Shown: positions 1 through 64,000 of the stretch, piece by piece | Position numbering within the stretch: the first letter of the stretch is position 1 | Layout of the letters: the number at the start of each line of letters is the position of its first letter | Virus record (IMG/VR): IMGVR_UViG_3300043409_001462 | Coordinates: 109,385-173,384 of that record | Source: a virus | Length of the DNA: 64,000 nt | Reading direction: 5' to 3' (one strand) | Translations under genes and position numbers: made by a program | Notes under the pieces: model-generated | What the model was told of the DNA's origin: nothing | The model's input: the letters and a program-made list of their open reading frames with translations, nothing else | Databases searched by the model: none

Positions 1-4
1 TAAT

Positions 5-80
5 GGACCATTAGCTCAGCTGGTAGAGCAGGAGACTCTTAATCTCTTTGTCGCAGGTTCGATCCCTGCATGGTTCACCA
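5..80 (+). tRNA. tRNA-Lys(CTT)
   Basis: Full cloverleaf, anticodon loop CTCTTAA, TTCGATC T-loop, encoded CCA. Confidence 0.95.
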
Positions 81-86
81 AAGTTT

Positions 87-162
87 TCCGCGATAGCTCA
101 GTTGGTAGAGCGTCTGACTGTTAATCAGAATGTCCCTGGTTCGAGCCCAGGTCGTGGAGCCA
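87..162 (+). tRNA. tRNA-Asn(GTT)
   Basis: Cloverleaf, loop CTGTTAA, U1-A72, G73, CCA. Confidence 0.95.
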
Positions 163-166
163 ATTT

Positions 167-241
167 GGTCCGTTAGCTCAGCGGAAGAGCAACTCCTTTA
201 CACGGAGAAGGTCGGCAGTTCAACCCTGTCACGGACTACCA
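167..241 (+). tRNA. tRNA-Val(TAC)
   Basis: Cloverleaf, loop TTTACAC, CCA. Confidence 0.93.
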
Positions 242-245
242 TTAT

Positions 246-321
246 GGGGACATAGCTCAGTTGGGAGAGCGTCTGATTTGCATTCAGAAGGTCTGCGGTT
301 CGATCCCGCATGTCTCCACCA
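246..321 (+). tRNA. tRNA-Ala(TGC)
   Basis: Cloverleaf, loop TTTGCAT, G3-U70, CCA. Confidence 0.95.
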
Positions 322-415
322 TAGGTGATGAGTTGTAGGTAAACCTGAATGCGCTAGGGAACCTTCCTAACTGTTGAGTGATGATGTCGTCACGCACTAG
401 TTACTCAACAGTCCA
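322..415 (+). ncRNA. Candidate structured small RNA within the tRNA array, ending in CCA
   Basis: Two short hairpins, then a 12-bp stem 370-381/401-412 followed directly by CCA; not a cloverleaf. Confidence 0.35.
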
Positions 416-420
416 GTTTC

Positions 421-496
421 GCCCGTATAGCTCATCTGGTAGAGCACCTGTTTTGTACTCAGGAGGCGGTGGGTTCGAGTCCTGCTGCGGGCACCA
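421..496 (+). tRNA. tRNA-Thr(TGT)
   Basis: Cloverleaf, loop TTTGTAC (T31-T39 mismatch), CCA. Confidence 0.92.
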
Positions 497-502
497 TTCT
501 AT

Positions 503-577
503 CGCGGGGTGGAGAAGTAGAATCTCGTTTGGCTCATACCCAAAAGACCGTCTGTGCAATTCAGACCTCCGCAACCA
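503..577 (+). tRNA. Initiator-type tRNA-fMet(CAT), atypical
   Basis: CGCGGGG acceptor with C1/A72 mismatch, loop CTCATAC, CCA; T-loop TGCAATT and D-loop non-canonical. Confidence 0.85.
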
Positions 578-580
578 ATT

Positions 581-655
581 GCTCTCGTACGCATCTGGTG
601 AGGCGACCCCTCTGTCTAAGGGGCGAGGAGGGTTCGATTCCCTTCGAGAGCGCCA
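581..655 (+). tRNA. tRNA-Asp(GTC)
   Basis: Cloverleaf, loop CTGTCTA, G73, CCA. Confidence 0.92.
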
Positions 656-672
656 CTTAATAAGGCTGTATT

Positions 673-1278
673 ATGCAAAATGAAGTGATAAGTCTTTTCC
701 CAACAGCTGTTATGAAGTCTACATTGGACAGAAAACTTTCAAGAAAAGAAGTTAATTTTGTAAAGAAGAATTTTAAAAATATTAGAAGCAATTTGCAAAA
801 CAGTACTAGTTGTGATAATTATATTTTAGAAAACCAAGAATTTGTTTCTTTGAAAGAGTTTATTGAAACACAGTTAGATGTATATTACAGAAAAGTATTA
901 AATGTTGATACAAGCTCAAAGATCTACATTACACAATCATGGTTGAATTATTCTAAGCCAGGTGAATCACATCATCCACATACACATACTAATAGTTTTT
1001 TGAGTGGCGTATTCTACATTAGCACAAATGAAAATGATAGAATTTTCTTTAGAAAACAAAAAGAATTTATACATATACCACCAACTGTTTGTAATGTTTG
1101 GAATTCTGATTTGTGGGCATTGTCAGCTGTAGAAGGATATCTTTATATTTTTCCTTCAAACCTTGAGCATTATGTGGAAAAAATAACAGGTAGTAAAACA
1201 AGAATTAGTTTGAGTTTCAATTCATTCATATCTGGAAAAATTGGAGCTCCTGATTTCTTATCAGAATTAAAGATATAA
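673..1278 (+). CDS. 2OG-Fe(II) oxygenase (TIGR02466-like)
   Basis: SWLN...HHPHTH...SGVFY...IFPSNLEH...RISLSFN motif set. Confidence 0.85.
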   Translation: MQNEVISLFPTAVMKSTLDRKLSRKEVNFVKKNFKNIRSNLQNSTSCDNYILENQEFVSLKEFIETQLDVYYRKVLNVDTSSKIYITQSWLNYSKPGESHHPHTHTNSFLSGVFYISTNENDRIFFRKQKEFIHIPPTVCNVWNSDLWALSAVEGYLYIFPSNLEHYVEKITGSKTRISLSFNSFISGKIGAPDFLSELKI

Positions 1279-1279
1279 T

Positions 1280-1354
1280 TGGGGATTAGTTAAATTGGTA
1301 TAACGGAGGATTCTGACTCCTTTGTTCGAGGTTCGAGTCCTTGATCCCCAGCCA
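1280..1354 (+). tRNA. tRNA-Gln(CTG)
   Basis: Cloverleaf, loop TTCTGAC, U1-A72, CCA. Confidence 0.93.
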
Positions 1355-1357
1355 ATT

Positions 1358-1432
1358 GGTGCCTGAGTAGGACGGTAATGCGCAGGTCTGCAAAACCTTG
1401 AGAACCCAGTTCAACTCTGGGAGGCACCTCCA
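1358..1432 (+). tRNA. tRNA-Cys(GCA)
   Basis: Loop CTGCAAA, U73, CCA. Confidence 0.92.
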
Positions 1433-1440
1433 AATTTTGT

Positions 1441-1515
1441 GCGGGTATAGCTCAGTGGTAGAGCACTTCGTTGCCAACGAAGATGTCGTCGGTTCGACCC
1501 CGATTGCCCGCTCCA
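1441..1515 (+). tRNA. tRNA-Gly(GCC)
   Basis: Cloverleaf, loop TTGCCAA, U73, CCA. Confidence 0.95.
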
Positions 1516-1592
1516 GTTCCGATAGCTCAACTGAATAGAGCAACGGTCTACGAAACCGTAGGTTGAGGGTTTGAGTCCTTCTCGGAACACCA
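1516..1592 (+). tRNA. tRNA-Arg(ACG)
   Basis: Abuts tRNA-Gly with no spacer; loop CTACGAA, CCA. Confidence 0.92.
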
Positions 1593-1610
1593 TTCATAGA
1601 AAGGTATATA

Positions 1611-2207
1611 ATGATTAGCAAACATTTATTGAATGAATTGAATTATATTGTAATTGATAGTGGTGTAAAGATGGAAGGTAATTTGTTTTACTACCATCAG
1701 ACGACACCATCTGATAATCTTTACGAACCTTTCGAAAAGAAACGTCAGAACCTACAGCTATTGGCTAAGAAGTTTGATAACATTATGGAGATCGGTTTCA
1801 ATGCTGGCCATAGTGCTGCTTTGATGCTCGAAGCCAATCCTAATCTGTTCTTGGTTAGCATCGATATTGGTGAACATAGCTATGTTTCTTCATGCGGAAA
1901 GGCTATTCAATCTGCTTTCCCTGGAAGGCACCAGCTTATCATCAAGGATTCGAAGCTTATCACTCAGAAAGAAATTAGCTTCGCTCAAGCTGTCATCGTT
2001 GATGGTGGTCATGAATTTGATGATTGCTCTGCAGACTTGGAGTTGTGTAAAACGTACTGCGCGCCAGGAACAGTTATCGTTATCGACGATATTGATTTGA
2101 ATGGAGTGCAGCTTGCGTATAGGCATCACTCTAGAAGTTTGTCAGTATGGAAAGATATTGAAACAATATATAACCAAGCTTTCTTCACATTAAACTCGCC
2201 CGAGTAG
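1611..2207 (+). CDS. Class I SAM-dependent methyltransferase (Methyltransf_24-like)
   Basis: MEIGFNAGHS, SIDIG, VDGGH, IVIDD motifs; stop codon lies inside the following tRNA-Leu. Confidence 0.8.
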   Translation: MISKHLLNELNYIVIDSGVKMEGNLFYYHQTTPSDNLYEPFEKKRQNLQLLAKKFDNIMEIGFNAGHSAALMLEANPNLFLVSIDIGEHSYVSSCGKAIQSAFPGRHQLIIKDSKLITQKEISFAQAVIVDGGHEFDDCSADLELCKTYCAPGTVIVIDDIDLNGVQLAYRHHSRSLSVWKDIETIYNQAFFTLNSPE

Positions 2208-2274
2208 TCCAATTGGCAGAGGCGCTGGTCTTAGAAACCAGATGTTGGGGGTTCAAATCCCTCCTCGGGCACCA
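2198..2274 (+). tRNA. tRNA-Leu(TAG), short variable loop
   Basis: Cloverleaf, loop CTTAGAA, A73, 5-nt variable loop, CCA. Confidence 0.9.
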
Positions 2275-2277
2275 TTT

Positions 2278-2391
2278 TAGGTTGTGTTCAGCATACAATG
2301 GATGAACCAGTCGGTCGGGTGTTCGAGTCACCCCAGGAGCTCCTTGCTTCTGTAGCTCAGTGGTAGAGCAACTGCCAAAAAGTACAACCTG
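2278..2391 (+). ncRNA. Array unit 1: YrlA-type Y-RNA-like RNA with circularly permuted tRNA domain
   Basis: Terminal stem TAGGTTGTG/TACAACCTG; inside, T arm (2317-2333), closed acceptor stem (2334-2352), D arm (2355-2369), anticodon-stem halves CAGT/ACTG. Confidence 0.85.
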
Positions 2392-2404
2392 TTGAAAATA
2401 GTGC

Positions 2405-2433
2405 TTGACTTATCCGTAGATAAAGCGTATTAT
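2405..2433 (+). promoter_or_regulatory. Sigma70-type promoter for array units 2-6 and the DUF2828 gene
   Basis: TTGACT-17-TATTAT, with the AGTGC upstream of -35 also seen at 13471 and 14548. Confidence 0.75.
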
Positions 2434-2449
2434 ATGTGTATTGAGTTTG

Positions 2450-2585
2450 AGATTGACCGTTCAGCAAACAGCTTTTGATCAAGCTAGTAGCCCCTGGGCT
2501 ACGTATAGACTGGCTTTATACCTGGTCTCCAGTGGTTGTTTCTTCGGGCGTCCACTATAAAAAAATGAAATAAGAAGTCAATCTG
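2450..2585 (+). ncRNA. Array unit 2: Y-RNA-like unit with multi-hairpin payload
   Basis: Stem AGATTGAC/GTCAATCT, GTTCAGCA motif, four internal hairpins. Confidence 0.7.
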
Positions 2586-2593
2586 TTGAGTTT

Positions 2594-2684
2594 TAGGAAG
2601 CATTCGGCAAACAATTATTGATTGGTTCAACTCCAATACCAGCGGTTCACGCTAGTACGCCTCGTGTGGGGCAACTGCTTCCTG
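2594..2684 (+). ncRNA. Array unit 3: Y-RNA-like unit with minimal permuted tRNA (T arm-acceptor-D arm)
   Basis: Stem AGGAAGCA/TGCTTCCT, TTCGGCA motif, T arm ATTGG-TTCAACT-CCAAT, 7-bp acceptor-like hairpin, D-like hairpin. Confidence 0.75.
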
Positions 2685-2692
2685 TTGAGTTC

Positions 2693-2752
2693 TAGGATTG
2701 TTACAGCATAAATGCACTTGATTTGTAATCAAACCCGCAAAGGGCAATCCTG
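2693..2752 (+). ncRNA. Array unit 4: Y-RNA-like unit with tRNA-Thr(UGU) anticodon arm
   Basis: Stem AGGATTGT/GCAATCCT, TACAGCA motif, TTGA-TTTGTAA-TCAA hairpin. Confidence 0.75.
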
Positions 2753-2760
2753 TTGAGTTT

Positions 2761-2814
2761 TAGGGTCAGTTCCGCATCTAAAATGATTGCATATATCAAA
2801 CCAAGATGACCCTG
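2761..2814 (+). ncRNA. Array unit 5: Y-RNA-like unit with 7-nt-loop hairpin
   Basis: Stem AGGGTCA/TGACCCT, GTTCCGCA motif, TGAT-TGCATAT-ATCA hairpin. Confidence 0.7.
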
Positions 2815-2821
2815 TTGAGTT

Positions 2822-2876
2822 TAGATTCAGTTCCGCAACCAATCAAATCGACTTGAAATCGACCAAAGTGAATCTG
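2822..2876 (+). ncRNA. Array unit 6: Y-RNA-like unit with Ser(UGA)-type anticodon arm
   Basis: Stem AGATTCA/TGAATCT, GTTCCGCA motif, TCGA-CTTGAAA-TCGA hairpin. Confidence 0.75.
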
Positions 2877-2896
2877 TCGTAAAATGGAGAAGTGAA

Positions 2897-4327
2897 ATGA
2901 ATACCTTTGTAAATGCCGTTGTTAATCAGGAAGCTCGTACCGAAAATGGTATGAAGGCTCGCCAGTCTACTGCTAATGCATTGACTGATCTGTTCTTCAA
3001 GATCGGTGCTATGCGTGGTCAGAATGTAATTCCTGCTTGGACTGCTGCTCGTGCTCATGATACTTTGCTTGCATCTCGTATCGCTCTTTGGGCACGTGAT
3101 GTTCGTGGTGGTGCTGGTGAACGTAAAATCTTCCGTGACATTTTAGTTGATCTTGCTTCAGCTGATCCTCATCGTGGTGTGGCTCTTGGTCGTAAGATTC
3201 CAGAGCTTGGTCGTTGGGATGACTTCCTTGTGTTCGTTGGTACCCCTCTTGAGGAGTATGCGTTCGAAACTATCCGCGAAGCTCTCGAAGCTGGTAATGG
3301 TCTCTGTGCAAAGTGGATGCCTCGTCAAGGTGAAACAGCTGTAAAGCTTCGTAAGTACCTTGGTTGGACTCCTAAGTTCTACCGAAAGCGTCTGGTTGAA
3401 TTGACCAAGGTTGTCGAAACTCAGATGTGCGCTAAGGACTGGGATAACATCAACTTCAACCATGTTCCTTCGGTTGCTTCTTCTCGTTACAAGAAGGCAT
3501 TCGCTCGTCATACTGACAAGTACAAGGAATGGACTGCGGCTCTTGTTTCTACTGATCCAGAGGTGGCTAAGTCTGTTAAGGTCAATGCTGGTGCGGTTTA
3601 TCCTTACGATGTGTTGAAGGGTGTGATTAATCATTATGGGCGTTATGATCAATCTAACTTGAATCATATCCTTGCTCAGTGGGAAGCTTTGCCTAACTTC
3701 GTTGGTAATGCTAACATTCTTCCGCTTGTTGACGTTTCTGGTTCAATGACTTCGAAGGCTGGTGGTTATCAGTCAAAGTCAGAAGTAACCTGCCTTGATG
3801 TTGCAGTTTCTCTTGGTCTGTATCTCGCAGACAAAAACAAGGGTAAGTTCAAGGATACTTTCTTGACCTTCTCTAGCGATCCTCAGCTGCTTCATCTTCG
3901 CGGTAACATCCTCGATAAGGTAAAGCAGATGGTATCTTCAAAGTGGGAAATGAACACCAATTTGCATCGTGCGTTGGATAAGATCCTTCGCACCGCGATT
4001 GAAGGTAACGTTCCTCAGTCAGAAATGCCAGGTGCATTGTTGATCCTTTCTGATATGCAGTTTGATTCTTGCACTCGTCACGATGACTCTGCTATGGAAA
4101 TGATTAAGCGTAAGTATGTTGATGCTGGTTACAATGTACCTAACATTGTGTTCTGGAATCTCAATGCTCACGACAATGTTCCTGTCAAGTATGACACTCG
4201 TGGTGCTGCTCTTGTTTCTGGTTTCTCACCTTCTATCGTTAAGGCTGTTCTGCAGGCTGAGATGGATAACTTTACGCCAGAAGCTATCATGATGCAAACC
4301 ATTATGAACCCACGATATGACTACTAA
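2897..4327 (+). CDS. DUF2828-family protein with C-terminal vWA domain (putatively Ro60/TROVE-like)
   Basis: ARDVRGGAGER, GRWDD, AKWMPR, MIDAS DVSGSM, LSDMQFD, IVFWNL, VSGFS motifs; GGAGA RBS; strong highly-expressed codon bias. Confidence 0.8.
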   Translation: MNTFVNAVVNQEARTENGMKARQSTANALTDLFFKIGAMRGQNVIPAWTAARAHDTLLASRIALWARDVRGGAGERKIFRDILVDLASADPHRGVALGRKIPELGRWDDFLVFVGTPLEEYAFETIREALEAGNGLCAKWMPRQGETAVKLRKYLGWTPKFYRKRLVELTKVVETQMCAKDWDNINFNHVPSVASSRYKKAFARHTDKYKEWTAALVSTDPEVAKSVKVNAGAVYPYDVLKGVINHYGRYDQSNLNHILAQWEALPNFVGNANILPLVDVSGSMTSKAGGYQSKSEVTCLDVAVSLGLYLADKNKGKFKDTFLTFSSDPQLLHLRGNILDKVKQMVSSKWEMNTNLHRALDKILRTAIEGNVPQSEMPGALLILSDMQFDSCTRHDDSAMEMIKRKYVDAGYNVPNIVFWNLNAHDNVPVKYDTRGAALVSGFSPSIVKAVLQAEMDNFTPEAIMMQTIMNPRYDY

Positions 4328-4396
4328 GGAAAAGCTTATAGTATTCCTTATGCTAATGTGGATGCCCATTGTTGTGATGGGCATCCTATTCTTCAC

Positions 4397-4472
4397 GCTG
4401 CAATAGCTCAGTTGGTAGAGCACTTGATTAGTAATCAAGATGTCGCGAGTTCGATCCTTGCTTGCAGCACCA
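4397..4472 (+). tRNA. tRNA-Thr(AGT)
   Basis: Perfect cloverleaf, stem CTTGA/TCAAG, loop TTAGTAA, CCA. Confidence 0.9.
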
Positions 4473-4549
4473 GCCCATATAGTCCAATTGGAAGAGGCGT
4501 CGGCTTCAAACTCCGAATGTTGTAGGTTCGAGTCCTACTATGGGCACCA
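4473..4549 (+). tRNA. tRNA-Leu(CAA), short variable loop
   Basis: Aligns position-for-position with tRNA-Leu(TAG); loop TTCAAAC with C31-T39 mismatch; CCA. Confidence 0.8.
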
Positions 4550-4550
4550 T

Positions 4551-4624
4551 GCTACCTTAGTGTAATGGCAGCACCCGAGTTTGTGGAGCTTGGAGCACAG
4601 GATCGATACCTGTAGGTAGTACCA
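4551..4624 (+). tRNA. tRNA-His(GTG), alphaproteobacterial type (no G-1, G1-U72, A73)
   Basis: Loop TTGTGGA, acceptor GCTACCT/AGGTAGT, ACCA; base -1 is T. Confidence 0.88.
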
Positions 4625-4631
4625 TATTAAT

Positions 4632-4706
4632 GCCGATGTAGCTCAGTGGTAGAGCATTCGCTTCATACGCGACTGGTCACTGGTTCAAATCCAGTTTTCG
4701 GCACCA
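4632..4706 (+). tRNA. tRNA with CAT anticodon (probably elongator Met)
   Basis: Cloverleaf, loop TTCATAC, CCA. Confidence 0.85.
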
Positions 4707-4760
4707 ATCCCCGCCATCCCGATACGTCGGTTGGCACCTCCAGCTTCAGGGCTGGAGAAT

Positions 4761-4836
4761 GCTCCTCTGGTATAGCTGGTGCGTACGCTCGTCTGAAGAA
4801 CGAGAGGATGCGGTTCGATTCCGTGGGGGAGCACCA
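4761..4836 (+). tRNA. tRNA-Phe(GAA)
   Basis: Loop CTGAAGA, T arm, CCA. Confidence 0.9.
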
Positions 4837-4838
4837 AA

Positions 4839-4846
4839 TATAAATA
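4839..4846 (+). promoter_or_regulatory. T4-type late promoter
   Basis: TATAAATA. Confidence 0.65.
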
Positions 4847-4864
4847 TCTCAAAATGGAGATATT

Positions 4865-4975
4865 ATGTACAAAATATACACGCTAGTGATTGATAACATT
4901 ACCAAATTAGTTTGGTTAGCATTAATGACCTATTGGTTATCCGATGGTGTCAAGATAACGTCGCTATTCAAATGA
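4865..4975 (+). CDS. 36-aa hydrophobic peptide (not in ORF track)
   Basis: GGAGA RBS, MYKIYTLVIDNITKLVWLALMTYWLSDGVKITSLFK, ATGA overlap with the next start. Confidence 0.5.
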   Translation: MYKIYTLVIDNITKLVWLALMTYWLSDGVKITSLFK

Positions 4976-5619
4976 AGAAATTAGCTCTCTTCAATCATCA
5001 CCCTGAATGTTCTAATCAGTGTTGTATGGGTATGATGAGAGCTTTAGAACCACATTATAAAGTCAAGTGGTTTGATGTTCGTTCCAATCTAGACGAGGTG
5101 CTTGATAATGTGGATGGGTTACTTTTTCCTGGTGGCATTGGCGATAGTGATTCCTATTTCGATTTCTTTACACGTTCTAAAGCTAACAAAATCGCATCGT
5201 TTATTGCTAGAGGCGGTCGGTATATCGGCATTTGTATGGGTGCTTATTGGGCTGGGTCTAGATATTTTGACATTCTTGACAATGTAGATGCGGTTCAGTA
5301 TATTAAAAGACCAACAGCTGAGATACGCCGAAGCTATGGCACGGTTGCTGATATCGAATGGCTTGGTCAAAAAGAAAAGATGTTCTTCTATGATGGCTGT
5401 ACCTTTGTTGGACCAGGTCGCTATGATACTATTGCCAAGTATGCCAACGATGAACCAATGGCGATCATTCAAGGCAACATAGGTATTATTGGTTGCCACC
5501 CTGAGAGCGAAGAGTTTTGGTTCGAAGATCCTTATCAATATATCAACAAACACTGGCATAAAGGTAAGCATCATCAGTTACTACTAGAATTCGTAAATAA
5601 GTTATGGAGAGTTGGCTGA
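4972..5619 (+). CDS. BPL_N-like class I glutamine amidotransferase domain protein
   Basis: FPGG, YIGICMGAY nucleophile elbow, GCHPE; ATG at 4972 preferred over 4912. Confidence 0.8.
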   Translation: MKKLALFNHHPECSNQCCMGMMRALEPHYKVKWFDVRSNLDEVLDNVDGLLFPGGIGDSDSYFDFFTRSKANKIASFIARGGRYIGICMGAYWAGSRYFDILDNVDAVQYIKRPTAEIRRSYGTVADIEWLGQKEKMFFYDGCTFVGPGRYDTIAKYANDEPMAIIQGNIGIIGCHPESEEFWFEDPYQYINKHWHKGKHHQLLLEFVNKLWRVG

Positions 5620-5695
5620 GTGGCCTAAAGCACTCGTTTGCTAAATGAGCGAAGGTGAAAATCTTCCGTGAGTTCGAATCTCACACTCTCCGCCA
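5606..5695 (+). tRNA. tRNA-Ser(GCT)
   Basis: Loop TTGCTAA, long variable arm, G73, CCA. Confidence 0.95.
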
Positions 5696-5703
5696 TATAA
5701 ATA
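5696..5703 (+). promoter_or_regulatory. T4-type late promoter
   Basis: TATAAATA 6 nt before tRNA-Trp. Confidence 0.65.
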
Positions 5704-5709
5704 AAAAGT

Positions 5710-5783
5710 ATCAGTGAAGTGTTACGGTAGCACATCGGTCTCCAAAACTGAGGGCGAGGGTTCGACTCCTTCCACTGGTGCCA
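5710..5783 (+). tRNA. tRNA-Trp(CCA)
   Basis: Loop CTCCAAA, G73, CCA. Confidence 0.92.
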
Positions 5784-5837
5784 TTTCATACAATGCTTTT
5801 GATGAAGATTTTGTCATATTCATCAAAGGAGTAATAT

Positions 5838-7568
5838 ATGAAAAAAATATTAGCGTTTATTGCTGCACTTTTCTGCGTAACTTCAGTATATGCACAAACT
5901 TTACCATCAGGTTCAATTGGTACAGTAACAAACAATACACCTAACACCTGGCAAACATTCACATACACATTCACACCATCAACAACTGGTGCTAACTTTC
6001 TCGGCTTTGCATTTCGTCAGGATCCAGCTTTCTGGACTTTCGATAATGTAAAGCTTACAGCTGCTGGTTCAACAACTAATCTTTTGACTAATGGTGCGTT
6101 TGACAATGGTGGTTCATTTAGTGTAACAACCAGCAATGGTCCATCATCCATTCAAGCCCCAACTAACTGGGGTGTTTGGTATCAGAATGGAACATATCCA
6201 GCCGCTGCTGGTCAGTGGCAAAGCTCAGGTGTTTGGTACGATGGTGCTGTTGGTACATTCGATGGTATCTATCAGGGCATAGTCCTACAAGCAGGAACAA
6301 CTTATACCATAGCCTTTGATGTCAGTGGAAACAATACTGCTAACACTAGCTCTATTCAGCTTGGTGCATATGGTGGCGCTTGTGCTGATGTATCGGTTTC
6401 ACCCGATCAATGTACTATTCCATCGTCTGTTGGCTTCACGACATTAGCAACTCCAGCTCAAGGCGCTTCTGCTGGTGGACCACCAACTCCTCCACCTGTT
6501 ACTCTTGTCAGCACTACAAACGCTCCATCAACTTCTGTTGCAACAACGGTAAATGGTACAGCTGTAACAGTTAACAATGTAGCTACTGGTGGTACAAATA
6601 ATGGTAGATGGATTGCTGTAACAAGAACAACAACACCTGTTACTACAAGACCATTTACTGTCACAACTGTGACAACTCCACACGCTACTGAAACTTATAG
6701 CGATGGAACAACTGTTACAACAAATGGTACTGCTGTAACAACTACTCAAACTGGTGCTACTGTTACTGTAGGTCAATCAACAGCTCAAACTGCTTCTGCT
6801 TCTGCTATTGCTCTCAAAGATGCAATGGCTATTAGTAGATTCAATCCATTTATTGTAGATGCTCTTGCAACCAAAGATGGTGCATGGGCAACTCCTTCTA
6901 TGGGATATGCTAAGACTGGTGGTTCATTTAGAACAAGTGGTCTTGGACTTGGCGCTCAGACAACTGTAGAAGAGAATACTTTTGGTATCGCTGGTACATT
7001 TGGTAAAACAAACAGTAGTGGTTATCTAAACTCTCAATCTCAAGCTGATACATATGGTGCAACTGCATATGTTTTAAGCAGACAGAGTGATATTTGGGTA
7101 AAAGGATCTGTTGGGTTCAATGTGTCAGAATATAACACAACAACATCACTTCCAGTGTTTGCTCTTATCAATCAGAGCAATGTAAGAGCTAAGAATTATT
7201 ATGCTGATGTGACATTCTACTCTGCGCAGGAGTATTTTGGCTTCAGACCGTTGGTTGGCGTTGTTGTAACTAACTCAACAATATCATCAAAGGCTCAATC
7301 AGGTTCGCCTCTGCTTTCAACATTACCGACTGATGATAGAGTTATCGAAGCTCGACCATATGCTGGTATCAGATTTGATATTGACCAGACATTTGGAATT
7401 GAAACAAGAGTAACACAATCAAAAGACTTCAAGACAGTTGGACAGGCTCGTTTGACTGCTAATCATGAAGTGTTCAAGGATGTGTTCTTCAACGTTCAAG
7501 CTGGGTTTGAAAAAGGTTCTGGTTACACAGCAGCTGTAGGTATGATTGGTTTGAAAATCAACTTCTAA
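5838..7568 (+). CDS. Secreted autotransporter-like outer-membrane protein
   Basis: Sec signal (..VYA/Q), beta-rich carbohydrate-binding-like N-terminus, Pro/Thr-rich stalk, amphipathic beta-strand C-terminus ending in Phe. Confidence 0.65.
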   Translation: MKKILAFIAALFCVTSVYAQTLPSGSIGTVTNNTPNTWQTFTYTFTPSTTGANFLGFAFRQDPAFWTFDNVKLTAAGSTTNLLTNGAFDNGGSFSVTTSNGPSSIQAPTNWGVWYQNGTYPAAAGQWQSSGVWYDGAVGTFDGIYQGIVLQAGTTYTIAFDVSGNNTANTSSIQLGAYGGACADVSVSPDQCTIPSSVGFTTLATPAQGASAGGPPTPPPVTLVSTTNAPSTSVATTVNGTAVTVNNVATGGTNNGRWIAVTRTTTPVTTRPFTVTTVTTPHATETYSDGTTVTTNGTAVTTTQTGATVTVGQSTAQTASASAIALKDAMAISRFNPFIVDALATKDGAWATPSMGYAKTGGSFRTSGLGLGAQTTVEENTFGIAGTFGKTNSSGYLNSQSQADTYGATAYVLSRQSDIWVKGSVGFNVSEYNTTTSLPVFALINQSNVRAKNYYADVTFYSAQEYFGFRPLVGVVVTNSTISSKAQSGSPLLSTLPTDDRVIEARPYAGIRFDIDQTFGIETRVTQSKDFKTVGQARLTANHEVFKDVFFNVQAGFEKGSGYTAAVGMIGLKINF

Positions 7569-7573
7569 TTCGG

Positions 7574-7596
7574 GGGAGCTTCGGCTCCCTTTTTTT
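7574..7596 (+). terminator. Rho-independent terminator
   Basis: GGGAGC-TTCG-GCTCCC-T7. Confidence 0.9.
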
Positions 7597-7638
7597 ATTA
7601 TCTAAATATCAAATATGTGAATCGATTCGGAGTTTGAT

Positions 7639-8808
7639 ATGATCTATGGTTATCATCCTACATACTATAAACATTTTTTGAGAATTGCTTCTAAATATCC
7701 TAACGATAGCAGAGCGAAACAAATCTTAAACTTTAACTTCCACAGCAGAAAGGAAAATCCTCTCTGGTGGATTAGTCGTTTTATGCACAATCAAGTTCCA
7801 GTTGACAGAACTGATACATTTAATATTCTTAAGGTTGACACTTGGTCGATACCAGATGTAGATACATCATTCAAAAAAACATTCGATCAAATATGCTACG
7901 GAACAGCTACAGAATACTGGAACAATAATGACGACGTAAGCGTTCTTTGGTCTGGTGGATTAGATAGCACATGTGTCGCTATTGCATTCATAGAAACAAA
8001 ACCAGCTGGTAAAAAACTAACATTGGTAGGCACGCAAGAAAGCGTTGACGAGTATCCCTCTTTCTATGAACAGCATAAAGCTTTAATGAAGATTGATACT
8101 ACTGAAGAATTTTGGGGAAGGTTTAAATATCATCAAAATGAAACTCTGTATGTTTCTGGTGATATTGGGGACCAAATATTCGGCGGTGTTATAGATGAAT
8201 ATGCTGATCATAAAGACGAACCTTGGGAGAGCTTTATCGAGTGGAAAGATGTGTTCGAACAAAGTGCTTTCAATGCAGATAATTTAATCCGAGATTGGTA
8301 TAAGGATGAAAAAAGTTTATTCATCAAAAGATTTACTGAGTTCAATAAAAAAGCACCATTCCCAATCGTTACTATTTTAGATTTTGTCTGGTGGTTAACA
8401 TTTACAACTAGATTTAATGGTGCTGCAAACAACATAACAAATCTTGTCAATGCAGTTTATAAATTAGAAAAAGCTGCTATAGGAACAGTTAACTGTTTCT
8501 TTCACAACTACGAATTTGAACAATGGTCGATGCTTAATCATCATTTGAAATTTCCTGGCGGACCAGAAACATACAAACAACCTATCAAAGATTTTATTGC
8601 GAAGTACAATGGTGATATGGATTTTCTTCTCAATAAAAGAAAAGAAAAATCTACACCTCGCCTTTTAGGAAGCGATGATTGGTTTAAACAATGGCGCTTG
8701 AACGATTACTCAAATTATTATTTGATTATGTCAGATGGAACCATATATAATACTAAGAATGACATTCCTTTCGAACTGATGGTAAAGTCTTTAACATTTA
8801 TAAAGTGA
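7639..8808 (+). CDS. PP-loop ATP pyrophosphatase (asparagine-synthase C-domain-like), paralog 1
   Basis: WSGGLDST and SGDIGDQIFG; shares DFxWWLxF and FxxWSMxN with 9582-10889. Confidence 0.7.
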   Translation: MIYGYHPTYYKHFLRIASKYPNDSRAKQILNFNFHSRKENPLWWISRFMHNQVPVDRTDTFNILKVDTWSIPDVDTSFKKTFDQICYGTATEYWNNNDDVSVLWSGGLDSTCVAIAFIETKPAGKKLTLVGTQESVDEYPSFYEQHKALMKIDTTEEFWGRFKYHQNETLYVSGDIGDQIFGGVIDEYADHKDEPWESFIEWKDVFEQSAFNADNLIRDWYKDEKSLFIKRFTEFNKKAPFPIVTILDFVWWLTFTTRFNGAANNITNLVNAVYKLEKAAIGTVNCFFHNYEFEQWSMLNHHLKFPGGPETYKQPIKDFIAKYNGDMDFLLNKRKEKSTPRLLGSDDWFKQWRLNDYSNYYLIMSDGTIYNTKNDIPFELMVKSLTFIK

Positions 8809-8814
8809 GATGAT

Positions 8815-9567
8815 ATGGAAAGAATTATTGGAAGTGTTTTAGATGGTCACTATTATAATGATGATGGGTCTCGGAAGAAGATAGGAATATACTGTCAGCA
8901 AATAGATAGGTGGATTCTTATTGATGAATATGACATGTGGATTACATTTAAAACTGCACAAGCTTTATCATCAAAATTAGCAACTACTGTTTATATTCTT
9001 TCTGGTGATTTGCAGGGTATGAACAACGAGAACTGTATTGAATATAGCATCCTAAACAAAACGATATTCAAACGCAAAAACGTTGCTGATCTGATTCAAA
9101 ATCAAACTCCTACTATGAAAAAGGTAGTCGACGATAATATTGTTAAGGTTGGATTGCCTGAAGATTTTTTGTCAATTGTTGGGCGCAAGAAGTTAGAAAA
9201 AATGAAAAAATATGTAAATTTTGTTAACAAGTGTATCTACGGTGTAGAAATATGTAATTCTAAAAATTGGATTGATAATAAAACTGTAGCCATAGTATAT
9301 CATCCGAAAGAATGGAGCGATGTGATAACACCATATGAACACAAATCAGAATCAGATAAAAGTGTGTTCAGCGAAATCAATGGCGTTCTGTATTTTTCCA
9401 ACTCAGTTAAAGAAGCTAAAGCTGAGATAAAGAATTTGTTTCAATTTTATCTAGATGAATGTTTGGTATCGACCAATCTTGTAAACGTTTTTTATAATGT
9501 CATCAAAGAAAAAAATCCATTCTCAGAGTATGTCTATAAAACTTCTAACTTTTACAAAACTACTTGA
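8815..9567 (+). CDS. Hypothetical protein
   Basis: 250-aa ORF tightly packed between the two PP-loop genes. Confidence 0.8.
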   Translation: MERIIGSVLDGHYYNDDGSRKKIGIYCQQIDRWILIDEYDMWITFKTAQALSSKLATTVYILSGDLQGMNNENCIEYSILNKTIFKRKNVADLIQNQTPTMKKVVDDNIVKVGLPEDFLSIVGRKKLEKMKKYVNFVNKCIYGVEICNSKNWIDNKTVAIVYHPKEWSDVITPYEHKSESDKSVFSEINGVLYFSNSVKEAKAEIKNLFQFYLDECLVSTNLVNVFYNVIKEKNPFSEYVYKTSNFYKTT

Positions 9568-9581
9568 ACGAGTAAATCATC

Positions 9582-10889
9582 ATGATAACTTCAGACGAAA
9601 CACTTTATTTTTTTAACATAAGAGACCAGCAAAAGTTTTGGAAAGAAATTTATCCATCGGCTCCACCAGCAAGTAAATTTTATATTGACATCACAAAAAG
9701 AATAAACCCACATAGACTTTGTAATAGAAACGAAGGCGAGTGGAGTTTACCTTGGAAGCAACACGCTCCTGATAAATTTAAAATGCTTCCATACAATCCA
9801 AATTTTAATAAAACGTATGAAGAAGTAACTGATGAAAGAGCTATGGATATCAAACGAGGTATCCATGCTGGTAAAAAATATGCAGTGATGTATTCTGGTG
9901 GTATGGATTCTACCAGTGTTGTTGTCGCACTATTAAAGAACTTGACCAAGGAAGAATTAAAATGCGTTACGATATGCGCATCGATTCATAGTCTTGTAGA
10001 ATATCCCCTTTTCTGGCGCAAATATATTCAAGATAAATTTGAAGTTTTAGATTCCAACAAATATTTGTACGACGATTATATTGGTATGGGTTATACTCCT
10101 ATCACAGCTGATGAGGGTGATTGTATCTTTGGTACTTCTATCGGATTGCAACTTTATCATAATTACGATTATCTTGTTGGGTTGCAGGATCCTGCGGTGC
10201 AGGGTAATTTAATGAAATTGAAATATCGAATATCAGATGGTGATGTTCATTATAGTCTTTTTAAAGATGTTATCGCTAGATATTTTGCATATGACGATAC
10301 GCCTTCTGGATTAGAATTCGGCAGGTTACTTTATGCGAAGTATCATCGTAATATTATTACGTCTTCCGTGCCAATTTATTCTCTACACGATTTCTTTTGG
10401 TGGCTTATCTTCAACGTAAAATATTTGAATTGTTCAATCCGTGGCGCTATTTTCTTCAACGCTACAATGCCTTTCGATAAGTGCGTTGACTCTATTGAAA
10501 ACTGGTTTAATGGACCTGGATTTCAGTACTGGAGTATGAATAACAATAACAATGGATTGAAAATTAAAAAGACTCTAGCTTCATATAAACATATTCAAAG
10601 GAAATATATCTACGATTTCACCAAAGATGATTGGTATTTTTGGTACAAAACCAAGCTAGAATCTATGGGTAATTTGTCTGTCAAGGGTAAAAATGATATG
10701 TCTAAATCATTTACCAATAGCGTTATTGGAATTAATGATAAGAATGAGTATCTTTGTATCCCTGACCCTGATGATTTAGATTCAGTTGTCAATAGCAAAT
10801 ATCAAGGTGTGTATCATTATGGTCCAGATGTGAGAAATTTTTTCGAAGAATCATTAATGAAATTCGAAATAGACTGGATGGATGACTAA
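9582..10889 (+). CDS. PP-loop ATP pyrophosphatase (asparagine-synthase C-domain-like), paralog 2
   Basis: YSGGMDST and TADEGDCIFG motifs. Confidence 0.7.
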   Translation: MITSDETLYFFNIRDQQKFWKEIYPSAPPASKFYIDITKRINPHRLCNRNEGEWSLPWKQHAPDKFKMLPYNPNFNKTYEEVTDERAMDIKRGIHAGKKYAVMYSGGMDSTSVVVALLKNLTKEELKCVTICASIHSLVEYPLFWRKYIQDKFEVLDSNKYLYDDYIGMGYTPITADEGDCIFGTSIGLQLYHNYDYLVGLQDPAVQGNLMKLKYRISDGDVHYSLFKDVIARYFAYDDTPSGLEFGRLLYAKYHRNIITSSVPIYSLHDFFWWLIFNVKYLNCSIRGAIFFNATMPFDKCVDSIENWFNGPGFQYWSMNNNNNGLKIKKTLASYKHIQRKYIYDFTKDDWYFWYKTKLESMGNLSVKGKNDMSKSFTNSVIGINDKNEYLCIPDPDDLDSVVNSKYQGVYHYGPDVRNFFEESLMKFEIDWMDD

Positions 10890-10949
10890 ATAGAGTTGCA
10901 GGGGTCATGACCTGTATCATTTAACGTTAAATCAACATGGAGTTTTTTA

Positions 10950-11894
10950 ATGACAACTAATATTCGCTGGGTTATCGCCCATGAACCAGTAGATCTTTTC
11001 CTTAAGGTTGCTGATTCTTTTTCTAAGGAAGTAAACGAACAGACTAACGGTAAGTTCAATATCGAAGTTCTTTCGCTTACTGATTATTCTAAGAAGTATA
11101 ATGGTGGCAAGAAGGTATCTAAGAACGATCTTATGAACCTTATTGATACTGGCGCTATCGAAATGAGCCATATCTACACTACTTGGCTTGCAGACTACAA
11201 CAAGGACCTTCATGCCCTTGATCTTCCATTCCTATTCAAGGATCATGATCACGCTGACCGTGTTCTTGAAGGCGATCTTGGCAAGTCATTGCTTGCTGAC
11301 GTTTCTAAGACTTCCAACATCAAGGCAATGAGCTTCACTTACTCTGGCGGTTATCGTATCGTTCCTGCGAACTTCGCAGCTGATACTGTATCTGCATGGG
11401 AAGGTAAGGTAGTTCGTACTAGCCGTTCTCCAGTTGCTGTTGATACATTCAAGCTTCTTGGTGCAACTCCTCGTGCAGACATTGAACTTGAAGAAATGAA
11501 CTCTGCTGCTGACGCTGGCGTTATCGCTGCTGGCGAATCAACATATGTTCGTGTGTTCCCACTCGAGCAGAATAAGAGCTTCGAAGTTGTTAACGATACA
11601 GCTCATAGCTTGTTCCTAACTTCAATCATCGTGAACCAGGATTTCTTCAAGCAGTTCGATGCTGAAACACAGGAAATCTTTGCTAACGCTGCATTCAACG
11701 CTGCTCGTAAGGAGCGTCGTGAGTCTGTTGCTGATATTCCAAACATCCTTGCTCAGTGCGAAGCTACTGGCGTTAAGGTTGTTAAGATGTCTGAAACTGA
11801 AGCAGGCAAGTTCAAGGCAATCACATCTAAGGTTTATGAGATGTACGCTGACTACTTCACTCCAGGTCTTGTGCGCAAGCTCCAGGTTGCTTAA
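10950..11894 (+). CDS. dctP: TRAP-type solute-binding protein (DctP family), no signal peptide
   Basis: FSKEVNEQTNGKFNIEV, LDLPFLFKDHDHA, GKVVRT, FKLLGATP, AGE, N-D-T-A-H; N-terminus begins at the first strand. Confidence 0.8.
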   Translation: MTTNIRWVIAHEPVDLFLKVADSFSKEVNEQTNGKFNIEVLSLTDYSKKYNGGKKVSKNDLMNLIDTGAIEMSHIYTTWLADYNKDLHALDLPFLFKDHDHADRVLEGDLGKSLLADVSKTSNIKAMSFTYSGGYRIVPANFAADTVSAWEGKVVRTSRSPVAVDTFKLLGATPRADIELEEMNSAADAGVIAAGESTYVRVFPLEQNKSFEVVNDTAHSLFLTSIIVNQDFFKQFDAETQEIFANAAFNAARKERRESVADIPNILAQCEATGVKVVKMSETEAGKFKAITSKVYEMYADYFTPGLVRKLQVA

Positions 11895-11916
11895 TAGCTA
11901 CTAATAAATAATACAG

Positions 11917-11942
11917 GGGTGGGGGAAACTCCACCCTTTTTT
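11917..11942 (+). terminator. Terminator-like hairpin
   Basis: GGGTGGGG-GAAA-CTCCACCC-T6. Confidence 0.75.
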
Positions 11943-11952
11943 ATGATAACTG

Positions 11953-12219
11953 ATGGAGACTTATATGTTTAATTTTCTTTCTTCTAAGTGGACTGAGCAA
12001 CAGCGTCGTAGCATCACTAAAGTCGTCACTTGGAGAATTCTCGTTACAATCACAAATTTTGTTGGTGGATGGCTTGCCTCTGGATCTTGGCAAGTTGGTC
12101 TTGGTGTAGTTTCATTTGCGCTTGTAGTCAACTCAATTCTTTATTGGTTTCACGAGAGAGCATGGAATCGTACTGACTGGGGTAAGCAGGTTAAAGAGCC
12201 TGAGGAAACTCCAATTTGA
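11953..12219 (+). CDS. DUF2061 small membrane protein
   Basis: RSITKVVTWR...LYWFHERAWN signature. Confidence 0.85.
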   Translation: METYMFNFLSSKWTEQQRRSITKVVTWRILVTITNFVGGWLASGSWQVGLGVVSFALVVNSILYWFHERAWNRTDWGKQVKEPEETPI

Positions 12220-12244
12220 CTATTTCTATCGATTGAGGTATAAT
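12216..12244 (+). promoter_or_regulatory. Sigma70-type promoter
   Basis: TTGACT-17-TATAAT. Confidence 0.8.
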
Positions 12245-12255
12245 ATATTCAATCG

Positions 12256-13086
12256 ATGGAGAAAGATATGACACCACTTATATGGACATGCGTATACGGA
12301 GGAGATGATTATTTCAATATCCTCCGTATCAGTTTAGAATCACTAATCAAGTATGGAAAATACAAGCGTAGCCTGTATATTTTTTCTGATAAGGATCAGC
12401 AACAAACACTTCAATATGTACCAACCGAACTTTGGTCTTGGACGATAGTTCTTCCATTCCCAGAAAAAGCGCACATCTCAGCAAGATATGAATGTTCCAG
12501 TTATCTACCGAAGGACTACGACGTTTATCTTTACGTAGATACAGACATCATCTACGATGCATCAGTATGGCCAATGCTTTATGACATCAAAAATTCAGAG
12601 AAGCTGTGCTTCACTAGCGAAAAGCATCTCTACCCAAATCTTCAGGCGAAAATTGGTTCGCTTCGAAACGGTAGCGCGTACAACTCTGAATGGTTCGGCT
12701 TGGCTATCGCTCATCAGGATGGTAGTTTGGAAGATTGCTACCTACCAATCATCAACTCAGGCGTCATAGGCTCGAACGATTTGGACGAGTTGATAACCGT
12801 ATGCTGTGATATTAAAGCCAAGCTCAAGTACATCGATCCAAAATACCTCCAAGAGTTTGGCGACCAACCCGTAACGAATTATGTAATAATCCAATACGGT
12901 TGCGAAACGAATATTACCAGATACGTTCACTTCGTCAATTCGGCTCCACCAGAGCTACACGTACGTAATGGGGTGGGGTTGCGAGGAATGGTTCATTTTT
13001 TGTGGGCTGGAAGCCTCAAATACGCCGAAATGAGCCAGTACCTAGACCTCCTAGAGCGGATGGGACTGGACGCTCCTCAGGGCTAG
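12256..13086 (+). CDS. GT-A fold glycosyltransferase (GT8-like)
   Basis: YVDTD (DxD), INSGV, GDQPVTN, VHF motifs. Confidence 0.7.
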   Translation: MEKDMTPLIWTCVYGGDDYFNILRISLESLIKYGKYKRSLYIFSDKDQQQTLQYVPTELWSWTIVLPFPEKAHISARYECSSYLPKDYDVYLYVDTDIIYDASVWPMLYDIKNSEKLCFTSEKHLYPNLQAKIGSLRNGSAYNSEWFGLAIAHQDGSLEDCYLPIINSGVIGSNDLDELITVCCDIKAKLKYIDPKYLQEFGDQPVTNYVIIQYGCETNITRYVHFVNSAPPELHVRNGVGLRGMVHFLWAGSLKYAEMSQYLDLLERMGLDAPQG

Positions 13087-13202
13087 AAATACTTCTATAA
13101 TACTTGTTTTTTACTTGTAATACTTACAGTCATGAGAGTATACACAAAGCAAGAAAAATCGCCTATACTGTGATTTTTTAGTATTCGCAAGTATTAAATC
13201 GG

Positions 13203-13230
13203 TTGACTTTTCCTCTAGATAGGGTACAAT
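13203..13230 (+). promoter_or_regulatory. Early promoter
   Basis: TTGACT-16-TACAAT, AGGAG RBS downstream. Confidence 0.65.
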
Positions 13231-13258
13231 ATATGTAACCTAAAGAAAGGAGCACCGA

Positions 13259-13474
13259 ATGACCCGTCATAATCCCCGCCTCGTACCCGAGTTCCTCGCC
13301 CGATACCCCTCCGTAGACGGCTATACTCTCATCTGTGTCTGTGAGGAAATCAATCGCCGTACTCAAGCTGGAGTTGGCGTACAGGGTATCCTAACTCAAG
13401 CTCTGCTTTTAGACAACGCTGGTCAATACCTAGCTCGAGTCTGTGAGTCACTTCAAGCCCAACAAAGTGCTTGA
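13259..13474 (+). CDS. Hypothetical early protein
   Basis: AAGGAG RBS, downstream of early promoter. Confidence 0.65.
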   Translation: MTRHNPRLVPEFLARYPSVDGYTLICVCEEINRRTQAGVGVQGILTQALLLDNAGQYLARVCESLQAQQSA

Positions 13475-13499
13475 CGAGTTTCGCGAATTACGCTATAAT
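13471..13499 (+). promoter_or_regulatory. Early promoter
   Basis: AGTGC-TTGACG-17-TATAAT. Confidence 0.8.
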
Positions 13500-13526
13500 A
13501 TATCTACGGTTGAAGAGGAGAACGAT

Positions 13527-13781
13527 ATGAACCCCACCTACACGAAGATCCCCCTCGAAAAGCTCGACGAAGTTCGTACGGCTCTTAATGCCAAGCTCAA
13601 GGCGCATAGCCAAGCTACTGGCTTTCGCTATAAGACCCGTACCTTTTACCTCGGTCCCCGTAAGGTTTATGGCGGTCGTCGTCAGGGTACTACCAACAAG
13701 AGCGACGCCTATAGCGCCAAGCTTGCCGTTTACGAGGATAATGGTCGTTACGGTTACTTTGATATCGCCTACTACGTTTGA
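13527..13781 (+). CDS. Hypothetical early protein
   Basis: GAGGAG RBS before ATG 13527. Confidence 0.75.
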   Translation: MNPTYTKIPLEKLDEVRTALNAKLKAHSQATGFRYKTRTFYLGPRKVYGGRRQGTTNKSDAYSAKLAVYEDNGRYGYFDIAYYV

Positions 13782-13791
13782 GGAGAAAGCT

Positions 13792-14073
13792 ATGAAACTC
13801 GACGATTATGATTTTGATATGACTGCCAAGGCTGTGTTCGCGATGAACCCTTCGGCTCCCCAAAATTACGATACCTGGGAGGACCTGAAGTCCTTCATGG
13901 TTTCCATGGCGTACACCTACGGTCACAAGACCAACTCTTTCAGCACCAGTGGATTCCAGCTGACTTTCTTTCCGAGCTCTAATGACACAGATATTAGCTG
14001 TCGTTCGTCTGTTTCGTCTTTTGTTGCGCTTGAGTATGTGAAGCGTATGACCCTCGTCAAGGAGAATGCATAA
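13792..14073 (+). CDS. Hypothetical early protein
   Basis: GAGGAG RBS before ATG 13792. Confidence 0.75.
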   Translation: MKLDDYDFDMTAKAVFAMNPSAPQNYDTWEDLKSFMVSMAYTYGHKTNSFSTSGFQLTFFPSSNDTDISCRSSVSSFVALEYVKRMTLVKENA

Positions 14074-14258
14074 TGTTTATCGCAAAACCCAACCTGAATA
14101 ACTCACTCGGTCAAAAGACTTTCTCCGATATGGAGGCGGCTGTTACCTACCTCGAGGAAGCCACTGGTTACAAGATGGATTTTGTTACCGACAAGCGTAC
14201 GAAGGAGCGCACTTATGACTGGGAAATCATCGGCAAACTCAAGCGTGTCAAAGCGTAA
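14073..14258 (+). CDS. Hypothetical protein
   Basis: AAGGAG RBS, TAATG coupling. Confidence 0.7.
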   Translation: MFIAKPNLNNSLGQKTFSDMEAAVTYLEEATGYKMDFVTDKRTKERTYDWEIIGKLKRVKA

Positions 14259-14364
14259 CCCATTCGCACATGAGCTTAACGATGCAAAGTTTCGGTTGCG
14301 CATCGTTAAGCCACGTAAGGGCAAAGGTTCTTATTCTCGCAAGGAGTCAAAATTATGGGTATGA
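14245..14364 (+). CDS. ArfA-like alternative ribosome-rescue peptide (39 aa)
   Basis: NPFAHELNDAKFRLRIVKPRKGKGSYSRK resembles the ArfA core; start (GTG 14245) uncertain. Confidence 0.7.
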   Translation: MSKRNPFAHELNDAKFRLRIVKPRKGKGSYSRKESKLWV

Positions 14365-14540
14365 TGAAAGAACGCTATATGGATATCGTTGATTACGCCG
14401 AAGAGTGCTGTGGTGGTACGCTTCAACATGATGAAGCTTGGAAGATGTTTCAGATGGTTTATCCTGACGAAGGCGAGATTTTCGAAGAAGCTTGGAACAA
14501 CTGGGATTCTTTTTCTGAATATATTCTAACACATCATTAA
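14355..14540 (+). CDS. Hypothetical acidic protein
   Basis: AAGGAG RBS. Confidence 0.7.
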   Translation: MGMMKERYMDIVDYAEECCGGTLQHDEAWKMFQMVYPDEGEIFEEAWNNWDSFSEYILTHH

Positions 14541-14547
14541 AAAGTGC

Positions 14548-14576
14548 TTGACTTATCTCTAAATATTAAGTATAAT
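14548..14576 (+). promoter_or_regulatory. Early promoter
   Basis: AGTGC-TTGACT-17-TATAAT. Confidence 0.8.
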
Positions 14577-14603
14577 AGATCTTGATGATGAAGGAGTATA
14601 TGC

Positions 14604-14798
14604 ATGTCAAAACCAAAGTTCAAAGTTTGCTACGATGTTAAGCACGTCGTAAAAGGTGATGGTATCTATGGATTACTCGTCACCAAAAAGTCTTACTTCC
14701 ATACCTTACAGGAAGCATTCTCCTTCTCTAAGGAGATTTATGGTCTTCGTATAAATGGTGTAGAAGTAGTAGGTCGTCCATCTATCGAACGTATGTGA
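14604..14798 (+). CDS. Hypothetical protein
   Basis: AAGGAG RBS. Confidence 0.7.
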   Translation: MSKPKFKVCYDVKHVVKGDGIYGLLVTKKSYFHTLQEAFSFSKEIYGLRINGVEVVGRPSIERM

Positions 14799-14805
14799 GG
14801 GAACT

Positions 14806-15087
14806 ATGCGTAAACTGTTGATCGTTGCATCTTTGTTGGCTATGTCTTCAGCTGCAATCGCTGCAGACGGTCGACGTATGTATGGTGGTCCTAATCGACC
14901 TGCTCATGGACATCATCGTCACCATAACGTACTGCCATGGATAGCTGGTGGATTAGCTCTTGGAGCAATTGCTGGTGGAGCATATTACTACGACCATAGC
15001 CCACCAAGGTATCGTCGTCAGTGTTATGACGATTTAATTGGTTACGATCGTTATGGTCGTGAAGTTTGGCGCAAATATTGCAATTGA
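14806..15087 (+). CDS. Small secreted glycine-zipper protein
   Basis: Signal peptide, His-rich linker, AGGLALGAIAGG, C-terminal Cys pair; resembles small alphaproteobacterial periplasmic proteins. Confidence 0.7.
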   Translation: MRKLLIVASLLAMSSAAIAADGRRMYGGPNRPAHGHHRHHNVLPWIAGGLALGAIAGGAYYYDHSPPRYRRQCYDDLIGYDRYGREVWRKYCN

Positions 15088-15094
15088 GGTTAAT

Positions 15095-15274
15095 ATGAAA
15101 ATTGGTGATACAGTAGAGTTGATAGATGAGAATGATTACGAAGGCAACTATCGTGGTCGTATGAAGGTGGTCAACATCAAAGGTCTGTCCGTTCTGTGCG
15201 ACCACCCATTCTACGACGAGTTGCTTTGGGTTCTTGAGGATCAATTGGTGGTAATGGAGGAAGCAAATGACTGA
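15095..15274 (+). CDS. Hypothetical protein (SH3/KOW-like MKIGDTV start)
   Basis: GAGG RBS. Confidence 0.65.
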   Translation: MKIGDTVELIDENDYEGNYRGRMKVVNIKGLSVLCDHPFYDELLWVLEDQLVVMEEAND

Positions 15275-15491
15275 TGATGGTAAGTACAAGTGCACATACT
15301 CTTTTAGCTGTGAATATGAGAATGTTGCTTTGCCTGGCGAGCCGAAGCACAGCTTGAATGTTCTATCTTTCGATGGTACTGATGCTCACATTCAAACAGT
15401 GGTCAACCAGTTTGTTACCTTTTTGAAGGCATCTGGTTACAGTTTCCAGGATTTGGAGATCATTAAAGATGCTAATTCCTACAAAGTATAG
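15267..15491 (+). CDS. Hypothetical protein
   Basis: GGAGG RBS, overlapping chain. Confidence 0.7.
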   Translation: MTDDGKYKCTYSFSCEYENVALPGEPKHSLNVLSFDGTDAHIQTVVNQFVTFLKASGYSFQDLEIIKDANSYKV

Positions 15492-15822
15492 CATTGGGTA
15501 CACCTATTGGGTGCCTCGTGTTTACAAGCAATTTGTGAGTACAGAAACTCTTTATTATGAAGGTGAAGAGTGGACTCGTGATGTGTATGAAATGCGTGCT
15601 TTTGCCAAGCAGAAGGTGGTCCGTTGTATGGAAATCAAGGTCCATAAAAATGGTACGCATTCTGTAATGTATGGTGTAGAGAATATTACAGATGCTGGTA
15701 CAAGTATGTTTCAGTGGTATCCAGAAGCAAATATACCTGAAAGCAATACCGAAGAGATTGCTCTAGCTTTTGCTGAGGGATTCTTGAAAGATAACCCAGA
15801 CACAGAATACTTTGGTAACTAG
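15469..15822 (+). CDS. Hypothetical protein
   Basis: Overlapping gene chain. Confidence 0.7.
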   Translation: MLIPTKYSIGYTYWVPRVYKQFVSTETLYYEGEEWTRDVYEMRAFAKQKVVRCMEIKVHKNGTHSVMYGVENITDAGTSMFQWYPEANIPESNTEEIALAFAEGFLKDNPDTEYFGN

Positions 15823-15832
15823 GAGATAAGTA

Positions 15833-16072
15833 ATGATAGATAATGCATTGCAGTTGATTAACCATAAAGGTGCGCTGTTGAAGGAGATTGCATTCCTTGA
15901 AACACAGCTTAAAGATCACGATACTGGTCATATCCGTACAGCTATCAGTGTTCTTGAAGGTCGTGTGAAGGATATCGTTGAGTTTCTTAATGATACCGAT
16001 AGAAAGTCAAAGCATTTGATGAATGGTATCATGAATTGGGACAAGATTATGTCCACACCTGGTAACCTATAA
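15833..16072 (+). CDS. Hypothetical protein
   Basis: AGGAG RBS. Confidence 0.7.
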   Translation: MIDNALQLINHKGALLKEIAFLETQLKDHDTGHIRTAISVLEGRVKDIVEFLNDTDRKSKHLMNGIMNWDKIMSTPGNL

Positions 16073-16101
16073 TAAGTAGTGGTGTTGTTAAAGTTTATTG
16101 A

Positions 16102-16177
16102 TCGGGGTTAGTTCAATTGGTAGAACTACAGACTTTGAATCTGTGTGTTGGTGGTTCGAGCCCATCACCCCGAGCCA
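16102..16177 (+). tRNA. tRNA-Gln(TTG)
   Basis: Cloverleaf, loop CTTTGAA, U1-A72, CCA. Confidence 0.93.
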
Positions 16178-16190
16178 ACTTTGGAGATAT

Positions 16191-16358
16191 ATGATGGATG
16201 GATATCAAGGCGATTCAAATAATTTACTCGAAAAACTCAAATATGCTACTCAAAGTTCTTCAATAGTAGATTTATATTGGGGTGAAGTTATGGAACTTTT
16301 GAGAGAAAGTCGAGATAAAATTGAAGAATTGACTTCACTTCTTAAAGAGGATAAGTGA
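16191..16358 (+). CDS. Hypothetical protein
   Basis: GGAGA RBS just after tRNA-Gln. Confidence 0.6.
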   Translation: MMDGYQGDSNNLLEKLKYATQSSSIVDLYWGEVMELLRESRDKIEELTSLLKEDK

Positions 16359-16564
16359 TGTTTTTCAGCAAGAAGAACGAAAAGTATATTCGTTGGAAAA
16401 TTGAGATTGATGGTATCACTGCAGAAGGTAAGCCAATCTATCATGTGTACAAAGCAAGAGCGCCATACGGTATGGATTTGGTCTGTGAGTTTCATGACTA
16501 CGATCAAGCAAGGCAATTTGTAGAGAAGCACATTGACTTCCCTATCTACTTCTATAAGGATTAG
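16355..16564 (+). CDS. Hypothetical protein
   Basis: GAGG RBS, GTGA coupling. Confidence 0.65.
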   Translation: MMFFSKKNEKYIRWKIEIDGITAEGKPIYHVYKARAPYGMDLVCEFHDYDQARQFVEKHIDFPIYFYKD

Positions 16565-16566
16565 CA

Positions 16567-16809
16567 ATGCCATTCGGTGGATACAACCCATTAGACGACG
16601 GCGAATACCAAGATTTTTCGCCCTGGTTCAAGCCCAAAAAGGAACCTAAAATGTCAGAGCTTGATTTAACAAAGATACAGTTGGTTTGGTCTCAAGATAT
16701 CTTGGTCAGGATCAAAACAATCCTAGACTCAAAAGGATGGACAGACGAGCAGAAGTTGGTCAGCATTGCTTGGCTTGTAAAGCAAGCTGTTAAAAGAGAA
16801 GATGACTAG
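16567..16809 (+). CDS. Hypothetical protein
   Basis: AAGGA RBS. Confidence 0.65.
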   Translation: MPFGGYNPLDDGEYQDFSPWFKPKKEPKMSELDLTKIQLVWSQDILVRIKTILDSKGWTDEQKLVSIAWLVKQAVKREDD

Positions 16810-17093
16810 TTTTTCTTCTCTGCTCTCTTCTTCGCCTCGTCAAGCGTCTTATACAATGCATTCATATTCTTCTGGCACTCAGTATTCTTTGAATGTAATT
16901 CTACCAGAAGTTTTGCAACCTGCACATCCGTTAAAGTTTCAGAATTTGGAAATCGTCTTACGTTTTGACAGTAAAACATCGATTTGTCTGGCACAACTAC
17001 CTGTAGTTCTGTTTTAGTAATAATTTGTGGCGGAAGAGCTTTGGCGCATCCTGCAAGAGATAAAGCTATAAACGAAGCAAATATTACTCTCAT
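16806..17093 (-). CDS. Putative o-spanin (Rz1-like lipoprotein)
   Basis: Lipobox LAG-C, Pro-rich, coupled to upstream TM/coiled-coil gene. Confidence 0.7.
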   Translation of the reverse strand: MRVIFASFIALSLAGCAKALPPQIITKTELQVVVPDKSMFYCQNVRRFPNSETLTDVQVAKLLVELHSKNTECQKNMNALYKTLDEAKKRAEKKN

Positions 17094-17455
17094 TTTACCA
17101 CATCCTTCAGCTTGTTTACTGTATCTTTAAGAACCTTTGAAGACTCTTTATCAGCTGCAACTGTTTCTTTCGAATTTAAATCTGCGCTAATAGAATTGAT
17201 TTTATCTTCAAAAACTTTTTTTGATGCAGCGTTTTCTGCTTCTATTTCTCTACGCTTCTTTTCGATATCTTCGATTTGTTGACGTAGTATTTCTTTGTCT
17301 TTGGCGTCCTGTTCGATTTGTTTTTGGTTGTACTCTAAAAGAGCTTCGCGCTCGATACCTGCGCGCCAAGAATAATACCCTGCTGAAAGAGCACCGAATG
17401 CTAGTATACCAATAAATATGTAAAGTTGTAAACGTCCAAACATCGTAACCTCCAT
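17090..17455 (-). CDS. Putative i-spanin (Rz-like)
   Basis: N-terminal TM helix plus long coiled coil; minus-strand late promoter upstream. Confidence 0.7.
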   Translation of the reverse strand: MEVTMFGRLQLYIFIGILAFGALSAGYYSWRAGIEREALLEYNQKQIEQDAKDKEILRQQIEDIEKKRREIEAENAASKKVFEDKINSISADLNSKETVAADKESSKVLKDTVNKLKDVVK

Positions 17456-17465
17456 AGCTAGGAGC

Positions 17466-17473
17466 TATTTATA
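17466..17473 (-). promoter_or_regulatory. T4-type late promoter (minus strand) for the spanin pair
   Basis: TATTTATA = TATAAATA on the minus strand. Confidence 0.7.
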
Positions 17474-18078
17474 TGAAAGTATATCTCGGACCTTATAAAA
17501 ACTGGATTGGACCGTATCAGATTGCCGATGCTGTTTTCTTTTGGGTAAATCGTCGTGGTGTCTTTGCTGACGATGACCCTCGTCATGACCGTTGGGACTA
17601 CAAGGCAGCTGATGCGTTTGGCGACTGGCTCGCTGATATCAAGTGGCTCTATAAGTCTTGTAACTGGATTCATGCGAAGCGCAAGCGTAATATCAAGGTA
17701 CGTATTGACGAGTATGACACTTGGTCAATGGATCACACTCTTGCTTACATCGTTCTGCCTATGCTTAAACAGTTGAAAGCTACAAAGCACGGCTCGCCTT
17801 TCGTTGATGATGAGGATGTTCCTGAACACCTTCGTTCAACTGCTGCACCAGAACTAACTGACGAAGAAAAGAAATGGGGTGAAACAGATGCGTTGTTTCA
17901 TGACCGTTGGGTTTATGTTCTCGACGAAATGATCTTCGCTTTTGAATTAGAAATTAACGACGAATGGGATGATGAATATCACAAAAGTGGCGATTATGAT
18001 GCTATGAACGTTATTGGTGATCGTCAGAAAAACGGCTTCCGCTTGTTCGGTAAATATTATCAGGGGCTATGGGACTAA
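17473..18078 (+). CDS. Hypothetical phage protein
   Basis: AGGAG RBS; 201 aa. Confidence 0.8.
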   Translation: MKVYLGPYKNWIGPYQIADAVFFWVNRRGVFADDDPRHDRWDYKAADAFGDWLADIKWLYKSCNWIHAKRKRNIKVRIDEYDTWSMDHTLAYIVLPMLKQLKATKHGSPFVDDEDVPEHLRSTAAPELTDEEKKWGETDALFHDRWVYVLDEMIFAFELEINDEWDDEYHKSGDYDAMNVIGDRQKNGFRLFGKYYQGLWD

Positions 18079-18293
18079 TGGAAACTCTGACTCAATACAC
18101 TCAAATCCCAGAAGAAGTTGTACAGCAAGCAGCAGAGATGTGTTCAGATGATGAAAACAATAGCTTCTTTAGAATATGGAATGTTGGTCAAGGGTATAAG
18201 TCTGCTGGTATGACACCTATCTATTTACTAGATCAAACAGTAATGCAATTATTTGTTGTAGCCCAAGAAACTTTTGGAAAAAAATTGCACTAA
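18069..18293 (+). CDS. Hypothetical protein
   Basis: Coupled ORF (start may be 18078). Confidence 0.65.
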   Translation: MGLMETLTQYTQIPEEVVQQAAEMCSDDENNSFFRIWNVGQGYKSAGMTPIYLLDQTVMQLFVVAQETFGKKLH

Positions 18294-18296
18294 CCC

Positions 18297-18325
18297 CTTT
18301 AAAAATATTGCGTCGCAACCTATAT
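18297..18325 (+). promoter_or_regulatory. RpoH (sigma32)-like heat-shock promoter
   Basis: CTTTAA-16-CCTATAT versus alphaproteobacterial CTTGAA-N15/16-CCTATAT. Confidence 0.55.
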
Positions 18326-18330
18326 AATAT

Positions 18331-18386
18331 GTGAGATGCCAGTCGGGTCTCGCAATTATCAACTCTCGCTTCACAGGAGAACTACT
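18331..18386 (+). promoter_or_regulatory. ROSE-type RNA thermometer
   Basis: 5' hairpin plus TCTCGCT-TCAC-AGGAGA hairpin sequestering the SD with a bulged G (U(U/C)GCU motif). Confidence 0.75.
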
Positions 18387-18881
18387 ATGACTAACTTTAA
18401 ATTCGATCACACATTCTCAGACCTCGCCAAGTTCGACAAGTTTTATGTTGGCTCTGATAAGTTTCTAGCAAAGATGCAGGAAACAGCAGAGCATCTAGCA
18501 AATACTGCAACTCATGGCGCGTATCCTCCATTTAACCTCAAGAAAACTGATGACAATGTTTATGTCGTCGAGCTTGCTGTTGCTGGCTTTGCTAAGCAGG
18601 ATATCGAGCTTACGCTTGAAGAGAATAAGCTAATCATCAAGGGTGGCACTACACTTGATACTCTTACATCTGATGGTATCGATACTCAGTACCTTCATAA
18701 GGGCATTTCAGACCGTGCATTTACCCGCACCTTCTCGCTCGCTGACAATGTTGTCGTGAATAATGCGCAGATGGTTAATGGACTTCTTAAAATTTGGCTG
18801 GAACACATTATTCCAGAGCACAAGAAGCCAAAGAAAATTGACATCGAAGAAGAGGTAGCGACAAAGGTTGCTAAGAAATAA
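18387..18881 (+). CDS. ibpA: Small heat shock protein (Hsp20/IbpA family)
   Basis: YPPFNL, ELAVAGF, YLHKGISDRAFTRTF, NGLL, PKKIDI. Confidence 0.92.
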   Translation: MTNFKFDHTFSDLAKFDKFYVGSDKFLAKMQETAEHLANTATHGAYPPFNLKKTDDNVYVVELAVAGFAKQDIELTLEENKLIIKGGTTLDTLTSDGIDTQYLHKGISDRAFTRTFSLADNVVVNNAQMVNGLLKIWLEHIIPEHKKPKKIDIEEEVATKVAKK

Positions 18882-19076
18882 ATGTTTGACTTGTTTACAA
18901 ATTATATCGACCAATCATTAATTTGGATGAAGAGAAGCTTTGCTTATAATAAGGCAGCATCAGAGCTTCATAATCTTTCTGATAGAGAGCTTGCCGACTT
19001 GGGCATTTACCGTGGTGAAGTACATAATGTCGTTTTGAATACATTGAGACAGCGAATCCCAAGTCGGTCCTTTTAA
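18882..19076 (+). CDS. DUF1127 (YjiS-like) small protein
   Basis: ELHNLSDRELADLGIYRGEV. Confidence 0.85.
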   Translation: MFDLFTNYIDQSLIWMKRSFAYNKAASELHNLSDRELADLGIYRGEVHNVVLNTLRQRIPSRSF

Positions 19077-19084
19077 CAATAAAT

Positions 19085-19113
19085 AACGGGGAAGCAATTC
19101 CCCGTTTTCTTTT
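19085..19113 (+). terminator. Rho-independent terminator
   Basis: AACGGGGAA-GCAA-TTCCCCGTT plus T-rich tail. Confidence 0.8.
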
Positions 19114-19740
19114 ATGGAGATAGATATGAAAGTCACACTCGAACAATTATGCAATTTCTTCGAAGACACAGATGATTTTGTGCTAGAGAAATTCGTCGGT
19201 CCAATTAATCAAATTATCGAAGATTTTGACATCAATACACCTAAGCGTTTGTCTATGTTTCTTGCACAGGTAGGGCATGAGTCAGGTGGGTTGACAAGGC
19301 TTCATGAGAATTTGAACTACAAGGCTGCTCGCCTTTCTCAGATCTTTCCAAAATATTTCAGGGACGTTGATCCTGATGATTATGCAAACAAGCCTGAAGC
19401 TATCGCTAATCGTGTGTACGCTAGTCGCATGGGTAATGGTGATGAAGATTCTGGTGATGGTTATCGCTTTCGCGGTCGTGGTGCTATCCAGTTGACTGGT
19501 CGTTCGAATTACACTGCATGTGGTGCAGATCTTGAAGTTGATTTGATTAACAATCCCGACTGGTTGGAAACTCCAGAAGGTGCTATTATGTCAGCTGCTT
19601 GGTTCTGGGACCAGCATGATCTAAATGACTGGGCGGACAAGAGTGATGTTACTACAGTATCAAAGAAGATCAATGGTGGTACTATTGGTCTCGAAGAGCG
19701 CAAAGAACTATTTGAAGAAGCACTCACAATTTTCGCTTGA
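19114..19740 (+). CDS. Glycoside hydrolase family 19 endolysin
   Basis: FLAQVGHESGG, ENLNY, FRGRGAIQLTGRSNY, SAAWFW, INGG; start may be 19126. Confidence 0.9.
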   Translation: MEIDMKVTLEQLCNFFEDTDDFVLEKFVGPINQIIEDFDINTPKRLSMFLAQVGHESGGLTRLHENLNYKAARLSQIFPKYFRDVDPDDYANKPEAIANRVYASRMGNGDEDSGDGYRFRGRGAIQLTGRSNYTACGADLEVDLINNPDWLETPEGAIMSAAWFWDQHDLNDWADKSDVTTVSKKINGGTIGLEERKELFEEALTIFA

Positions 19741-19801
19741 TTTTTTCAACGTAGTAGGGTATTATTGGTAACAGTGATGCCCTACACTCACATTCGGAGT
19801 T

Positions 19802-22270
19802 ATGATGAAGTTTTACACAAGTGTTTATCAGCGTGGAGATAAGATTTATGTTCGTGGTTATGAAGACGGTCAACGTGTAGAATTTATCGAGAAGTATAAG
19901 CCATACCTCTTTCTTCCTAAGAAGGATGGGTTTTATCGTACACTGGATGGTAAGCAAGTTGATAAAATGCAGTTCGAGTCTATTTCGGACGCACGTGATT
20001 TTTGTGAGAAATATAAAGACGTATCGAACTTTGATTATTATGGACTGAACAACTATCAATATGTGTTTATGTATGACTATTACAACGGCGAGATCAATTA
20101 CGATCCGTCGATTATTTCAGTAGTAACTATCGATATCGAGTGTGCAGCTGACGAGGGATTTCCTGATATTCAGAAGGCTGATAAAGAAATCACAGCTATC
20201 ACTCTACGTAAGAACGGTAAGAACATTGTGTTCGGATGTGGAGAATATATTGAGCACAATGATGAGACCAAGTATATTCGTTGCAAAGATGAATTCGAAT
20301 TGCTTGATAAATTTATCAAAGTGTGGAATCATCCTACTTGGAAGCCAGATGTTGTTACTGGTTGGAACATAGAGTTCTTCGACATTCCTTACACGGTCAA
20401 TCGTATCAAGAACGTACTAGGCATAGAGTATGCTAAGAAGCTATCTCCTTGGCTTATTCTTGACGAGAAAGAAGTTGAATTCAAAGGCAAAAAAAATCAA
20501 ACATACACTCCAGCTGGTATTGCTGTTCTTGACTATTATCAGTTGTATCGTAAGTTTTCATTCGGTAACCAAGAGAACTATAAGCTAGATTATATTTCTC
20601 AAGTTGAGCTGGGCGAGCAAAAGATCGATTACTCTGAATATGGTTCATTGCTTGAATTGTATAAGAGTAACTTTCAAAAGTTTATCGAGTATAACATTCA
20701 CGACTGTGTGCTTGTTGATAGGCTTGACGAAAAGCTTAAGTTCATTGAACAGGTTATGGCGTTGGCGTATGACGCAAAGGTAAACTATGGTGATACCATG
20801 ACGACTGTTCGTCCATGGGATGTAATTATTCATAACTATCTGCTTGATCGTCGTATTGTTATTCCTCAGTTCGAACCTTCTAGGCAGGAGTTCGAATTGG
20901 TTGGTGGTCATGTGAAGGAACCTGTCCCAGGTTTGTATAAGTGGGTTGTATCATTCGATTTGAACAGTCTGTATCCGCATTTGATTATGCAATATAATAT
21001 CAGCCCAGAAACATTCATTACCCGTTTACCTAACTTCAATTCAATTGATAGTTTGCTTGATGGGACAATGTCGCATAACTGCGAACATGCTATCGCAGCG
21101 AACGGTTGCATCTATCATAAGGACAAGCAAGGGTTTCTACCTCAGCTTATGGAAACAATGTACGACGACCGTACAAAGTATAAGAAGCTAATGATTGAAG
21201 CCAAGAAGCGATATGAGGAAAGTCACTCTCGCGAGGACGAGATGTTGATTGCTCGTTATCATAATATGCAGATGGCCAAGAAGATTCAATTGAACTCAGC
21301 TTACGGTGCGCTTGGTAATAGATACTTCCGTTGGTTCAGCTTTAATAATGCAGAAGCTATCACTATGTCTGGTCAGCTTTCTATCCGTTGGATTGAGAAA
21401 AAGATGAACCAGTTTATGAACAAGGTTTGTAAGACCAAGGGAATAGATTTTGTTGTTGCTTCTGATACCGACTCAATCTATGTTACCTTTGATAGATTGA
21501 TCCCTGCAGGTAGCGACGAACTTGAAGCAGTAAAGTTAATCGATCAGTTCTGCGAAACTAAAATTCAGCATTATATCAACTCATGCTACGACGAGCTAGC
21601 TGGTATGATGAATGCTTATCAGCAGAAGATGCAAATGAAACGCGAAACTATCGCTAACAAGGGCATCTGGCGTAAGAAGAAGATGTATATTTTAAATGCC
21701 TGGAACGTTGAAGGTGTTCAGTATGATAAACCAAAGCTGAAGATTCAGGGTATCGAAGCTGTTCGTTCTTCAACACCTCACGTCTGTCGCGAGAAAATTA
21801 AACAGGCGTTGGATATCATTATGAATAAAGATGAAGAGACACTTCAAGCATTTATTGAAACGTTTCGTCAAGAGTTTCTTGAACTTCCTTTCGAGAAAGT
21901 CGCCTTTCCTCGTGGAATTAAAGGTATGAGTAAGTATTCTAGTAAGAAAGAAATATATATCAAAGGTACACCTATTCAAGTTAAAGGTGCATTGCTTTTC
22001 AATAACCTACTGCAAACTAAAGGTATGAAAAACATACCACCTATCATGGATGGTGATAAAGTTAGGTTTGCTTATCTCAAATTGCCTAATCCTATCGGTG
22101 ATACTGTTATTGCAACTCCTGATGAACTTCCGAAAGAATTCAAGCTTGATAAGTATATCGATCGCGAGATGCAATTCAATAAAAGTTTCGTAGAACCACT
22201 ACGCTCAATCACAGAAGTTATCGACTGGGAAGTTGAGCAGAGAGCAACATTGGAGGATTTCTTTGGCTAA
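19802..22270 (+). CDS. 43: Family B DNA polymerase (T4 gp43)
   Basis: DIE, GWNIEFFD, SFDLNSLYP, KIQLNSAYG, SDTDS. Confidence 0.97.
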   Translation: MMKFYTSVYQRGDKIYVRGYEDGQRVEFIEKYKPYLFLPKKDGFYRTLDGKQVDKMQFESISDARDFCEKYKDVSNFDYYGLNNYQYVFMYDYYNGEINYDPSIISVVTIDIECAADEGFPDIQKADKEITAITLRKNGKNIVFGCGEYIEHNDETKYIRCKDEFELLDKFIKVWNHPTWKPDVVTGWNIEFFDIPYTVNRIKNVLGIEYAKKLSPWLILDEKEVEFKGKKNQTYTPAGIAVLDYYQLYRKFSFGNQENYKLDYISQVELGEQKIDYSEYGSLLELYKSNFQKFIEYNIHDCVLVDRLDEKLKFIEQVMALAYDAKVNYGDTMTTVRPWDVIIHNYLLDRRIVIPQFEPSRQEFELVGGHVKEPVPGLYKWVVSFDLNSLYPHLIMQYNISPETFITRLPNFNSIDSLLDGTMSHNCEHAIAANGCIYHKDKQGFLPQLMETMYDDRTKYKKLMIEAKKRYEESHSREDEMLIARYHNMQMAKKIQLNSAYGALGNRYFRWFSFNNAEAITMSGQLSIRWIEKKMNQFMNKVCKTKGIDFVVASDTDSIYVTFDRLIPAGSDELEAVKLIDQFCETKIQHYINSCYDELAGMMNAYQQKMQMKRETIANKGIWRKKKMYILNAWNVEGVQYDKPKLKIQGIEAVRSSTPHVCREKIKQALDIIMNKDEETLQAFIETFRQEFLELPFEKVAFPRGIKGMSKYSSKKEIYIKGTPIQVKGALLFNNLLQTKGMKNIPPIMDGDKVRFAYLKLPNPIGDTVIATPDELPKEFKLDKYIDREMQFNKSFVEPLRSITEVIDWEVEQRATLEDFFG

Positions 22271-22484
22271 AACAGATGACGACAACGACTTCGGTTTTTC
22301 TTTCTCGCATACCGAAGATATTAAAATAGAAGCCAACGATAAAGTTGAAGGGTTGAGAAAGATGATTATGCCTCTACTCAACAATCTAATGAAGAACCCA
22401 GACAAGGACACAATTGTTTGGCCAGATCGCGAAAAGAAAATTAAAGCATTCATCAAAAAGATGGATGACTATATTAACTCTTGA
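22233..22484 (+). CDS. Hypothetical protein
   Basis: Short ORF between gp43 and uvsX; start uncertain. Confidence 0.65.
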   Translation: MSREQHWRISLAKTDDDNDFGFSFSHTEDIKIEANDKVEGLRKMIMPLLNNLMKNPDKDTIVWPDREKKIKAFIKKMDDYINS

Positions 22485-22509
22485 CAAATACAATAATATA
22501 AGCTATACT
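22481..22509 (+). promoter_or_regulatory. Sigma70-type promoter for uvsX
   Basis: TTGACA-17-TATACT. Confidence 0.75.
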
Positions 22510-22533
22510 AATAATATTACATAGGAGAACAAT

Positions 22534-23574
22534 ATGTCGCTTAAAGATCGTTTGATTAAGAACTCTACTATTGATTTGACTTCTACTCTTGAAGATAGCA
22601 AGATCTTCACCAAGAAGGATATGATTCCTACCTCTGTACCTATGATCAACGTTGCGTTGTCAGGGTCAGTTGATGGCGGTATTACTCCTGGTCTAACCAT
22701 GCTTGCAGGTCCGTCAAAGCATTTCAAAACTGGTTTTGCTTTGCTACTCGCCTCAGCTTTTCTAAAGAAGTATAAAGATGGAATTATTCTCTTTTATGAT
22801 TCTGAGTTTGGTACTCCTCAGTCTTATTTTCAAACGTTTAATATTCCTTTCGATTCTGTGGTGCATACACCGATTACTGATATCGAAGAGCTAAAGTTCG
22901 ATATCATGCAGCAGATGAAAGAACTAGGTCGTGATGATCATTGTATGATTGTTATTGACTCTATCGGTAATCTTGCTTCAAAGAAGGAAGTCGAAGACGC
23001 TCTTGATGGTAAGTCTGTTGCTGATATGACTCGTGCCAAGCAGCTTAAGTCATTGTTCCGTATGATTACACCTCATCTGACTCTCAAGGATATTCCTATG
23101 GCTGTAATCAATCATACGTATAAGGAAATTGGTCTCTATCCCAAGGATATCGTTGGCGGTGGTACAGGCTCGTATTATGGTTCAGACAACATCTGGATCC
23201 TTGGGCGTCAACAGGAAAAGGATAGCGATGGTATTTCGGGTTATCATTTCGTAATTAATGTGGAGAAGTCAAGATATGTCAGAGAAAAGTCAAAGATTCC
23301 TATCACTGTTTCATTCGAAGGAGGTATTAATCGCTGGTCTGGCTTGCTTGATGTCGCTCTTGATGGTGGCTACATTGTTAAACCTAAAAATGGATGGTAT
23401 GCTACGGTGGATAGAGATACTGGCGAAGTTCGTCAGCCCTCAATGAGAGCTGGTGATATTGTTGACAATGGCGAATTTTGGAAAAATATGTTTTTGTCAA
23501 CTGACTTTTCTAAGTATATTGAGAACAAATATAAGATGTCTATGGGTCCAATTATGGAGAGTGATGATGAGTAA
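22534..23574 (+). CDS. uvsX: RecA-like recombinase UvsX
   Basis: AGPSKHFKT Walker A, YDSEFG, DSIGNLASKKE. Confidence 0.95.
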   Translation: MSLKDRLIKNSTIDLTSTLEDSKIFTKKDMIPTSVPMINVALSGSVDGGITPGLTMLAGPSKHFKTGFALLLASAFLKKYKDGIILFYDSEFGTPQSYFQTFNIPFDSVVHTPITDIEELKFDIMQQMKELGRDDHCMIVIDSIGNLASKKEVEDALDGKSVADMTRAKQLKSLFRMITPHLTLKDIPMAVINHTYKEIGLYPKDIVGGGTGSYYGSDNIWILGRQQEKDSDGISGYHFVINVEKSRYVREKSKIPITVSFEGGINRWSGLLDVALDGGYIVKPKNGWYATVDRDTGEVRQPSMRAGDIVDNGEFWKNMFLSTDFSKYIENKYKMSMGPIMESDDE

Positions 23575-23788
23575 GGTACTGTCTGAATTTTGGAGTGATG
23601 ATAATTACAAGAAAGCTTTGGTTTGTGTTGATGCTAAAACTCAATGCTATTTTATTGAGTGTTACGATGTACATCTTAGTGGATTAAAGATTGTAGATAC
23701 AATTTCTTTTCCTGGTAGGAGCCTTAGATATGCAGAAGATGCAGCTGAGAACTTTATACTTGGTATACTAAATGTCAAAGCTTCTTAA
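23564..23788 (+). CDS. Hypothetical protein
   Basis: GGAG RBS; fills the uvsX-gp41 gap. Confidence 0.6.
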   Translation: MMSKVLSEFWSDDNYKKALVCVDAKTQCYFIECYDVHLSGLKIVDTISFPGRSLRYAEDAAENFILGILNVKAS

Positions 23789-23869
23789 TTATACAGCTCC
23801 ATTAAGATCCTCGGTGGAAGTGGGTTCACCGAGGTTGGCGAAATTTGCAAAAGACGTAACGGAGAATAG

Positions 23870-25312
23870 ATGGACATGGCGATTGAAAATGCGATTTTTG
23901 GGAACCTGGTATACAATGAAGAATACGCTCGCAAGTGCATACCCTTTCTCAAAGAGGAATATTTCTCTACGCAGGATCAAAAAGCGTTATTCCGACTCAT
24001 TAAAGAATACGTAGACAAATATAATTCTTTCCCCACCAAAGAAGTTATGGCTATTGACTTGTCTAACACTGATGGCATAAGCGAAGATACCTTTAAGAAC
24101 TGTAAGGAGTTAATCAGTGGTCTCACGCATGACAAAGAAACCCAAGTCGATTGGCTCTTGGACCAAACAGAGAAATTCTGTCAAGACAAAGCAATCTATA
24201 ATGCGATCATGGCGTCAATCGGGATTCTTGATGATAGCTCTGGGAAAACCTCAAAGGGGTCAATACCTCAGATACTCTCCGATGCACTTGCTGTATCGTT
24301 TGACACACATATTGGTCATGACTTCCTTGAAGACTCGGATACACGCTATGAGTTCTATCACACCAAGGAAAGTCGTATCCCGTTCGACCTCGAGTACCTT
24401 AACAAAGCAACGAATGGCGGGTTGCCTAAGAAAACGCTCAACATTGCTCTAGCAGGCACTGGCGTTGGTAAGTCTCTATTTATGTGTCATTGTGCAGCAT
24501 CTAACCTTGTAAATGGTTTGAATGTGCTGTACATTACGATGGAGATGGCGGAAGAAAAGATCGCAGAGCGTATTGACGCCAACCTGCTTGACACCCCTAT
24601 TGATCAACTAGCATTATTACCCAAGGACGTTTACGATAAAAAGGTTGAGCGTATTCGTAAAAAGACAGCGGGTAAGTTGATCGTGAAGGAGTACCCTACA
24701 GCATGCGCAGGTTCGGCTAACTTCCGCCATCTTCTAAACGAACTTAAGTTGAAGAAAAACTTTGTACCCGATATTATCTATATCGATTATCTAAACATTT
24801 GTATGTCATCGAGGATTAAAAATGGAGCCAACGTCAATTCTTATACCCTTGTCAAAGCCATTGCAGAAGAACTGCGAGGACTTGCAGTGGAGTTCAATGT
24901 TCCTGTCGTCTCTGCGACTCAAACAACTCGAAGCGGATATTCGAACAGCGACGTGGGACTGGAAGATACGTCAGAGTCCTTCGGACTCCCAGCCACAGCT
25001 GATTTTATGTTTGCACTCATCGCGTCCGAAGAACTTACTGACCTCGGTCAAATTATGGTTAAACAGCTCAAGAATCGCTATAATGATCCAGGGGTGTATA
25101 CTAAGTTTTGTGTTGGTGTGGATCGCAGCAAGATGCGGCTATACAATGTAGAACAGTCTGCTCAGGAAGATATTCTCGATGGTCCTAAAAAGAAAAAAGA
25201 TCGAGATGAAGACAAGTCTGTATTTGATAATGGTAAGTTTATGACGGAAGACCTAGAACGTAGTAAGCCTAAACAGAAGTTTGATAAAAACAAATTTGCG
25301 GGGTTCAAATGA
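23870..25312 (+). CDS. 41: DnaB-like replicative helicase (T4 gp41)
   Basis: AGTGVGKS, ITMEM, IDYLNIC, SATQTTR, SESFGLPATAD. Confidence 0.96.
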   Translation: MDMAIENAIFGNLVYNEEYARKCIPFLKEEYFSTQDQKALFRLIKEYVDKYNSFPTKEVMAIDLSNTDGISEDTFKNCKELISGLTHDKETQVDWLLDQTEKFCQDKAIYNAIMASIGILDDSSGKTSKGSIPQILSDALAVSFDTHIGHDFLEDSDTRYEFYHTKESRIPFDLEYLNKATNGGLPKKTLNIALAGTGVGKSLFMCHCAASNLVNGLNVLYITMEMAEEKIAERIDANLLDTPIDQLALLPKDVYDKKVERIRKKTAGKLIVKEYPTACAGSANFRHLLNELKLKKNFVPDIIYIDYLNICMSSRIKNGANVNSYTLVKAIAEELRGLAVEFNVPVVSATQTTRSGYSNSDVGLEDTSESFGLPATADFMFALIASEELTDLGQIMVKQLKNRYNDPGVYTKFCVGVDRSKMRLYNVEQSAQEDILDGPKKKKDRDEDKSVFDNGKFMTEDLERSKPKQKFDKNKFAGFK

Positions 25313-25518
25313 GCAAGCGTAAGATGACATATAATCTAGTCGAAGGCAAAGATAAGTCTATGTACGATGTACTAGAGGAAACTACATCTCAGGTAATCAA
25401 ATCGTTCCCTGGAGATAAATTTCTAGAAGCAAAATCATTCATGCGCCACTTAAACCTTGGTGGTGGATTCGATGGTTGGACTCCATCATTTTTGTTAAAA
25501 AAAATTAAAAATGCTTGA
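25309..25518 (+). CDS. Hypothetical protein
   Basis: ATGA coupling; LNLGGGFDGWTP. Confidence 0.7.
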   Translation: MSKRKMTYNLVEGKDKSMYDVLEETTSQVIKSFPGDKFLEAKSFMRHLNLGGGFDGWTPSFLLKKIKNA

Positions 25519-25536
25519 AAAAACATCGTTACGTTG

Positions 25537-25544
25537 TATAAATA
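25537..25544 (+). promoter_or_regulatory. T4-type late promoter
   Basis: TATAAATA. Confidence 0.7.
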
Positions 25545-25548
25545 ATCT

Positions 25549-25651
25549 CAGAAATGATATGTATTACGTTTAACGTATGAGGCACGAGGCTAATTAGGCT
25601 ACGGAATAGTTGAGAGAAAACGGTGGGGTTCCGCTCAACCATATCAATCTG
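25549..25651 (+). ncRNA. Candidate late small RNA with terminal stem and pseudoknot
   Basis: Lies between a late promoter and a terminator with no credible ORF; complementary ends. Confidence 0.55.
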
Positions 25652-25655
25652 TTTT

Positions 25656-25686
25656 GGGGGGATCGAAAGGTCCTCCCTTTTTATTT
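25656..25686 (+). terminator. Rho-independent terminator
   Basis: GGGGGGATC-GAAA-GGTCCTCCC-T run. Confidence 0.85.
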
Positions 25687-25694
25687 TATAAATA
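25687..25694 (+). promoter_or_regulatory. T4-type late promoter
   Basis: TATAAATA. Confidence 0.7.
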
Positions 25695-25712
25695 TATTAA
25701 AACGGGGTAACT

Positions 25713-27071
25713 ATGTCTTATAACTATAATCAATTAACAGTATCTGCAAAAAAAGCTGTTAGCTTGATCATAAGCAGTGGGGTCCCAGCTTCAATTAAAA
25801 CTTCTAGGTATCAAACGCAAATTAAAGCCGTTGAAGTTTCGTATAAAGGCAATTTAGGCGATTTGTTAGAAGCTTCAGGGTTGATAGGCACCTTAACAGA
25901 TTTATCTTCTATAGAAGAAAAAAATATATCAGGAAAATATAAAGCTAAGTTGTTTACCACAGCAAAAGCTGCCAAAGCTTTTTCGAAAGAAGAGTCATTT
26001 TTTATTGTTAATACCTTTACTGAAAAAGGTAGTCTTAAAACAAAAGATTTAGCACCAGATAAACTCGGGTTAACTGCATATACGGATATCAGGAGTTTTG
26101 ATAAAGCTATATCTTCTGGCATCGAATATCTAGCAGTTGACGAAGCTATTAAATTCGTATTGGGTTCTTTACATTACGATATACGACAATTTAAATCAAA
26201 CAACTCTGATGTCGTGCCTTTTAGTAAAGAAACTAAAGAGCTTATGTCTGTAACAAAACCTCAAGACAGACAAGCCATCGGTAAAGATTTCGGAGAGATA
26301 CTTTCCCTACGTTGGTATATCACGCAAAAATTTGCACAACCAGTAACGAAATTTGGATTTTCGGCTGTTAGTAACGAAGCACTCGTAGATTTTTATGTCG
26401 TTCATGGTAAAATAACTTCAAATGTGTCGGCTAAGTTTGAAGCTGGTGCTGCGCCTTCTATTGGTTCTATTGTAAAAAATATTGATAAAGTATACAAATC
26501 TCCAACGAGCGAAGAGAAAAAAGCAATTGACGTTTTGAAAGCTCTCGCGAGTGAAAAAGATAACACTTCAACTAAAATACTCAACGCATATAAAACGTTG
26601 AAATTACCAGCATTAGCTAAATTAAATACCATTCTAAAAAAGAACAGTGTAGAATTGAAAGATATTAACGAACATATTCAATCTATTGCAAAAAGTGGCA
26701 GTAAAGCTGCGAATAGAATAAAATTATTTAAAATTAAATTTGATTCGGTTTATACACTATTAAACAAAACTGCATCCGAAGATTCTTTAAACACAGTATT
26801 TTATAATGAAACATATCCAAAACCATATTATTCATTATTGTTATCACCAATGGGTTACGCATTAGTTGATTATATGAATAAAACTCCTATCTATCAGGAC
26901 ATACTCAATAATATAAGTAGGAGTATGAAAACAGAACAAGTGTATTTAAATTTCACCTCAAGCGGTATGAAGTTTGAAAAAAAACTCTTTTCAAAAGCAG
27001 AATTTAAATTTGCATATGGAGCTAATGCAAAAGATGCAAACAATACTGGCATTAAGTTCTCTATGAAATAA
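25713..27071 (+). CDS. Hypothetical protein, possible PD-(D/E)XK nuclease fold
   Basis: FGE...NEALVDFYV...VSAK pattern; function tentative. Confidence 0.55.
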   Translation: MSYNYNQLTVSAKKAVSLIISSGVPASIKTSRYQTQIKAVEVSYKGNLGDLLEASGLIGTLTDLSSIEEKNISGKYKAKLFTTAKAAKAFSKEESFFIVNTFTEKGSLKTKDLAPDKLGLTAYTDIRSFDKAISSGIEYLAVDEAIKFVLGSLHYDIRQFKSNNSDVVPFSKETKELMSVTKPQDRQAIGKDFGEILSLRWYITQKFAQPVTKFGFSAVSNEALVDFYVVHGKITSNVSAKFEAGAAPSIGSIVKNIDKVYKSPTSEEKKAIDVLKALASEKDNTSTKILNAYKTLKLPALAKLNTILKKNSVELKDINEHIQSIAKSGSKAANRIKLFKIKFDSVYTLLNKTASEDSLNTVFYNETYPKPYYSLLLSPMGYALVDYMNKTPIYQDILNNISRSMKTEQVYLNFTSSGMKFEKKLFSKAEFKFAYGANAKDANNTGIKFSMK

Positions 27072-27085
27072 TAAAAAGGCATAAT

Positions 27086-29146
27086 ATGTTAAAGTTCAAT
27101 ACTTACTTATTAGAATCATTAGATATCGAGAAGCTTAAACATCTTGAGCATCTCGAAGACCATATAATTCATGGTGGCCATGAAGGTGTAATACACGCCT
27201 CTGAAACGTTATCTGATGTGGTTGGAATTCTAGAGGGTAAGCCAAGAAAAAACTTCAATCAACAAACTAGAATAACAACAAAGTATGATGGCGCTCCATC
27301 TATTGTATTCGGTATCAATCCAGAAAATGGTAAGTTCTTTGTTGCATCTAAGTCAGCATTCAATAAAAATCCAAAGATAAACTACAACGACAGAGATATC
27401 GAAGAGAACCATGGTCATGCTCCTGGACTTGTAGAAAAACTAAAGCTAGCTTTGAAAGAGCTACCAAAAATTATGCCAAAGTCAGGTGTGTTTCAAGGCG
27501 ACTTAATGTATGGTAAGGAAGATCTATCAAAGAACGAAAATGGCACTTATAGCTTTACACCTAACACAATTACATATACTACAGATAATCCCGAACAAAC
27601 TCGTAGCGCTGAAGTAGCAAACATTGGTGTCGTAGTTCACTCTAGATATACTGGTAAAACATTAGCTGATGCAAAGGTAAGCTTTGATGTTGATCAAAGC
27701 CAGTTCAAACGTAATCCTGACGTTCATATGGTTAATCCAGAAATATCTGGAGCCAATATCAAACCTGTTGAAAAGAAAAAGTACGAAGCAGAACTTCAGC
27801 AAGCAACAGATATCTATAAAACATTAGACGATGATTTCTTTAATATCGTCGACGGTCATAACGACACATTGAAAATGTATATCAATTCATGTGTAAGAAA
27901 TAAAAGCGTTCCTGAAGGTAAAGGTTATCTAGCTTTCGTTAAAGATAGAGCTGACAAAGAAGTAGAAAAAGCAAAGTCTGCAGATGGTAAAACTAAGAAG
28001 AAAGCTGCGTCAGCTGCTATTACTTCACATGTCAAAAACCATATGGATCAATTTAATAGTTTGTTTAGATTACATTACTCTTTACAGCAAGCGAAAGATA
28101 CATTAACAACTGCATTATCTACCACTGTCAACACAGGATTTAAAACTACACTCGGTGGTAAACCAGCAAAGCAAGAAGGCTTCGTTGCTATTCGTGGTGG
28201 AAGACCAACTAAACTAGTTGATCGTGCAGAGTTCAGTGCTGCTAATTTCTCTGGTGGCTCATTCCAGAAAGCAGCAAAAGAAGAAGAAGCTGCTGCTGAA
28301 GATTTAAATCCAGTTGTTACTGCATGGGGAAGAATGAATCCTCCAACTCATGCTGGTCATGGAGCTGTTGTTGGTAAAGTAATGGACCTAGCTAAAGAGT
28401 TAAAGGCTCCACATTCTATTGCTCTTACTAGATCACAAGATCCAGAAAAGAACCCACTATCACCAGAACAAAAACTAAAGCATGCCAAGCGTATGTTCCC
28501 TGGTGCTAATGTAATGATAGCTGATGAAGATGCTAAAACAGTTATTGAACATATTAAGAAACTAAATCAAAAAGGTCACAAGCATCTTGCTTTGGTTGTT
28601 GGTTCTGATCGTGTAGAACAGATGCAAAAGCTTCTTGATCAGTATAATGGTAAAGAGTATAAGTTCAAAAAGATAGATGTTGTATCAGCTGGTCAGCGAG
28701 ATATGGATGCTGATGTTGATGAAGAAGATGAAAAGCCATCTAAAGATGAAACACCACAGCAGAGAAAAGAGCGTGAAGAAAAGAAACGTCGTAAAATGTC
28801 TGCTTCTAAAATGCGTGGACATGCTATCAAAGGTAAATATCAAGACTTCAAATCAGGTATGCATCCAGATGCTCCAGAAGAACATACTCGTGAAATGTAT
28901 GATGAAGTTCGCCAGGGTATGAATATCGATATTGGACCAAATACATCTGGTATATCATTAGCTCGATACGCTAAACGTAAAGATCCTATTGGTATGAAAG
29001 CTCGTAGAGAAATGAAGCGTAGAGAAATAGTTAAGCAACAAGAAATTAACACGAAACAAGCGAAAAAACCAGTTAAGCCATCAGATAAACCAAAAGTAGC
29101 TGGTTTTAAGCAGTTTTCTCCTGCTAAGAAAATCGTAAAAATATAA
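27086..29146 (+). CDS. Fusion of ligase-like nucleotidyltransferase domain and HIGH-class (cytidylyltransferase-like) domain
   Basis: TKYDG, QGDLMY, EGFV, KLVDR; then GRMNPPTHAGH, VVGSDR, SAGQRD, MSASKMR. Confidence 0.75.
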   Translation: MLKFNTYLLESLDIEKLKHLEHLEDHIIHGGHEGVIHASETLSDVVGILEGKPRKNFNQQTRITTKYDGAPSIVFGINPENGKFFVASKSAFNKNPKINYNDRDIEENHGHAPGLVEKLKLALKELPKIMPKSGVFQGDLMYGKEDLSKNENGTYSFTPNTITYTTDNPEQTRSAEVANIGVVVHSRYTGKTLADAKVSFDVDQSQFKRNPDVHMVNPEISGANIKPVEKKKYEAELQQATDIYKTLDDDFFNIVDGHNDTLKMYINSCVRNKSVPEGKGYLAFVKDRADKEVEKAKSADGKTKKKAASAAITSHVKNHMDQFNSLFRLHYSLQQAKDTLTTALSTTVNTGFKTTLGGKPAKQEGFVAIRGGRPTKLVDRAEFSAANFSGGSFQKAAKEEEAAAEDLNPVVTAWGRMNPPTHAGHGAVVGKVMDLAKELKAPHSIALTRSQDPEKNPLSPEQKLKHAKRMFPGANVMIADEDAKTVIEHIKKLNQKGHKHLALVVGSDRVEQMQKLLDQYNGKEYKFKKIDVVSAGQRDMDADVDEEDEKPSKDETPQQRKEREEKKRRKMSASKMRGHAIKGKYQDFKSGMHPDAPEEHTREMYDEVRQGMNIDIGPNTSGISLARYAKRKDPIGMKARREMKRREIVKQQEINTKQAKKPVKPSDKPKVAGFKQFSPAKKIVKI

Positions 29147-29149
29147 ATA
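29142..29149 (+). promoter_or_regulatory. T4-type late promoter
   Basis: TATAAATA. Confidence 0.7.
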
Positions 29150-29214
29150 GAAAGTTCGCAGAAAGCTACGGCAACCCTGCAATTGTTCAATGGTTAAGCC
29201 CAAGGGAAACACCA

Positions 29215-30393
29215 ATGTTAAAAGATACAAGTCTCCAAACTAGTCCTCAGCTAGCTCTTGTAGAGCAACCAAGGGTTGTCGTAGCCCTTTCTACTAAACA
29301 GGTTATATCACTTTTTAAAAAATCAGAATACTCACATATTCCTTTTGACACTTTGAAAGAAGTATATCAAAGAGGTTATTCACAAAGTTTATCCGAGCAA
29401 ATTGCATACAATAGAGTTAATTCATTTATTGCAGGTGGTGCAGCGATGGAAATTGATCAAGATTTAGTAGAAGGTCTCAAAACAACAGGTCGCAAAGACT
29501 TACATGGAAAAGATTCTAGACTTCATCATAAAGAATTAAAAGCATCTGGTTATGTAAGCAAGGGTTCTGATGCGAATTATAAAAATAGTGAAGGAACAGA
29601 ACACTCTTACTATCATCCTAAATCAAATACCATGCATGCATTTCGCGCCAAAGGTGGAAAGATTAATCATGCATATGAATGGACACCAAACATATCTTAT
29701 GGCAAAGCTCATGGCGCTGTTGTTCATGAAGAAACTATTAATGAAAAGCGTGGTCTTTGGGATAATATCCATGCAAAGAGAGAACGTATTAAACGTGGCT
29801 CTGGCGAAAGCATGCGTAAGCCAGGATCAAAAGGCGCACCAACAGCTGCTGCGTTAAAAAATTCACAGACAAAAGAAGAATATACAGGCGCTGAAAAAGT
29901 GTCTAAGAATTCAGACGATGCGTCAAGCCGTTTCGTTGGCGCTAACTCTTTAACTGATGTTTATAAGAAAGCAACACCAGGTTATACTTCTACCGTCAAG
30001 CGTGTAGTAAAAGAAATGGCTACTCGTGTAAACGAAGGCGACGTAATTAAAACTAAATTCGCCACAAAGAATATGCATAAACGAGGTATTGAAGGACCGC
30101 ATCCTGTTGTTGGTGATGATCTTATGCGTAACTGGGCGCTTCATAAAATGCCTAAAAAATCTCATGATATGCCAGATATTTCATATCATATGGGAACAGC
30201 AAGATTCCATAATATGGAAAAGGGAACACATTTTGATGTTAAAGGCGGCGCTCCAAGAACTACTGTTATTACAAAACATAATAACAAACCTACTCTTGGA
30301 TTGATAGCTCCAAAAAGCCCTGTGAGTTTTAAACAAGATAAAGTGAAAAAGAAAAAGGGTAATGTTGTTCCTATTAAAGGTAAAGATAAATAA
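29215..30393 (+). CDS. Hypothetical late protein (modular, likely internal head protein)
   Basis: Late promoter; basic modules separated by (L/I/V)xE sites. Confidence 0.65.
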   Translation: MLKDTSLQTSPQLALVEQPRVVVALSTKQVISLFKKSEYSHIPFDTLKEVYQRGYSQSLSEQIAYNRVNSFIAGGAAMEIDQDLVEGLKTTGRKDLHGKDSRLHHKELKASGYVSKGSDANYKNSEGTEHSYYHPKSNTMHAFRAKGGKINHAYEWTPNISYGKAHGAVVHEETINEKRGLWDNIHAKRERIKRGSGESMRKPGSKGAPTAAALKNSQTKEEYTGAEKVSKNSDDASSRFVGANSLTDVYKKATPGYTSTVKRVVKEMATRVNEGDVIKTKFATKNMHKRGIEGPHPVVGDDLMRNWALHKMPKKSHDMPDISYHMGTARFHNMEKGTHFDVKGGAPRTTVITKHNNKPTLGLIAPKSPVSFKQDKVKKKKGNVVPIKGKDK

Positions 30394-30425
30394 GAATAGT
30401 AACTAAAATATAATGGAGAAAACAA

Positions 30426-30872
30426 ATGGAAATTATGGATTTAATAGTAACAGTAATTGTGGTTGGTTTTGCTGGTTGGCTTGTTTTAGAATTTCTTCTT
30501 CCAAAGAAAGATAAAGTAGAATCAGAAACTAAAATTGAACCTGCAAAGAAAATCGATTCTGACTTTGTTACTGGTTTAACTGTTGAGAAAGTTGAAGAAG
30601 TTAAACCTGCACCAGTTGCATCACTTGAACCAGTGGTTGAAAAAGCAAAAGAAGAAGAAGTTAAGAATGTTGAAACTGCAGTAGTTGAAGAAGCTAAAGA
30701 AGCAGCTGCTGAATTGGTTAAAGAAATTGATCAAGTCTTAGAAGAAGTTAAAGTAACAACTAAGAAAGTTAAGGCTAAGGCAAAGGCTATTGAAGAAGCT
30801 ATTGAAGAAAAAGCAGAGCAGTTAGAAGCTGCAGTAAAGAAAACAAGAGCAAAGGCGAAGAAGAATGGATGA
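30426..30872 (+). CDS. Membrane-anchored Glu/Lys-rich protein
   Basis: N-terminal TM helix, GGAG RBS. Confidence 0.75.
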   Translation: MEIMDLIVTVIVVGFAGWLVLEFLLPKKDKVESETKIEPAKKIDSDFVTGLTVEKVEEVKPAPVASLEPVVEKAKEEEVKNVETAVVEEAKEAAAELVKEIDQVLEEVKVTTKKVKAKAKAIEEAIEEKAEQLEAAVKKTRAKAKKNG

Positions 30873-31302
30873 ATTAATTGAGCAAATGAAGGTAACTCTT
30901 GCTAGTACCTTCTCATTCTATTTGAAAGCTCATAATTTTCATTGGAACGTGGAAGGTGCAAACTTTCCACAGTTTCATTCATTCTTTGAAGGGATTTATA
31001 CTGATGCGTGGGGAGCAGTTGATGTTATTGCCGAACATCTTCGTACATTAGATGCATATGCTCCTGGTTCACTAAGTCGTTTTGGTGAATTATCTTTAAT
31101 TAAAGACGAAATCAATATTCCTTCTGCTATCGCTATGATGACTAAGTTAACAACTGATAATGGCACAATGATTGAATTGTTGAATAAAACTCAGGCTCTT
31201 GCAGAACAAAATAATAAAATGGGATTAGCTAACTATCTACAAGATCGCATCGACGCCCACGAAAAACATGGCTGGATGCTACGTTCAATTATAAAGGCAT
31301 AA
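30865..31302 (+). CDS. dps: Dps family ferritin-like protein
   Basis: KAHNFHWNVEG, FHSFFE, DVIAEHLR, HEKHGWML. Confidence 0.92.
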   Translation: MDELIEQMKVTLASTFSFYLKAHNFHWNVEGANFPQFHSFFEGIYTDAWGAVDVIAEHLRTLDAYAPGSLSRFGELSLIKDEINIPSAIAMMTKLTTDNGTMIELLNKTQALAEQNNKMGLANYLQDRIDAHEKHGWMLRSIIKA

Positions 31303-31304
31303 CA

Positions 31305-32744
31305 ATGAGAGACAATCGCAGCTTAGAACAAAAGATTAGAAATATCGTACACGAATCAAATCGTAATACAGAGCTACGTAAAAAAGAACCTAATGTTGGT
31401 CGCCCAACAGGTGATAATAAGCTCGCGAAGCAGGGTCAAATTAAAACTAAAATTATTGATGAAGATAAAGAATGGGAAAAAGATTCAGCTGCTGTAAAAG
31501 CTTCTACAGATAAAAAATTCGTTAGTAAAATGGCAAACAAATGGGGCGAACGTGGTGGTGCATTTTTAAGTCATCCATCAATCACTGGCTCAGATAAAAG
31601 AGAAAAGAAAACAGTAAAAGAAGACAGCGAATATGGTATGGCTCGTAACGAATTAGAAACAGCCAAGCGTGCTATCGATAGATTAAATGCAAAGATGGGT
31701 AAAGGCGAAGGCGAACTCGAAGCTTGGGTGCAGTCTAAAATAACTAAAGCCGCTGATTACCTAGACACAGTTGCTGATTATATCGAAAGCGGATCAGTTA
31801 AAGAAGAAGTAATTGATGAAGACACAGCTGTCGCTAGCGTATCAACTAAAGATACACCAAAAGAACAGCCTGAAAGTAAGAACAAAAAAAAGGATGATGG
31901 TAAAGATTTGATGGAACCAGGCACCATCAAAGGTGGTAAAACAGAAGTTGATACAGAACCAACAACTGATGATCGCGCTGACGATGGTAAGAAAATTAAC
32001 AAAAACGAAAAAGCAACAAAAGCAGCTAATGCACAGGCTGGCGTCAAGGAGGAAACAATGAACAAAACTAAACATTTCGGACTGCCAGCTGATCTAATTG
32101 CAGCAGTTACAGAAGCACTTAAGGGTGATCAGCATAAGATTGATGCCAATAAGAATAATAAGATTGATTCTCATGATTTCAAACTTCTTAGAGGTAAGAA
32201 GAAGGTTGAAGAAGAAGTAGAAGAGCTTGATGAACGTGATGCTGGTAATAAAGCTAAGAAAGATGCTGCTGTTGCTTCTGTTGGTGCAGCAAACAAAGAC
32301 GAAAAGCATCTTACTACTAAAGGTACAGGAATTCGTGGTAGCGTAGCTGACAAGATTCGTGGTCGCGAAGTAACTTCTGGCAAGGATCGTATGAAAGAAG
32401 AAGTCGAATCGATCGAAAAGCTTTCAAAAGATACAATGAAATCTTACGAAGAAACTGATCCAGGTTTCTCAGAAGCTGAACTAGCCCGTATCGAAGAAAT
32501 CGCAAACAACATCGATGAAGTAGTAACAGCAAGAAAGCTTACACCAGCTGATAAGGCTGCAAGAGCAAAGTATCTTGAAGGTCATGCAGCAAAAATGGCT
32601 GGTATGGCTCATCATGCTATTAAGGGTGACGCAAAGTCATTCAAAGCTCGTAACACAGAACATGGCGATTATTCAAAAGAGCCAAGTAAAATGGCAGGTA
32701 TTGGTTTAGATTACACTTTAACAAAGCAAGATACCAAAAGATGA
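31305..32744 (+). CDS. Hypothetical late protein (modular, charged; likely internal head protein)
   Basis: Repeated (V/I/L)xE sites, EF-hand-like DANKNNKIDSHD module. Confidence 0.7.
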   Translation: MRDNRSLEQKIRNIVHESNRNTELRKKEPNVGRPTGDNKLAKQGQIKTKIIDEDKEWEKDSAAVKASTDKKFVSKMANKWGERGGAFLSHPSITGSDKREKKTVKEDSEYGMARNELETAKRAIDRLNAKMGKGEGELEAWVQSKITKAADYLDTVADYIESGSVKEEVIDEDTAVASVSTKDTPKEQPESKNKKKDDGKDLMEPGTIKGGKTEVDTEPTTDDRADDGKKINKNEKATKAANAQAGVKEETMNKTKHFGLPADLIAAVTEALKGDQHKIDANKNNKIDSHDFKLLRGKKKVEEEVEELDERDAGNKAKKDAAVASVGAANKDEKHLTTKGTGIRGSVADKIRGREVTSGKDRMKEEVESIEKLSKDTMKSYEETDPGFSEAELARIEEIANNIDEVVTARKLTPADKAARAKYLEGHAAKMAGMAHHAIKGDAKSFKARNTEHGDYSKEPSKMAGIGLDYTLTKQDTKR

Positions 32745-33316
32745 AATCTTTCTCATCATTTATAACTGAGGCTAGAAGACCTAAGATTCGTCCCGATGCA
32801 AAACATGGGGACGAACCAGGTGTTACTGATAAGAGTAACAACATTGCAACAGTTAACATAACTGATGAGAAACTTCATGAACTTTCACCAGAGCTAGTTG
32901 GTAAAGTACACAAGGCTCGAGCTGTTGGTGGTAAGCCAAGCAAAACACTTGCAGCTAGTAAAACTCTTTCCGCTGCTGTAAGAAAAGCTTGGCTTAAAAC
33001 TAAAGCTGGTAAAATGAAAACTGAATCTGTTGGTTTAGATGTTACTGCAAAAACTCCTATCCCTCATGTGACCATTTCGAAAACATCTCGTAATAAAGCT
33101 ACTAATGCACCAGCTTCTGCTGCTTCTTCTCAGGCAGCTGCTACAAATAGATCTGCAGATCTACAAAAGAATGCTGAGAAAGAAAGAGAAGCTAAGAAAA
33201 AAGCTTCTCAATCTGAAATTGCAACAAGAAAAGTAGCTGAGAAATTACGTAAATCGACTGGTCTTAAACCACCTGAAGCACCAAAAGCAAAACAGATGGC
33301 TGCACCGAAAATTTAA
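32741..33316 (+). CDS. Putative internal head protein with capsid-targeting sequence
   Basis: MKSFSSFITE resembles the T4 internal-protein targeting peptide MKTYQEFIAE. Confidence 0.65.
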   Translation: MKSFSSFITEARRPKIRPDAKHGDEPGVTDKSNNIATVNITDEKLHELSPELVGKVHKARAVGGKPSKTLAASKTLSAAVRKAWLKTKAGKMKTESVGLDVTAKTPIPHVTISKTSRNKATNAPASAASSQAAATNRSADLQKNAEKEREAKKKASQSEIATRKVAEKLRKSTGLKPPEAPKAKQMAAPKI

Positions 33317-33359
33317 AAACAATAAATAGAAAAAACACTTTCTCTAGGAGGATATCTAA

Positions 33360-34121
33360 ATGGCACAATGGGGTAGAAACGATCAGGCTGTTACAGCTAA
33401 CACTAGTACTACTGTAGAAACATCAACTGGCGCACCAATCGGTACTTGGGCTCTCGTAAAAGGTAGCGGCAACGGTACAACACCAATCGCAATGACACCA
33501 AATGGACATTTTGGTAACACGTCATCAGGTTCAAGAGCATCTGTTGACGTTAATATGTTCGGTAACACAACTCCAGGCGCTTTTATTCCTGGCGCTGCTT
33601 ATGGTGTATTCGGAGCTGGTGCTGATTCTAGTGGAGCTGCTGGTATTGAATTGGCAGTCGATAATGCTGCTGGTCGTAAATTGACTCATGCTGGATGGCA
33701 GCTACGTAAAGCTGGCACTGGTCCAGTAATCGGTGTTTCTTTTACTGGCGGTGCTGCTACTGCTTATAATAATGCTGATATTCTTGTTGTTAGATCAACT
33801 CAGGCTGGTGGCAATGCAGCAATTTCAATGACTACTAACTCAACTGGTGGTAGTTTAACTCTAGCAATTACTAATGCTGGTGCTGGATTTCTTGTAACAT
33901 CAATTCCAACTTCAAACTTAGTAATCACTAACACAGCTGGTGGTACAGCTGCTGGTAACTCAACAGTAACTAACTTTGTTGTAACTGTTGGTGGTCGTGC
34001 TGGTCGTGTGCAGTATGAAACACTTGTAGCTATGGGATCTCTTGGCGCTCAAACTGCCGCTTATGGTACTGCAGCTGCTGTAGCTGATGCATCGGACGAC
34101 GCAATTCTTCCAGATGCCTAA
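33360..34121 (+). CDS. Putative virion structural protein
   Basis: MAQWG...GRVQYETLVAM, Gly/Thr/Ala-rich; AATAAATA late-like promoter and AGGAGG RBS. Confidence 0.65.
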   Translation: MAQWGRNDQAVTANTSTTVETSTGAPIGTWALVKGSGNGTTPIAMTPNGHFGNTSSGSRASVDVNMFGNTTPGAFIPGAAYGVFGAGADSSGAAGIELAVDNAAGRKLTHAGWQLRKAGTGPVIGVSFTGGAATAYNNADILVVRSTQAGGNAAISMTTNSTGGSLTLAITNAGAGFLVTSIPTSNLVITNTAGGTAAGNSTVTNFVVTVGGRAGRVQYETLVAMGSLGAQTAAYGTAAAVADASDDAILPDA

Positions 34122-34137
34122 TAGTTAGGACTAACTG

Positions 34138-35283
34138 ATGGCTAATGATTCAAAAAAAGTATCGGAATTAACTGTTACTACTAGTCTATCTGCAAATGAT
34201 AGACTAGTAGTTCTTACCAATCCGAACACTTCTGGCGCCGCTGTAAAAACTATTACATCAACTACTTTTGCGAATTCTGTAGTTAATTATATACCAAAAG
34301 CTAACAGTTCTGTTCTTGGAATTGTTAGAGTAGGTAATAACATTGTATCTGTTAATGGTGTCATAAGCACTTCATATTCTCTTCCAAATTCAAGTATAGT
34401 AGGTTATATTTTAACAGTTAATTCTTCTGGTAATTCTGCATGGAGTGCATTTACTGGAGTAAATAATGTTAGAAGTATTTTTAGTGGTACTTCTAACAGT
34501 GTATCATCAGAAGATAGTGTATTATTAGTTAATCCATATGTTTCTGGTGCTAACGTTACTATTATTCTTCCAATCGAAAGCGCTATTGAAGGTAAAGAAA
34601 TTCTTATTAAGAATGTAGACGCTACAGGAAACAAAAAAGTAAGAATTACAACTGATGATGTTGGTAATGCTTATCTTGAAGATCCAATAACTGGTAGCTT
34701 TGTTACATATTATGATTTGATTGAAACAGGTCAAGCCGAAACATGGATTCATGATGGTAATGTTTATCGTCATTTAAACACAGCACGTGCTACTCCTATT
34801 TTCTATACTAACGCAAACACATACGCACAAGTTGTTATCAAAAATGCTTCTGCTGGTAATAATGCTTCTTCTGATCTAGTTTTATATAATAATGCTGGTG
34901 ACGAAGCAGCTGGTGCTGGTCCGTATATTGATTTAGGTATCAATAGTAATACGTATTCGAATTCATCATATAGTATTGGTGGATTTAGCGACGGATATCT
35001 ATTCAACGTTGGCGGTAATCTTACCGTTGGTACATCAGATGATAAATCTATCATTTTCCATGCTAATGGAACAACTGTAGATAAAAGAGTATTGACTATT
35101 AATAGTACAGCTGTAAGTATTAATAGTACTTCAGTATCGATAGCTGGTTTATTACAAGCACCACAAAGTACAAAACAAAACAACTCTACTGGAACTGTTG
35201 GACAAATTTGCTGGGATGGTAGCTATATATATGTATGCACTGCAACGAACGTTTGGAAAAGAGCAACACTTAACACATTTTAA
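34138..35283 (+). CDS. Putative tail-fibre/structural protein
   Basis: Asn/Ser/Thr-rich beta protein, KKVSEL start, C-terminal GTVGQICWDGSYIYVCTATNVWKR module. Confidence 0.65.
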   Translation: MANDSKKVSELTVTTSLSANDRLVVLTNPNTSGAAVKTITSTTFANSVVNYIPKANSSVLGIVRVGNNIVSVNGVISTSYSLPNSSIVGYILTVNSSGNSAWSAFTGVNNVRSIFSGTSNSVSSEDSVLLVNPYVSGANVTIILPIESAIEGKEILIKNVDATGNKKVRITTDDVGNAYLEDPITGSFVTYYDLIETGQAETWIHDGNVYRHLNTARATPIFYTNANTYAQVVIKNASAGNNASSDLVLYNNAGDEAAGAGPYIDLGINSNTYSNSSYSIGGFSDGYLFNVGGNLTVGTSDDKSIIFHANGTTVDKRVLTINSTAVSINSTSVSIAGLLQAPQSTKQNNSTGTVGQICWDGSYIYVCTATNVWKRATLNTF

Positions 35284-35293
35284 AGTAACATGA

Positions 35294-35695
35294 ATGATTT
35301 TTGAGAATTTGACTGATGATAATTTTTTAATTTATTGTGCTAAACATTATGATAACCCTCAGTGTCATTCAACTGAAGAGTTTATGGAAGACTTGAAACG
35401 CATAAAGTATATTAAAAAATTGATAACAAGATACGTAGAGAATGGTGATTTGAAAGAGAGATTAATTCTCAATCATCTTACCATTCTCTATAATGTTTTT
35501 GGGGCTGAACATTTATGTAGAATATTATACCTTAAAATGAAGCCGCAGTATAGTTATATTAAACCGTTTTTAATTATGTTAAATATAATACCAGAGCGAT
35601 TGTTTAATATAAAAGACGAAAAGATTATCGACACTAATACAATTCCAATGGACGAAAACATCGTCAAGATTTTAAGAGCATTATCAAATGGATAA
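35294..35695 (+). CDS. Hypothetical T4-like phage protein
   Basis: YDNPQC...EFMEDLKR...ERLILNH. Confidence 0.75.
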   Translation: MIFENLTDDNFLIYCAKHYDNPQCHSTEEFMEDLKRIKYIKKLITRYVENGDLKERLILNHLTILYNVFGAEHLCRILYLKMKPQYSYIKPFLIMLNIIPERLFNIKDEKIIDTNTIPMDENIVKILRALSNG

Positions 35696-35846
35696 AAAGT
35701 TAGTAAAAGAAGATGGTATTGCTCCTAGTGCAGTAAACGCTACTAGTCCAGCTGTTGCTGGAACTGCTGGTGATATAACATGGGCGAAACAGAAAAAAAA
35801 ACTTCGTGTTATAACCAGGCAGAACCCAAATGGCACCAACTGTTGA
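35688..35846 (+). CDS. 52-aa hypothetical protein (not in ORF track)
   Basis: MDKKLVKEDGIAPSAVN...; bridges neighbouring overlapping genes. Confidence 0.5.
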   Translation: MDKKLVKEDGIAPSAVNATSPAVAGTAGDITWAKQKKKLRVITRQNPNGTNC

Positions 35847-36204
35847 TCGTATTGATTCAATAATTGAAAAATTATCGTTAATTGCAATTGATTTAAAATC
35901 AATGATAGCAGTTCATGAGCAACGTATAAATCAGCAAGAAAAAGCTTCTATAGATATACAAATATCAGTTGAAAAACGTCGTGAAGAATTGGATATAAAA
36001 TTGAAAGATGTATACGATACGATTCGTGAAAGAGATGATAAACTTTTTGCTGAAATTAGAGCAAGTAGAGAAGAGCATAACAAACACTATCAATGTTTAA
36101 ATGAAAAATTTACATCCATTCAAAAAATTATATGGATGGCTATAGGTGGTGGTATTGTGCTAGGATATGCACTGTCTTTTATTACAAATTATTTAAAATT
36201 CTAG
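35830..36204 (+). CDS. Coiled-coil protein with C-terminal TM helix
   Basis: AVHEQRI coiled coil, WMAIGGGIVLG. Confidence 0.7.
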   Translation: MAPTVDRIDSIIEKLSLIAIDLKSMIAVHEQRINQQEKASIDIQISVEKRREELDIKLKDVYDTIRERDDKLFAEIRASREEHNKHYQCLNEKFTSIQKIIWMAIGGGIVLGYALSFITNYLKF

Positions 36205-36218
36205 GACAATAATAACCC

Positions 36219-36247
36219 TTTACTTTTTCCTATTATACCAGTATAAT
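36219..36247 (+). promoter_or_regulatory. Sigma70-type promoter for primase
   Basis: TTTACT-17-TATAAT. Confidence 0.6.
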
Positions 36248-36279
36248 TCTATGTGAGACTGTGATATAGGAGATAAGTT

Positions 36280-37305
36280 ATGGACTGGATTGAGAATAAA
36301 TACTTGATGTTGATTTCAAGTCGACTCGAGAGATTTAAAAGAAAATCAGGAAACGTGTTTAACTTTCGTTGTCCGATTTGTGGTGACTCAGAAACACATA
36401 AAAATAAAACTCGTGGATACATATATGATAAGAAAGGTAAGTCGCTTTTCCACTGTCATAACTGCAATGCCACAATGGGCTTGAGTAATCTAATCAAATC
36501 AATAGATCAAGTTCTCTATAATGAGATGCAGCTTGAAAAGCTAAGAGGCGAAAAAACACCAGAGCAAACAGAGCTTGAATCGTTCGTAGAAAAAATGAAG
36601 AAACCTATCTTTATGAAAGAAGGTCCATTGAAAGGACTTAAGAAGGTTTCGCAGCTATCGCCAGACCATAGAGTAAAGAAGCTGGTTGACGCTCGTAAAA
36701 TTCCTAACCCATATCACGCCAAGTTATTTTCTTGCCCCAATTTTAAACAGTTTACAAACAATTTGATTCCTAATAAGTTCGATGAGGAATCTATTGCAAG
36801 AGATGAAACACGTTTATTGATTCCATTTTTTGACAAAGAAAAGAGGTTACATGCTTACCAAGGTCGCGCATTGGGTGACTCCAAAGTTAAATATATTACG
36901 ATTATTCTTGATGATTCAGTCCCTAAATTGTATGGCTTGGATAGTGTCGATTTTACAAAAACTTTATATGTTTTTGAAGGTCCGATTGACTCCATGTTCA
37001 TACCTAACTCAATCGCTACTGCGGGTGGTGATTTGGTTAGTTCTATTGGAATGTACGGTGATAAAAAAAATATCGTTATTGTCTATGACAACGAACCAAG
37101 ATCAAAAGACACAATAAAAAAGCTTGACAAAGCGATCATGCAGGGGTATAATATTGTAATATGGCCTGATAACCTAGAGCATAAAGACATCAACGATATG
37201 GTTCTTGCAGGTATGAGTTCTGAGTTTATTACGCATATTTTGAAAACAAATACCTACCGAGATCTAGCTGCCAAGCTAGCGCTAACTAAATGGAGCAAAG
37301 TGTGA
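36280..37305 (+). CDS. 61: DNA primase (T4 gp61)
   Basis: CPICGDS...CHNC zinc finger, EGPIDS, YDNE, KDINDM TOPRIM motifs. Confidence 0.95.
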   Translation: MDWIENKYLMLISSRLERFKRKSGNVFNFRCPICGDSETHKNKTRGYIYDKKGKSLFHCHNCNATMGLSNLIKSIDQVLYNEMQLEKLRGEKTPEQTELESFVEKMKKPIFMKEGPLKGLKKVSQLSPDHRVKKLVDARKIPNPYHAKLFSCPNFKQFTNNLIPNKFDEESIARDETRLLIPFFDKEKRLHAYQGRALGDSKVKYITIILDDSVPKLYGLDSVDFTKTLYVFEGPIDSMFIPNSIATAGGDLVSSIGMYGDKKNIVIVYDNEPRSKDTIKKLDKAIMQGYNIVIWPDNLEHKDINDMVLAGMSSEFITHILKTNTYRDLAAKLALTKWSKV

Positions 37306-37715
37306 TGGAAGATGATATCGTTAGTCGTATCGATAAGCTGATACTTGGTTGGGAACGAGAGTATGGTATCACCAACAAGACGATGGTTGATGCTATGTTA
37401 ACAATCATTGATTTGCGTTCTAAGATTCCTGGATACGATGATCTTCATACAATTATCGAAAAGCAAGAAGAAGAAATTCATATGCTTCGCGCTCAGTGTC
37501 TTATTCGTAAAGATATGATTGAAAAGCTTAAGTCAGGTCCTGGTGGCATCATGGAAATGAAACAAACTATTGCTGATCTAGAAAAGTACCGTAACCTCGT
37601 AGAGTTTATCGCCAATGACTATATCGAGTTGAGTTATGAGAAAGCTCAATGTCAGCGTGATGATTGGCGCAAGCGTTGTAATAAACTTATAAAGGAATTA
37701 AATAATGGCATATAG
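37305..37715 (+). CDS. Hypothetical protein
   Basis: TGATG coupling to primase, GGAG RBS. Confidence 0.65.
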   Translation: MEDDIVSRIDKLILGWEREYGITNKTMVDAMLTIIDLRSKIPGYDDLHTIIEKQEEEIHMLRAQCLIRKDMIEKLKSGPGGIMEMKQTIADLEKYRNLVEFIANDYIELSYEKAQCQRDDWRKRCNKLIKELNNGI

Positions 37716-37929
37716 TCAAACAGGCAATCCATTGAAAGATGATTTGCTTTTTAAATTGTTTCAAGATCATGTTAGGCAAGAGCTTCGAACAGCATTAACG
37801 CCTGTAATTGAACAGGTTGTTGATAGCTGTATTGATAAAGCTATTGATAGTATGGGTGTTACGATTCATAGTTATTATGATCATACTGGTCTTGGGCAAG
37901 TAGTCAAGATCATTATGGAAAAGAAATGA
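37705..37929 (+). CDS. Hypothetical protein
   Basis: Overlapping chain. Confidence 0.65.
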   Translation: MAYSQTGNPLKDDLLFKLFQDHVRQELRTALTPVIEQVVDSCIDKAIDSMGVTIHSYYDHTGLGQVVKIIMEKK

Positions 37930-38306
37930 CAAAAATAGATAGATTGGTTTTAGGTGCATATATGACTGGATACAAATCTAAAAAAATGCTGGCCGAAAGC
38001 CGCGAACCAGACGTACCTGATGTAGATTATCATTATAGAGAGACAAGTGATATGATTATGGAAAAGGCTAACTCTGATTTGTTCTACAATCTTCGTCATT
38101 TGAAGATGTTTAAAGAACGTACTAAGATGGAAAAGTCCCGTTGGTTTATTACCTGGGATGATGGTGATAGAATTATCGTTCATGACGACCGTAAGCAAGT
38201 TATTTGTGAACTCGATGATATTGTAATGGCTGAGTATATTTGCTCACTACATAATATGTCTTTTATGTTAATTAAGGAAGTGGAGCAAAAATATGAAACT
38301 TGTTAA
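37926..38306 (+). CDS. Hypothetical protein
   Basis: ATGA coupling. Confidence 0.65.
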   Translation: MTKIDRLVLGAYMTGYKSKKMLAESREPDVPDVDYHYRETSDMIMEKANSDLFYNLRHLKMFKERTKMEKSRWFITWDDGDRIIVHDDRKQVICELDDIVMAEYICSLHNMSFMLIKEVEQKYETC

Positions 38307-38508
38307 ATTTACAAATAACAATGAACAGTTAAAGGGTATGCCTGTTTATTTGATGGACGAACATATCGTTTCTGTATTTGAAATGCCAACAGAAGGTGGT
38401 AGTTTAGTTACTTCTATCTATGGTATCCGTGGTGATACATGGTATGTTGAGGAAGGTTTAAAGGAAGTTGTTGATATTGTTAATGGGAGAATAATTGATG
38501 CCCGCTAA
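38293..38508 (+). CDS. Small protein, FlbD-like
   Basis: LVKFT...PVYL..EHIVSV.E...T.I...VEE...EVV pattern. Confidence 0.5.
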   Translation: MKLVKFTNNNEQLKGMPVYLMDEHIVSVFEMPTEGGSLVTSIYGIRGDTWYVEEGLKEVVDIVNGRIIDAR

Positions 38509-39211
38509 AATTATTGCTGTTACACAGCCATTGATACATAAAAGTGGCGATGTTATATATGACGAATCTGGATTTATTATTGGTGAGGCTGATGGTTTAA
38601 AACTTACAGTCGATGAATTTATCGCCTATGTTGCTCGTGTATCTAATCCAGGTAATCAACATAACACCTTGACTGCACCAAAGCTGCTTCGTTATCTTGC
38701 CAAGCATAAGCACTGGTCGCCATTCGAGATGGTTAATGTGGTTATGGAGATAAATACGACTAGAGATATTGGTCGTCAGATCCTTCGCCATCGTTCCTTC
38801 ACCTTCCAGGAGTTTAGTCAACGCTATGCAGATCCAACCAAAGATATGGGGTTTACCGTTCGTGAAGCCCGTTTACAAGATATATCCAATCGACAAAATT
38901 CCGTCGAAACGGACGATGAAGCAATTCAAAAAAGATGGATTGACCAACAAAATTGGGTCAGAGAACTCTCAATGCAAGTCTATCAGGAAGCAATCGCAAA
39001 CGGAATTGCCAAGGAGCAAGCACGTGCTGTCTTACCAGAAGGACTTATTCTTAGCCGCATGTATATGGCTGGCAGTCTTCGCTCTTGGATTCATTATTGC
39101 CAACTGAGATCTGGTATTGAAACGCAGAAAGAACATCGTGAAATTGCTCTTGATGCTTGGTATCAGATTACTGAGCACTTCCCATCTCTTAAGGATGCCC
39201 TGGATATATAA
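38495..39211 (+). CDS. thyX: FAD-dependent thymidylate synthase
   Basis: HWSPFE, QILRHRSFTFQEFSQRY, EQARAVLP, TQKEHR. Confidence 0.95.
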   Translation: MMPAKIIAVTQPLIHKSGDVIYDESGFIIGEADGLKLTVDEFIAYVARVSNPGNQHNTLTAPKLLRYLAKHKHWSPFEMVNVVMEINTTRDIGRQILRHRSFTFQEFSQRYADPTKDMGFTVREARLQDISNRQNSVETDDEAIQKRWIDQQNWVRELSMQVYQEAIANGIAKEQARAVLPEGLILSRMYMAGSLRSWIHYCQLRSGIETQKEHREIALDAWYQITEHFPSLKDALDI

Positions 39212-39214
39212 ATA
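39207..39214 (+). promoter_or_regulatory. T4-type late promoter for the curli-like operon
   Basis: TATAAATA. Confidence 0.7.
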
Positions 39215-39233
39215 GTGGGTAACGGAGATTAAC

Positions 39234-39671
39234 ATGAAGAAATTAGCGTTCATATTCTTTCTAATTTCTTCTGTTTCTTTTGCTGGTGAAATTCAATTTG
39301 GATTCAAGAGTCCATCATTTAACGGTGTAGGATACTCTTCTCATGTTCTTACTATTGAAAACTTAGAAGCAACAAGAAAGCAGAAGATATTCGACGATAG
39401 AAAATCAGCTGCTGAAAAGGCTGCTTCTGATGCAAAGAATACGAACCTAGCTAAGTTTCTCAATAACTTAGAGAGTCGTATATACGCTACTATTTCTCAA
39501 AATATTGCTTCCGAATTGTTTAAAGACGGGGGAGCATCGGCAGGTGAATTTAATATCCAAGGTAATAACTTACAGTGGGTTTCTGATGGTTCAACTATTA
39601 CGTTACGAATAACTGATCCAGGTGGAAGTGTGACGCAAGTGGTTGTACCTTATGGGAGTTTGGCATGGTAA
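39234..39671 (+). CDS. csgF: Curli assembly protein CsgF-like
   Basis: Signal peptide then GEIQFGFKSPSFNG (cf. CsgF GTMTFQFRNPNFGG), F..NLESRI, ITDPGG.VT. Confidence 0.8.
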   Translation: MKKLAFIFFLISSVSFAGEIQFGFKSPSFNGVGYSSHVLTIENLEATRKQKIFDDRKSAAEKAASDAKNTNLAKFLNNLESRIYATISQNIASELFKDGGASAGEFNIQGNNLQWVSDGSTITLRITDPGGSVTQVVVPYGSLAW

Positions 39672-40471
39672 AGTATACAGCTATAGTATTAGCTTTGTTA
39701 CTTGGTGGATGTACTGGTAAGCAAGTAACAACACAATCTGTTGTTGAAGCTGAGGTTGATGCGCCTGAGATTATAACTCACAAGCGTTTCAACGAGATTG
39801 TCAACATTACACCACCAGTTGGGGATCCTATTCCAATTGCAGTTTATCGCTTTCAAGATATGTCTGGTCAACGTAAGCCTAATAACAATTATGCATCATT
39901 GAGCTCTGCTGTTACTCAGGGCGGTGATGTATTTCTTATCAAGGCATTACAGGACGCTGGTAAGGGTAAATGGTTTCAACCTGTAGAGCGTGTTGGTCTC
40001 GAGAATTTAGTTAAAGAGCGTCAGCTTATTCGCTCGCAGAGAGAAACATATGAAAAGGATCAGGCAAAGCCACTGGTACCTCTTATTGTAGCAGGAGTTA
40101 TGATTGATGGTGGAATTGTCGGTTATGATACTAATATGGGTACTGGTGGTATTGGCGCTCGCTTTCTTGGAATAGGTGTCGACCAACAGTATCGTAAAGA
40201 TGAAATAACAGTTATGGTTCGATTGATCTCAGTCAACACTGGTGAGATATTAATATCAACTGGAGCTACTAAAACTATCTATTCTACAGGAACTAACTTA
40301 AACTTGATGAAGTTTGTTGATGCTGGTACTAAGTCGTTTGAACTTGAGGCTGGTTCTTCCGTCAACGAGCCTACAACATATGCTGTTAGAATAGCTATTG
40401 AAGCAGCTATTGTTGATATGATTAAAGAAGGCGTAAAGAAGAAAATCTGGGCTTATAAGAAAGGAAAATAA
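39665..40471 (+). CDS. csgG: Curli secretion channel CsgG
   Basis: Lipobox LLGG-C, AVYRFQDMSGQRK, AVTQG, WFQPVERVGLENLVKERQLIR, GARFLGIG, NEP. Confidence 0.92.
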   Translation: MVKYTAIVLALLLGGCTGKQVTTQSVVEAEVDAPEIITHKRFNEIVNITPPVGDPIPIAVYRFQDMSGQRKPNNNYASLSSAVTQGGDVFLIKALQDAGKGKWFQPVERVGLENLVKERQLIRSQRETYEKDQAKPLVPLIVAGVMIDGGIVGYDTNMGTGGIGARFLGIGVDQQYRKDEITVMVRLISVNTGEILISTGATKTIYSTGTNLNLMKFVDAGTKSFELEAGSSVNEPTTYAVRIAIEAAIVDMIKEGVKKKIWAYKKGK

Positions 40472-41146
40472 ATGAAAACACTAACAAGAATGATTGCGTT
40501 TTTGTCATTCTTTGTTATGATTCAGTATGCATATGCGGCAGGTAATAAAATATACGTTGACCAAATTGGTGATGGTTCAAATATAACTATGACGCAAACT
40601 GGAAGTGATAACGGGATTGGTACACCTACCACCCGTAGTATGTTTAGTGGCACAAACAACACAGTAACAGTATCTCAAATAGGTAATCAAAACAACCAAT
40701 TAATCAAAGTAATTGGTGATGGTGTTACTTTGAATTCAACTATCACTGGTAATACAAACCAAGTTGATATTGAATGTACTTCTTGTACAGCATCAAGTAT
40801 AACCAGTGCAGTAACTGGTAGTAGTAATTTAGTTACAATAACTAACGAAAATTTAACAAATACAGCTTTAACAATTGATTCAGATAATAACACTGTCACA
40901 ATGACCAATAACTCATCTTCTATTGGCGGCGTAAATAACGTCATCAATATTTCTGGTGGTAATGGCAACCAAGTAACCATTGATCAAACAGGGGTTGCTG
41001 GTCCACTTGGTCATAAGATTGATTTGGCAGTAACTGGTGCGCTTAATAATGTTCAAATAGGACAAGGCGGATCAGTTGATTCAATCGTTAATAGTACGAT
41101 TACTGGCTCTAGCAACACTCTTATTATTAAGTCTAACCACCAGTAG
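40472..41146 (+). CDS. Curlin-repeat-like secreted protein (CsgA/CsgB-like)
   Basis: Signal peptide plus repeated Q-x-G-x-x-N / TG-x-x-N beta-arch units. Confidence 0.75.
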   Translation: MKTLTRMIAFLSFFVMIQYAYAAGNKIYVDQIGDGSNITMTQTGSDNGIGTPTTRSMFSGTNNTVTVSQIGNQNNQLIKVIGDGVTLNSTITGNTNQVDIECTSCTASSITSAVTGSSNLVTITNENLTNTALTIDSDNNTVTMTNNSSSIGGVNNVINISGGNGNQVTIDQTGVAGPLGHKIDLAVTGALNNVQIGQGGSVDSIVNSTITGSSNTLIIKSNHQ

Positions 41147-42182
41147 TGGTGAAATAGGCAAGGTTACAGAGCAATCTGGACCTACTGAAATACGCAGAGA
41201 CAAAGCAAACTTACCTAGCTCAATATCATCAGGTATTGAGATGAGTGATATTGTTACTACGGCTAATAGCAAAACTGCTATTACATTTAAAGATGATACT
41301 AAGGTACAAATAACAGAACAGAGTAAACTTGTTATTGATACGTTTGTTTATGATGGTGAAAAGAAAACTGGTAAACTTGCTATCAAGATGGCTCTTGGCA
41401 CTATTAAATATGCAAGCGGTCAGATAGCAAAAAATGACCCACAGCAAGTTGTGGTAGAAACACCAACAGCAACGATTGGTGTAAGAGGAACAGATTTTTC
41501 GGGGACTGTAGATGAAACTGGACGCTCAACAATCATATTGTTACCATCATGCCCACTGGGTTGGAAAAGTATTGAAAGAGATTGTGTTACTGGTAATATT
41601 TCTGTCACTACTATTATGGGCACTATCTGGTTAACAAAACCGTTCGAAGCAGTTGTTGTTAATACAGTTATAGCACAACCAAAGTCAGCTATATTGAATC
41701 TCAGTTTAGATCAGATTAATAATATGCTGATCGTTACGCCTCCTAAAGAAGTTAGAGAAGAGCGTACAAGAGATAAAAGTAAAGCTTTCAATTTTCTTGA
41801 TGAGAATGCTCTTGATAAAGATCTGTTAAAATTTGATGGTTTAGATAACAATGCATTAGATAAACCAACAGGTCTAGAAAGAAACTATTTAGATTCTGAT
41901 TTCCTTTTGAACTATTTGGATATTCAGAACAGTCAAATGTTGAGTAATGAACTGGATGAGTTTAATGGATTGTTGCCTAAATATAATAAATCTACAGGGT
42001 TGAAATATACGGTTGATGATACTACTTTGTCATTGTATAGGGAAACCTATTCTAGTTATTTTGAATTAAAAGTAGATACAACAAGAAGCTTGACTTTGAA
42101 TATTAATCAAGATAACCTAGCAATTAAACAGATAGTAAATAGTGCTGGATCAACAACAATAACAATAAAACAGAGTAACTGA
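41076..42182 (+). CDS. FecR-domain periplasmic protein
   Basis: DIVTT, F.D.T.V.I.E.S.L.ID, TPTATIGVRGTDF. Confidence 0.85.
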   Translation: MIQSLIVRLLALATLLLLSLTTSSGEIGKVTEQSGPTEIRRDKANLPSSISSGIEMSDIVTTANSKTAITFKDDTKVQITEQSKLVIDTFVYDGEKKTGKLAIKMALGTIKYASGQIAKNDPQQVVVETPTATIGVRGTDFSGTVDETGRSTIILLPSCPLGWKSIERDCVTGNISVTTIMGTIWLTKPFEAVVVNTVIAQPKSAILNLSLDQINNMLIVTPPKEVREERTRDKSKAFNFLDENALDKDLLKFDGLDNNALDKPTGLERNYLDSDFLLNYLDIQNSQMLSNELDEFNGLLPKYNKSTGLKYTVDDTTLSLYRETYSSYFELKVDTTRSLTLNINQDNLAIKQIVNSAGSTTITIKQSN

Positions 42183-42183
42183 T

Positions 42184-42462
42184 ATGTCATTACTTCGTAT
42201 AGCAATATTATTGATTTTCGTTAATTTGAGCTGTTATGCTAATGCTCAAACCGTAAACAATGCAACCGTGAATATACAAGGAGCGAATCAAAGTGTATCT
42301 ATTACTCAGTCTGGTGCTGGCCATTCTGCTAATCTTAACTTTATTGGCGATAGCATCAATGCAATTATCTCTCAAACTGGAAACACACCTCAGTCGTTTA
42401 GCCTTTCTGTTACTTGTGGTTACAGTTGTCCTGTCTCCCCTTATATTGTTAATCAGTACTAG
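42184..42462 (+). CDS. Small curlin-like secreted protein
   Basis: Signal peptide, N.A.V.IQGANQ, ITQSG, ISQTG repeats. Confidence 0.6.
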   Translation: MSLLRIAILLIFVNLSCYANAQTVNNATVNIQGANQSVSITQSGAGHSANLNFIGDSINAIISQTGNTPQSFSLSVTCGYSCPVSPYIVNQY

Positions 42463-42464
42463 CG

Positions 42465-44522
42465 ATGGAAAAGATAGGCTTATACCTCACAAGCACATGG
42501 ATGGTTGCTATCAGCGCCTGTCTCCTGTTGACATTGTATGTAATCAATCCAAGTCCTATACAAACACTTCAGCTAAAAACTTTTGATTATCTAATAACTT
42601 CACTTGATAGAAAACAATCAGATGAAATTGTCGTTGTCAACTTTGGTGAAAAGTCGGTCGAACAGTTTGGTCAGTGGCCATTCGACAGACGCGATATCGC
42701 AAAGACGATTGATAAACTAAAAGAAAACGGTGCTGCGGTAATCGTTGCACCTATTTTGTTTTCCGAAAAGGATAGAGCAGGTGGCGATGATGAACTGGCA
42801 AAAACTCTTGATGGTGTTATCCTCGCACAAACACCTACTACACAAAACAATAAGCCTGATTCGGTCCGTCGTGGGTTCGCTAGTATCGGTCCTATTGATC
42901 CTGCTGGGGTTGTCTATCGTTGGCCTGGTGGACTACGCCCTCTTGACCAGCATGCCAAAGTTGCCTCAGGAGTTGGTGTGGTCGCAACAGTTCCTGAAGT
43001 GGACGGTGTGGTTCGCCGTATTCCTTTACTTGTCAATATTGCATCTGGTCTTTATCCAAGTATTCCTTTGGAGACCATTCGTGTCGCTGCTGGAGATCCT
43101 AGCTTTCAAGTTAAGACGAACGAAGGTGGAATAGAGGCTGTAAGGGTTCCAGCGTTTCCTGCTATACCAACTGATGAAAGAGGACGAATCTGGTTAAGCT
43201 GGAATACCAAATTTGAAACAATAGAAACAACTCAAATCGACAACCGTGTCAAAGATAAGATAGTCATACTTGGTTTGACTATTGAAGGTGTTGGAGGTAT
43301 AATAGGTACTCCAATAGGTGAGAAGTGGGCACATGAGATACAAGCTCAGGCTCTTCAAACACTAGTTGATGGTACTTCTATTTCTCGCCCCAGCGTAGGA
43401 AGGCTAGTAGAAGGAATATTACTAACCACCATGCTACTACTATTGCTCCATATAGTTCCAAGACTGACTGTAGCGTTAACAGTTCCATTCTACGCTTTCA
43501 TTGTGGTTGGAGTATCAGTTTCGAGTTATTATTTATTTAAAACACAGCTGCAGTTATGGGACCCAAGTTATATAGTATTGGCTGTATCTATCATATTTGC
43601 CCATCTAGTGTTTAATAACTTTGCTCGTGAGTTTAGATTAAAGCAACAAATCAAGAAGCAATTTGGAACTTATCTTTCACCAGCTTTGGTTGAAAAGTTG
43701 CAGAAAAATCCAGAACTACTAAGATTAGGAGGAGAAACACGTGAGCTATCTATTATGTTTACTGACGTTAGGGGTTTCACGACTATTTCTGAACATTATG
43801 GTAGTGATGTACAAGGTCTTACGCAAATAATGAATCGATATATGACAGCGATGACAGCTAAGATAATTCAAAACGAAGGTACATTAGACAAGTATATTGG
43901 CGATGCTCAGATGGCGTTTTGGAATGCACCACTAGATGATGAAATGCACGCTAGACATGCAGTAAAAACGGCGTTGGAGATGTTAAATGATTTGGAACGA
44001 TTTAATAAAGAAATCGCTTTGGAAGGAGTTCCTGCTTTCGGTATGGGATTGGGTATTAACACTGGTAGTGTTGTTGTGGGTAACATGGGAAGTTCTCAGC
44101 GTTTTGATTACACATGTTTGGGTGATACTGTTAATTTGGCTTCGAGGTTAGAAGGTCAATCAAAACCATATCATGTAAAGATGGTTATCGGACCACAAAC
44201 ATATGAGTATGTTAAGGATGAATACCTATGCTTAGAGCTAGATTGTCTTGCTGTTAAGGGTAAAACAAAAGGCGTTAACATATACACTATCGTAAACAAG
44301 AATGGACTCAACATAGCCGCATCTCGCTCTCACGCAGAATTTTTAATGCATTATCGTGAACAAAATTGGGATAAAGCTCTTGAATATATACCGTATATAG
44401 AACAAGCATTCGAAGGCGATATGATAGAATACTATGAAATGATGAAAGAGAGAGTAGAGGACTATAAGAAGAATCCTCTATCAAAGGATTGGGATGGAGT
44501 ATATCGTACCAACAGCAAGTAA
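42465..44522 (+). CDS. CHASE2-domain class III adenylate cyclase
   Basis: GQWPFDR, DGVVRR, three TM helices, FTDVRGFT, DKYIGDA, GDTVNLASRLE, VKGK. Confidence 0.92.
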   Translation: MEKIGLYLTSTWMVAISACLLLTLYVINPSPIQTLQLKTFDYLITSLDRKQSDEIVVVNFGEKSVEQFGQWPFDRRDIAKTIDKLKENGAAVIVAPILFSEKDRAGGDDELAKTLDGVILAQTPTTQNNKPDSVRRGFASIGPIDPAGVVYRWPGGLRPLDQHAKVASGVGVVATVPEVDGVVRRIPLLVNIASGLYPSIPLETIRVAAGDPSFQVKTNEGGIEAVRVPAFPAIPTDERGRIWLSWNTKFETIETTQIDNRVKDKIVILGLTIEGVGGIIGTPIGEKWAHEIQAQALQTLVDGTSISRPSVGRLVEGILLTTMLLLLLHIVPRLTVALTVPFYAFIVVGVSVSSYYLFKTQLQLWDPSYIVLAVSIIFAHLVFNNFAREFRLKQQIKKQFGTYLSPALVEKLQKNPELLRLGGETRELSIMFTDVRGFTTISEHYGSDVQGLTQIMNRYMTAMTAKIIQNEGTLDKYIGDAQMAFWNAPLDDEMHARHAVKTALEMLNDLERFNKEIALEGVPAFGMGLGINTGSVVVGNMGSSQRFDYTCLGDTVNLASRLEGQSKPYHVKMVIGPQTYEYVKDEYLCLELDCLAVKGKTKGVNIYTIVNKNGLNIAASRSHAEFLMHYREQNWDKALEYIPYIEQAFEGDMIEYYEMMKERVEDYKKNPLSKDWDGVYRTNSK

Positions 44523-44532
44523 GTTTTTATAC

Positions 44533-44967
44533 TTACTTGCCTTTATTTGCTGGCTCTGCTTTGGGCTCTTGCTTTGGTGGCGTTATGGATATATTATCTA
44601 TCTTGATAGTACTATTATTATGCTTGGCTGCTAATTCTTCTGCAGCCTTAACCTGTTTATCGGCAGCTTCAAGTTCGCGAGATTGAGCTTTAGCTGCTGT
44701 TTCTACGTCGTGTAGGTGTCTTTCTGATTCAATTTCTTTACCGCGTAACTGTAATACAATATTAATTTTTTGATTCAAACGAATCAAATCATTGTCTAAC
44801 ATACGGATACGATCTATGAGTGCTATAAGTACAGTGCTGGCTTCACTTGTTACAGGTTTGATCTCTTTTGTTGCCCAGGTCCATACATAGTAAATCATAT
44901 ATCCCATGCCACCAGCGGCTACAATAGGAAATCCGTATTTGTTAATTAGTTCTGCTAACCCACCCAT
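44533..44967 (-). CDS. Membrane protein (YvrJ/holin-like), paralog B
   Basis: YGFPIVAA TM helix, LIDRIRMLDNDLIRL. Confidence 0.7.
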   Translation of the reverse strand: MGGLAELINKYGFPIVAAGGMGYMIYYVWTWATKEIKPVTSEASTVLIALIDRIRMLDNDLIRLNQKINIVLQLRGKEIESERHLHDVETAAKAQSRELEAADKQVKAAEELAAKHNNSTIKIDNISITPPKQEPKAEPANKGK

Positions 44968-45248
44968 TAGTCTCTCCTTGCATCATTTTTGCCATCTGCG
45001 CGTGCGATTCTATCCACGTCTGGCTTTACGCCCAATGCGTTTGAAACCAATGTATCGATTCGAATAACGTCATGATTCATTGTTTTGACACGATTATCAA
45101 GAGCAGTAATAATACCAGAGAGACTCTTGACCGCAGACATAACACCAGCGAGGATAAATTTCATTGTTAGAAATACAAAATATCCACCAGCACAGGCTGA
45201 AGCGATAGGAAACCCTACCTCGGCTACTAATTTAAACCATTCATCCAT
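44967..45248 (-). CDS. Membrane protein (YvrJ/holin-like), paralog A
   Basis: VGFPIASA TM helix, LDNRVKTMNHDVIRI. Confidence 0.7.
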   Translation of the reverse strand: MDEWFKLVAEVGFPIASACAGGYFVFLTMKFILAGVMSAVKSLSGIITALDNRVKTMNHDVIRIDTLVSNALGVKPDVDRIARADGKNDARRD

Positions 45249-45289
45249 ATCAACACCTTTTTAGTTGACTTATCAGTAAGAATATAGTA

Positions 45290-45297
45290 TATTTATA
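45290..45297 (-). promoter_or_regulatory. T4-type late promoter (minus strand)
   Basis: TATTTATA on + = TATAAATA on -; overlaps the divergent nrdA promoter region (TTGACT 45265). Confidence 0.65.
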
Positions 45298-45315
45298 ATC
45301 AAGAGGAGAATAAAA

Positions 45316-47607
45316 ATGATGGCAAGTATTCAAGTAACGAAGCGTAACGGTAGTAAAGAACCTCTTGATCTGAATAAATTCCATAAGGTGGTAGCTTGGG
45401 CTTGTGAAGGACTGAATGCAGTTTCTGAATCAGAAATTGAATTGAAGTCGCATATTCAGTTTTATAATGGAATCAAAACAACAGACATTCAAGAAACTTT
45501 GATCAAAGCTGCAGCTGATTTGATCAGTGAAGATACTCCTGCGTATCAGTATGTTGCTGGTCGTCTTATTAACTATCATCTTAGAAAGCAAGTTTATGGC
45601 GACTACAACCTTCCTACTCTCGTTGCTCATATTGATAATGTTATTGGGGCTGGATACTACGACAAGAATATTAAAGAATGGTATTCTATTGATGATATGG
45701 TTATTCTTAATTCTTATATTGATCACAAGCGAGACTTTTCAATTGCTTATGTTGGTATGGAGCAATTTCGCGGCAAATATTTGATCAAGAACCGTTCGAC
45801 TGGACAAGTTTTTGAAACGCCTCAGTTTGCGTACATGCTGATAGCAATGGTGTTATTCCGCAATTATCCAAAAGAAACACGTTTGAAATGGGTAAAGGAT
45901 TTATATGACGCAACATCTACTTTTGAAATTTCGCTGCCGACTCCTATTATGGCAGGTCTCCGCTCGCCTCAGAAGCAATTCTCTTCGTGCGTCCTTATCG
46001 AGGCAGATGACAGCCTTGATTCAATTAATGCTACAGCTTCCGCAATCGTTAAGTATGTTTCTCAAAAAGCTGGTATCGGTATTAATGCTGGGCGTATTCG
46101 TGCTCTCGGCTCTCCTATTCGCGCTGGTGATACTACGCATACTGGTGTGGTGCCTTTCTTCAAGCACTTTCAGTCTGCAGTTAAATCGTGTTCACAAGGC
46201 GGTGTCAGAGGCGGTGCAGCAACTCTATACTACCCTATCTGGCATTTGGAAGTCGAAGATCTATTGGTACTAAAGAACAACAAAGGTACAGAAGATAATC
46301 GTATCCGTGGTTTGGACTATGGCGTTCAATTTAATAAGGTGATGTATGAAAGACTGCTTGTGGGTGGAAACATCACCCTCTTTTCCCCTAATGACGTTCC
46401 TGCTCTTTATGATGCTTTCTTTGTGGACGTGGATAAGTTTCGAACTCTATACCTCGAAGCAGAAGCAGATCCAACCATCAGAAGAAAGTCAATCCCAGCC
46501 GTTGACCTCTTTTCAGCTTTCATGCAAGAGAGAAAAGATACAGGGCGAATTTACCTGCAAAATGTAGATCATGCAAACGACCACGGATCCTTCATCAAAG
46601 AACTAGCACCCATTCATCAGTCTAACCTTTGCTGTGAAATTGACTTGCCGACCAAGCCACTAAATGATATTAATGATCCTGATGGAGAGATTTCACTATG
46701 TACATTAGCTGCTATCAACTGGGGAAAAATTCGTGATCCTGCTGACTTTGAACGTCCTTGCACTTTGGCTGTTCGTGCACTTGATGAGCTACTCGACTAT
46801 CAGGACTATCCTGTCTTGGCAGCAAAAAATTCCACGATGGCAAGGCGTCCTCTTGGAGTTGGTATCATTAATCTTGCTTATTGGCTCGCTCGTAATGATT
46901 TGTCTTACCAGCATATTGATCATGATGGTTTGAGTAAGCTACATTCATTTGCAGAGGCTTGGTCTTATTATCTTATTAAAGCATCAGTTGATCTAGCAGA
47001 GGAGAAGGGTGCCTGTGAGAAGAGTAATGAAACAAAGTATAGTCAAGGTGCGTTCCCCATACACACCTACAAGAGAGAACTGGACGATATTGTATCGCCT
47101 GAATATCGGATGGACTGGGTTTCGTTGGGCGCTAAAGTTCAGCGTGTCGGCATCAGGAACTCAACTCTTATGGCTCTCATGCCATCAGAAACATCAGCAC
47201 AGATTAGCAACGCAACGAATGGTATTGAACCGCCAAGATCTTTGGTTTCGGTTAAACAAAGTAAGGATGGTGTACTTAAGCAAGTCGTACCTGAGGTGCG
47301 TAAGCTTAAAAAGAAGTACGATCTTCTCTGGGACCAACAATCGCCAGAGGGATACCTTAAAATCTGTGCAGTTCTTCAGAAGTTCATTGATCAAGGAATT
47401 TCCGTTAACACCTCGTACAACCCAAAGTTCTACGAAGATGAAAAGATACCGATGAGTGATATGATTGGTCATCTATTGATGTTCTATAAGTATGGTGGAA
47501 AACAGCTATATTATTTCAACACCAATGATGGTGCTGGCGAGTATGAAGAAGCACCATTGGCTCCTGGCGTAGATAACGAAGAGGATTGTGAATCATGCAA
47601 GATTTAA
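45316..47607 (+). CDS. nrdA: Ribonucleotide reductase class Ia alpha subunit
   Basis: ATP cone, QFSSC, SNLCCE, ISLCTL, LYY, C-terminal CESC. Confidence 0.97.
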   Translation: MMASIQVTKRNGSKEPLDLNKFHKVVAWACEGLNAVSESEIELKSHIQFYNGIKTTDIQETLIKAAADLISEDTPAYQYVAGRLINYHLRKQVYGDYNLPTLVAHIDNVIGAGYYDKNIKEWYSIDDMVILNSYIDHKRDFSIAYVGMEQFRGKYLIKNRSTGQVFETPQFAYMLIAMVLFRNYPKETRLKWVKDLYDATSTFEISLPTPIMAGLRSPQKQFSSCVLIEADDSLDSINATASAIVKYVSQKAGIGINAGRIRALGSPIRAGDTTHTGVVPFFKHFQSAVKSCSQGGVRGGAATLYYPIWHLEVEDLLVLKNNKGTEDNRIRGLDYGVQFNKVMYERLLVGGNITLFSPNDVPALYDAFFVDVDKFRTLYLEAEADPTIRRKSIPAVDLFSAFMQERKDTGRIYLQNVDHANDHGSFIKELAPIHQSNLCCEIDLPTKPLNDINDPDGEISLCTLAAINWGKIRDPADFERPCTLAVRALDELLDYQDYPVLAAKNSTMARRPLGVGIINLAYWLARNDLSYQHIDHDGLSKLHSFAEAWSYYLIKASVDLAEEKGACEKSNETKYSQGAFPIHTYKRELDDIVSPEYRMDWVSLGAKVQRVGIRNSTLMALMPSETSAQISNATNGIEPPRSLVSVKQSKDGVLKQVVPEVRKLKKKYDLLWDQQSPEGYLKICAVLQKFIDQGISVNTSYNPKFYEDEKIPMSDMIGHLLMFYKYGGKQLYYFNTNDGAGEYEEAPLAPGVDNEEDCESCKI

Positions 47608-47804
47608 ATCACTGTGATTGTTCAACTATTTGTTCTCGTTGGGTACGATACAGCGACGGTTCTGGTGGATGGTTTTGTCCTTATGCTCTCTACTCTGAGA
47701 CCATCTGTAAAAAAACTACCGACATTGGTAAAGATATGCAACCAACAATTGTTGAAAAAGTTGTGCCAAAAATAATTGAATATGATGAAAGTTGTAAAAT
47801 ATGA
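47595..47804 (+). CDS. Cys-rich hypothetical protein
   Basis: Overlapping chain after nrdA. Confidence 0.5.
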   Translation: MQDLNHCDCSTICSRWVRYSDGSGGWFCPYALYSETICKKTTDIGKDMQPTIVEKVVPKIIEYDESCKI

Positions 47805-48019
47805 GATACTTCTGTTATAATTCAATTGATCCAAAGACAGGCGATAAATCGGTTGAAACAGTATCAGAGCAACAAATTCGTGATTGGGAATGGTACGCAT
47901 GGCAACGTAGGAAGTCTTGGAAAGAAGGAACAGATTATGTGAACAAAACCTACTGTTTCCAAGACTGTCTAGATGAATGGATCATTGTTAACCAAGCATG
48001 GGAGAGTACTAATGAATGA
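47801..48019 (+). CDS. Hypothetical protein
   Basis: ATGA coupling. Confidence 0.65.
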   Translation: MRYFCYNSIDPKTGDKSVETVSEQQIRDWEWYAWQRRKSWKEGTDYVNKTYCFQDCLDEWIIVNQAWESTNE

Positions 48020-48704
48020 ATCACACGCATATCCAGCACCAGTAGTTGATTGGGGTCTAAGAACATATCTCGTTGGTGTGTTCAATCACATGGGAATCGC
48101 ATTGCTAATCAGTGCGGTTGTCAGCGCATACATTGGTCTCACACCTGAGATTGGTGCAGCTATTTGGGGAACACCATTCAAGTGGGTTGCTATCTTTGCG
48201 CCTCTTGCATTCGTATTTCTGTTTGCATATATTGCAGATAAGATTTCATCAGGAACTGCAGCAATCATGCTCTATTGTTTTGCTGGTTTGATGGGATTGA
48301 GCCTCAGTAGCATCTTTATGATATTCAAGTTGGGTAGCATTGCTAATGTGTTCTTCATTAGTGCTGCAACATTTGGTGCTACTGCATTGTATGGCTACAC
48401 TACCAAGCGCGATCTTAGTAGCATGGGTTCGTTCCTCATGATGGGCGCAATTGGTTTGATTATTGCTGGTGTCGTCAATCTGTTCCTACAGAGTAGCGTT
48501 ATGGCCTTTGTCATCAGTGTCATCGGTGTGCTTATCTTTGTTGGCTTCACCGCATATGACATGCAGGATATCAAAGAGAAGTACTACGAACTAAATGACG
48601 ATGAAGAAATCCGCAAGGCTGGTATCTTTGGCGCTCTTAATCTTTACCTAGACTTCATCAATATCTTTGTGAACCTGCTACAGTTGTTGGGAGATAGAAA
48701 GTGA
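48012..48704 (+). CDS. Bax inhibitor-1/YccA family membrane protein
   Basis: 7 TM helices, YGYTTKRDLS, TAYDMQ, ALNLYLDFINIF. Confidence 0.92.
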   Translation: MNESHAYPAPVVDWGLRTYLVGVFNHMGIALLISAVVSAYIGLTPEIGAAIWGTPFKWVAIFAPLAFVFLFAYIADKISSGTAAIMLYCFAGLMGLSLSSIFMIFKLGSIANVFFISAATFGATALYGYTTKRDLSSMGSFLMMGAIGLIIAGVVNLFLQSSVMAFVISVIGVLIFVGFTAYDMQDIKEKYYELNDDEEIRKAGIFGALNLYLDFINIFVNLLQLLGDRK

Positions 48705-48886
48705 ATGATTCATTAGAAAAAGCTAATGGTCTTCATATCGTTGTTCACGAAACAGAACCAACAGCAAAAATCTATATGTTCATAGATGGAAAATATACAC
48801 ATTGGGTTGAATATGATGTGGAACAGATGTGGAATATGATGGAAGTTTTTCGTAAAAAGCTTGATCAAATGGTGGAGAATATGTGA
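48701..48886 (+). CDS. Hypothetical protein
   Basis: GTGA coupling. Confidence 0.6.
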   Translation: MNDSLEKANGLHIVVHETEPTAKIYMFIDGKYTHWVEYDVEQMWNMMEVFRKKLDQMVENM

Positions 48887-49119
48887 TGAACGAGCGAATT
48901 AAAGAACTACATGAACAGGCTGAAGTGTATTCTTCTATGTGGACAGGGGAAGAAAAACAAAAAGCATTACTAGAAAAGTTTGCTGAGTTGATCGTTAAAG
49001 AGTGTGTTAGGTGTGTTACTCAACCAACTATTCAGGCTGAATTTCCGTATGATATTGCTATAAGAGAATTGCAAAACGTATTAGCAAATGATATGAAGTC
49101 TCACTTTGGAGTTAAGTGA
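48883..49119 (+). CDS. Hypothetical phage protein
   Basis: MNERIKEL...EKFAELIVKEC...HFGV. Confidence 0.7.
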   Translation: MMNERIKELHEQAEVYSSMWTGEEKQKALLEKFAELIVKECVRCVTQPTIQAEFPYDIAIRELQNVLANDMKSHFGVK

Positions 49120-49565
49120 TGAACAGACGTAGTATGCTATCTTTTCTTGGTGTTGGTGCTGTTGGTGCGTCAACTCTTGGCGCTCAATCAGGTATGAATC
49201 CTGTTCCTTCTACTCATGGCACAACTTACGATATGGCATATTCTATTACCAAAGAACCATACGATATTCCTATGGTAAAAGATACCAGTGGATATATCAA
49301 AGACATGCAGGAACAGCTATCGCTAATCACTAGCGACCCTGCTAAGTGGATTGCTCAGAGAGTTACAGACGAAATGAAAGATTGGCGTATGGGGTTTGGA
49401 GGTGTCAGGCTTAATGATATTGATCCAGACATTCGCAATATGAAGTCGGTCTCAGAAACAACCAAGATGCGTATGTACTTTGAACGGCGAGCAAAACGGC
49501 AAGCTGAAGTCAATCAAATGTCATTGACGGCTCGCATTGCAGAATATCTGGGAGTGAAGGTGTGA
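49116..49565 (+). CDS. Hypothetical protein with twin-arginine (Tat) signal
   Basis: MNRRSMLSFLGVGAVGA. Confidence 0.65.
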   Translation: MMNRRSMLSFLGVGAVGASTLGAQSGMNPVPSTHGTTYDMAYSITKEPYDIPMVKDTSGYIKDMQEQLSLITSDPAKWIAQRVTDEMKDWRMGFGGVRLNDIDPDIRNMKSVSETTKMRMYFERRAKRQAEVNQMSLTARIAEYLGVKV

Positions 49566-49792
49566 GTGAGTGGTCTGAGAAAAACGATTCTACTACCGAA
49601 AGTACTGAGTGGATTGTAAGATGGGAAAATGGTAAATCCAAAAGATATGTTCCCTATGATTATTTGGGTGTAACACGATTTGTTATAAACGGTCTTAAAG
49701 AAGGTAAAGTTTATCTTAACGAAAAAGAAGTTGTTGAACATATAATGTGGGATGGATCATCTTATTGTAAACTTAGGATAAATGATGAGTGA
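49562..49792 (+). CDS. Hypothetical protein
   Basis: GTGA coupling; starts MSEWSEK. Confidence 0.6.
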   Translation: MSEWSEKNDSTTESTEWIVRWENGKSKRYVPYDYLGVTRFVINGLKEGKVYLNEKEVVEHIMWDGSSYCKLRINDE

Positions 49793-49967
49793 GTGGTCTG
49801 ATAAACGCGATAGAGAATATCGTGATATAGAATATATCGATAAAACATATAAAGATAAATGGTTCGTTCATAGAGTTATTAGGTTTCTTCGTGATCATCC
49901 CGAAAGAGCGCCAGACTATATAGATTTCGTACCAGATTGGGAGACTAGGAATATAGATGTCGTATAG
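49785..49967 (+). CDS. Hypothetical protein
   Basis: Starts MSEWSDK. Confidence 0.6.
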   Translation: MSEWSDKRDREYRDIEYIDKTYKDKWFVHRVIRFLRDHPERAPDYIDFVPDWETRNIDVV

Positions 49968-51069
49968 TGTATTTGATTCAAATAACAAGAAAGACGCAAC
50001 ACAGGTAAGAGCATTCTTTGATGATGCTCCTACTATTGCTCGTTATGATAAGCAAAAGTATGCATGGATTGAGAAGCTAACTGATAAACAGCTTGGTTTC
50101 TTTTGGCGTCCAGAGGAAGTCGATATCTATAAGGATGCTAAAGATTTTAAGGATTTGACTGTCCATGAACAACATATTTTTACCTCAAATCTTAAGCGAC
50201 AAATTCTCCTTGACTCAGTACAAGGTAGGGCACCAACAATGGCATTTGGACCTATTTGTAGTTTACCTGAACTCGAAACATGGATCACAACTTGGGCATT
50301 CTCAGAGACCATCCACTCACGCAGCTATACGCACATCATACGAAACATTTATCCAAACCCATCTAAAATCTTCGACGAGATAATGGATATCCCTGAGATC
50401 GTCGATTGTGCTGGCGATATTAGTAAGTACTATGATACATTGATTGAATATAATAATCTATCAACTGTTGATCCTTATTGGGATAATGCTCCTACTATTT
50501 CAATACATGAGCACAAAAAGGCTCTTTGGCTTGCGCTAATGTCTGTTAACGTACTTGAAGGAGTTAGATTTTATGTATCTTTTGCATGCTCATGGGCATT
50601 TGCTGAAGTCAAAAGGATGGAAGGTAATGCGAAAATCATTAAGTTTATCGCTCGTGACGAAAACTTGCATCTTGCTGGAACACAACAGCTACTCAAGGCG
50701 CTACCGAAAGAGGATGAAGAATTCGCCGCAATTGCGGAAGAAACAAGAGATGAATGCTGCAAACTATTTGTGGATGCTGTTGAGCAAGAAAAGGCATGGG
50801 CAAGTTACCTATTCAAAGACGGGTCGATGGTTGGTCTCAACGAAGCCTTACTCAGCGAATATATCGAGTGGATCGCTAACAAGCGAATGACCGCTGTTGG
50901 ATTGCCAACTAAGTACAAAGGTGGTAGCAACCCATTGCCTTGGACGCAGAAGTGGATTAGTGGTTCTGAGGTTCAGGTAGCACCACAGGAAACTGAGATA
51001 ACCAGTTATGTGAATGGTGGTGTAAAGAAAGATGTTAATGGTGATACGTTTAAGGGGTTCTCATTATGA
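49957..51069 (+). CDS. nrdB: Ribonucleotide reductase class Ia beta subunit
   Basis: FFWRPEE, LLDSVQGR, ETIHSRSY, EGVRFY, RDENLH, VAPQETEITSY. Confidence 0.97.
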   Translation: MSYSVFDSNNKKDATQVRAFFDDAPTIARYDKQKYAWIEKLTDKQLGFFWRPEEVDIYKDAKDFKDLTVHEQHIFTSNLKRQILLDSVQGRAPTMAFGPICSLPELETWITTWAFSETIHSRSYTHIIRNIYPNPSKIFDEIMDIPEIVDCAGDISKYYDTLIEYNNLSTVDPYWDNAPTISIHEHKKALWLALMSVNVLEGVRFYVSFACSWAFAEVKRMEGNAKIIKFIARDENLHLAGTQQLLKALPKEDEEFAAIAEETRDECCKLFVDAVEQEKAWASYLFKDGSMVGLNEALLSEYIEWIANKRMTAVGLPTKYKGGSNPLPWTQKWISGSEVQVAPQETEITSYVNGGVKKDVNGDTFKGFSL

Positions 51070-51257
51070 TTACTGATGAACAGCAAAAAAGAAATGTAGA
51101 AAATGGTCTAGGTCCAAACGGAGATTGGAATTACAATAATTGGTTGATTTGGTTAGAAAAACAACCCAAGGTATTCAAAGAAGGTTATCGTGCAGTAGAA
51201 GAAGCTATGGGGCATCCAAGTCCTGAGTTTTGGGTGGAGAGAAAATATGACAGATGA
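51066..51257 (+). CDS. Hypothetical protein
   Basis: ATGA coupling. Confidence 0.6.
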   Translation: MITDEQQKRNVENGLGPNGDWNYNNWLIWLEKQPKVFKEGYRAVEEAMGHPSPEFWVERKYDR

Positions 51258-51624
51258 ATATAAGCAAAAGTATGACGATCTTATGAAACGTTGTGCTGAG
51301 TTTATGAGAGATTTTGCTCCACCTTCTCCATATGAGCTTGGCTTCAAAGCTGGTTGGGAAGCAGCAAAGCAAGAGTTTCATAAAGACAATACATATGTTC
51401 CTGATACAACCAAACCAGCTAAGACAATGGACATTCAGTGGCCAAGAGATAAAATGGCATGGCCATGGCCACCAACAACTGCGCCATGGCCACCAAAAGT
51501 GTACCAAGCTTGTAGTGTTTGTGGTATGGGCAGTGATATAAATAAGGCTATGTCATTTGTATGTAATAACCCACAATGCCCTACAAAGGTAACTTGCATT
51601 TCAACTACAGGAACATCAACATGA
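51247..51624 (+). CDS. Hypothetical protein with CxxC and WP repeats
   Basis: GGAG RBS. Confidence 0.65.
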   Translation: MTDEYKQKYDDLMKRCAEFMRDFAPPSPYELGFKAGWEAAKQEFHKDNTYVPDTTKPAKTMDIQWPRDKMAWPWPPTTAPWPPKVYQACSVCGMGSDINKAMSFVCNNPQCPTKVTCISTTGTST

Positions 51625-51776
51625 ACAAATACGAAATTACCTGCGAAGAATGCCTAACATCTTTTGATGTTTTATATGATACAACAGAAAGAGTTGACTA
51701 CTGTCCTTTCTGTGGTGAATTTATGCCACATCAGTCAGATGGTTGGGATGAAGAAGAAGACGTATTCGACGAGTAA
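51621..51776 (+). CDS. Small zinc-ribbon protein
   Basis: CEEC...CPFC. Confidence 0.7.
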   Translation: MNKYEITCEECLTSFDVLYDTTERVDYCPFCGEFMPHQSDGWDEEEDVFDE

Positions 51777-51800
51777 TAAATATAGGGAGGAGGACTCCCT

Positions 51801-52199
51801 ATGTGGACTTATGATGGAATTGTATTTGAAAATAAAGAAAGTTGGGTGTCGTTCGTCTACCTAATTACCAATCTTGTTAACGATAGAAAATACATCGGCA
51901 AGAAAGGATTTACCTTCTCAAAAACGAAGCAGGTAAAAGGTAAAAAGAAACGTTTCAAAGTAGAATCTGACTGGAAAGATTATTACGGTTCCTCTGAAGA
52001 GCTCAAAGCTGAAGTTGAAAAATTTGGTGAGAAAGCTTTTCGAAGAGAGATAATAAGGCTATGCAAGTCAAAGGGAGAAGCCTCCTATTTCGAAGCAAAG
52101 GAGCAATTTGCTCGAAACGTGCTAGAATCTGCGGAATATTACAATTCATGGATTTCTTGCCGAATTAGAAAATCGCACTTGATTTTTCTTAATAAATAG
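51801..52199 (+). CDS. GIY-YIG-like endonuclease
   Basis: FVYLITN...KYIGKK, YYGSS, E.K.Q, YYN. Confidence 0.8.
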   Translation: MWTYDGIVFENKESWVSFVYLITNLVNDRKYIGKKGFTFSKTKQVKGKKKRFKVESDWKDYYGSSEELKAEVEKFGEKAFRREIIRLCKSKGEASYFEAKEQFARNVLESAEYYNSWISCRIRKSHLIFLNK

Positions 52200-52216
52200 G
52201 CTATTATATAAACATT

Positions 52217-52294
52217 GCCCCAGTAGGCCAACTGGTTAGAGTCAACGGACTTAAAATTCGTACAGTGTCGGTTCGAATCCGACCTGGGGCACCA
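52217..52294 (+). tRNA. tRNA-Leu(TAA), short variable loop
   Basis: Loop CTTAAAA, A73, CCA, 5-nt variable loop. Confidence 0.88.
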
Positions 52295-52310
52295 AAATTT
52301 CGAGGAAAAT

Positions 52311-52529
52311 ATGACAGAAATAGATCGTGATAGTCCTGCATACAGGCGTAAGAGAATGAGAGATCTATTTCGTCCTATAGAACGACAGATACTAATGACT
52401 GACGATGCAAGTGACTTGATTATGTTAGGTTCTTTAATGGTCACAACTGGTAAAGATATTTTGGTCCAGAGACTTGGATCAGAAAAGGCGAAGAGAATTA
52501 TTTTAACAATGAACTTTGGAGAAGATTAA
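52311..52529 (+). CDS. Hypothetical protein
   Basis: GAGG RBS. Confidence 0.7.
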   Translation: MTEIDRDSPAYRRKRMRDLFRPIERQILMTDDASDLIMLGSLMVTTGKDILVQRLGSEKAKRIILTMNFGED

Positions 52530-52630
52530 TGCCTCATCCTCATAAGAATCGTCCTCGTAAGGGTCGCCGTAAGGTTGGATCAGCAAAGCGTAAATCTCGT
52601 CGTACCAAGGGTAAGAAGAGCAAGAAGTAA
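52529..52630 (+). CDS. 33-aa extremely basic microprotein (not in ORF track)
   Basis: MPHPHKNRPRKGRRKVGSAKRKSRRTKGKKSKK; GGAGA RBS; TAATG coupling at both ends. Confidence 0.65.
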   Translation: MPHPHKNRPRKGRRKVGSAKRKSRRTKGKKSKK

Positions 52631-53802
52631 TGGATGATACTGACTTAGACGACTTCATTGAAGAAACAAAAGAAGGCACTTTAAAATCTAACTCTCGATT
52701 GATTTATGATATAAATCAGCTAGATACAGAATCTTCTGATTTCCATGAAAAGTTAACTAGAATAATTTACCTTTTGGTTACAAAAAAACCAATGGTTGTT
52801 AATTACGCTAAGTTAGATAGAAGAACAGCTTGGTCTAAGTACTTAAGAGAAAATAACATACCAAATAATAGTTTGATGGCGAATGTTATCAAATCTCTTG
52901 GTAAGGTTGGTGATGTTGGTAAAATACATGATAATGTATTAAATTTATATGAAGATAATTATCACAACACTAGATTTTTTATCCGTTATCTTAACTCGTT
53001 AAAGAACGAAGATAAAGTTCCATATCTAGGAGTTGCACTTAATTCTATTAGTGAATTTATTTTTGAACATCCTATCAAAAATTTAAATGATCTTAAAAAA
53101 TTGATGATGTTATCTGAAACAGAAATTGTTGAAAAGCTCACAGAAATTTCTAATAAGATAGGTGGTCTTAAGAGAATAAGTGGCGAGACAAATACTGATT
53201 GTAATATGTATTCTTGGATTCCTTTAGAATTCGAATATGATAGAGAGTTCATAAAGAATGCTGATATAGCATATGATTTAGGTGGAGGATTTACTACACC
53301 TCACCTAAGTTATCTTTTCGAAAAAGAAATGATAAGTTTAGACAGGATTAATCCTGCTATAGCAAAAGAGAACAAAATTAAAATTGTTAATCCTAAACAT
53401 GTTCCTTTAGAAGATTACTACGATGCTTTGTCAAAGCAAAAGTGGCAACCTTTCGATGTGTTCATTGACAGTATAGATGATAGCTACGATAGCTATTTTG
53501 TAACAAGCTTTGGTTTCACTACGTCAACTGTAGCGCCTCATAAAGATATAAAAAGCGAAGACGAAAATATGAACACGTTTCATACTTCGTTTCATGCACT
53601 AAAAGTTATAACTGAATTGATTGCAAAAAACAAAACAGTATATTTCTTTCTTTATGGTAGACCAACAGGAAGAGTTTATCAAAATAAAATTATTTCTATG
53701 AAGTTTATAAATAAAAAGTTAGTAAGGTACAATTTTTATGTTGATATATACTCTAGTAAAACGAAACACAATTTCGGCGTAACAAAGTTAGTATCATTAT
53801 AA
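52630..53802 (+). CDS. Hypothetical protein, possible SAM-binding fold
   Basis: AT-rich; AYDLGGG...SLD motif. Confidence 0.6.
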   Translation: MDDTDLDDFIEETKEGTLKSNSRLIYDINQLDTESSDFHEKLTRIIYLLVTKKPMVVNYAKLDRRTAWSKYLRENNIPNNSLMANVIKSLGKVGDVGKIHDNVLNLYEDNYHNTRFFIRYLNSLKNEDKVPYLGVALNSISEFIFEHPIKNLNDLKKLMMLSETEIVEKLTEISNKIGGLKRISGETNTDCNMYSWIPLEFEYDREFIKNADIAYDLGGGFTTPHLSYLFEKEMISLDRINPAIAKENKIKIVNPKHVPLEDYYDALSKQKWQPFDVFIDSIDDSYDSYFVTSFGFTTSTVAPHKDIKSEDENMNTFHTSFHALKVITELIAKNKTVYFFLYGRPTGRVYQNKIISMKFINKKLVRYNFYVDIYSSKTKHNFGVTKLVSL

Positions 53803-53804
53803 TT

Positions 53805-53878
53805 GCGGGGTTGGTATATAGGTTGTGCCCTAGCCTTCCAAGCTAGAGAAACGAGTTCGAGTCTTGTACCCCGCTCCA
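53805..53878 (+). tRNA. tRNA-Gly(TCC)
   Basis: Loop CTTCCAA, U73, CCA. Confidence 0.93.
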
Positions 53879-53893
53879 AAAAACAGGTGAAAC

Positions 53894-54565
53894 ATGTCAA
53901 ATAATTTATTGCCATATCCATGGTTTACTTTTTCTGCTATCTCTTATCTTCAAGAAATATTAAAAAGAGAAACAAAAGTTTTTGAATATGGAGCTGGTAA
54001 CAGTACATTGTTTTTCAACAACAATGTTGATGAGTGTTATTCTGTTGATCATAATTATTCATGGGTTAATTATGTTCTTAGCTCGATTCCAAAAGCGAAT
54101 ATTTCGTTTTGCGGAGAAAATGAAACGCCTCTAAAATCTGGTATTGAACTTATTGAAAATTTCAAAAGCGAAAATTTCGAATTACCAGTTCATCCTAATA
54201 GAAATCATAATATAGAACATGGTTTATTGAACCTTGAATTTGCAAATTATGCTAGTCAATTGACCAAATGGGATAAGGGTTATTACGATCTAATTATTGT
54301 AGATGGAATGGCCAGAAGTTTGAGTGGATATATTGCTGCTCATATGATTTCAGATCAAGGATATATTGTTCTTGACAATTCTGATAGATGGCAGTATAAT
54401 TCTTTACAGCAATATTTGATAGACCAAGGATTTGGTAGATTAGATTTTTTTGGAATGGGAGCTGTAAATGAATGGCCATGGTGCACTTCTTTCTTTTCTA
54501 AAAAAGTAGAAACAAACAATCCCGTAATTCAAAGACCACGAGATAGTGGTGATTTGAAATGGTAA
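53894..54565 (+). CDS. Class I SAM-dependent methyltransferase-like protein
   Basis: PWFT, VFEYGAGNST, SVDH, DLIIVDG..R, VLDNSDR. Confidence 0.75.
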   Translation: MSNNLLPYPWFTFSAISYLQEILKRETKVFEYGAGNSTLFFNNNVDECYSVDHNYSWVNYVLSSIPKANISFCGENETPLKSGIELIENFKSENFELPVHPNRNHNIEHGLLNLEFANYASQLTKWDKGYYDLIIVDGMARSLSGYIAAHMISDQGYIVLDNSDRWQYNSLQQYLIDQGFGRLDFFGMGAVNEWPWCTSFFSKKVETNNPVIQRPRDSGDLKW

Positions 54566-54576
54566 AAAGGTGAAAT

Positions 54577-55050
54577 ATGTCAAGAGAGTTCAATCTCGAT
54601 GAAGTTAAAGAATTTATCAGTCGCACTTCAGATTCATCCAATATTTACATTGGAGCCGATAGCGAGCGGTATCGTGGTCGCGATAACTTCTGGTATGCTG
54701 ACTACACAGTTGCTATCGTGGTTCATATTGATGGCTCACGTGGATGTAAGGTATTCGGGCAAGTCACTACTGAGCGAGATTATGACAAAAAGCATGATCG
54801 CCCAGCGTACCGCCTGATGAACGAAGTATACAAGGCTTCGGCCATGTATATCGATTTGTTCGAACACATTGGCGACCGTCACTGTGAAGTTCATCTTGAC
54901 ATTAATCCTGACGAAATGCATGGATCTTCTTGTGTTATTCAACAGGCAACTGGCTATATTCGTGGTATGTGTGGGTTCGCGCCCAAAGTGAAGCCAGAAG
55001 CCTTTGCAGCATCATACGCTGCTGATAGACTCAAGGAGATCCTTGCTTAA
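54577..55050 (+). CDS. RNase H-like YkuK (DUF458) family protein
   Basis: IYIGADS, RLMNEV, EVHLDIN, KPEAFAASYAAD. Confidence 0.85.
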   Translation: MSREFNLDEVKEFISRTSDSSNIYIGADSERYRGRDNFWYADYTVAIVVHIDGSRGCKVFGQVTTERDYDKKHDRPAYRLMNEVYKASAMYIDLFEHIGDRHCEVHLDINPDEMHGSSCVIQQATGYIRGMCGFAPKVKPEAFAASYAADRLKEILA

Positions 55051-55056
55051 CAATAA

Positions 55057-55132
55057 GCGCGAGTAGCTTAGCGGCTAAAGCCGACCGCTCATAACGGCCA
55101 GATCGGGGGTTCGAGTCCCTCCTCGCGCACCA
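55057..55132 (+). tRNA. tRNA(CAT), probably Ile2
   Basis: CCG-CTCATAA-CGG arm typical of TilS-substrate Ile2; CCA. Confidence 0.8.
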
Positions 55133-55177
55133 TTTCTAACTAAATAGAAACTGGTTAAACAATTTAAAGGAAAACAA

Positions 55178-55987
55178 ATGCGAAAGATTATTCTAGCTGC
55201 TTTGTTAGCTGTACCATTTATTTTTACAAGCGTTGCTTATGCAGAGCCAGTTAATAAACAAACTACTGAACAAACAGTTAAGAAGCCTGTTAAAAAGAAA
55301 AAAGTTAAAAAGCAAAAAGAAGCTGTAAAAGTCGAAGATAAGCTTAATGCGTTTTTGAGAGATTGTGGCTTGTTCGGCTGCGCTTCGCCTACGTATACTT
55401 CATTCGCAGCTCCTATTTCTGACGAAAACGCAGGAGCTTATTGGGCTAGAGAATATGAAAGAGAACAAATTCGTAAAAAGCAAATAGCTAAAGCTCCACC
55501 AGCGCCAAAACAACCAGCTAAGAAAGAGAAAGAATGTACTGGGTTCTTTACAGTTTGCGATAGAGATTCTGGACCATATATTGAAGCCAAGCGTTGGGAA
55601 GGTAAAACTGCTACTGGTAATCGCCAAGAGTTAAAAGCTTTACTTGCGCAAGGTAACAATAATATTCCTGTAGATCCAGCAAGAATTCCATGGTGCGCTG
55701 CATTCGCTAATGCGATTCTCAATCGTCAAGGGTATGAAACCACTGGTAGCTTGACAGCTCGTAGTTTCCTTACTCTCAATCACAAAACAAAAGATCCTGA
55801 AATTGGCGACATTGTAATTACTAAACGTGGGCACAGTAATGCTACTGGTCATGTTGGTTTCTTCGAAGGGTTTGAAGAAGTTGATGGTGTCAAGTATGTA
55901 AAGGTATTTGGTGGTAATACACAGAAGGCTGTTTCTACTGGATGGTTTCCTGTTAATGCAGTACTTGGTTATCGCAAAGTCGCGTAG
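55178..55987 (+). CDS. Secreted CHAP/NlpC-P60-type peptidase (TIGR02594-like)
   Basis: Signal peptide, PWCAAFAN, ARSF, GDIV, GHVGF, GGN. Confidence 0.8.
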   Translation: MRKIILAALLAVPFIFTSVAYAEPVNKQTTEQTVKKPVKKKKVKKQKEAVKVEDKLNAFLRDCGLFGCASPTYTSFAAPISDENAGAYWAREYEREQIRKKQIAKAPPAPKQPAKKEKECTGFFTVCDRDSGPYIEAKRWEGKTATGNRQELKALLAQGNNNIPVDPARIPWCAAFANAILNRQGYETTGSLTARSFLTLNHKTKDPEIGDIVITKRGHSNATGHVGFFEGFEEVDGVKYVKVFGGNTQKAVSTGWFPVNAVLGYRKVA

Positions 55988-55994
55988 GTGATTG

Positions 55995-56144
55995 ATGTGG
56001 AGATTATGGGCTAAAGCTCTTGGTGATAAATATGGAAAAGACGATAGGGAAGCTGATAAGATTGCGTTCATTAGAACAGCTATCGTCTTTTGTTATTTGA
56101 TTACAAATATTGTAATTATAGCAGGCGTCGTACGACATTGGTAG
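55995..56144 (+). CDS. 49-aa membrane microprotein (not in ORF track)
   Basis: MWRLWAKALGDK...EADKIAFIRT...IIAGVVRHW. Confidence 0.65.
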   Translation: MWRLWAKALGDKYGKDDREADKIAFIRTAIVFCYLITNIVIIAGVVRHW

Positions 56145-56173
56145 TTGACAAACGTGAAAATATCAGGTATAAT
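56145..56173 (+). promoter_or_regulatory. Consensus sigma70 promoter
   Basis: TTGACA-17-TATAAT. Confidence 0.85.
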
Positions 56174-56192
56174 GATGACAATGGAGATTAAA

Positions 56193-56300
56193 ATGTACAG
56201 TGAACTTGAACTACTCGTTATGAAAGATATGATGGAACTAGATTTTGATCCTTTGAATGTACACGATATTCAACTTTATTGGGAAAGAATTCTAGGATGA
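56193..56300 (+). CDS. 35-aa hypothetical protein
   Basis: GGAG RBS, ATGA coupling to glutaredoxin. Confidence 0.55.
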   Translation: MYSELELLVMKDMMELDFDPLNVHDIQLYWERILG

Positions 56301-56554
56301 AAGTTACACTATATACAAAACACGACTGTTTCTATTGCAGTCAAGCTAAGGTTCTTCTAGCTTCGAAGAATATTCAATTTAACGAACTTAAGCTTAACGA
56401 TGATTACACTCGAGATAACCTTCTCGAGATGTTCCCTTCTGCTACTACGTATCCAGTTGTAGTTGTAGATGGATTTAATATCGGCGGATTTACGCAACTT
56501 AAGAGTATGCTTGCAGAACAAACAACTACCACAGCTAAACTATTGAACGAGTGA
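56297..56554 (+). CDS. Glutaredoxin (NrdC-like)
   Basis: CFYC, TYP, IGGF. Confidence 0.9.
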   Translation: MKVTLYTKHDCFYCSQAKVLLASKNIQFNELKLNDDYTRDNLLEMFPSATTYPVVVVDGFNIGGFTQLKSMLAEQTTTTAKLLNE

Positions 56555-56564
56555 AGGATATAAA

Positions 56565-56837
56565 ATGCTATATGATCGTGATACTCTTCTGAAAGATCTT
56601 CAGGAGCAGGTGATTAAGGTGACATTCACTAAGGTTAATGGAGAGCAACGTGTTATGCGTTGTACTTTGATGCCACATCATCTCCCACAAAACACAGACA
56701 CCAACTATCTTATTCAAGAACATCGTAAGCCAGAGAATTTGAACACTCTTGCTGTTTGGGATTTGGAAAACGGTGGATGGCGATCTTTCCGTATCGAATC
56801 CGTAACTTATGTAGAATCTATGCACGAGAACTACTGA
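56565..56837 (+). CDS. WYL-like SH3 beta-barrel protein
   Basis: VTFTKVNGEQRVMRCTL...VWDLENGGWRSFR. Confidence 0.75.
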   Translation: MLYDRDTLLKDLQEQVIKVTFTKVNGEQRVMRCTLMPHHLPQNTDTNYLIQEHRKPENLNTLAVWDLENGGWRSFRIESVTYVESMHENY

Positions 56838-56838
56838 A

Positions 56839-57147
56839 ATGAAAAAGCTTGTTATGGTTGATTGTCTCTCACAGTTTCGTATTCGTTACTGCGTAGAGGT
56901 TGAAGACGATATTGAACATGCTCTTGATGAAGTTGTTATGGAATATGATGACACAGAATTCCATGAATTTTCTCAAGAGCACCTTAGACCTTCCCCAATT
57001 ATCCTTTCTTACAGAGAGATAAATAAGGAAGAATACCTTCGCATGTTCGACGAAGACAATGGCTATCTCAAGGATTGGTCAGAAGAACAAAAACTTAATT
57101 TCATCAACAAAATTAACTATGACAAGCCTGATCTTGTCGAGGGCTAA
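56839..57147 (+). CDS. Hypothetical protein
   Basis: Packed in operon. Confidence 0.7.
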   Translation: MKKLVMVDCLSQFRIRYCVEVEDDIEHALDEVVMEYDDTEFHEFSQEHLRPSPIILSYREINKEEYLRMFDEDNGYLKDWSEEQKLNFINKINYDKPDLVEG

Positions 57148-57157
57148 GGAGAACATT

Positions 57158-57544
57158 ATGGCATACTGGGGTTATCATCTTATTTTGGACTGTGCAGGTT
57201 GTGATCACGAAGCAATCACAAGTGCTGAAAACATTTCAGCTTTCGCCAAGCAATTGGTGCGAGATATCGACATGGTTCCTTATGGTGAACCACAGGTTGT
57301 AAATTTTGGTAGTGGTAACAAGGCAGGATATACGCTCGTTCAGCTAATTGAAACTAGTAATATCACAGCTCATTTTGTTGAGGAAAACGATACTATGTAT
57401 CTTGATGTTTTCTCTTGTAAGCCATTCGATCCTCAGAAGGCTATCGAAGTTGCGACTAACGCATTTAAGTTCCAGCGTTACAATACTGCATACATTGAAC
57501 GACAAGCTCCTTCAATGGAAGATCCTGTTCCAGAGAACAGCTGA
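57158..57544 (+). CDS. speD: S-adenosylmethionine decarboxylase proenzyme
   Basis: GYHLILD, ETSNITAH cleavage region, YLDVFSCK. Confidence 0.85.
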   Translation: MAYWGYHLILDCAGCDHEAITSAENISAFAKQLVRDIDMVPYGEPQVVNFGSGNKAGYTLVQLIETSNITAHFVEENDTMYLDVFSCKPFDPQKAIEVATNAFKFQRYNTAYIERQAPSMEDPVPENS

Positions 57545-58401
57545 TGCGTATTCTTGTTACTGGTGGACTAGGGTTCGTTGGTAGTTTCCTTGTGGAAAGG
57601 TTGATGCGAGATCATTCAGTTGATGTTGTTGACAACCTTTCTACAGGCGACTCTAGATGGAAAGTAGATAATGAGAACGTAAGGTATTACATTACTGATG
57701 TTGTTACCTACTGCAAAGAAGCAACAAAAACGTATGATGTAATTTATCATCTGGCTAACAATGCTAGAATTTCTATGTCGTTCGATTACCCAGAAGAAAC
57801 ATTGCTAAATAATTACCAGAGTACGATTGCTATTCTCGAGTACATGCGCGAGACCAATCCCTCTGGTAAGTTGTATTATGCATCATCATCAACAACTGAA
57901 TTTACAGACAAGTTCAATAATCCGTACACTTTTTCTAAGAAGGTGTGCGACGACATTTTGTATTTGTATAATATGCATTATGGTATTGACTTTTCGATTG
58001 TAAAATTTTACAATGTATATGGGTCGATGAGAGAGAAAGATCTCGGTGAGTACACGACGGTTATTCGCAAATTTAAACAGAAGGTAGAGGAAAATCTTAC
58101 TCTGCCTGTATATGGTCCAGATCGTCGACGTGATTTTACGCATATTGATGATACCATCGATGCTCTTGATATTATCTTAAAGAAGAATGATATGAATAGA
58201 GTGTTCCATATTGGCGCTGGTCAAAACTATTCTATTCAGGAAATTGCAGAAGCGTTCAATCATCCTATTGAGTATCAGCTGGACAAACGACCATATGAAC
58301 TGCATACAACTTTAAGCTTACCGAACGTTCAAGGTTGGAAAGCAAAACACAACGTAATTGATCACATTAAACAATGGAAAGAGAACTATGCCGTTAGCTA
58401 A
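57544..58401 (+). CDS. NAD-dependent epimerase/dehydratase
   Basis: VTGGLGFVGS, DNLSTG, YTFSK, YNVYG, RDFTHIDD. Confidence 0.92.
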   Translation: MRILVTGGLGFVGSFLVERLMRDHSVDVVDNLSTGDSRWKVDNENVRYYITDVVTYCKEATKTYDVIYHLANNARISMSFDYPEETLLNNYQSTIAILEYMRETNPSGKLYYASSSTTEFTDKFNNPYTFSKKVCDDILYLYNMHYGIDFSIVKFYNVYGSMREKDLGEYTTVIRKFKQKVEENLTLPVYGPDRRRDFTHIDDTIDALDIILKKNDMNRVFHIGAGQNYSIQEIAEAFNHPIEYQLDKRPYELHTTLSLPNVQGWKAKHNVIDHIKQWKENYAVS

Positions 58402-59386
58402 AGATGAACTCAGCGCAAAGGCGATGGGTGGTAGTGAAATGATGAAGTATAAGCTGATCGAGCGTCTCCCACAGGAGCTGACCGATCAGTTTCAAATTTT
58501 TGTTTCTCGCATTCAGGAACCTTTGAATCCTAATCTTATTAAAATTTATTGGCATCAGGATTTGCCTGAGGATCCCAATGCTATTGGTCCGTTGAAGAAT
58601 AACGGATGGAAGAACTTTGATATGCTAGTTTTTAACTCGGATTGGCAGCGAACAGTTTTTCAACGTGCTTTCAATATTCCATACTGGAAGTGCGTTACTC
58701 TTTGTAATGCTATGGAGCCATTCGATAATAACATCGTAAAGCCAGATCCTACTGAAACAGTTAACTTGATCTATCATACTACTCCTCATCGTGGGTTGGA
58801 AATTTTAGTTCCTGTCTTCGAGCGTTTGGCTGAAGATGATAAGGATATTAGGCTTGATGTTTACTCAAGCTTCAACATGTATGGATGGGGTGAGAGAGAT
58901 TCTCATTATCAAAATTTGTTCGATCGTTGTATTGATCATTCTCAAATTAATTATCATGGTTATCAGAAGAACGATGTTATTCGTGAAGCCTTACAAAAGG
59001 CGCATATTTACGCATATCCTTCTATTTGGACTGAATCATCTTGTATTAGCTTAATGGAAGCTATGTCTGCTAAGGTTCTTTGTGTTCACAGCAATCTTGG
59101 CGCTCTATGGGATACAGGTGGTGGTTTGACACGTATGTACCCATTCGATGAAGATGTAAATATTCATGCAAATCGTTTTGCCTTGCTTCTCAAGGAAGCT
59201 ATTGATTCAGTTCGTTCTAAAACAGTTGCAGCTGAGTTGATGTTCGTTAAGTCATACGCCGATATTAGGTTCAATTGGTCTCGTCGTGAGAAAGAATGGA
59301 TTTCTTTGATGGAGTCCTTGATTTCTCGAAAAAATGCGGGTATACTTAAGAATAGGGATGAAGGTAGATTTGTCTACAGAACTTGA
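58388..59386 (+). CDS. GT-B glycosyltransferase (GT4-like)
   Basis: GGSE, TPHRGL, YPSIWTESSCISLMEAM. Confidence 0.85.
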   Translation: MPLAKDELSAKAMGGSEMMKYKLIERLPQELTDQFQIFVSRIQEPLNPNLIKIYWHQDLPEDPNAIGPLKNNGWKNFDMLVFNSDWQRTVFQRAFNIPYWKCVTLCNAMEPFDNNIVKPDPTETVNLIYHTTPHRGLEILVPVFERLAEDDKDIRLDVYSSFNMYGWGERDSHYQNLFDRCIDHSQINYHGYQKNDVIREALQKAHIYAYPSIWTESSCISLMEAMSAKVLCVHSNLGALWDTGGGLTRMYPFDEDVNIHANRFALLLKEAIDSVRSKTVAAELMFVKSYADIRFNWSRREKEWISLMESLISRKNAGILKNRDEGRFVYRT

Positions 59387-59389
59387 GAG

Positions 59390-59397
59390 TATAAATA
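59390..59397 (+). promoter_or_regulatory. T4-type late promoter
   Basis: TATAAATA. Confidence 0.65.
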
Positions 59398-59427
59398 ATA
59401 CAGAGTCAGTTTAACAAAGGTAACTCG

Positions 59428-59820
59428 ATGGATAACGTCATACCGTTTCCTATTAAAAATAAAATACCAGCGCCAGCAGATTTAGATGAAGTAGGTGAAA
59501 AGATCGCTCAAGTAAAAAATCATCATATCAATGAAACTTTGCAAGCTGTCGTTCCTATTTTGTTTTCATATCTAGAGTCTGCTGGATTTGATTTTGATGT
59601 AGATGACGAAGAAGATGTAATAAACGATCCTAACATCAAAGATGCAGCTTTCGTTGTAGAATCGATTAGGTCTATACTTTGTAAGTACCATAATATGGAC
59701 CATCCCTTCCAGCAAATATCAGAGCATATATTCGAACCAGACTTGACAAACGAAGGTGTTTTCAGTTTGGCTAAAAAGATCAATATCACGTTTAAGAGCC
59801 TAGAGAAAGGAAACAGCTAA
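59428..59820 (+). CDS. Hypothetical protein
   Basis: MDNVIPFP start. Confidence 0.75.
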   Translation: MDNVIPFPIKNKIPAPADLDEVGEKIAQVKNHHINETLQAVVPILFSYLESAGFDFDVDDEEDVINDPNIKDAAFVVESIRSILCKYHNMDHPFQQISEHIFEPDLTNEGVFSLAKKINITFKSLEKGNS

Positions 59821-59833
59821 AAGCTGTATTGTT

Positions 59834-60682
59834 ATGATTATCGTTGATCTAAATCAAGTGATGTTGTCCAATCTTATGATGCAAATTGGCAACCATACTA
59901 ATGCTAAAATTGAAGATAATATGGTTCGCCATATGGTTCTAAATTCCCTCCGCTCTTATAAGCAAAAGTTCGGAGAAGAATATGGCGAGATTGTTATCGC
60001 CTGTGATAATACCAATATTTGGCGCAAGCAGATATTCCCTTATTACAAGGCTAACCGTAAGAAGTCTCGTGATTCCTCCGAGCTTGATTGGAAAATTATC
60101 TTCGAATGCATGAACAAGATTCGTTCAGAGCTTAAAGAATATTTCCCTTACAGAGTTATTGATATTGAATCTGCTGAGGCGGATGATATCATTGCAACCC
60201 TAGTTGGTGATGCTGATTATGGTACTCCTATACTAATTTTATCGGGTGACAAAGATTTTATTCAACTGCACGTACATGAAGGTGTCAAGCAATATGATCC
60301 TGTTCGTAAGAAGTGGATCACACACGACAACCCAGATCGTTATCTGGCAGAACATATCTTAAAGGGAGATAGCGGCGATGGCGTTCCTAACGTACTTTCT
60401 TCTGACAATTGTTTTGTTGTTGGCGAGCGTCAAAAACCACTGACTCAAAAAAAGATCGATGCTCTTATCGAGCTTGGTCTTGATGGTAAATTTGATCATC
60501 AATTGGCTCGTAATTATTCTCGAAATAAGCAGCTGATTGACCTAAGTATGATACCAGAAAATATTAAAGTAAAAGTTTTAGAATCTTATAATTTACAAAC
60601 AGATAAGAACAAAGACAAAATGTTTAACTATTTTATTGTAAACAAACTTAAAAACCTAATGGAACACATCGGAGAATTTTAA
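59834..60682 (+). CDS. rnh: T4 RNase H (5'-3' exonuclease, FEN family)
   Basis: WRK..FPYYKANR, EADDII, SGDKDFIQL, GDSGDGVPN. Confidence 0.93.
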   Translation: MIIVDLNQVMLSNLMMQIGNHTNAKIEDNMVRHMVLNSLRSYKQKFGEEYGEIVIACDNTNIWRKQIFPYYKANRKKSRDSSELDWKIIFECMNKIRSELKEYFPYRVIDIESAEADDIIATLVGDADYGTPILILSGDKDFIQLHVHEGVKQYDPVRKKWITHDNPDRYLAEHILKGDSGDGVPNVLSSDNCFVVGERQKPLTQKKIDALIELGLDGKFDHQLARNYSRNKQLIDLSMIPENIKVKVLESYNLQTDKNKDKMFNYFIVNKLKNLMEHIGEF

Positions 60683-61113
60683 TGGGTAAACGAATTGGAG
60701 TGGCAGAATTTCTAGAGAATGTTTCGAAATTCAAGAAGAAAGAAGAAAAGGTAAAGGTTCTTCAAGAGAATGATCATTTTGCCATCAAAACAATCCTTCA
60801 AGGAGCATTTGATCCTCGTATCACTTGGTTACTTCCAGAAGGAGATCCACCATATAAGCCAAGTGATCTAGTCGATCAAGAAAACGTTTTGATCCATGAT
60901 GTTCGTAAGCTCGTCCATTTTATTGAAGGTGGAAATCCCAACTTGAAGCAGAACAAGCGTGAATCTATGTTTGTTGAAATGTTAGAAACAATTGCTCCTG
61001 CCGATGCAAAGCTTCTTTGTGCTATCAAAGATAAGAAGTTGCCTTGGAAGGGCATTACCCCCGAAATCGTCAGAGAAGCATATCCAGGATTGATTGGTGA
61101 TGAGCAAGTCTAA
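60682..61113 (+). CDS. Hypothetical T4-like phage protein
   Basis: LPEGDPPY...KRESMFVEMLE. Confidence 0.75.
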   Translation: MGKRIGVAEFLENVSKFKKKEEKVKVLQENDHFAIKTILQGAFDPRITWLLPEGDPPYKPSDLVDQENVLIHDVRKLVHFIEGGNPNLKQNKRESMFVEMLETIAPADAKLLCAIKDKKLPWKGITPEIVREAYPGLIGDEQV

Positions 61114-61318
61114 TTTTAAAAAGTTTCGTAAGAATGATTGGTCGTATGACGATGATGAAGAGAATGCTGATAACCGCAGTAACTATCTAGAAAAGAAAAA
61201 ACAGAAAAGAGTTGATCGCGCACTGCGCACCAGGGACATCACAGCTCTTCTCGAAGACGAAGAAGACGAAACAGGTTTCGAAACGAACTATTCAACGTTC
61301 GAGGAAGATAAGCTTTAA
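61094..61318 (+). CDS. Hypothetical protein
   Basis: Overlapping chain; start may be 61100. Confidence 0.65.
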   Translation: MVMSKSNFKKFRKNDWSYDDDEENADNRSNYLEKKKQKRVDRALRTRDITALLEDEEDETGFETNYSTFEEDKL

Positions 61319-61560
61319 TGCCAACGTATAAGTTTCTTAATAATGACACTGGTGAAGAGCACGAGGACTTTATGAGTATCTCGGCTCTTGGTGAGTATTT
61401 GAAGACTAACCCACACATAACGCAACTAGTTAATGGTGCACCTATGATTTCTTCTGGGCGTGGACTCGGTAAACCAGACAATGGTTTTCGTGACTTGCTT
61501 AAAGACATGAAGAAGAAACATTCAAAAGGTATTACTAGGAGTACGATTAACACATTTTAA
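61318..61560 (+). CDS. FmdB-like small protein (Cys-less)
   Basis: MPTYKF.N..TGE...F. Confidence 0.65.
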   Translation: MPTYKFLNNDTGEEHEDFMSISALGEYLKTNPHITQLVNGAPMISSGRGLGKPDNGFRDLLKDMKKKHSKGITRSTINTF

Positions 61561-61572
61561 AAAAGAGTAACA

Positions 61573-62310
61573 ATGACAACAGAAAGATTGACCAGAAAAC
61601 AAAAAAGAATACAGCGTCAACAAGGTGGAAGAGAGGAAACTGTTCAAAGAAACAATTTGAGCCTCAAGCATTTCGATCCGTTAACAGCCAATCAAAAAAT
61701 AACATATCAAAATTTTAATAGCAAAAATTTGATGTTACATGGTATGGCTGGTACTGGTAAAAGTTTCATCTCGTTGTATCTTTCATTGAAGGAAGTCATC
61801 AAAACTGAAAGCATATATAAAAAAGTAGTCATTGTTAGAAGCGTTGTTCCAACCAGAGATATGGGATTCCTTCCAGGGAACAACAAGGAAAAAGCAAAAG
61901 TATACGAGGCGCCATACTATGCAATATGCACTGAGCTATTCGGACGAGGAGATGCTTATGAAATTCTCAAATCCAGAGGACTTGTGGATTTCGTATCAAC
62001 TTCTTTCATACGAGGCATTACTCTTAATGATTGTATCATTGTGGTTGACGAGATTGCCAATCTAACACTTCACGAATTAGATTCAGTTATCACTCGTGTA
62101 GGTAAGAACTGCAAAATTATCTTCTCAGGTGATTTCAGTCAATCAGACTTCACTCGCGAGCAGGATAGAAATGGTCTAAAAGACTTCATGAAAATTATTG
62201 AACGTATGAAGTCTTTCGAATTTATTGAATTTAATGAAAATGATATTGTTAGATCTGCAATGGTGAAAGAGTATATTCTTTCCAAACATAGGTTGGGTAT
62301 TGCTGCTTGA
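61573..62310 (+). CDS. phoH: PhoH family ATPase
   Basis: GMAGTGKS, GFLPG, FIRGITL, VDE, ITRVG, GDFSQSD, DIVRS. Confidence 0.93.
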   Translation: MTTERLTRKQKRIQRQQGGREETVQRNNLSLKHFDPLTANQKITYQNFNSKNLMLHGMAGTGKSFISLYLSLKEVIKTESIYKKVVIVRSVVPTRDMGFLPGNNKEKAKVYEAPYYAICTELFGRGDAYEILKSRGLVDFVSTSFIRGITLNDCIIVVDEIANLTLHELDSVITRVGKNCKIIFSGDFSQSDFTREQDRNGLKDFMKIIERMKSFEFIEFNENDIVRSAMVKEYILSKHRLGIAA

Positions 62311-62957
62311 GAAAAATATTTGAACATGAGTTCTATACACCATTCAAATTAGAACGAGTTGTGATTGACGGAAAAAGACATTATGTGACACCAGAAGGTG
62401 GAAAATACAAGTCAGTCACAACCATTCTAGATGAGAAACTCGATAAATCTTCACTCATCGAATGGCGTAAGAAAGTTGGTGAAGAGGAAGCCAAACGAAT
62501 ATCAACTCAAGCTGCCAACCGTGGTACTGCTATTCATAACATTGCAGAACACTACCTCCTCAATAATGAATCGTATCCTACTGGTTCTATGCCAGCAAAC
62601 ATCGATACCTTCAAGAAGCTGCGTCCAGTCATTGATGAACATATCGGTAAGGTGTATGGGCTAGAGTACTACGTCTATTCAGATAGGCTCAAGACAGCTG
62701 GTGCTACGGACTGTATCGCAGAGTTTGATGGCGTCAACTCTATCATTGACTTCAAAACATCCAGAAAGCCGAAGAAGGAAGAGTGGATCGAAAGCTATTT
62801 CCTTCAGGCTACCTGCTACGCTATGATGGTTGAGGAGCGACTACCGCTAATCGTTCCTCAAATCGCTATTTTGATCGCTGTTGACCACGAAGAGCCTCAA
62901 GTATTTGTCAAGCCCAAGTCGCAATATGAAAAGCGAGTTCTTGAACTTTTCGCTTGA
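62307..62957 (+). CDS. PD-(D/E)XK (Cas4-like) exonuclease
   Basis: SVTTIL, RGTAIH, AGATD, IIDFKTS, YFLQATCY. Confidence 0.88.
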   Translation: MRKIFEHEFYTPFKLERVVIDGKRHYVTPEGGKYKSVTTILDEKLDKSSLIEWRKKVGEEEAKRISTQAANRGTAIHNIAEHYLLNNESYPTGSMPANIDTFKKLRPVIDEHIGKVYGLEYYVYSDRLKTAGATDCIAEFDGVNSIIDFKTSRKPKKEEWIESYFLQATCYAMMVEERLPLIVPQIAILIAVDHEEPQVFVKPKSQYEKRVLELFA

Positions 62958-62982
62958 CTTTTTCCTTTTTCTAGGGTAGAAT
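62954..62982 (+). promoter_or_regulatory. Early promoter
   Basis: TTGACT-17-TAGAAT. Confidence 0.7.
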
Positions 62983-63009
62983 ATAGGGTGACTAGAAAAG
63001 GAGGGTTGA

Positions 63010-63294
63010 ATGTCTAAGCTTTCTATACTTGTGAAACGCTACACTTCTACTTCTAAATCTAAAGCTTTCTCCGCCTACGACGAAATAGACGCCTCGAAAA
63101 AGTGGGCTGAATATAGTGTAGACGAATATAAAATTCGTGAGCTTATGAGAAACGTTGAATTTACTGAAAAATTTGAAGCCGAAAAAGCCCTATCTATAGT
63201 TCGGCGTAAAATAGAGTGGATGTATAAACACCGTAATTTTAACGTTTCTGAGGCGACTTCTAACTATAAAAAACTGAAACGTCTAGTTGCTTGA
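63010..63294 (+). CDS. Hypothetical early protein
   Basis: AGGAGG RBS. Confidence 0.75.
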   Translation: MSKLSILVKRYTSTSKSKAFSAYDEIDASKKWAEYSVDEYKIRELMRNVEFTEKFEAEKALSIVRRKIEWMYKHRNFNVSEATSNYKKLKRLVA

Positions 63295-63299
63295 ATATA

Positions 63300-63328
63300 A
63301 AGGGGAATCTTCGGGTTCCCCTTTTTTT
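63300..63328 (+). terminator. Rho-independent terminator
   Basis: GGGGAATC-TTCG-GGTTCCCC-T7. Confidence 0.9.
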
Positions 63329-63337
63329 GAAAAAAAG

Positions 63338-63414
63338 TATTGTCTAGCTACGATTTATGGTTGACTTCTTTTGAAAACAAGCGTATACTATGTGTATGGT
63401 TGGTTGAACAGGAG
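63338..63414 (+). repeat. Early promoter/RBS cassette, copy 1
   Basis: 77 nt, one mismatch versus copy 2; TTGACT-17-TATACT plus AGGAG. Confidence 0.9.
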
Positions 63415-63419
63415 GTTCT

Positions 63420-63611
63420 ATGATTCTTGAAGCTGTCTCTGGTACTGAAACTATCACACTTGGCCGTGACTTTACTTTTGAAACGGCGTACGAGTTTATA
63501 CTCGAGCAAGACAACGACGAGGAAAATCCTTGGTTTGAAGGCTACGACATTTTCCTTATTGACGGCGAAGACCAGTGGATCTTTGAATCGGATTGCTGGG
63601 TTCAAATTTGA
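63420..63611 (+). CDS. Acidic hypothetical early protein
   Basis: Follows cassette 1 RBS. Confidence 0.75.
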   Translation: MILEAVSGTETITLGRDFTFETAYEFILEQDNDEENPWFEGYDIFLIDGEDQWIFESDCWVQI

Positions 63612-63619
63612 AAATAATT

Positions 63620-63696
63620 TATTGTCTAGCTACGATTTATGGTTGACTTCTTTTGAAAACAGGCGTATACTATGTGTATGGTTGGTTGAACAGGAG
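63620..63696 (+). repeat. Early promoter/RBS cassette, copy 2
   Basis: Near-identical to 63338-63414. Confidence 0.9.
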
Positions 63697-63703
63697 AGCT
63701 AAA

Positions 63704-63877
63704 ATGGACTACACGAACTTAACAATAGGCGTTCAAATCGCTATTGCTAACCTTAAGGACCAGGCGATAAGCTTAGGTTTCGATTTTCCGACCCAGGATA
63801 TTACCAAGGTAGAGCCGAAAGAACTTTACGACTTCTACCTTGAACTAGAGAATTACGTTGAAACTAATTCAAAATAA
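63704..63877 (+). CDS. Hypothetical early protein
   Basis: ATG 63704 after cassette 2 RBS. Confidence 0.7.
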   Translation: MDYTNLTIGVQIAIANLKDQAISLGFDFPTQDITKVEPKELYDFYLELENYVETNSK

Positions 63878-63879
63878 TT

Positions 63880-63932
63880 TATTGTCTAGCTCCGATTTAG
63901 GGTTGACTTCTTTTGAAAACAAGCGTATACTA
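63880..63932 (+). repeat. Early promoter cassette, copy 3 (promoter part only)
   Basis: TATTGTCTAGCT.CGATTTA.GGTTGACTTCTTTTGAAAACAAGCGTATACTA. Confidence 0.85.
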
Positions 63933-64000
63933 ATAGCATGGTTGAGAAGGGGAATGGTCCCCGAAGTGAAAAAGGAAGAGGTTGTATAATGGCTACTCAG

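Follow-up and report, generated by a model that had tools for sequence, protein, structure and literature searches.

ArfA is a back-up factor with which bacteria free ribosomes stuck on broken messages, and it has been regarded as belonging to the Gammaproteobacteria and part of the Betaproteobacteria and as being induced only upon failure of tmRNA. In the Escherichia coli protein (YhdL; Pfam PF03889; PDB 5MGP, 5MDV, 5U4I, and 5H5U), which is our named comparison system, F25 and residues Q27–E30 dock domains II and IV of RF2. Cryo-EM finds 46–48 residues of E. coli ArfA ordered, a 40-residue truncation is inactive, and the last 17–18 codons of the gene serve regulation only (PMC8012679). [quoted passage not shown] The hydrophobic contacts of F25 explain the specificity for RF2, the variant A18T binds and recruits RF2 with its activation blocked by steric hindrance, ArfA–RF2 pairs show low cross-species compatibility, and ArfA acts only with at most ~3 nt of mRNA past the P site (PMC8012679). 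BrfA (Bacillus subtilis YqkK), an RF2-dependent adaptor that follows the same principle, is likewise a small basic peptide that places its tail in the mRNA channel and contributes a strand to the sheet of RF2 (PMC8012679).

In phages, ArfA has been mentioned at the level of annotation, for g10 of Citromicrobium phage vB_CbaS-RXM (PMC8953757) and for gp30 of pelagiphage HTVC027P, which is transcribed early and late (PMC12753301); stop-codon design, A18, and tmRNA are absent from both papers. Our literature search found no functional study of a phage ArfA, and nothing on phage tmRNA together with ArfA. Like the gene that we describe here, both are small PF03889 ORFs in alphaproteobacterial phages; they are ∼55% or less identical to its product, and they lie in genomes of other types, a 104-kb siphovirus for RXM and a 57-kb pelagiphage for HTVC027P.

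The gene belongs to a large freshwater phage known from the 173,384-bp virus record IMGVR_UViG_3300043409_001462. The window is the whole stretch of DNA that was analysed, 64,000 nt long (positions 109,385–173,384 of that record), and coordinates without a prefix refer to it (Table 1). An initial annotation, made from the letters of the sequence, had proposed a hidden ArfA-like ribosome-rescue peptide of 39 residues there, and the interval in question does translate on the plus strand, letter for letter, into that peptide followed by a TGA stop. We place the start farther upstream, and the predicted product, of 49 residues, is strongly basic.

Table 1. Features of the phage arfA-like locus and of compared sequences.
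Feature	Location	Strand	Remarks
ArfA-family gene	14215..14364	+	49 codons and TGA stop; predicted product P0003, 49 aa
Stop codon of ArfA-family gene	14362..14364	+	TGA
Shine–Dalgarno sequence	14202..14207	+	AAGGAG; 7-nt spacer to ATG 14215
Stretch of the initial annotation	14245..14364	+	Product residues 11–49; GTG 14245 is an internal Val codon
Conserved ArfA core	14287..14343	+	Residues 25–43; aromatic residue and strand, then RKGKGSY-x-R
Inverted repeat	14274..14311		Perfect, 12 bp, 14-nt loop; mid-ORF
Upstream 61-aa gene	14073..14258	+	Last 44 nt overlap the arfA-like gene in another frame
Downstream 61-aa gene	14355..14540	+	Start overlaps the arfA-like stop by 10 nt; own AAGGAG at 14341–14346
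Sigma-70-type promoter-like site	13471..13499	+	TTGACG-17-TATAAT, 11/12; ahead of five-gene block
Next sigma-70-type site	14548..14576	+	Just beyond the five-gene block
Promoter-like sites in the window	12216, 13203, 13471, 14548, 37124, 43275, 54372, 56145, 57986, 62954	+	
Extra tRNA-like match	1358..1429		Rfam; missed by ARAGORN
'tRNA-SeC' (ARAGORN)	G000:C1:109305..109382		Anticodon TCA; three bases ahead of the window, at the head of the tRNA array
Permuted tmRNA, same phage genome	G000:C1:5645..6030 (L073:431..780)		Outside the window
Unannotated ORF of Caulobacter phage Cr30	NC_025422, L074:1453..1605		50 codons; between gp024 and gp023; PF03889 27.2 bits
ArfA-like ORF, marine group	L008:3016..3189		Terminator L008:3108–3130, 9-bp G+C-rich hairpin and T-run

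On sequence grounds, assignment to the ArfA family is sound. Against PF03889, whose curated gathering cut-off is 25.5 bits, the 39-mer scores 36.2 bits (E = 4e-9) and the 49-mer 35.5 bits, so that the likeness proposed at first goes beyond chance; a scan of the whole virus record returns this gene as its single match (34.3 bits). At E ≤ 1 the Pfam scan of the peptide yields ArfA and two weak unrelated families, six ArfA chains are the only matches among PDB chain sequences, and comparison by hhalign of 15 phage with 14 bacterial ArfA-like sequences gives a probability of 98.6% and an E-value of 8e-16 over 36 ungapped columns. No relation to BrfA emerged from the Pfam scan (E ≤ 1) or the PDB scan. 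The peptide has no GGQ motif and, at E ≤ 1, matches neither the ArfB/RF-1 (PF00472) nor the SmpB (PF01668) family. An NCBIfam search with it gave no match, PHROGs gave weak matches to two function-unknown families, phrog_20887 (E = 5e-4) and phrog_37108, and megablast and blastn searches of the region against a phage collection found no related genome, with matches to tRNAs only.

The phage and E. coli proteins align without gaps, phage residue n corresponding to E. coli residue n − 1 across phage 13–44 and E. coli 12–43. Of the 31 aligned E. coli residues from K12 to K42 (PDB alignment), 16 are identical in the phage peptide, and the residues in common comprise N14, D22, F25, R26, R28, and the KGKGSY-x-RK tail. 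Phage residues 35–43 equal E. coli residues 34–42 apart from S41 for M40; R34, K35, G36, K37, G38, S39, Y40, and R42 are invariant in all 15 phage sequences of our alignment A1, and KGKGSY-x-RK, the predicted channel motif, is invariant across the 15 phage and 14 bacterial sequences. The putative counterpart of the RF2-docking F25 is F26, a position occupied by F or Y in 13 of the 15 phage forms, and L28-R29-I30-V31, which align with Q27–E30, would be that of the docking strand. Longer than the inactive 40-residue truncation, the product stops at the position of E. coli residue 48, matching the 46–48 residues ordered on the ribosome; it is essentially the ribosome-ordered part of ArfA, which agrees with the original suggestion that only the active core is encoded.

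Other parts of the peptide resemble E. coli ArfA less. In place of the small residue A18 stands His19; the equivalent position is occupied by K, R, L, or Y in close relatives, by K, R, or H in most phage forms, and by A, S, R, or G in cellular ORFs, and the residue just before it is an invariant Ala in phage forms. Instead of K44–H45, which other phage forms keep, the peptide has S45–K46 and a C-terminal LWV, the W codon of which partly overlaps the start codon of the downstream gene. The N-terminal half counts as diverged because PF03889 aligns over profile positions 19–42 only, that is, over its C-terminal half; the first 12 residues are unrelated to E. coli or any other bacterial ArfA and are missing from most other phage forms. 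A complex prediction with Caulobacter RF2 (RF2_CAUVC) and alignment A1 reached a score of 0.02 against a mark of 0.32, which speaks neither for nor against binding.

In its regulation the phage gene differs from that of E. coli, a 72-codon ORF that is truncated by an internal hairpin and restrained by tmRNA, whereas the phage gene has its own stop codon, as had been noted at the outset. We found no intrinsic terminator inside the ORF and no conserved internal terminator or RNase III hairpin that would betray a hidden non-stop design, and the predicted folding of the region is no more stable than that of shuffled sequence (z = −0.8). The inverted repeat in the middle of the ORF (GCTTAACGATGC / GCATCGTTAAGC) is identical in one of four related IMG/VR contigs (L002), retained at 10 of 12 positions in another (L003), and absent from the remaining two (L004 and L005). 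Synthesis from a non-stop mRNA, tmRNA-repressed as in E. coli, which is a regulatory feature and not a protein feature, was thus rejected given the TGA stop and the lack of a terminator. With its own stop and no conserved internal hairpin or terminator, the gene should be expressed independently of tmRNA, and its design looks like one for unconditional expression.

The putative promoter closest ahead of the five-gene block that holds the arfA-like gene probably drives that block. Sites of the form TTGACN-16..18-TANAAT number 18 on the plus strand (genome positions 86.9–172.3 kb) and 2 on the minus strand, as compared to a shuffled-sequence expectation of ∼1.9 per strand; they probably indicate which genome half host RNA polymerase transcribes. 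The window also encodes a DNA polymerase, a DnaB-like helicase, and a ribonucleotide reductase. Because of these sigma-70-type sites and replication genes, early expression of the arfA-like gene by host RNA polymerase is plausible, and the placing of the gene 'among early genes' by the initial annotation fits its position: it belongs to a group of small genes that follow near-consensus promoters, within the replication (early-type) genome half. The upstream gene's TAA stop and its overlap with the arfA-like gene are conserved in L002–L005. Since a Pfam scan of seven neighbouring ORFs, both 61-aa genes included, gave no family, the operon partners offer no functional clue. In close relatives an outer-membrane beta-barrel gene (PF13505; L078:782–1330, also in L079 and L080) lies ∼1.2 kb upstream of the arfA-like gene, surrounded by small ORFs of unknown function.

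The same genome carries a permuted tmRNA gene with the tag ANDNNASRLALAA, which scores 124.7 bits on the Rfam alpha_tmRNA model (RF01849) and 108.7 bits on tmRNA_permuted and is directly followed by a tRNA-Arg gene. Because this tmRNA is of the alpha type, the phage host is probably an alphaproteobacterium, a setting unlike that of E. coli ArfA. At E ≤ 1, the 173-kb genome gave no match to SmpB (PF01668) or RF-1/ArfB (PF00472) domains. ARAGORN finds 22 tRNA genes in the window and 29 in the whole genome; the 'tRNA-SeC' that it reports could be opal-suppressor-like, given its TCA anticodon, and the arfA-like gene ends in TGA. Alpha-type tmRNAs also occur in two other ArfA-bearing phage records (L075, G001:C1:73782–74089, 123.6 bits; L076, G002:C1:377–709, 108.2 bits), and a further one has an alpha-type match just under the cut-off (L077, G003:C1:32954–33310, 48.9 bits). 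The tmRNA search found none in Caulobacter phage Cr30 or in six further ArfA-bearing records, five of these seven being estimated incomplete. The pairing of ArfA with tmRNA may be a trait of large phages.

A survey with nhmmer found arfA in none of 2,376 alphaproteobacterial genomes, and Alphaproteobacteria mostly lack the gene and rely on ArfB (PMC11633108). In Caulobacter, loss of arfB is lethal in combination with loss of ssrA (PMC4235212). With the PF03889 protein model, 8 of 401 sampled alphaproteobacterial genomes have a match above the cut-off, 3 of the 8 having been seeded into the sample; the family is rare in Alphaproteobacteria, not absent. Several of the alphaproteobacterial ArfA ORFs (L081–L089, L052, L054, L056, L059, and L062) are on megabase contigs, and long variable tails follow their ...RRSKHP.G.

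From the sequence comparisons we consider it reasonably likely that the phage protein acts as ArfA does, by channel sensing, RF2 recruitment, and release, and that it is expressed unconditionally. On a ribosome that has halted at the 3′ end of a truncated message, its RKGKGSY-x-RK tail would move into the vacant mRNA channel, F26 and the strand L28–V31 would dock host RF2, and RF2 would hydrolyse the peptidyl-tRNA, making the ribosome recyclable. The peptide would be made whenever the sigma-70-type promoter is active, not just when trans-translation fails, and together with the alpha-type tmRNA it would raise the ribosome-rescue capacity of the probable alphaproteobacterial host during infection. 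Ribosome binding, RF2 use, expression timing, and benefit to the phage are what we infer. His19 at the A18 position, the replaced KH motif, and the diverged N-terminal half are misfits to ArfA-like action, against which the low cross-species ArfA–RF2 compatibility and the rarity of arfA in the probable host class also count. The rescue had been attributed at first to ribosomes stalled by host defences that cleave mRNA or tRNA; since at most ∼3 nt may extend past the P site, ArfA would help after mRNA cleavage, by phage or host nucleases alike, and not directly after tRNA cleavage, and its action may be directed specifically at such defences or may equally be general ribosome recycling during infection.

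Two of these misfits, His19 and the diverged N-terminal half, would suit a peptide that plugs the channel and does not activate RF2, its KGKGSY tail occupying non-stop ribosomes with no release triggered; such a modulator might divert stalled ribosomes from host SmpB–tmRNA or ArfB, or hold ribosomes. The bulky His19 recalls E. coli A18T, which recruits RF2 and does not activate it, the N-terminal half falls outside the Pfam alignment, and most phage forms, starting 1–3 residues before the NP motif, have no equivalent of E. coli residues 1–11. We nonetheless hold this to be unlikely, as the RF2-docking Phe and strand are conserved among phage forms, and a phage with its own tmRNA would gain little from blocking that tmRNA's substrate. 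Moreover, A18 is not a family invariant, because this position (N+4) is Ser in Pseudomonas, Arg in a Hyphomicrobiaceae MAG, and Gly in a Saprospiraceae MAG among cellular ArfA-like ORFs. We give still less credence to the idea that the peptide, as an adaptor of the ArfA kind fitted to the ribosomes of Alphaproteobacteria, works with RF1, an ArfB-type hydrolase, or some other partner in place of RF2. In favor of such a partner are the probable host class, in which arfA is mostly lacking and ArfB is relied on (PMC11633108), and the divergence of the helix that contacts the RF2 switch loop; yet F25, the basis of RF2 specificity, is conserved as F26, and the phage encodes no RF-1/ArfB-domain protein.

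GTG 14245 lies where most phage ArfA-like ORFs start, and the 39-residue peptide that begins there might on that account be the sole or main product, which we regard as very improbable. This codon is GTA in the four related contigs, which we used as relatives of the locus (L002–L005), and Gly in one metagenome homologue (P0009), so it is not the conserved start, and it has no Shine–Dalgarno sequence ahead of it; we therefore rejected the GTG start of the initial annotation. The conserved start is ATG 14215, 30 nt upstream, and the gene is accordingly predicted to have 49 codons. That ATG and its AAGGAG are kept in all four relatives, in three of which (L002, L003, and L005) it is the sole possible start, and Caulobacter phage Cr30 likewise has an upstream ATG only. 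The genes flanking on both sides also use an AAGGAG signal, and every one of the 10 AAGGAG-N5–9-ATG sites on the plus strand of the window opens an ORF of at least 49 codons. In the ORF list the frame is open from 14182; a start at TTG 14182 (60 aa) was rejected as unconserved, a stop closing the frame 8–9 codons before the ATG in L002 and L005. A programmed frameshift that would fuse the upstream protein to the ArfA frame was judged unlikely because the open window for it is just ∼24–27 nt in L002 and L005 and an independent Shine–Dalgarno sequence and ATG are conserved.

Several observations besides the conserved start indicate that the ORF is a genuine, conserved phage gene. Over the 31 codons free of overlap with either neighbour gene, pairwise dN/dS is 0.06–0.21 in the arfA-like frame and mostly ≥ ∼0.8 in the other two. 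The 16 metagenome homologues (47–50 aa) all start with MTG or MIG; ENA gene calls on related contigs include an ORF of 50 codons that overlaps its upstream neighbour by the same 44 nt and carries a precomputed Pfam ArfA match; and L005 retains the ORF, closed by a TAG stop of its own, even with a different gene downstream. The overlap with both neighbours, part of the original description, is confirmed (Table 1), and 'hidden' is only partly apt, as gene callers find the gene in metagenomes and JGI labels several of the homologues 'stalled ribosome alternative rescue factor ArfA'. A fortuitous overlapping frame without translation, which the shortness of the ORF and its overlaps might suggest and for which the overlapped genes could explain part of the conservation, is close to refuted by substitutions that in the 31 overlap-free codons are overwhelmingly synonymous in the arfA-like frame only, by the Pfam match above cut-off, and by the presence of ArfA-like ORFs with a [PA]RKGKGSY core in at least 63 IMG/VR contigs in unrelated contexts.

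All 15 representative phage ArfA-like ORFs pass the PF03889 cut-off; most are 35–43 aa long with their own stop. A tblastn search with phage ArfA-like peptides matched six cultured phages, five with hosts in the Alphaproteobacteria: Caulobacter Cr30, Citromicrobium RXM, Erythrobacter vB_EliS-L02, Roseobacter CRP-212, Pelagibacter HTVC027P, and Microcystis Mwe-JY26. A longer N-terminus encoded within the upstream gene is found in the clade of the window's gene and in the T4-like phage Cr30, a cultured phage with a genetically tractable host. The Cr30 ORF, unannotated in RefSeq (complement of about 11139–11291 in NC_025422), has the same layout, its N-terminal extension lying inside the end of the upstream gene (gp024, 53-nt overlap) and its own stop terminating it, with an ATGA overlap to the next gene (gp023). 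It is 57% identical over the core, and differs in having KGKGSF and not KGKGSY, a shorter tail (5 residues past the aromatic residue), and no obvious Shine–Dalgarno sequence. Two genes downstream of it is an RNA ligase gene.

A marine IMG/VR group (L008–L029) shares with our gene the core NPVA..FR..IVKPRKGKGSY and its location in phages, but its ORFs contain an intrinsic terminator immediately behind the core, a non-stop design of the E. coli type, where the window's gene has a true stop. Behind the terminator the tails of this group vary in sequence and in length (56 to 114 codons). Among gammaproteobacterial ArfA ORFs (L057, L063–L065, and L067–L072; Halomonas, Vreelandella, Pseudomonas, and Stutzerimonas), many end in ...AA before the stop (e.g. 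RQAA, FMAA, and LLAA), resembling the end of the ssrA tag; this ending may be a built-in degradation signal on the full-length ArfA product.

More tentatively, and with doubt outweighing confidence, the permuted tmRNA and the stop-bearing ArfA might form a two-part kit of large alphaproteobacterial phages. The ArfA would escape tmRNA control and bring RF2-dependent rescue to hosts in which arfA is rare, ribosomes would be freed when phage nucleases or host defences cut messages, and the basic residue at the A18 position would reflect a phage-specific engagement of RF2.

The gene described here adds to a known type; its value is limited because the Pfam and JGI pipelines already assign the family and two phage genome papers mention ArfA. 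The interest lies mainly in the pairing with tmRNA, the alphaproteobacterial setting, and Cr30 as a ready test system: this ArfA appears to be built for unconditional expression in a genome that also carries tmRNA, its relatives are mostly in alphaproteobacterial phages, whose host class rarely has arfA, and Cr30, with its unannotated copy of the same layout, opens the question to experiments in a standard laboratory system. Should the peptide prove active, it and its relatives would provide natural ArfA variants with a bulky position 18 for studying RF2 activation, and phages would be deliberately topping up ribosome rescue as a resource.
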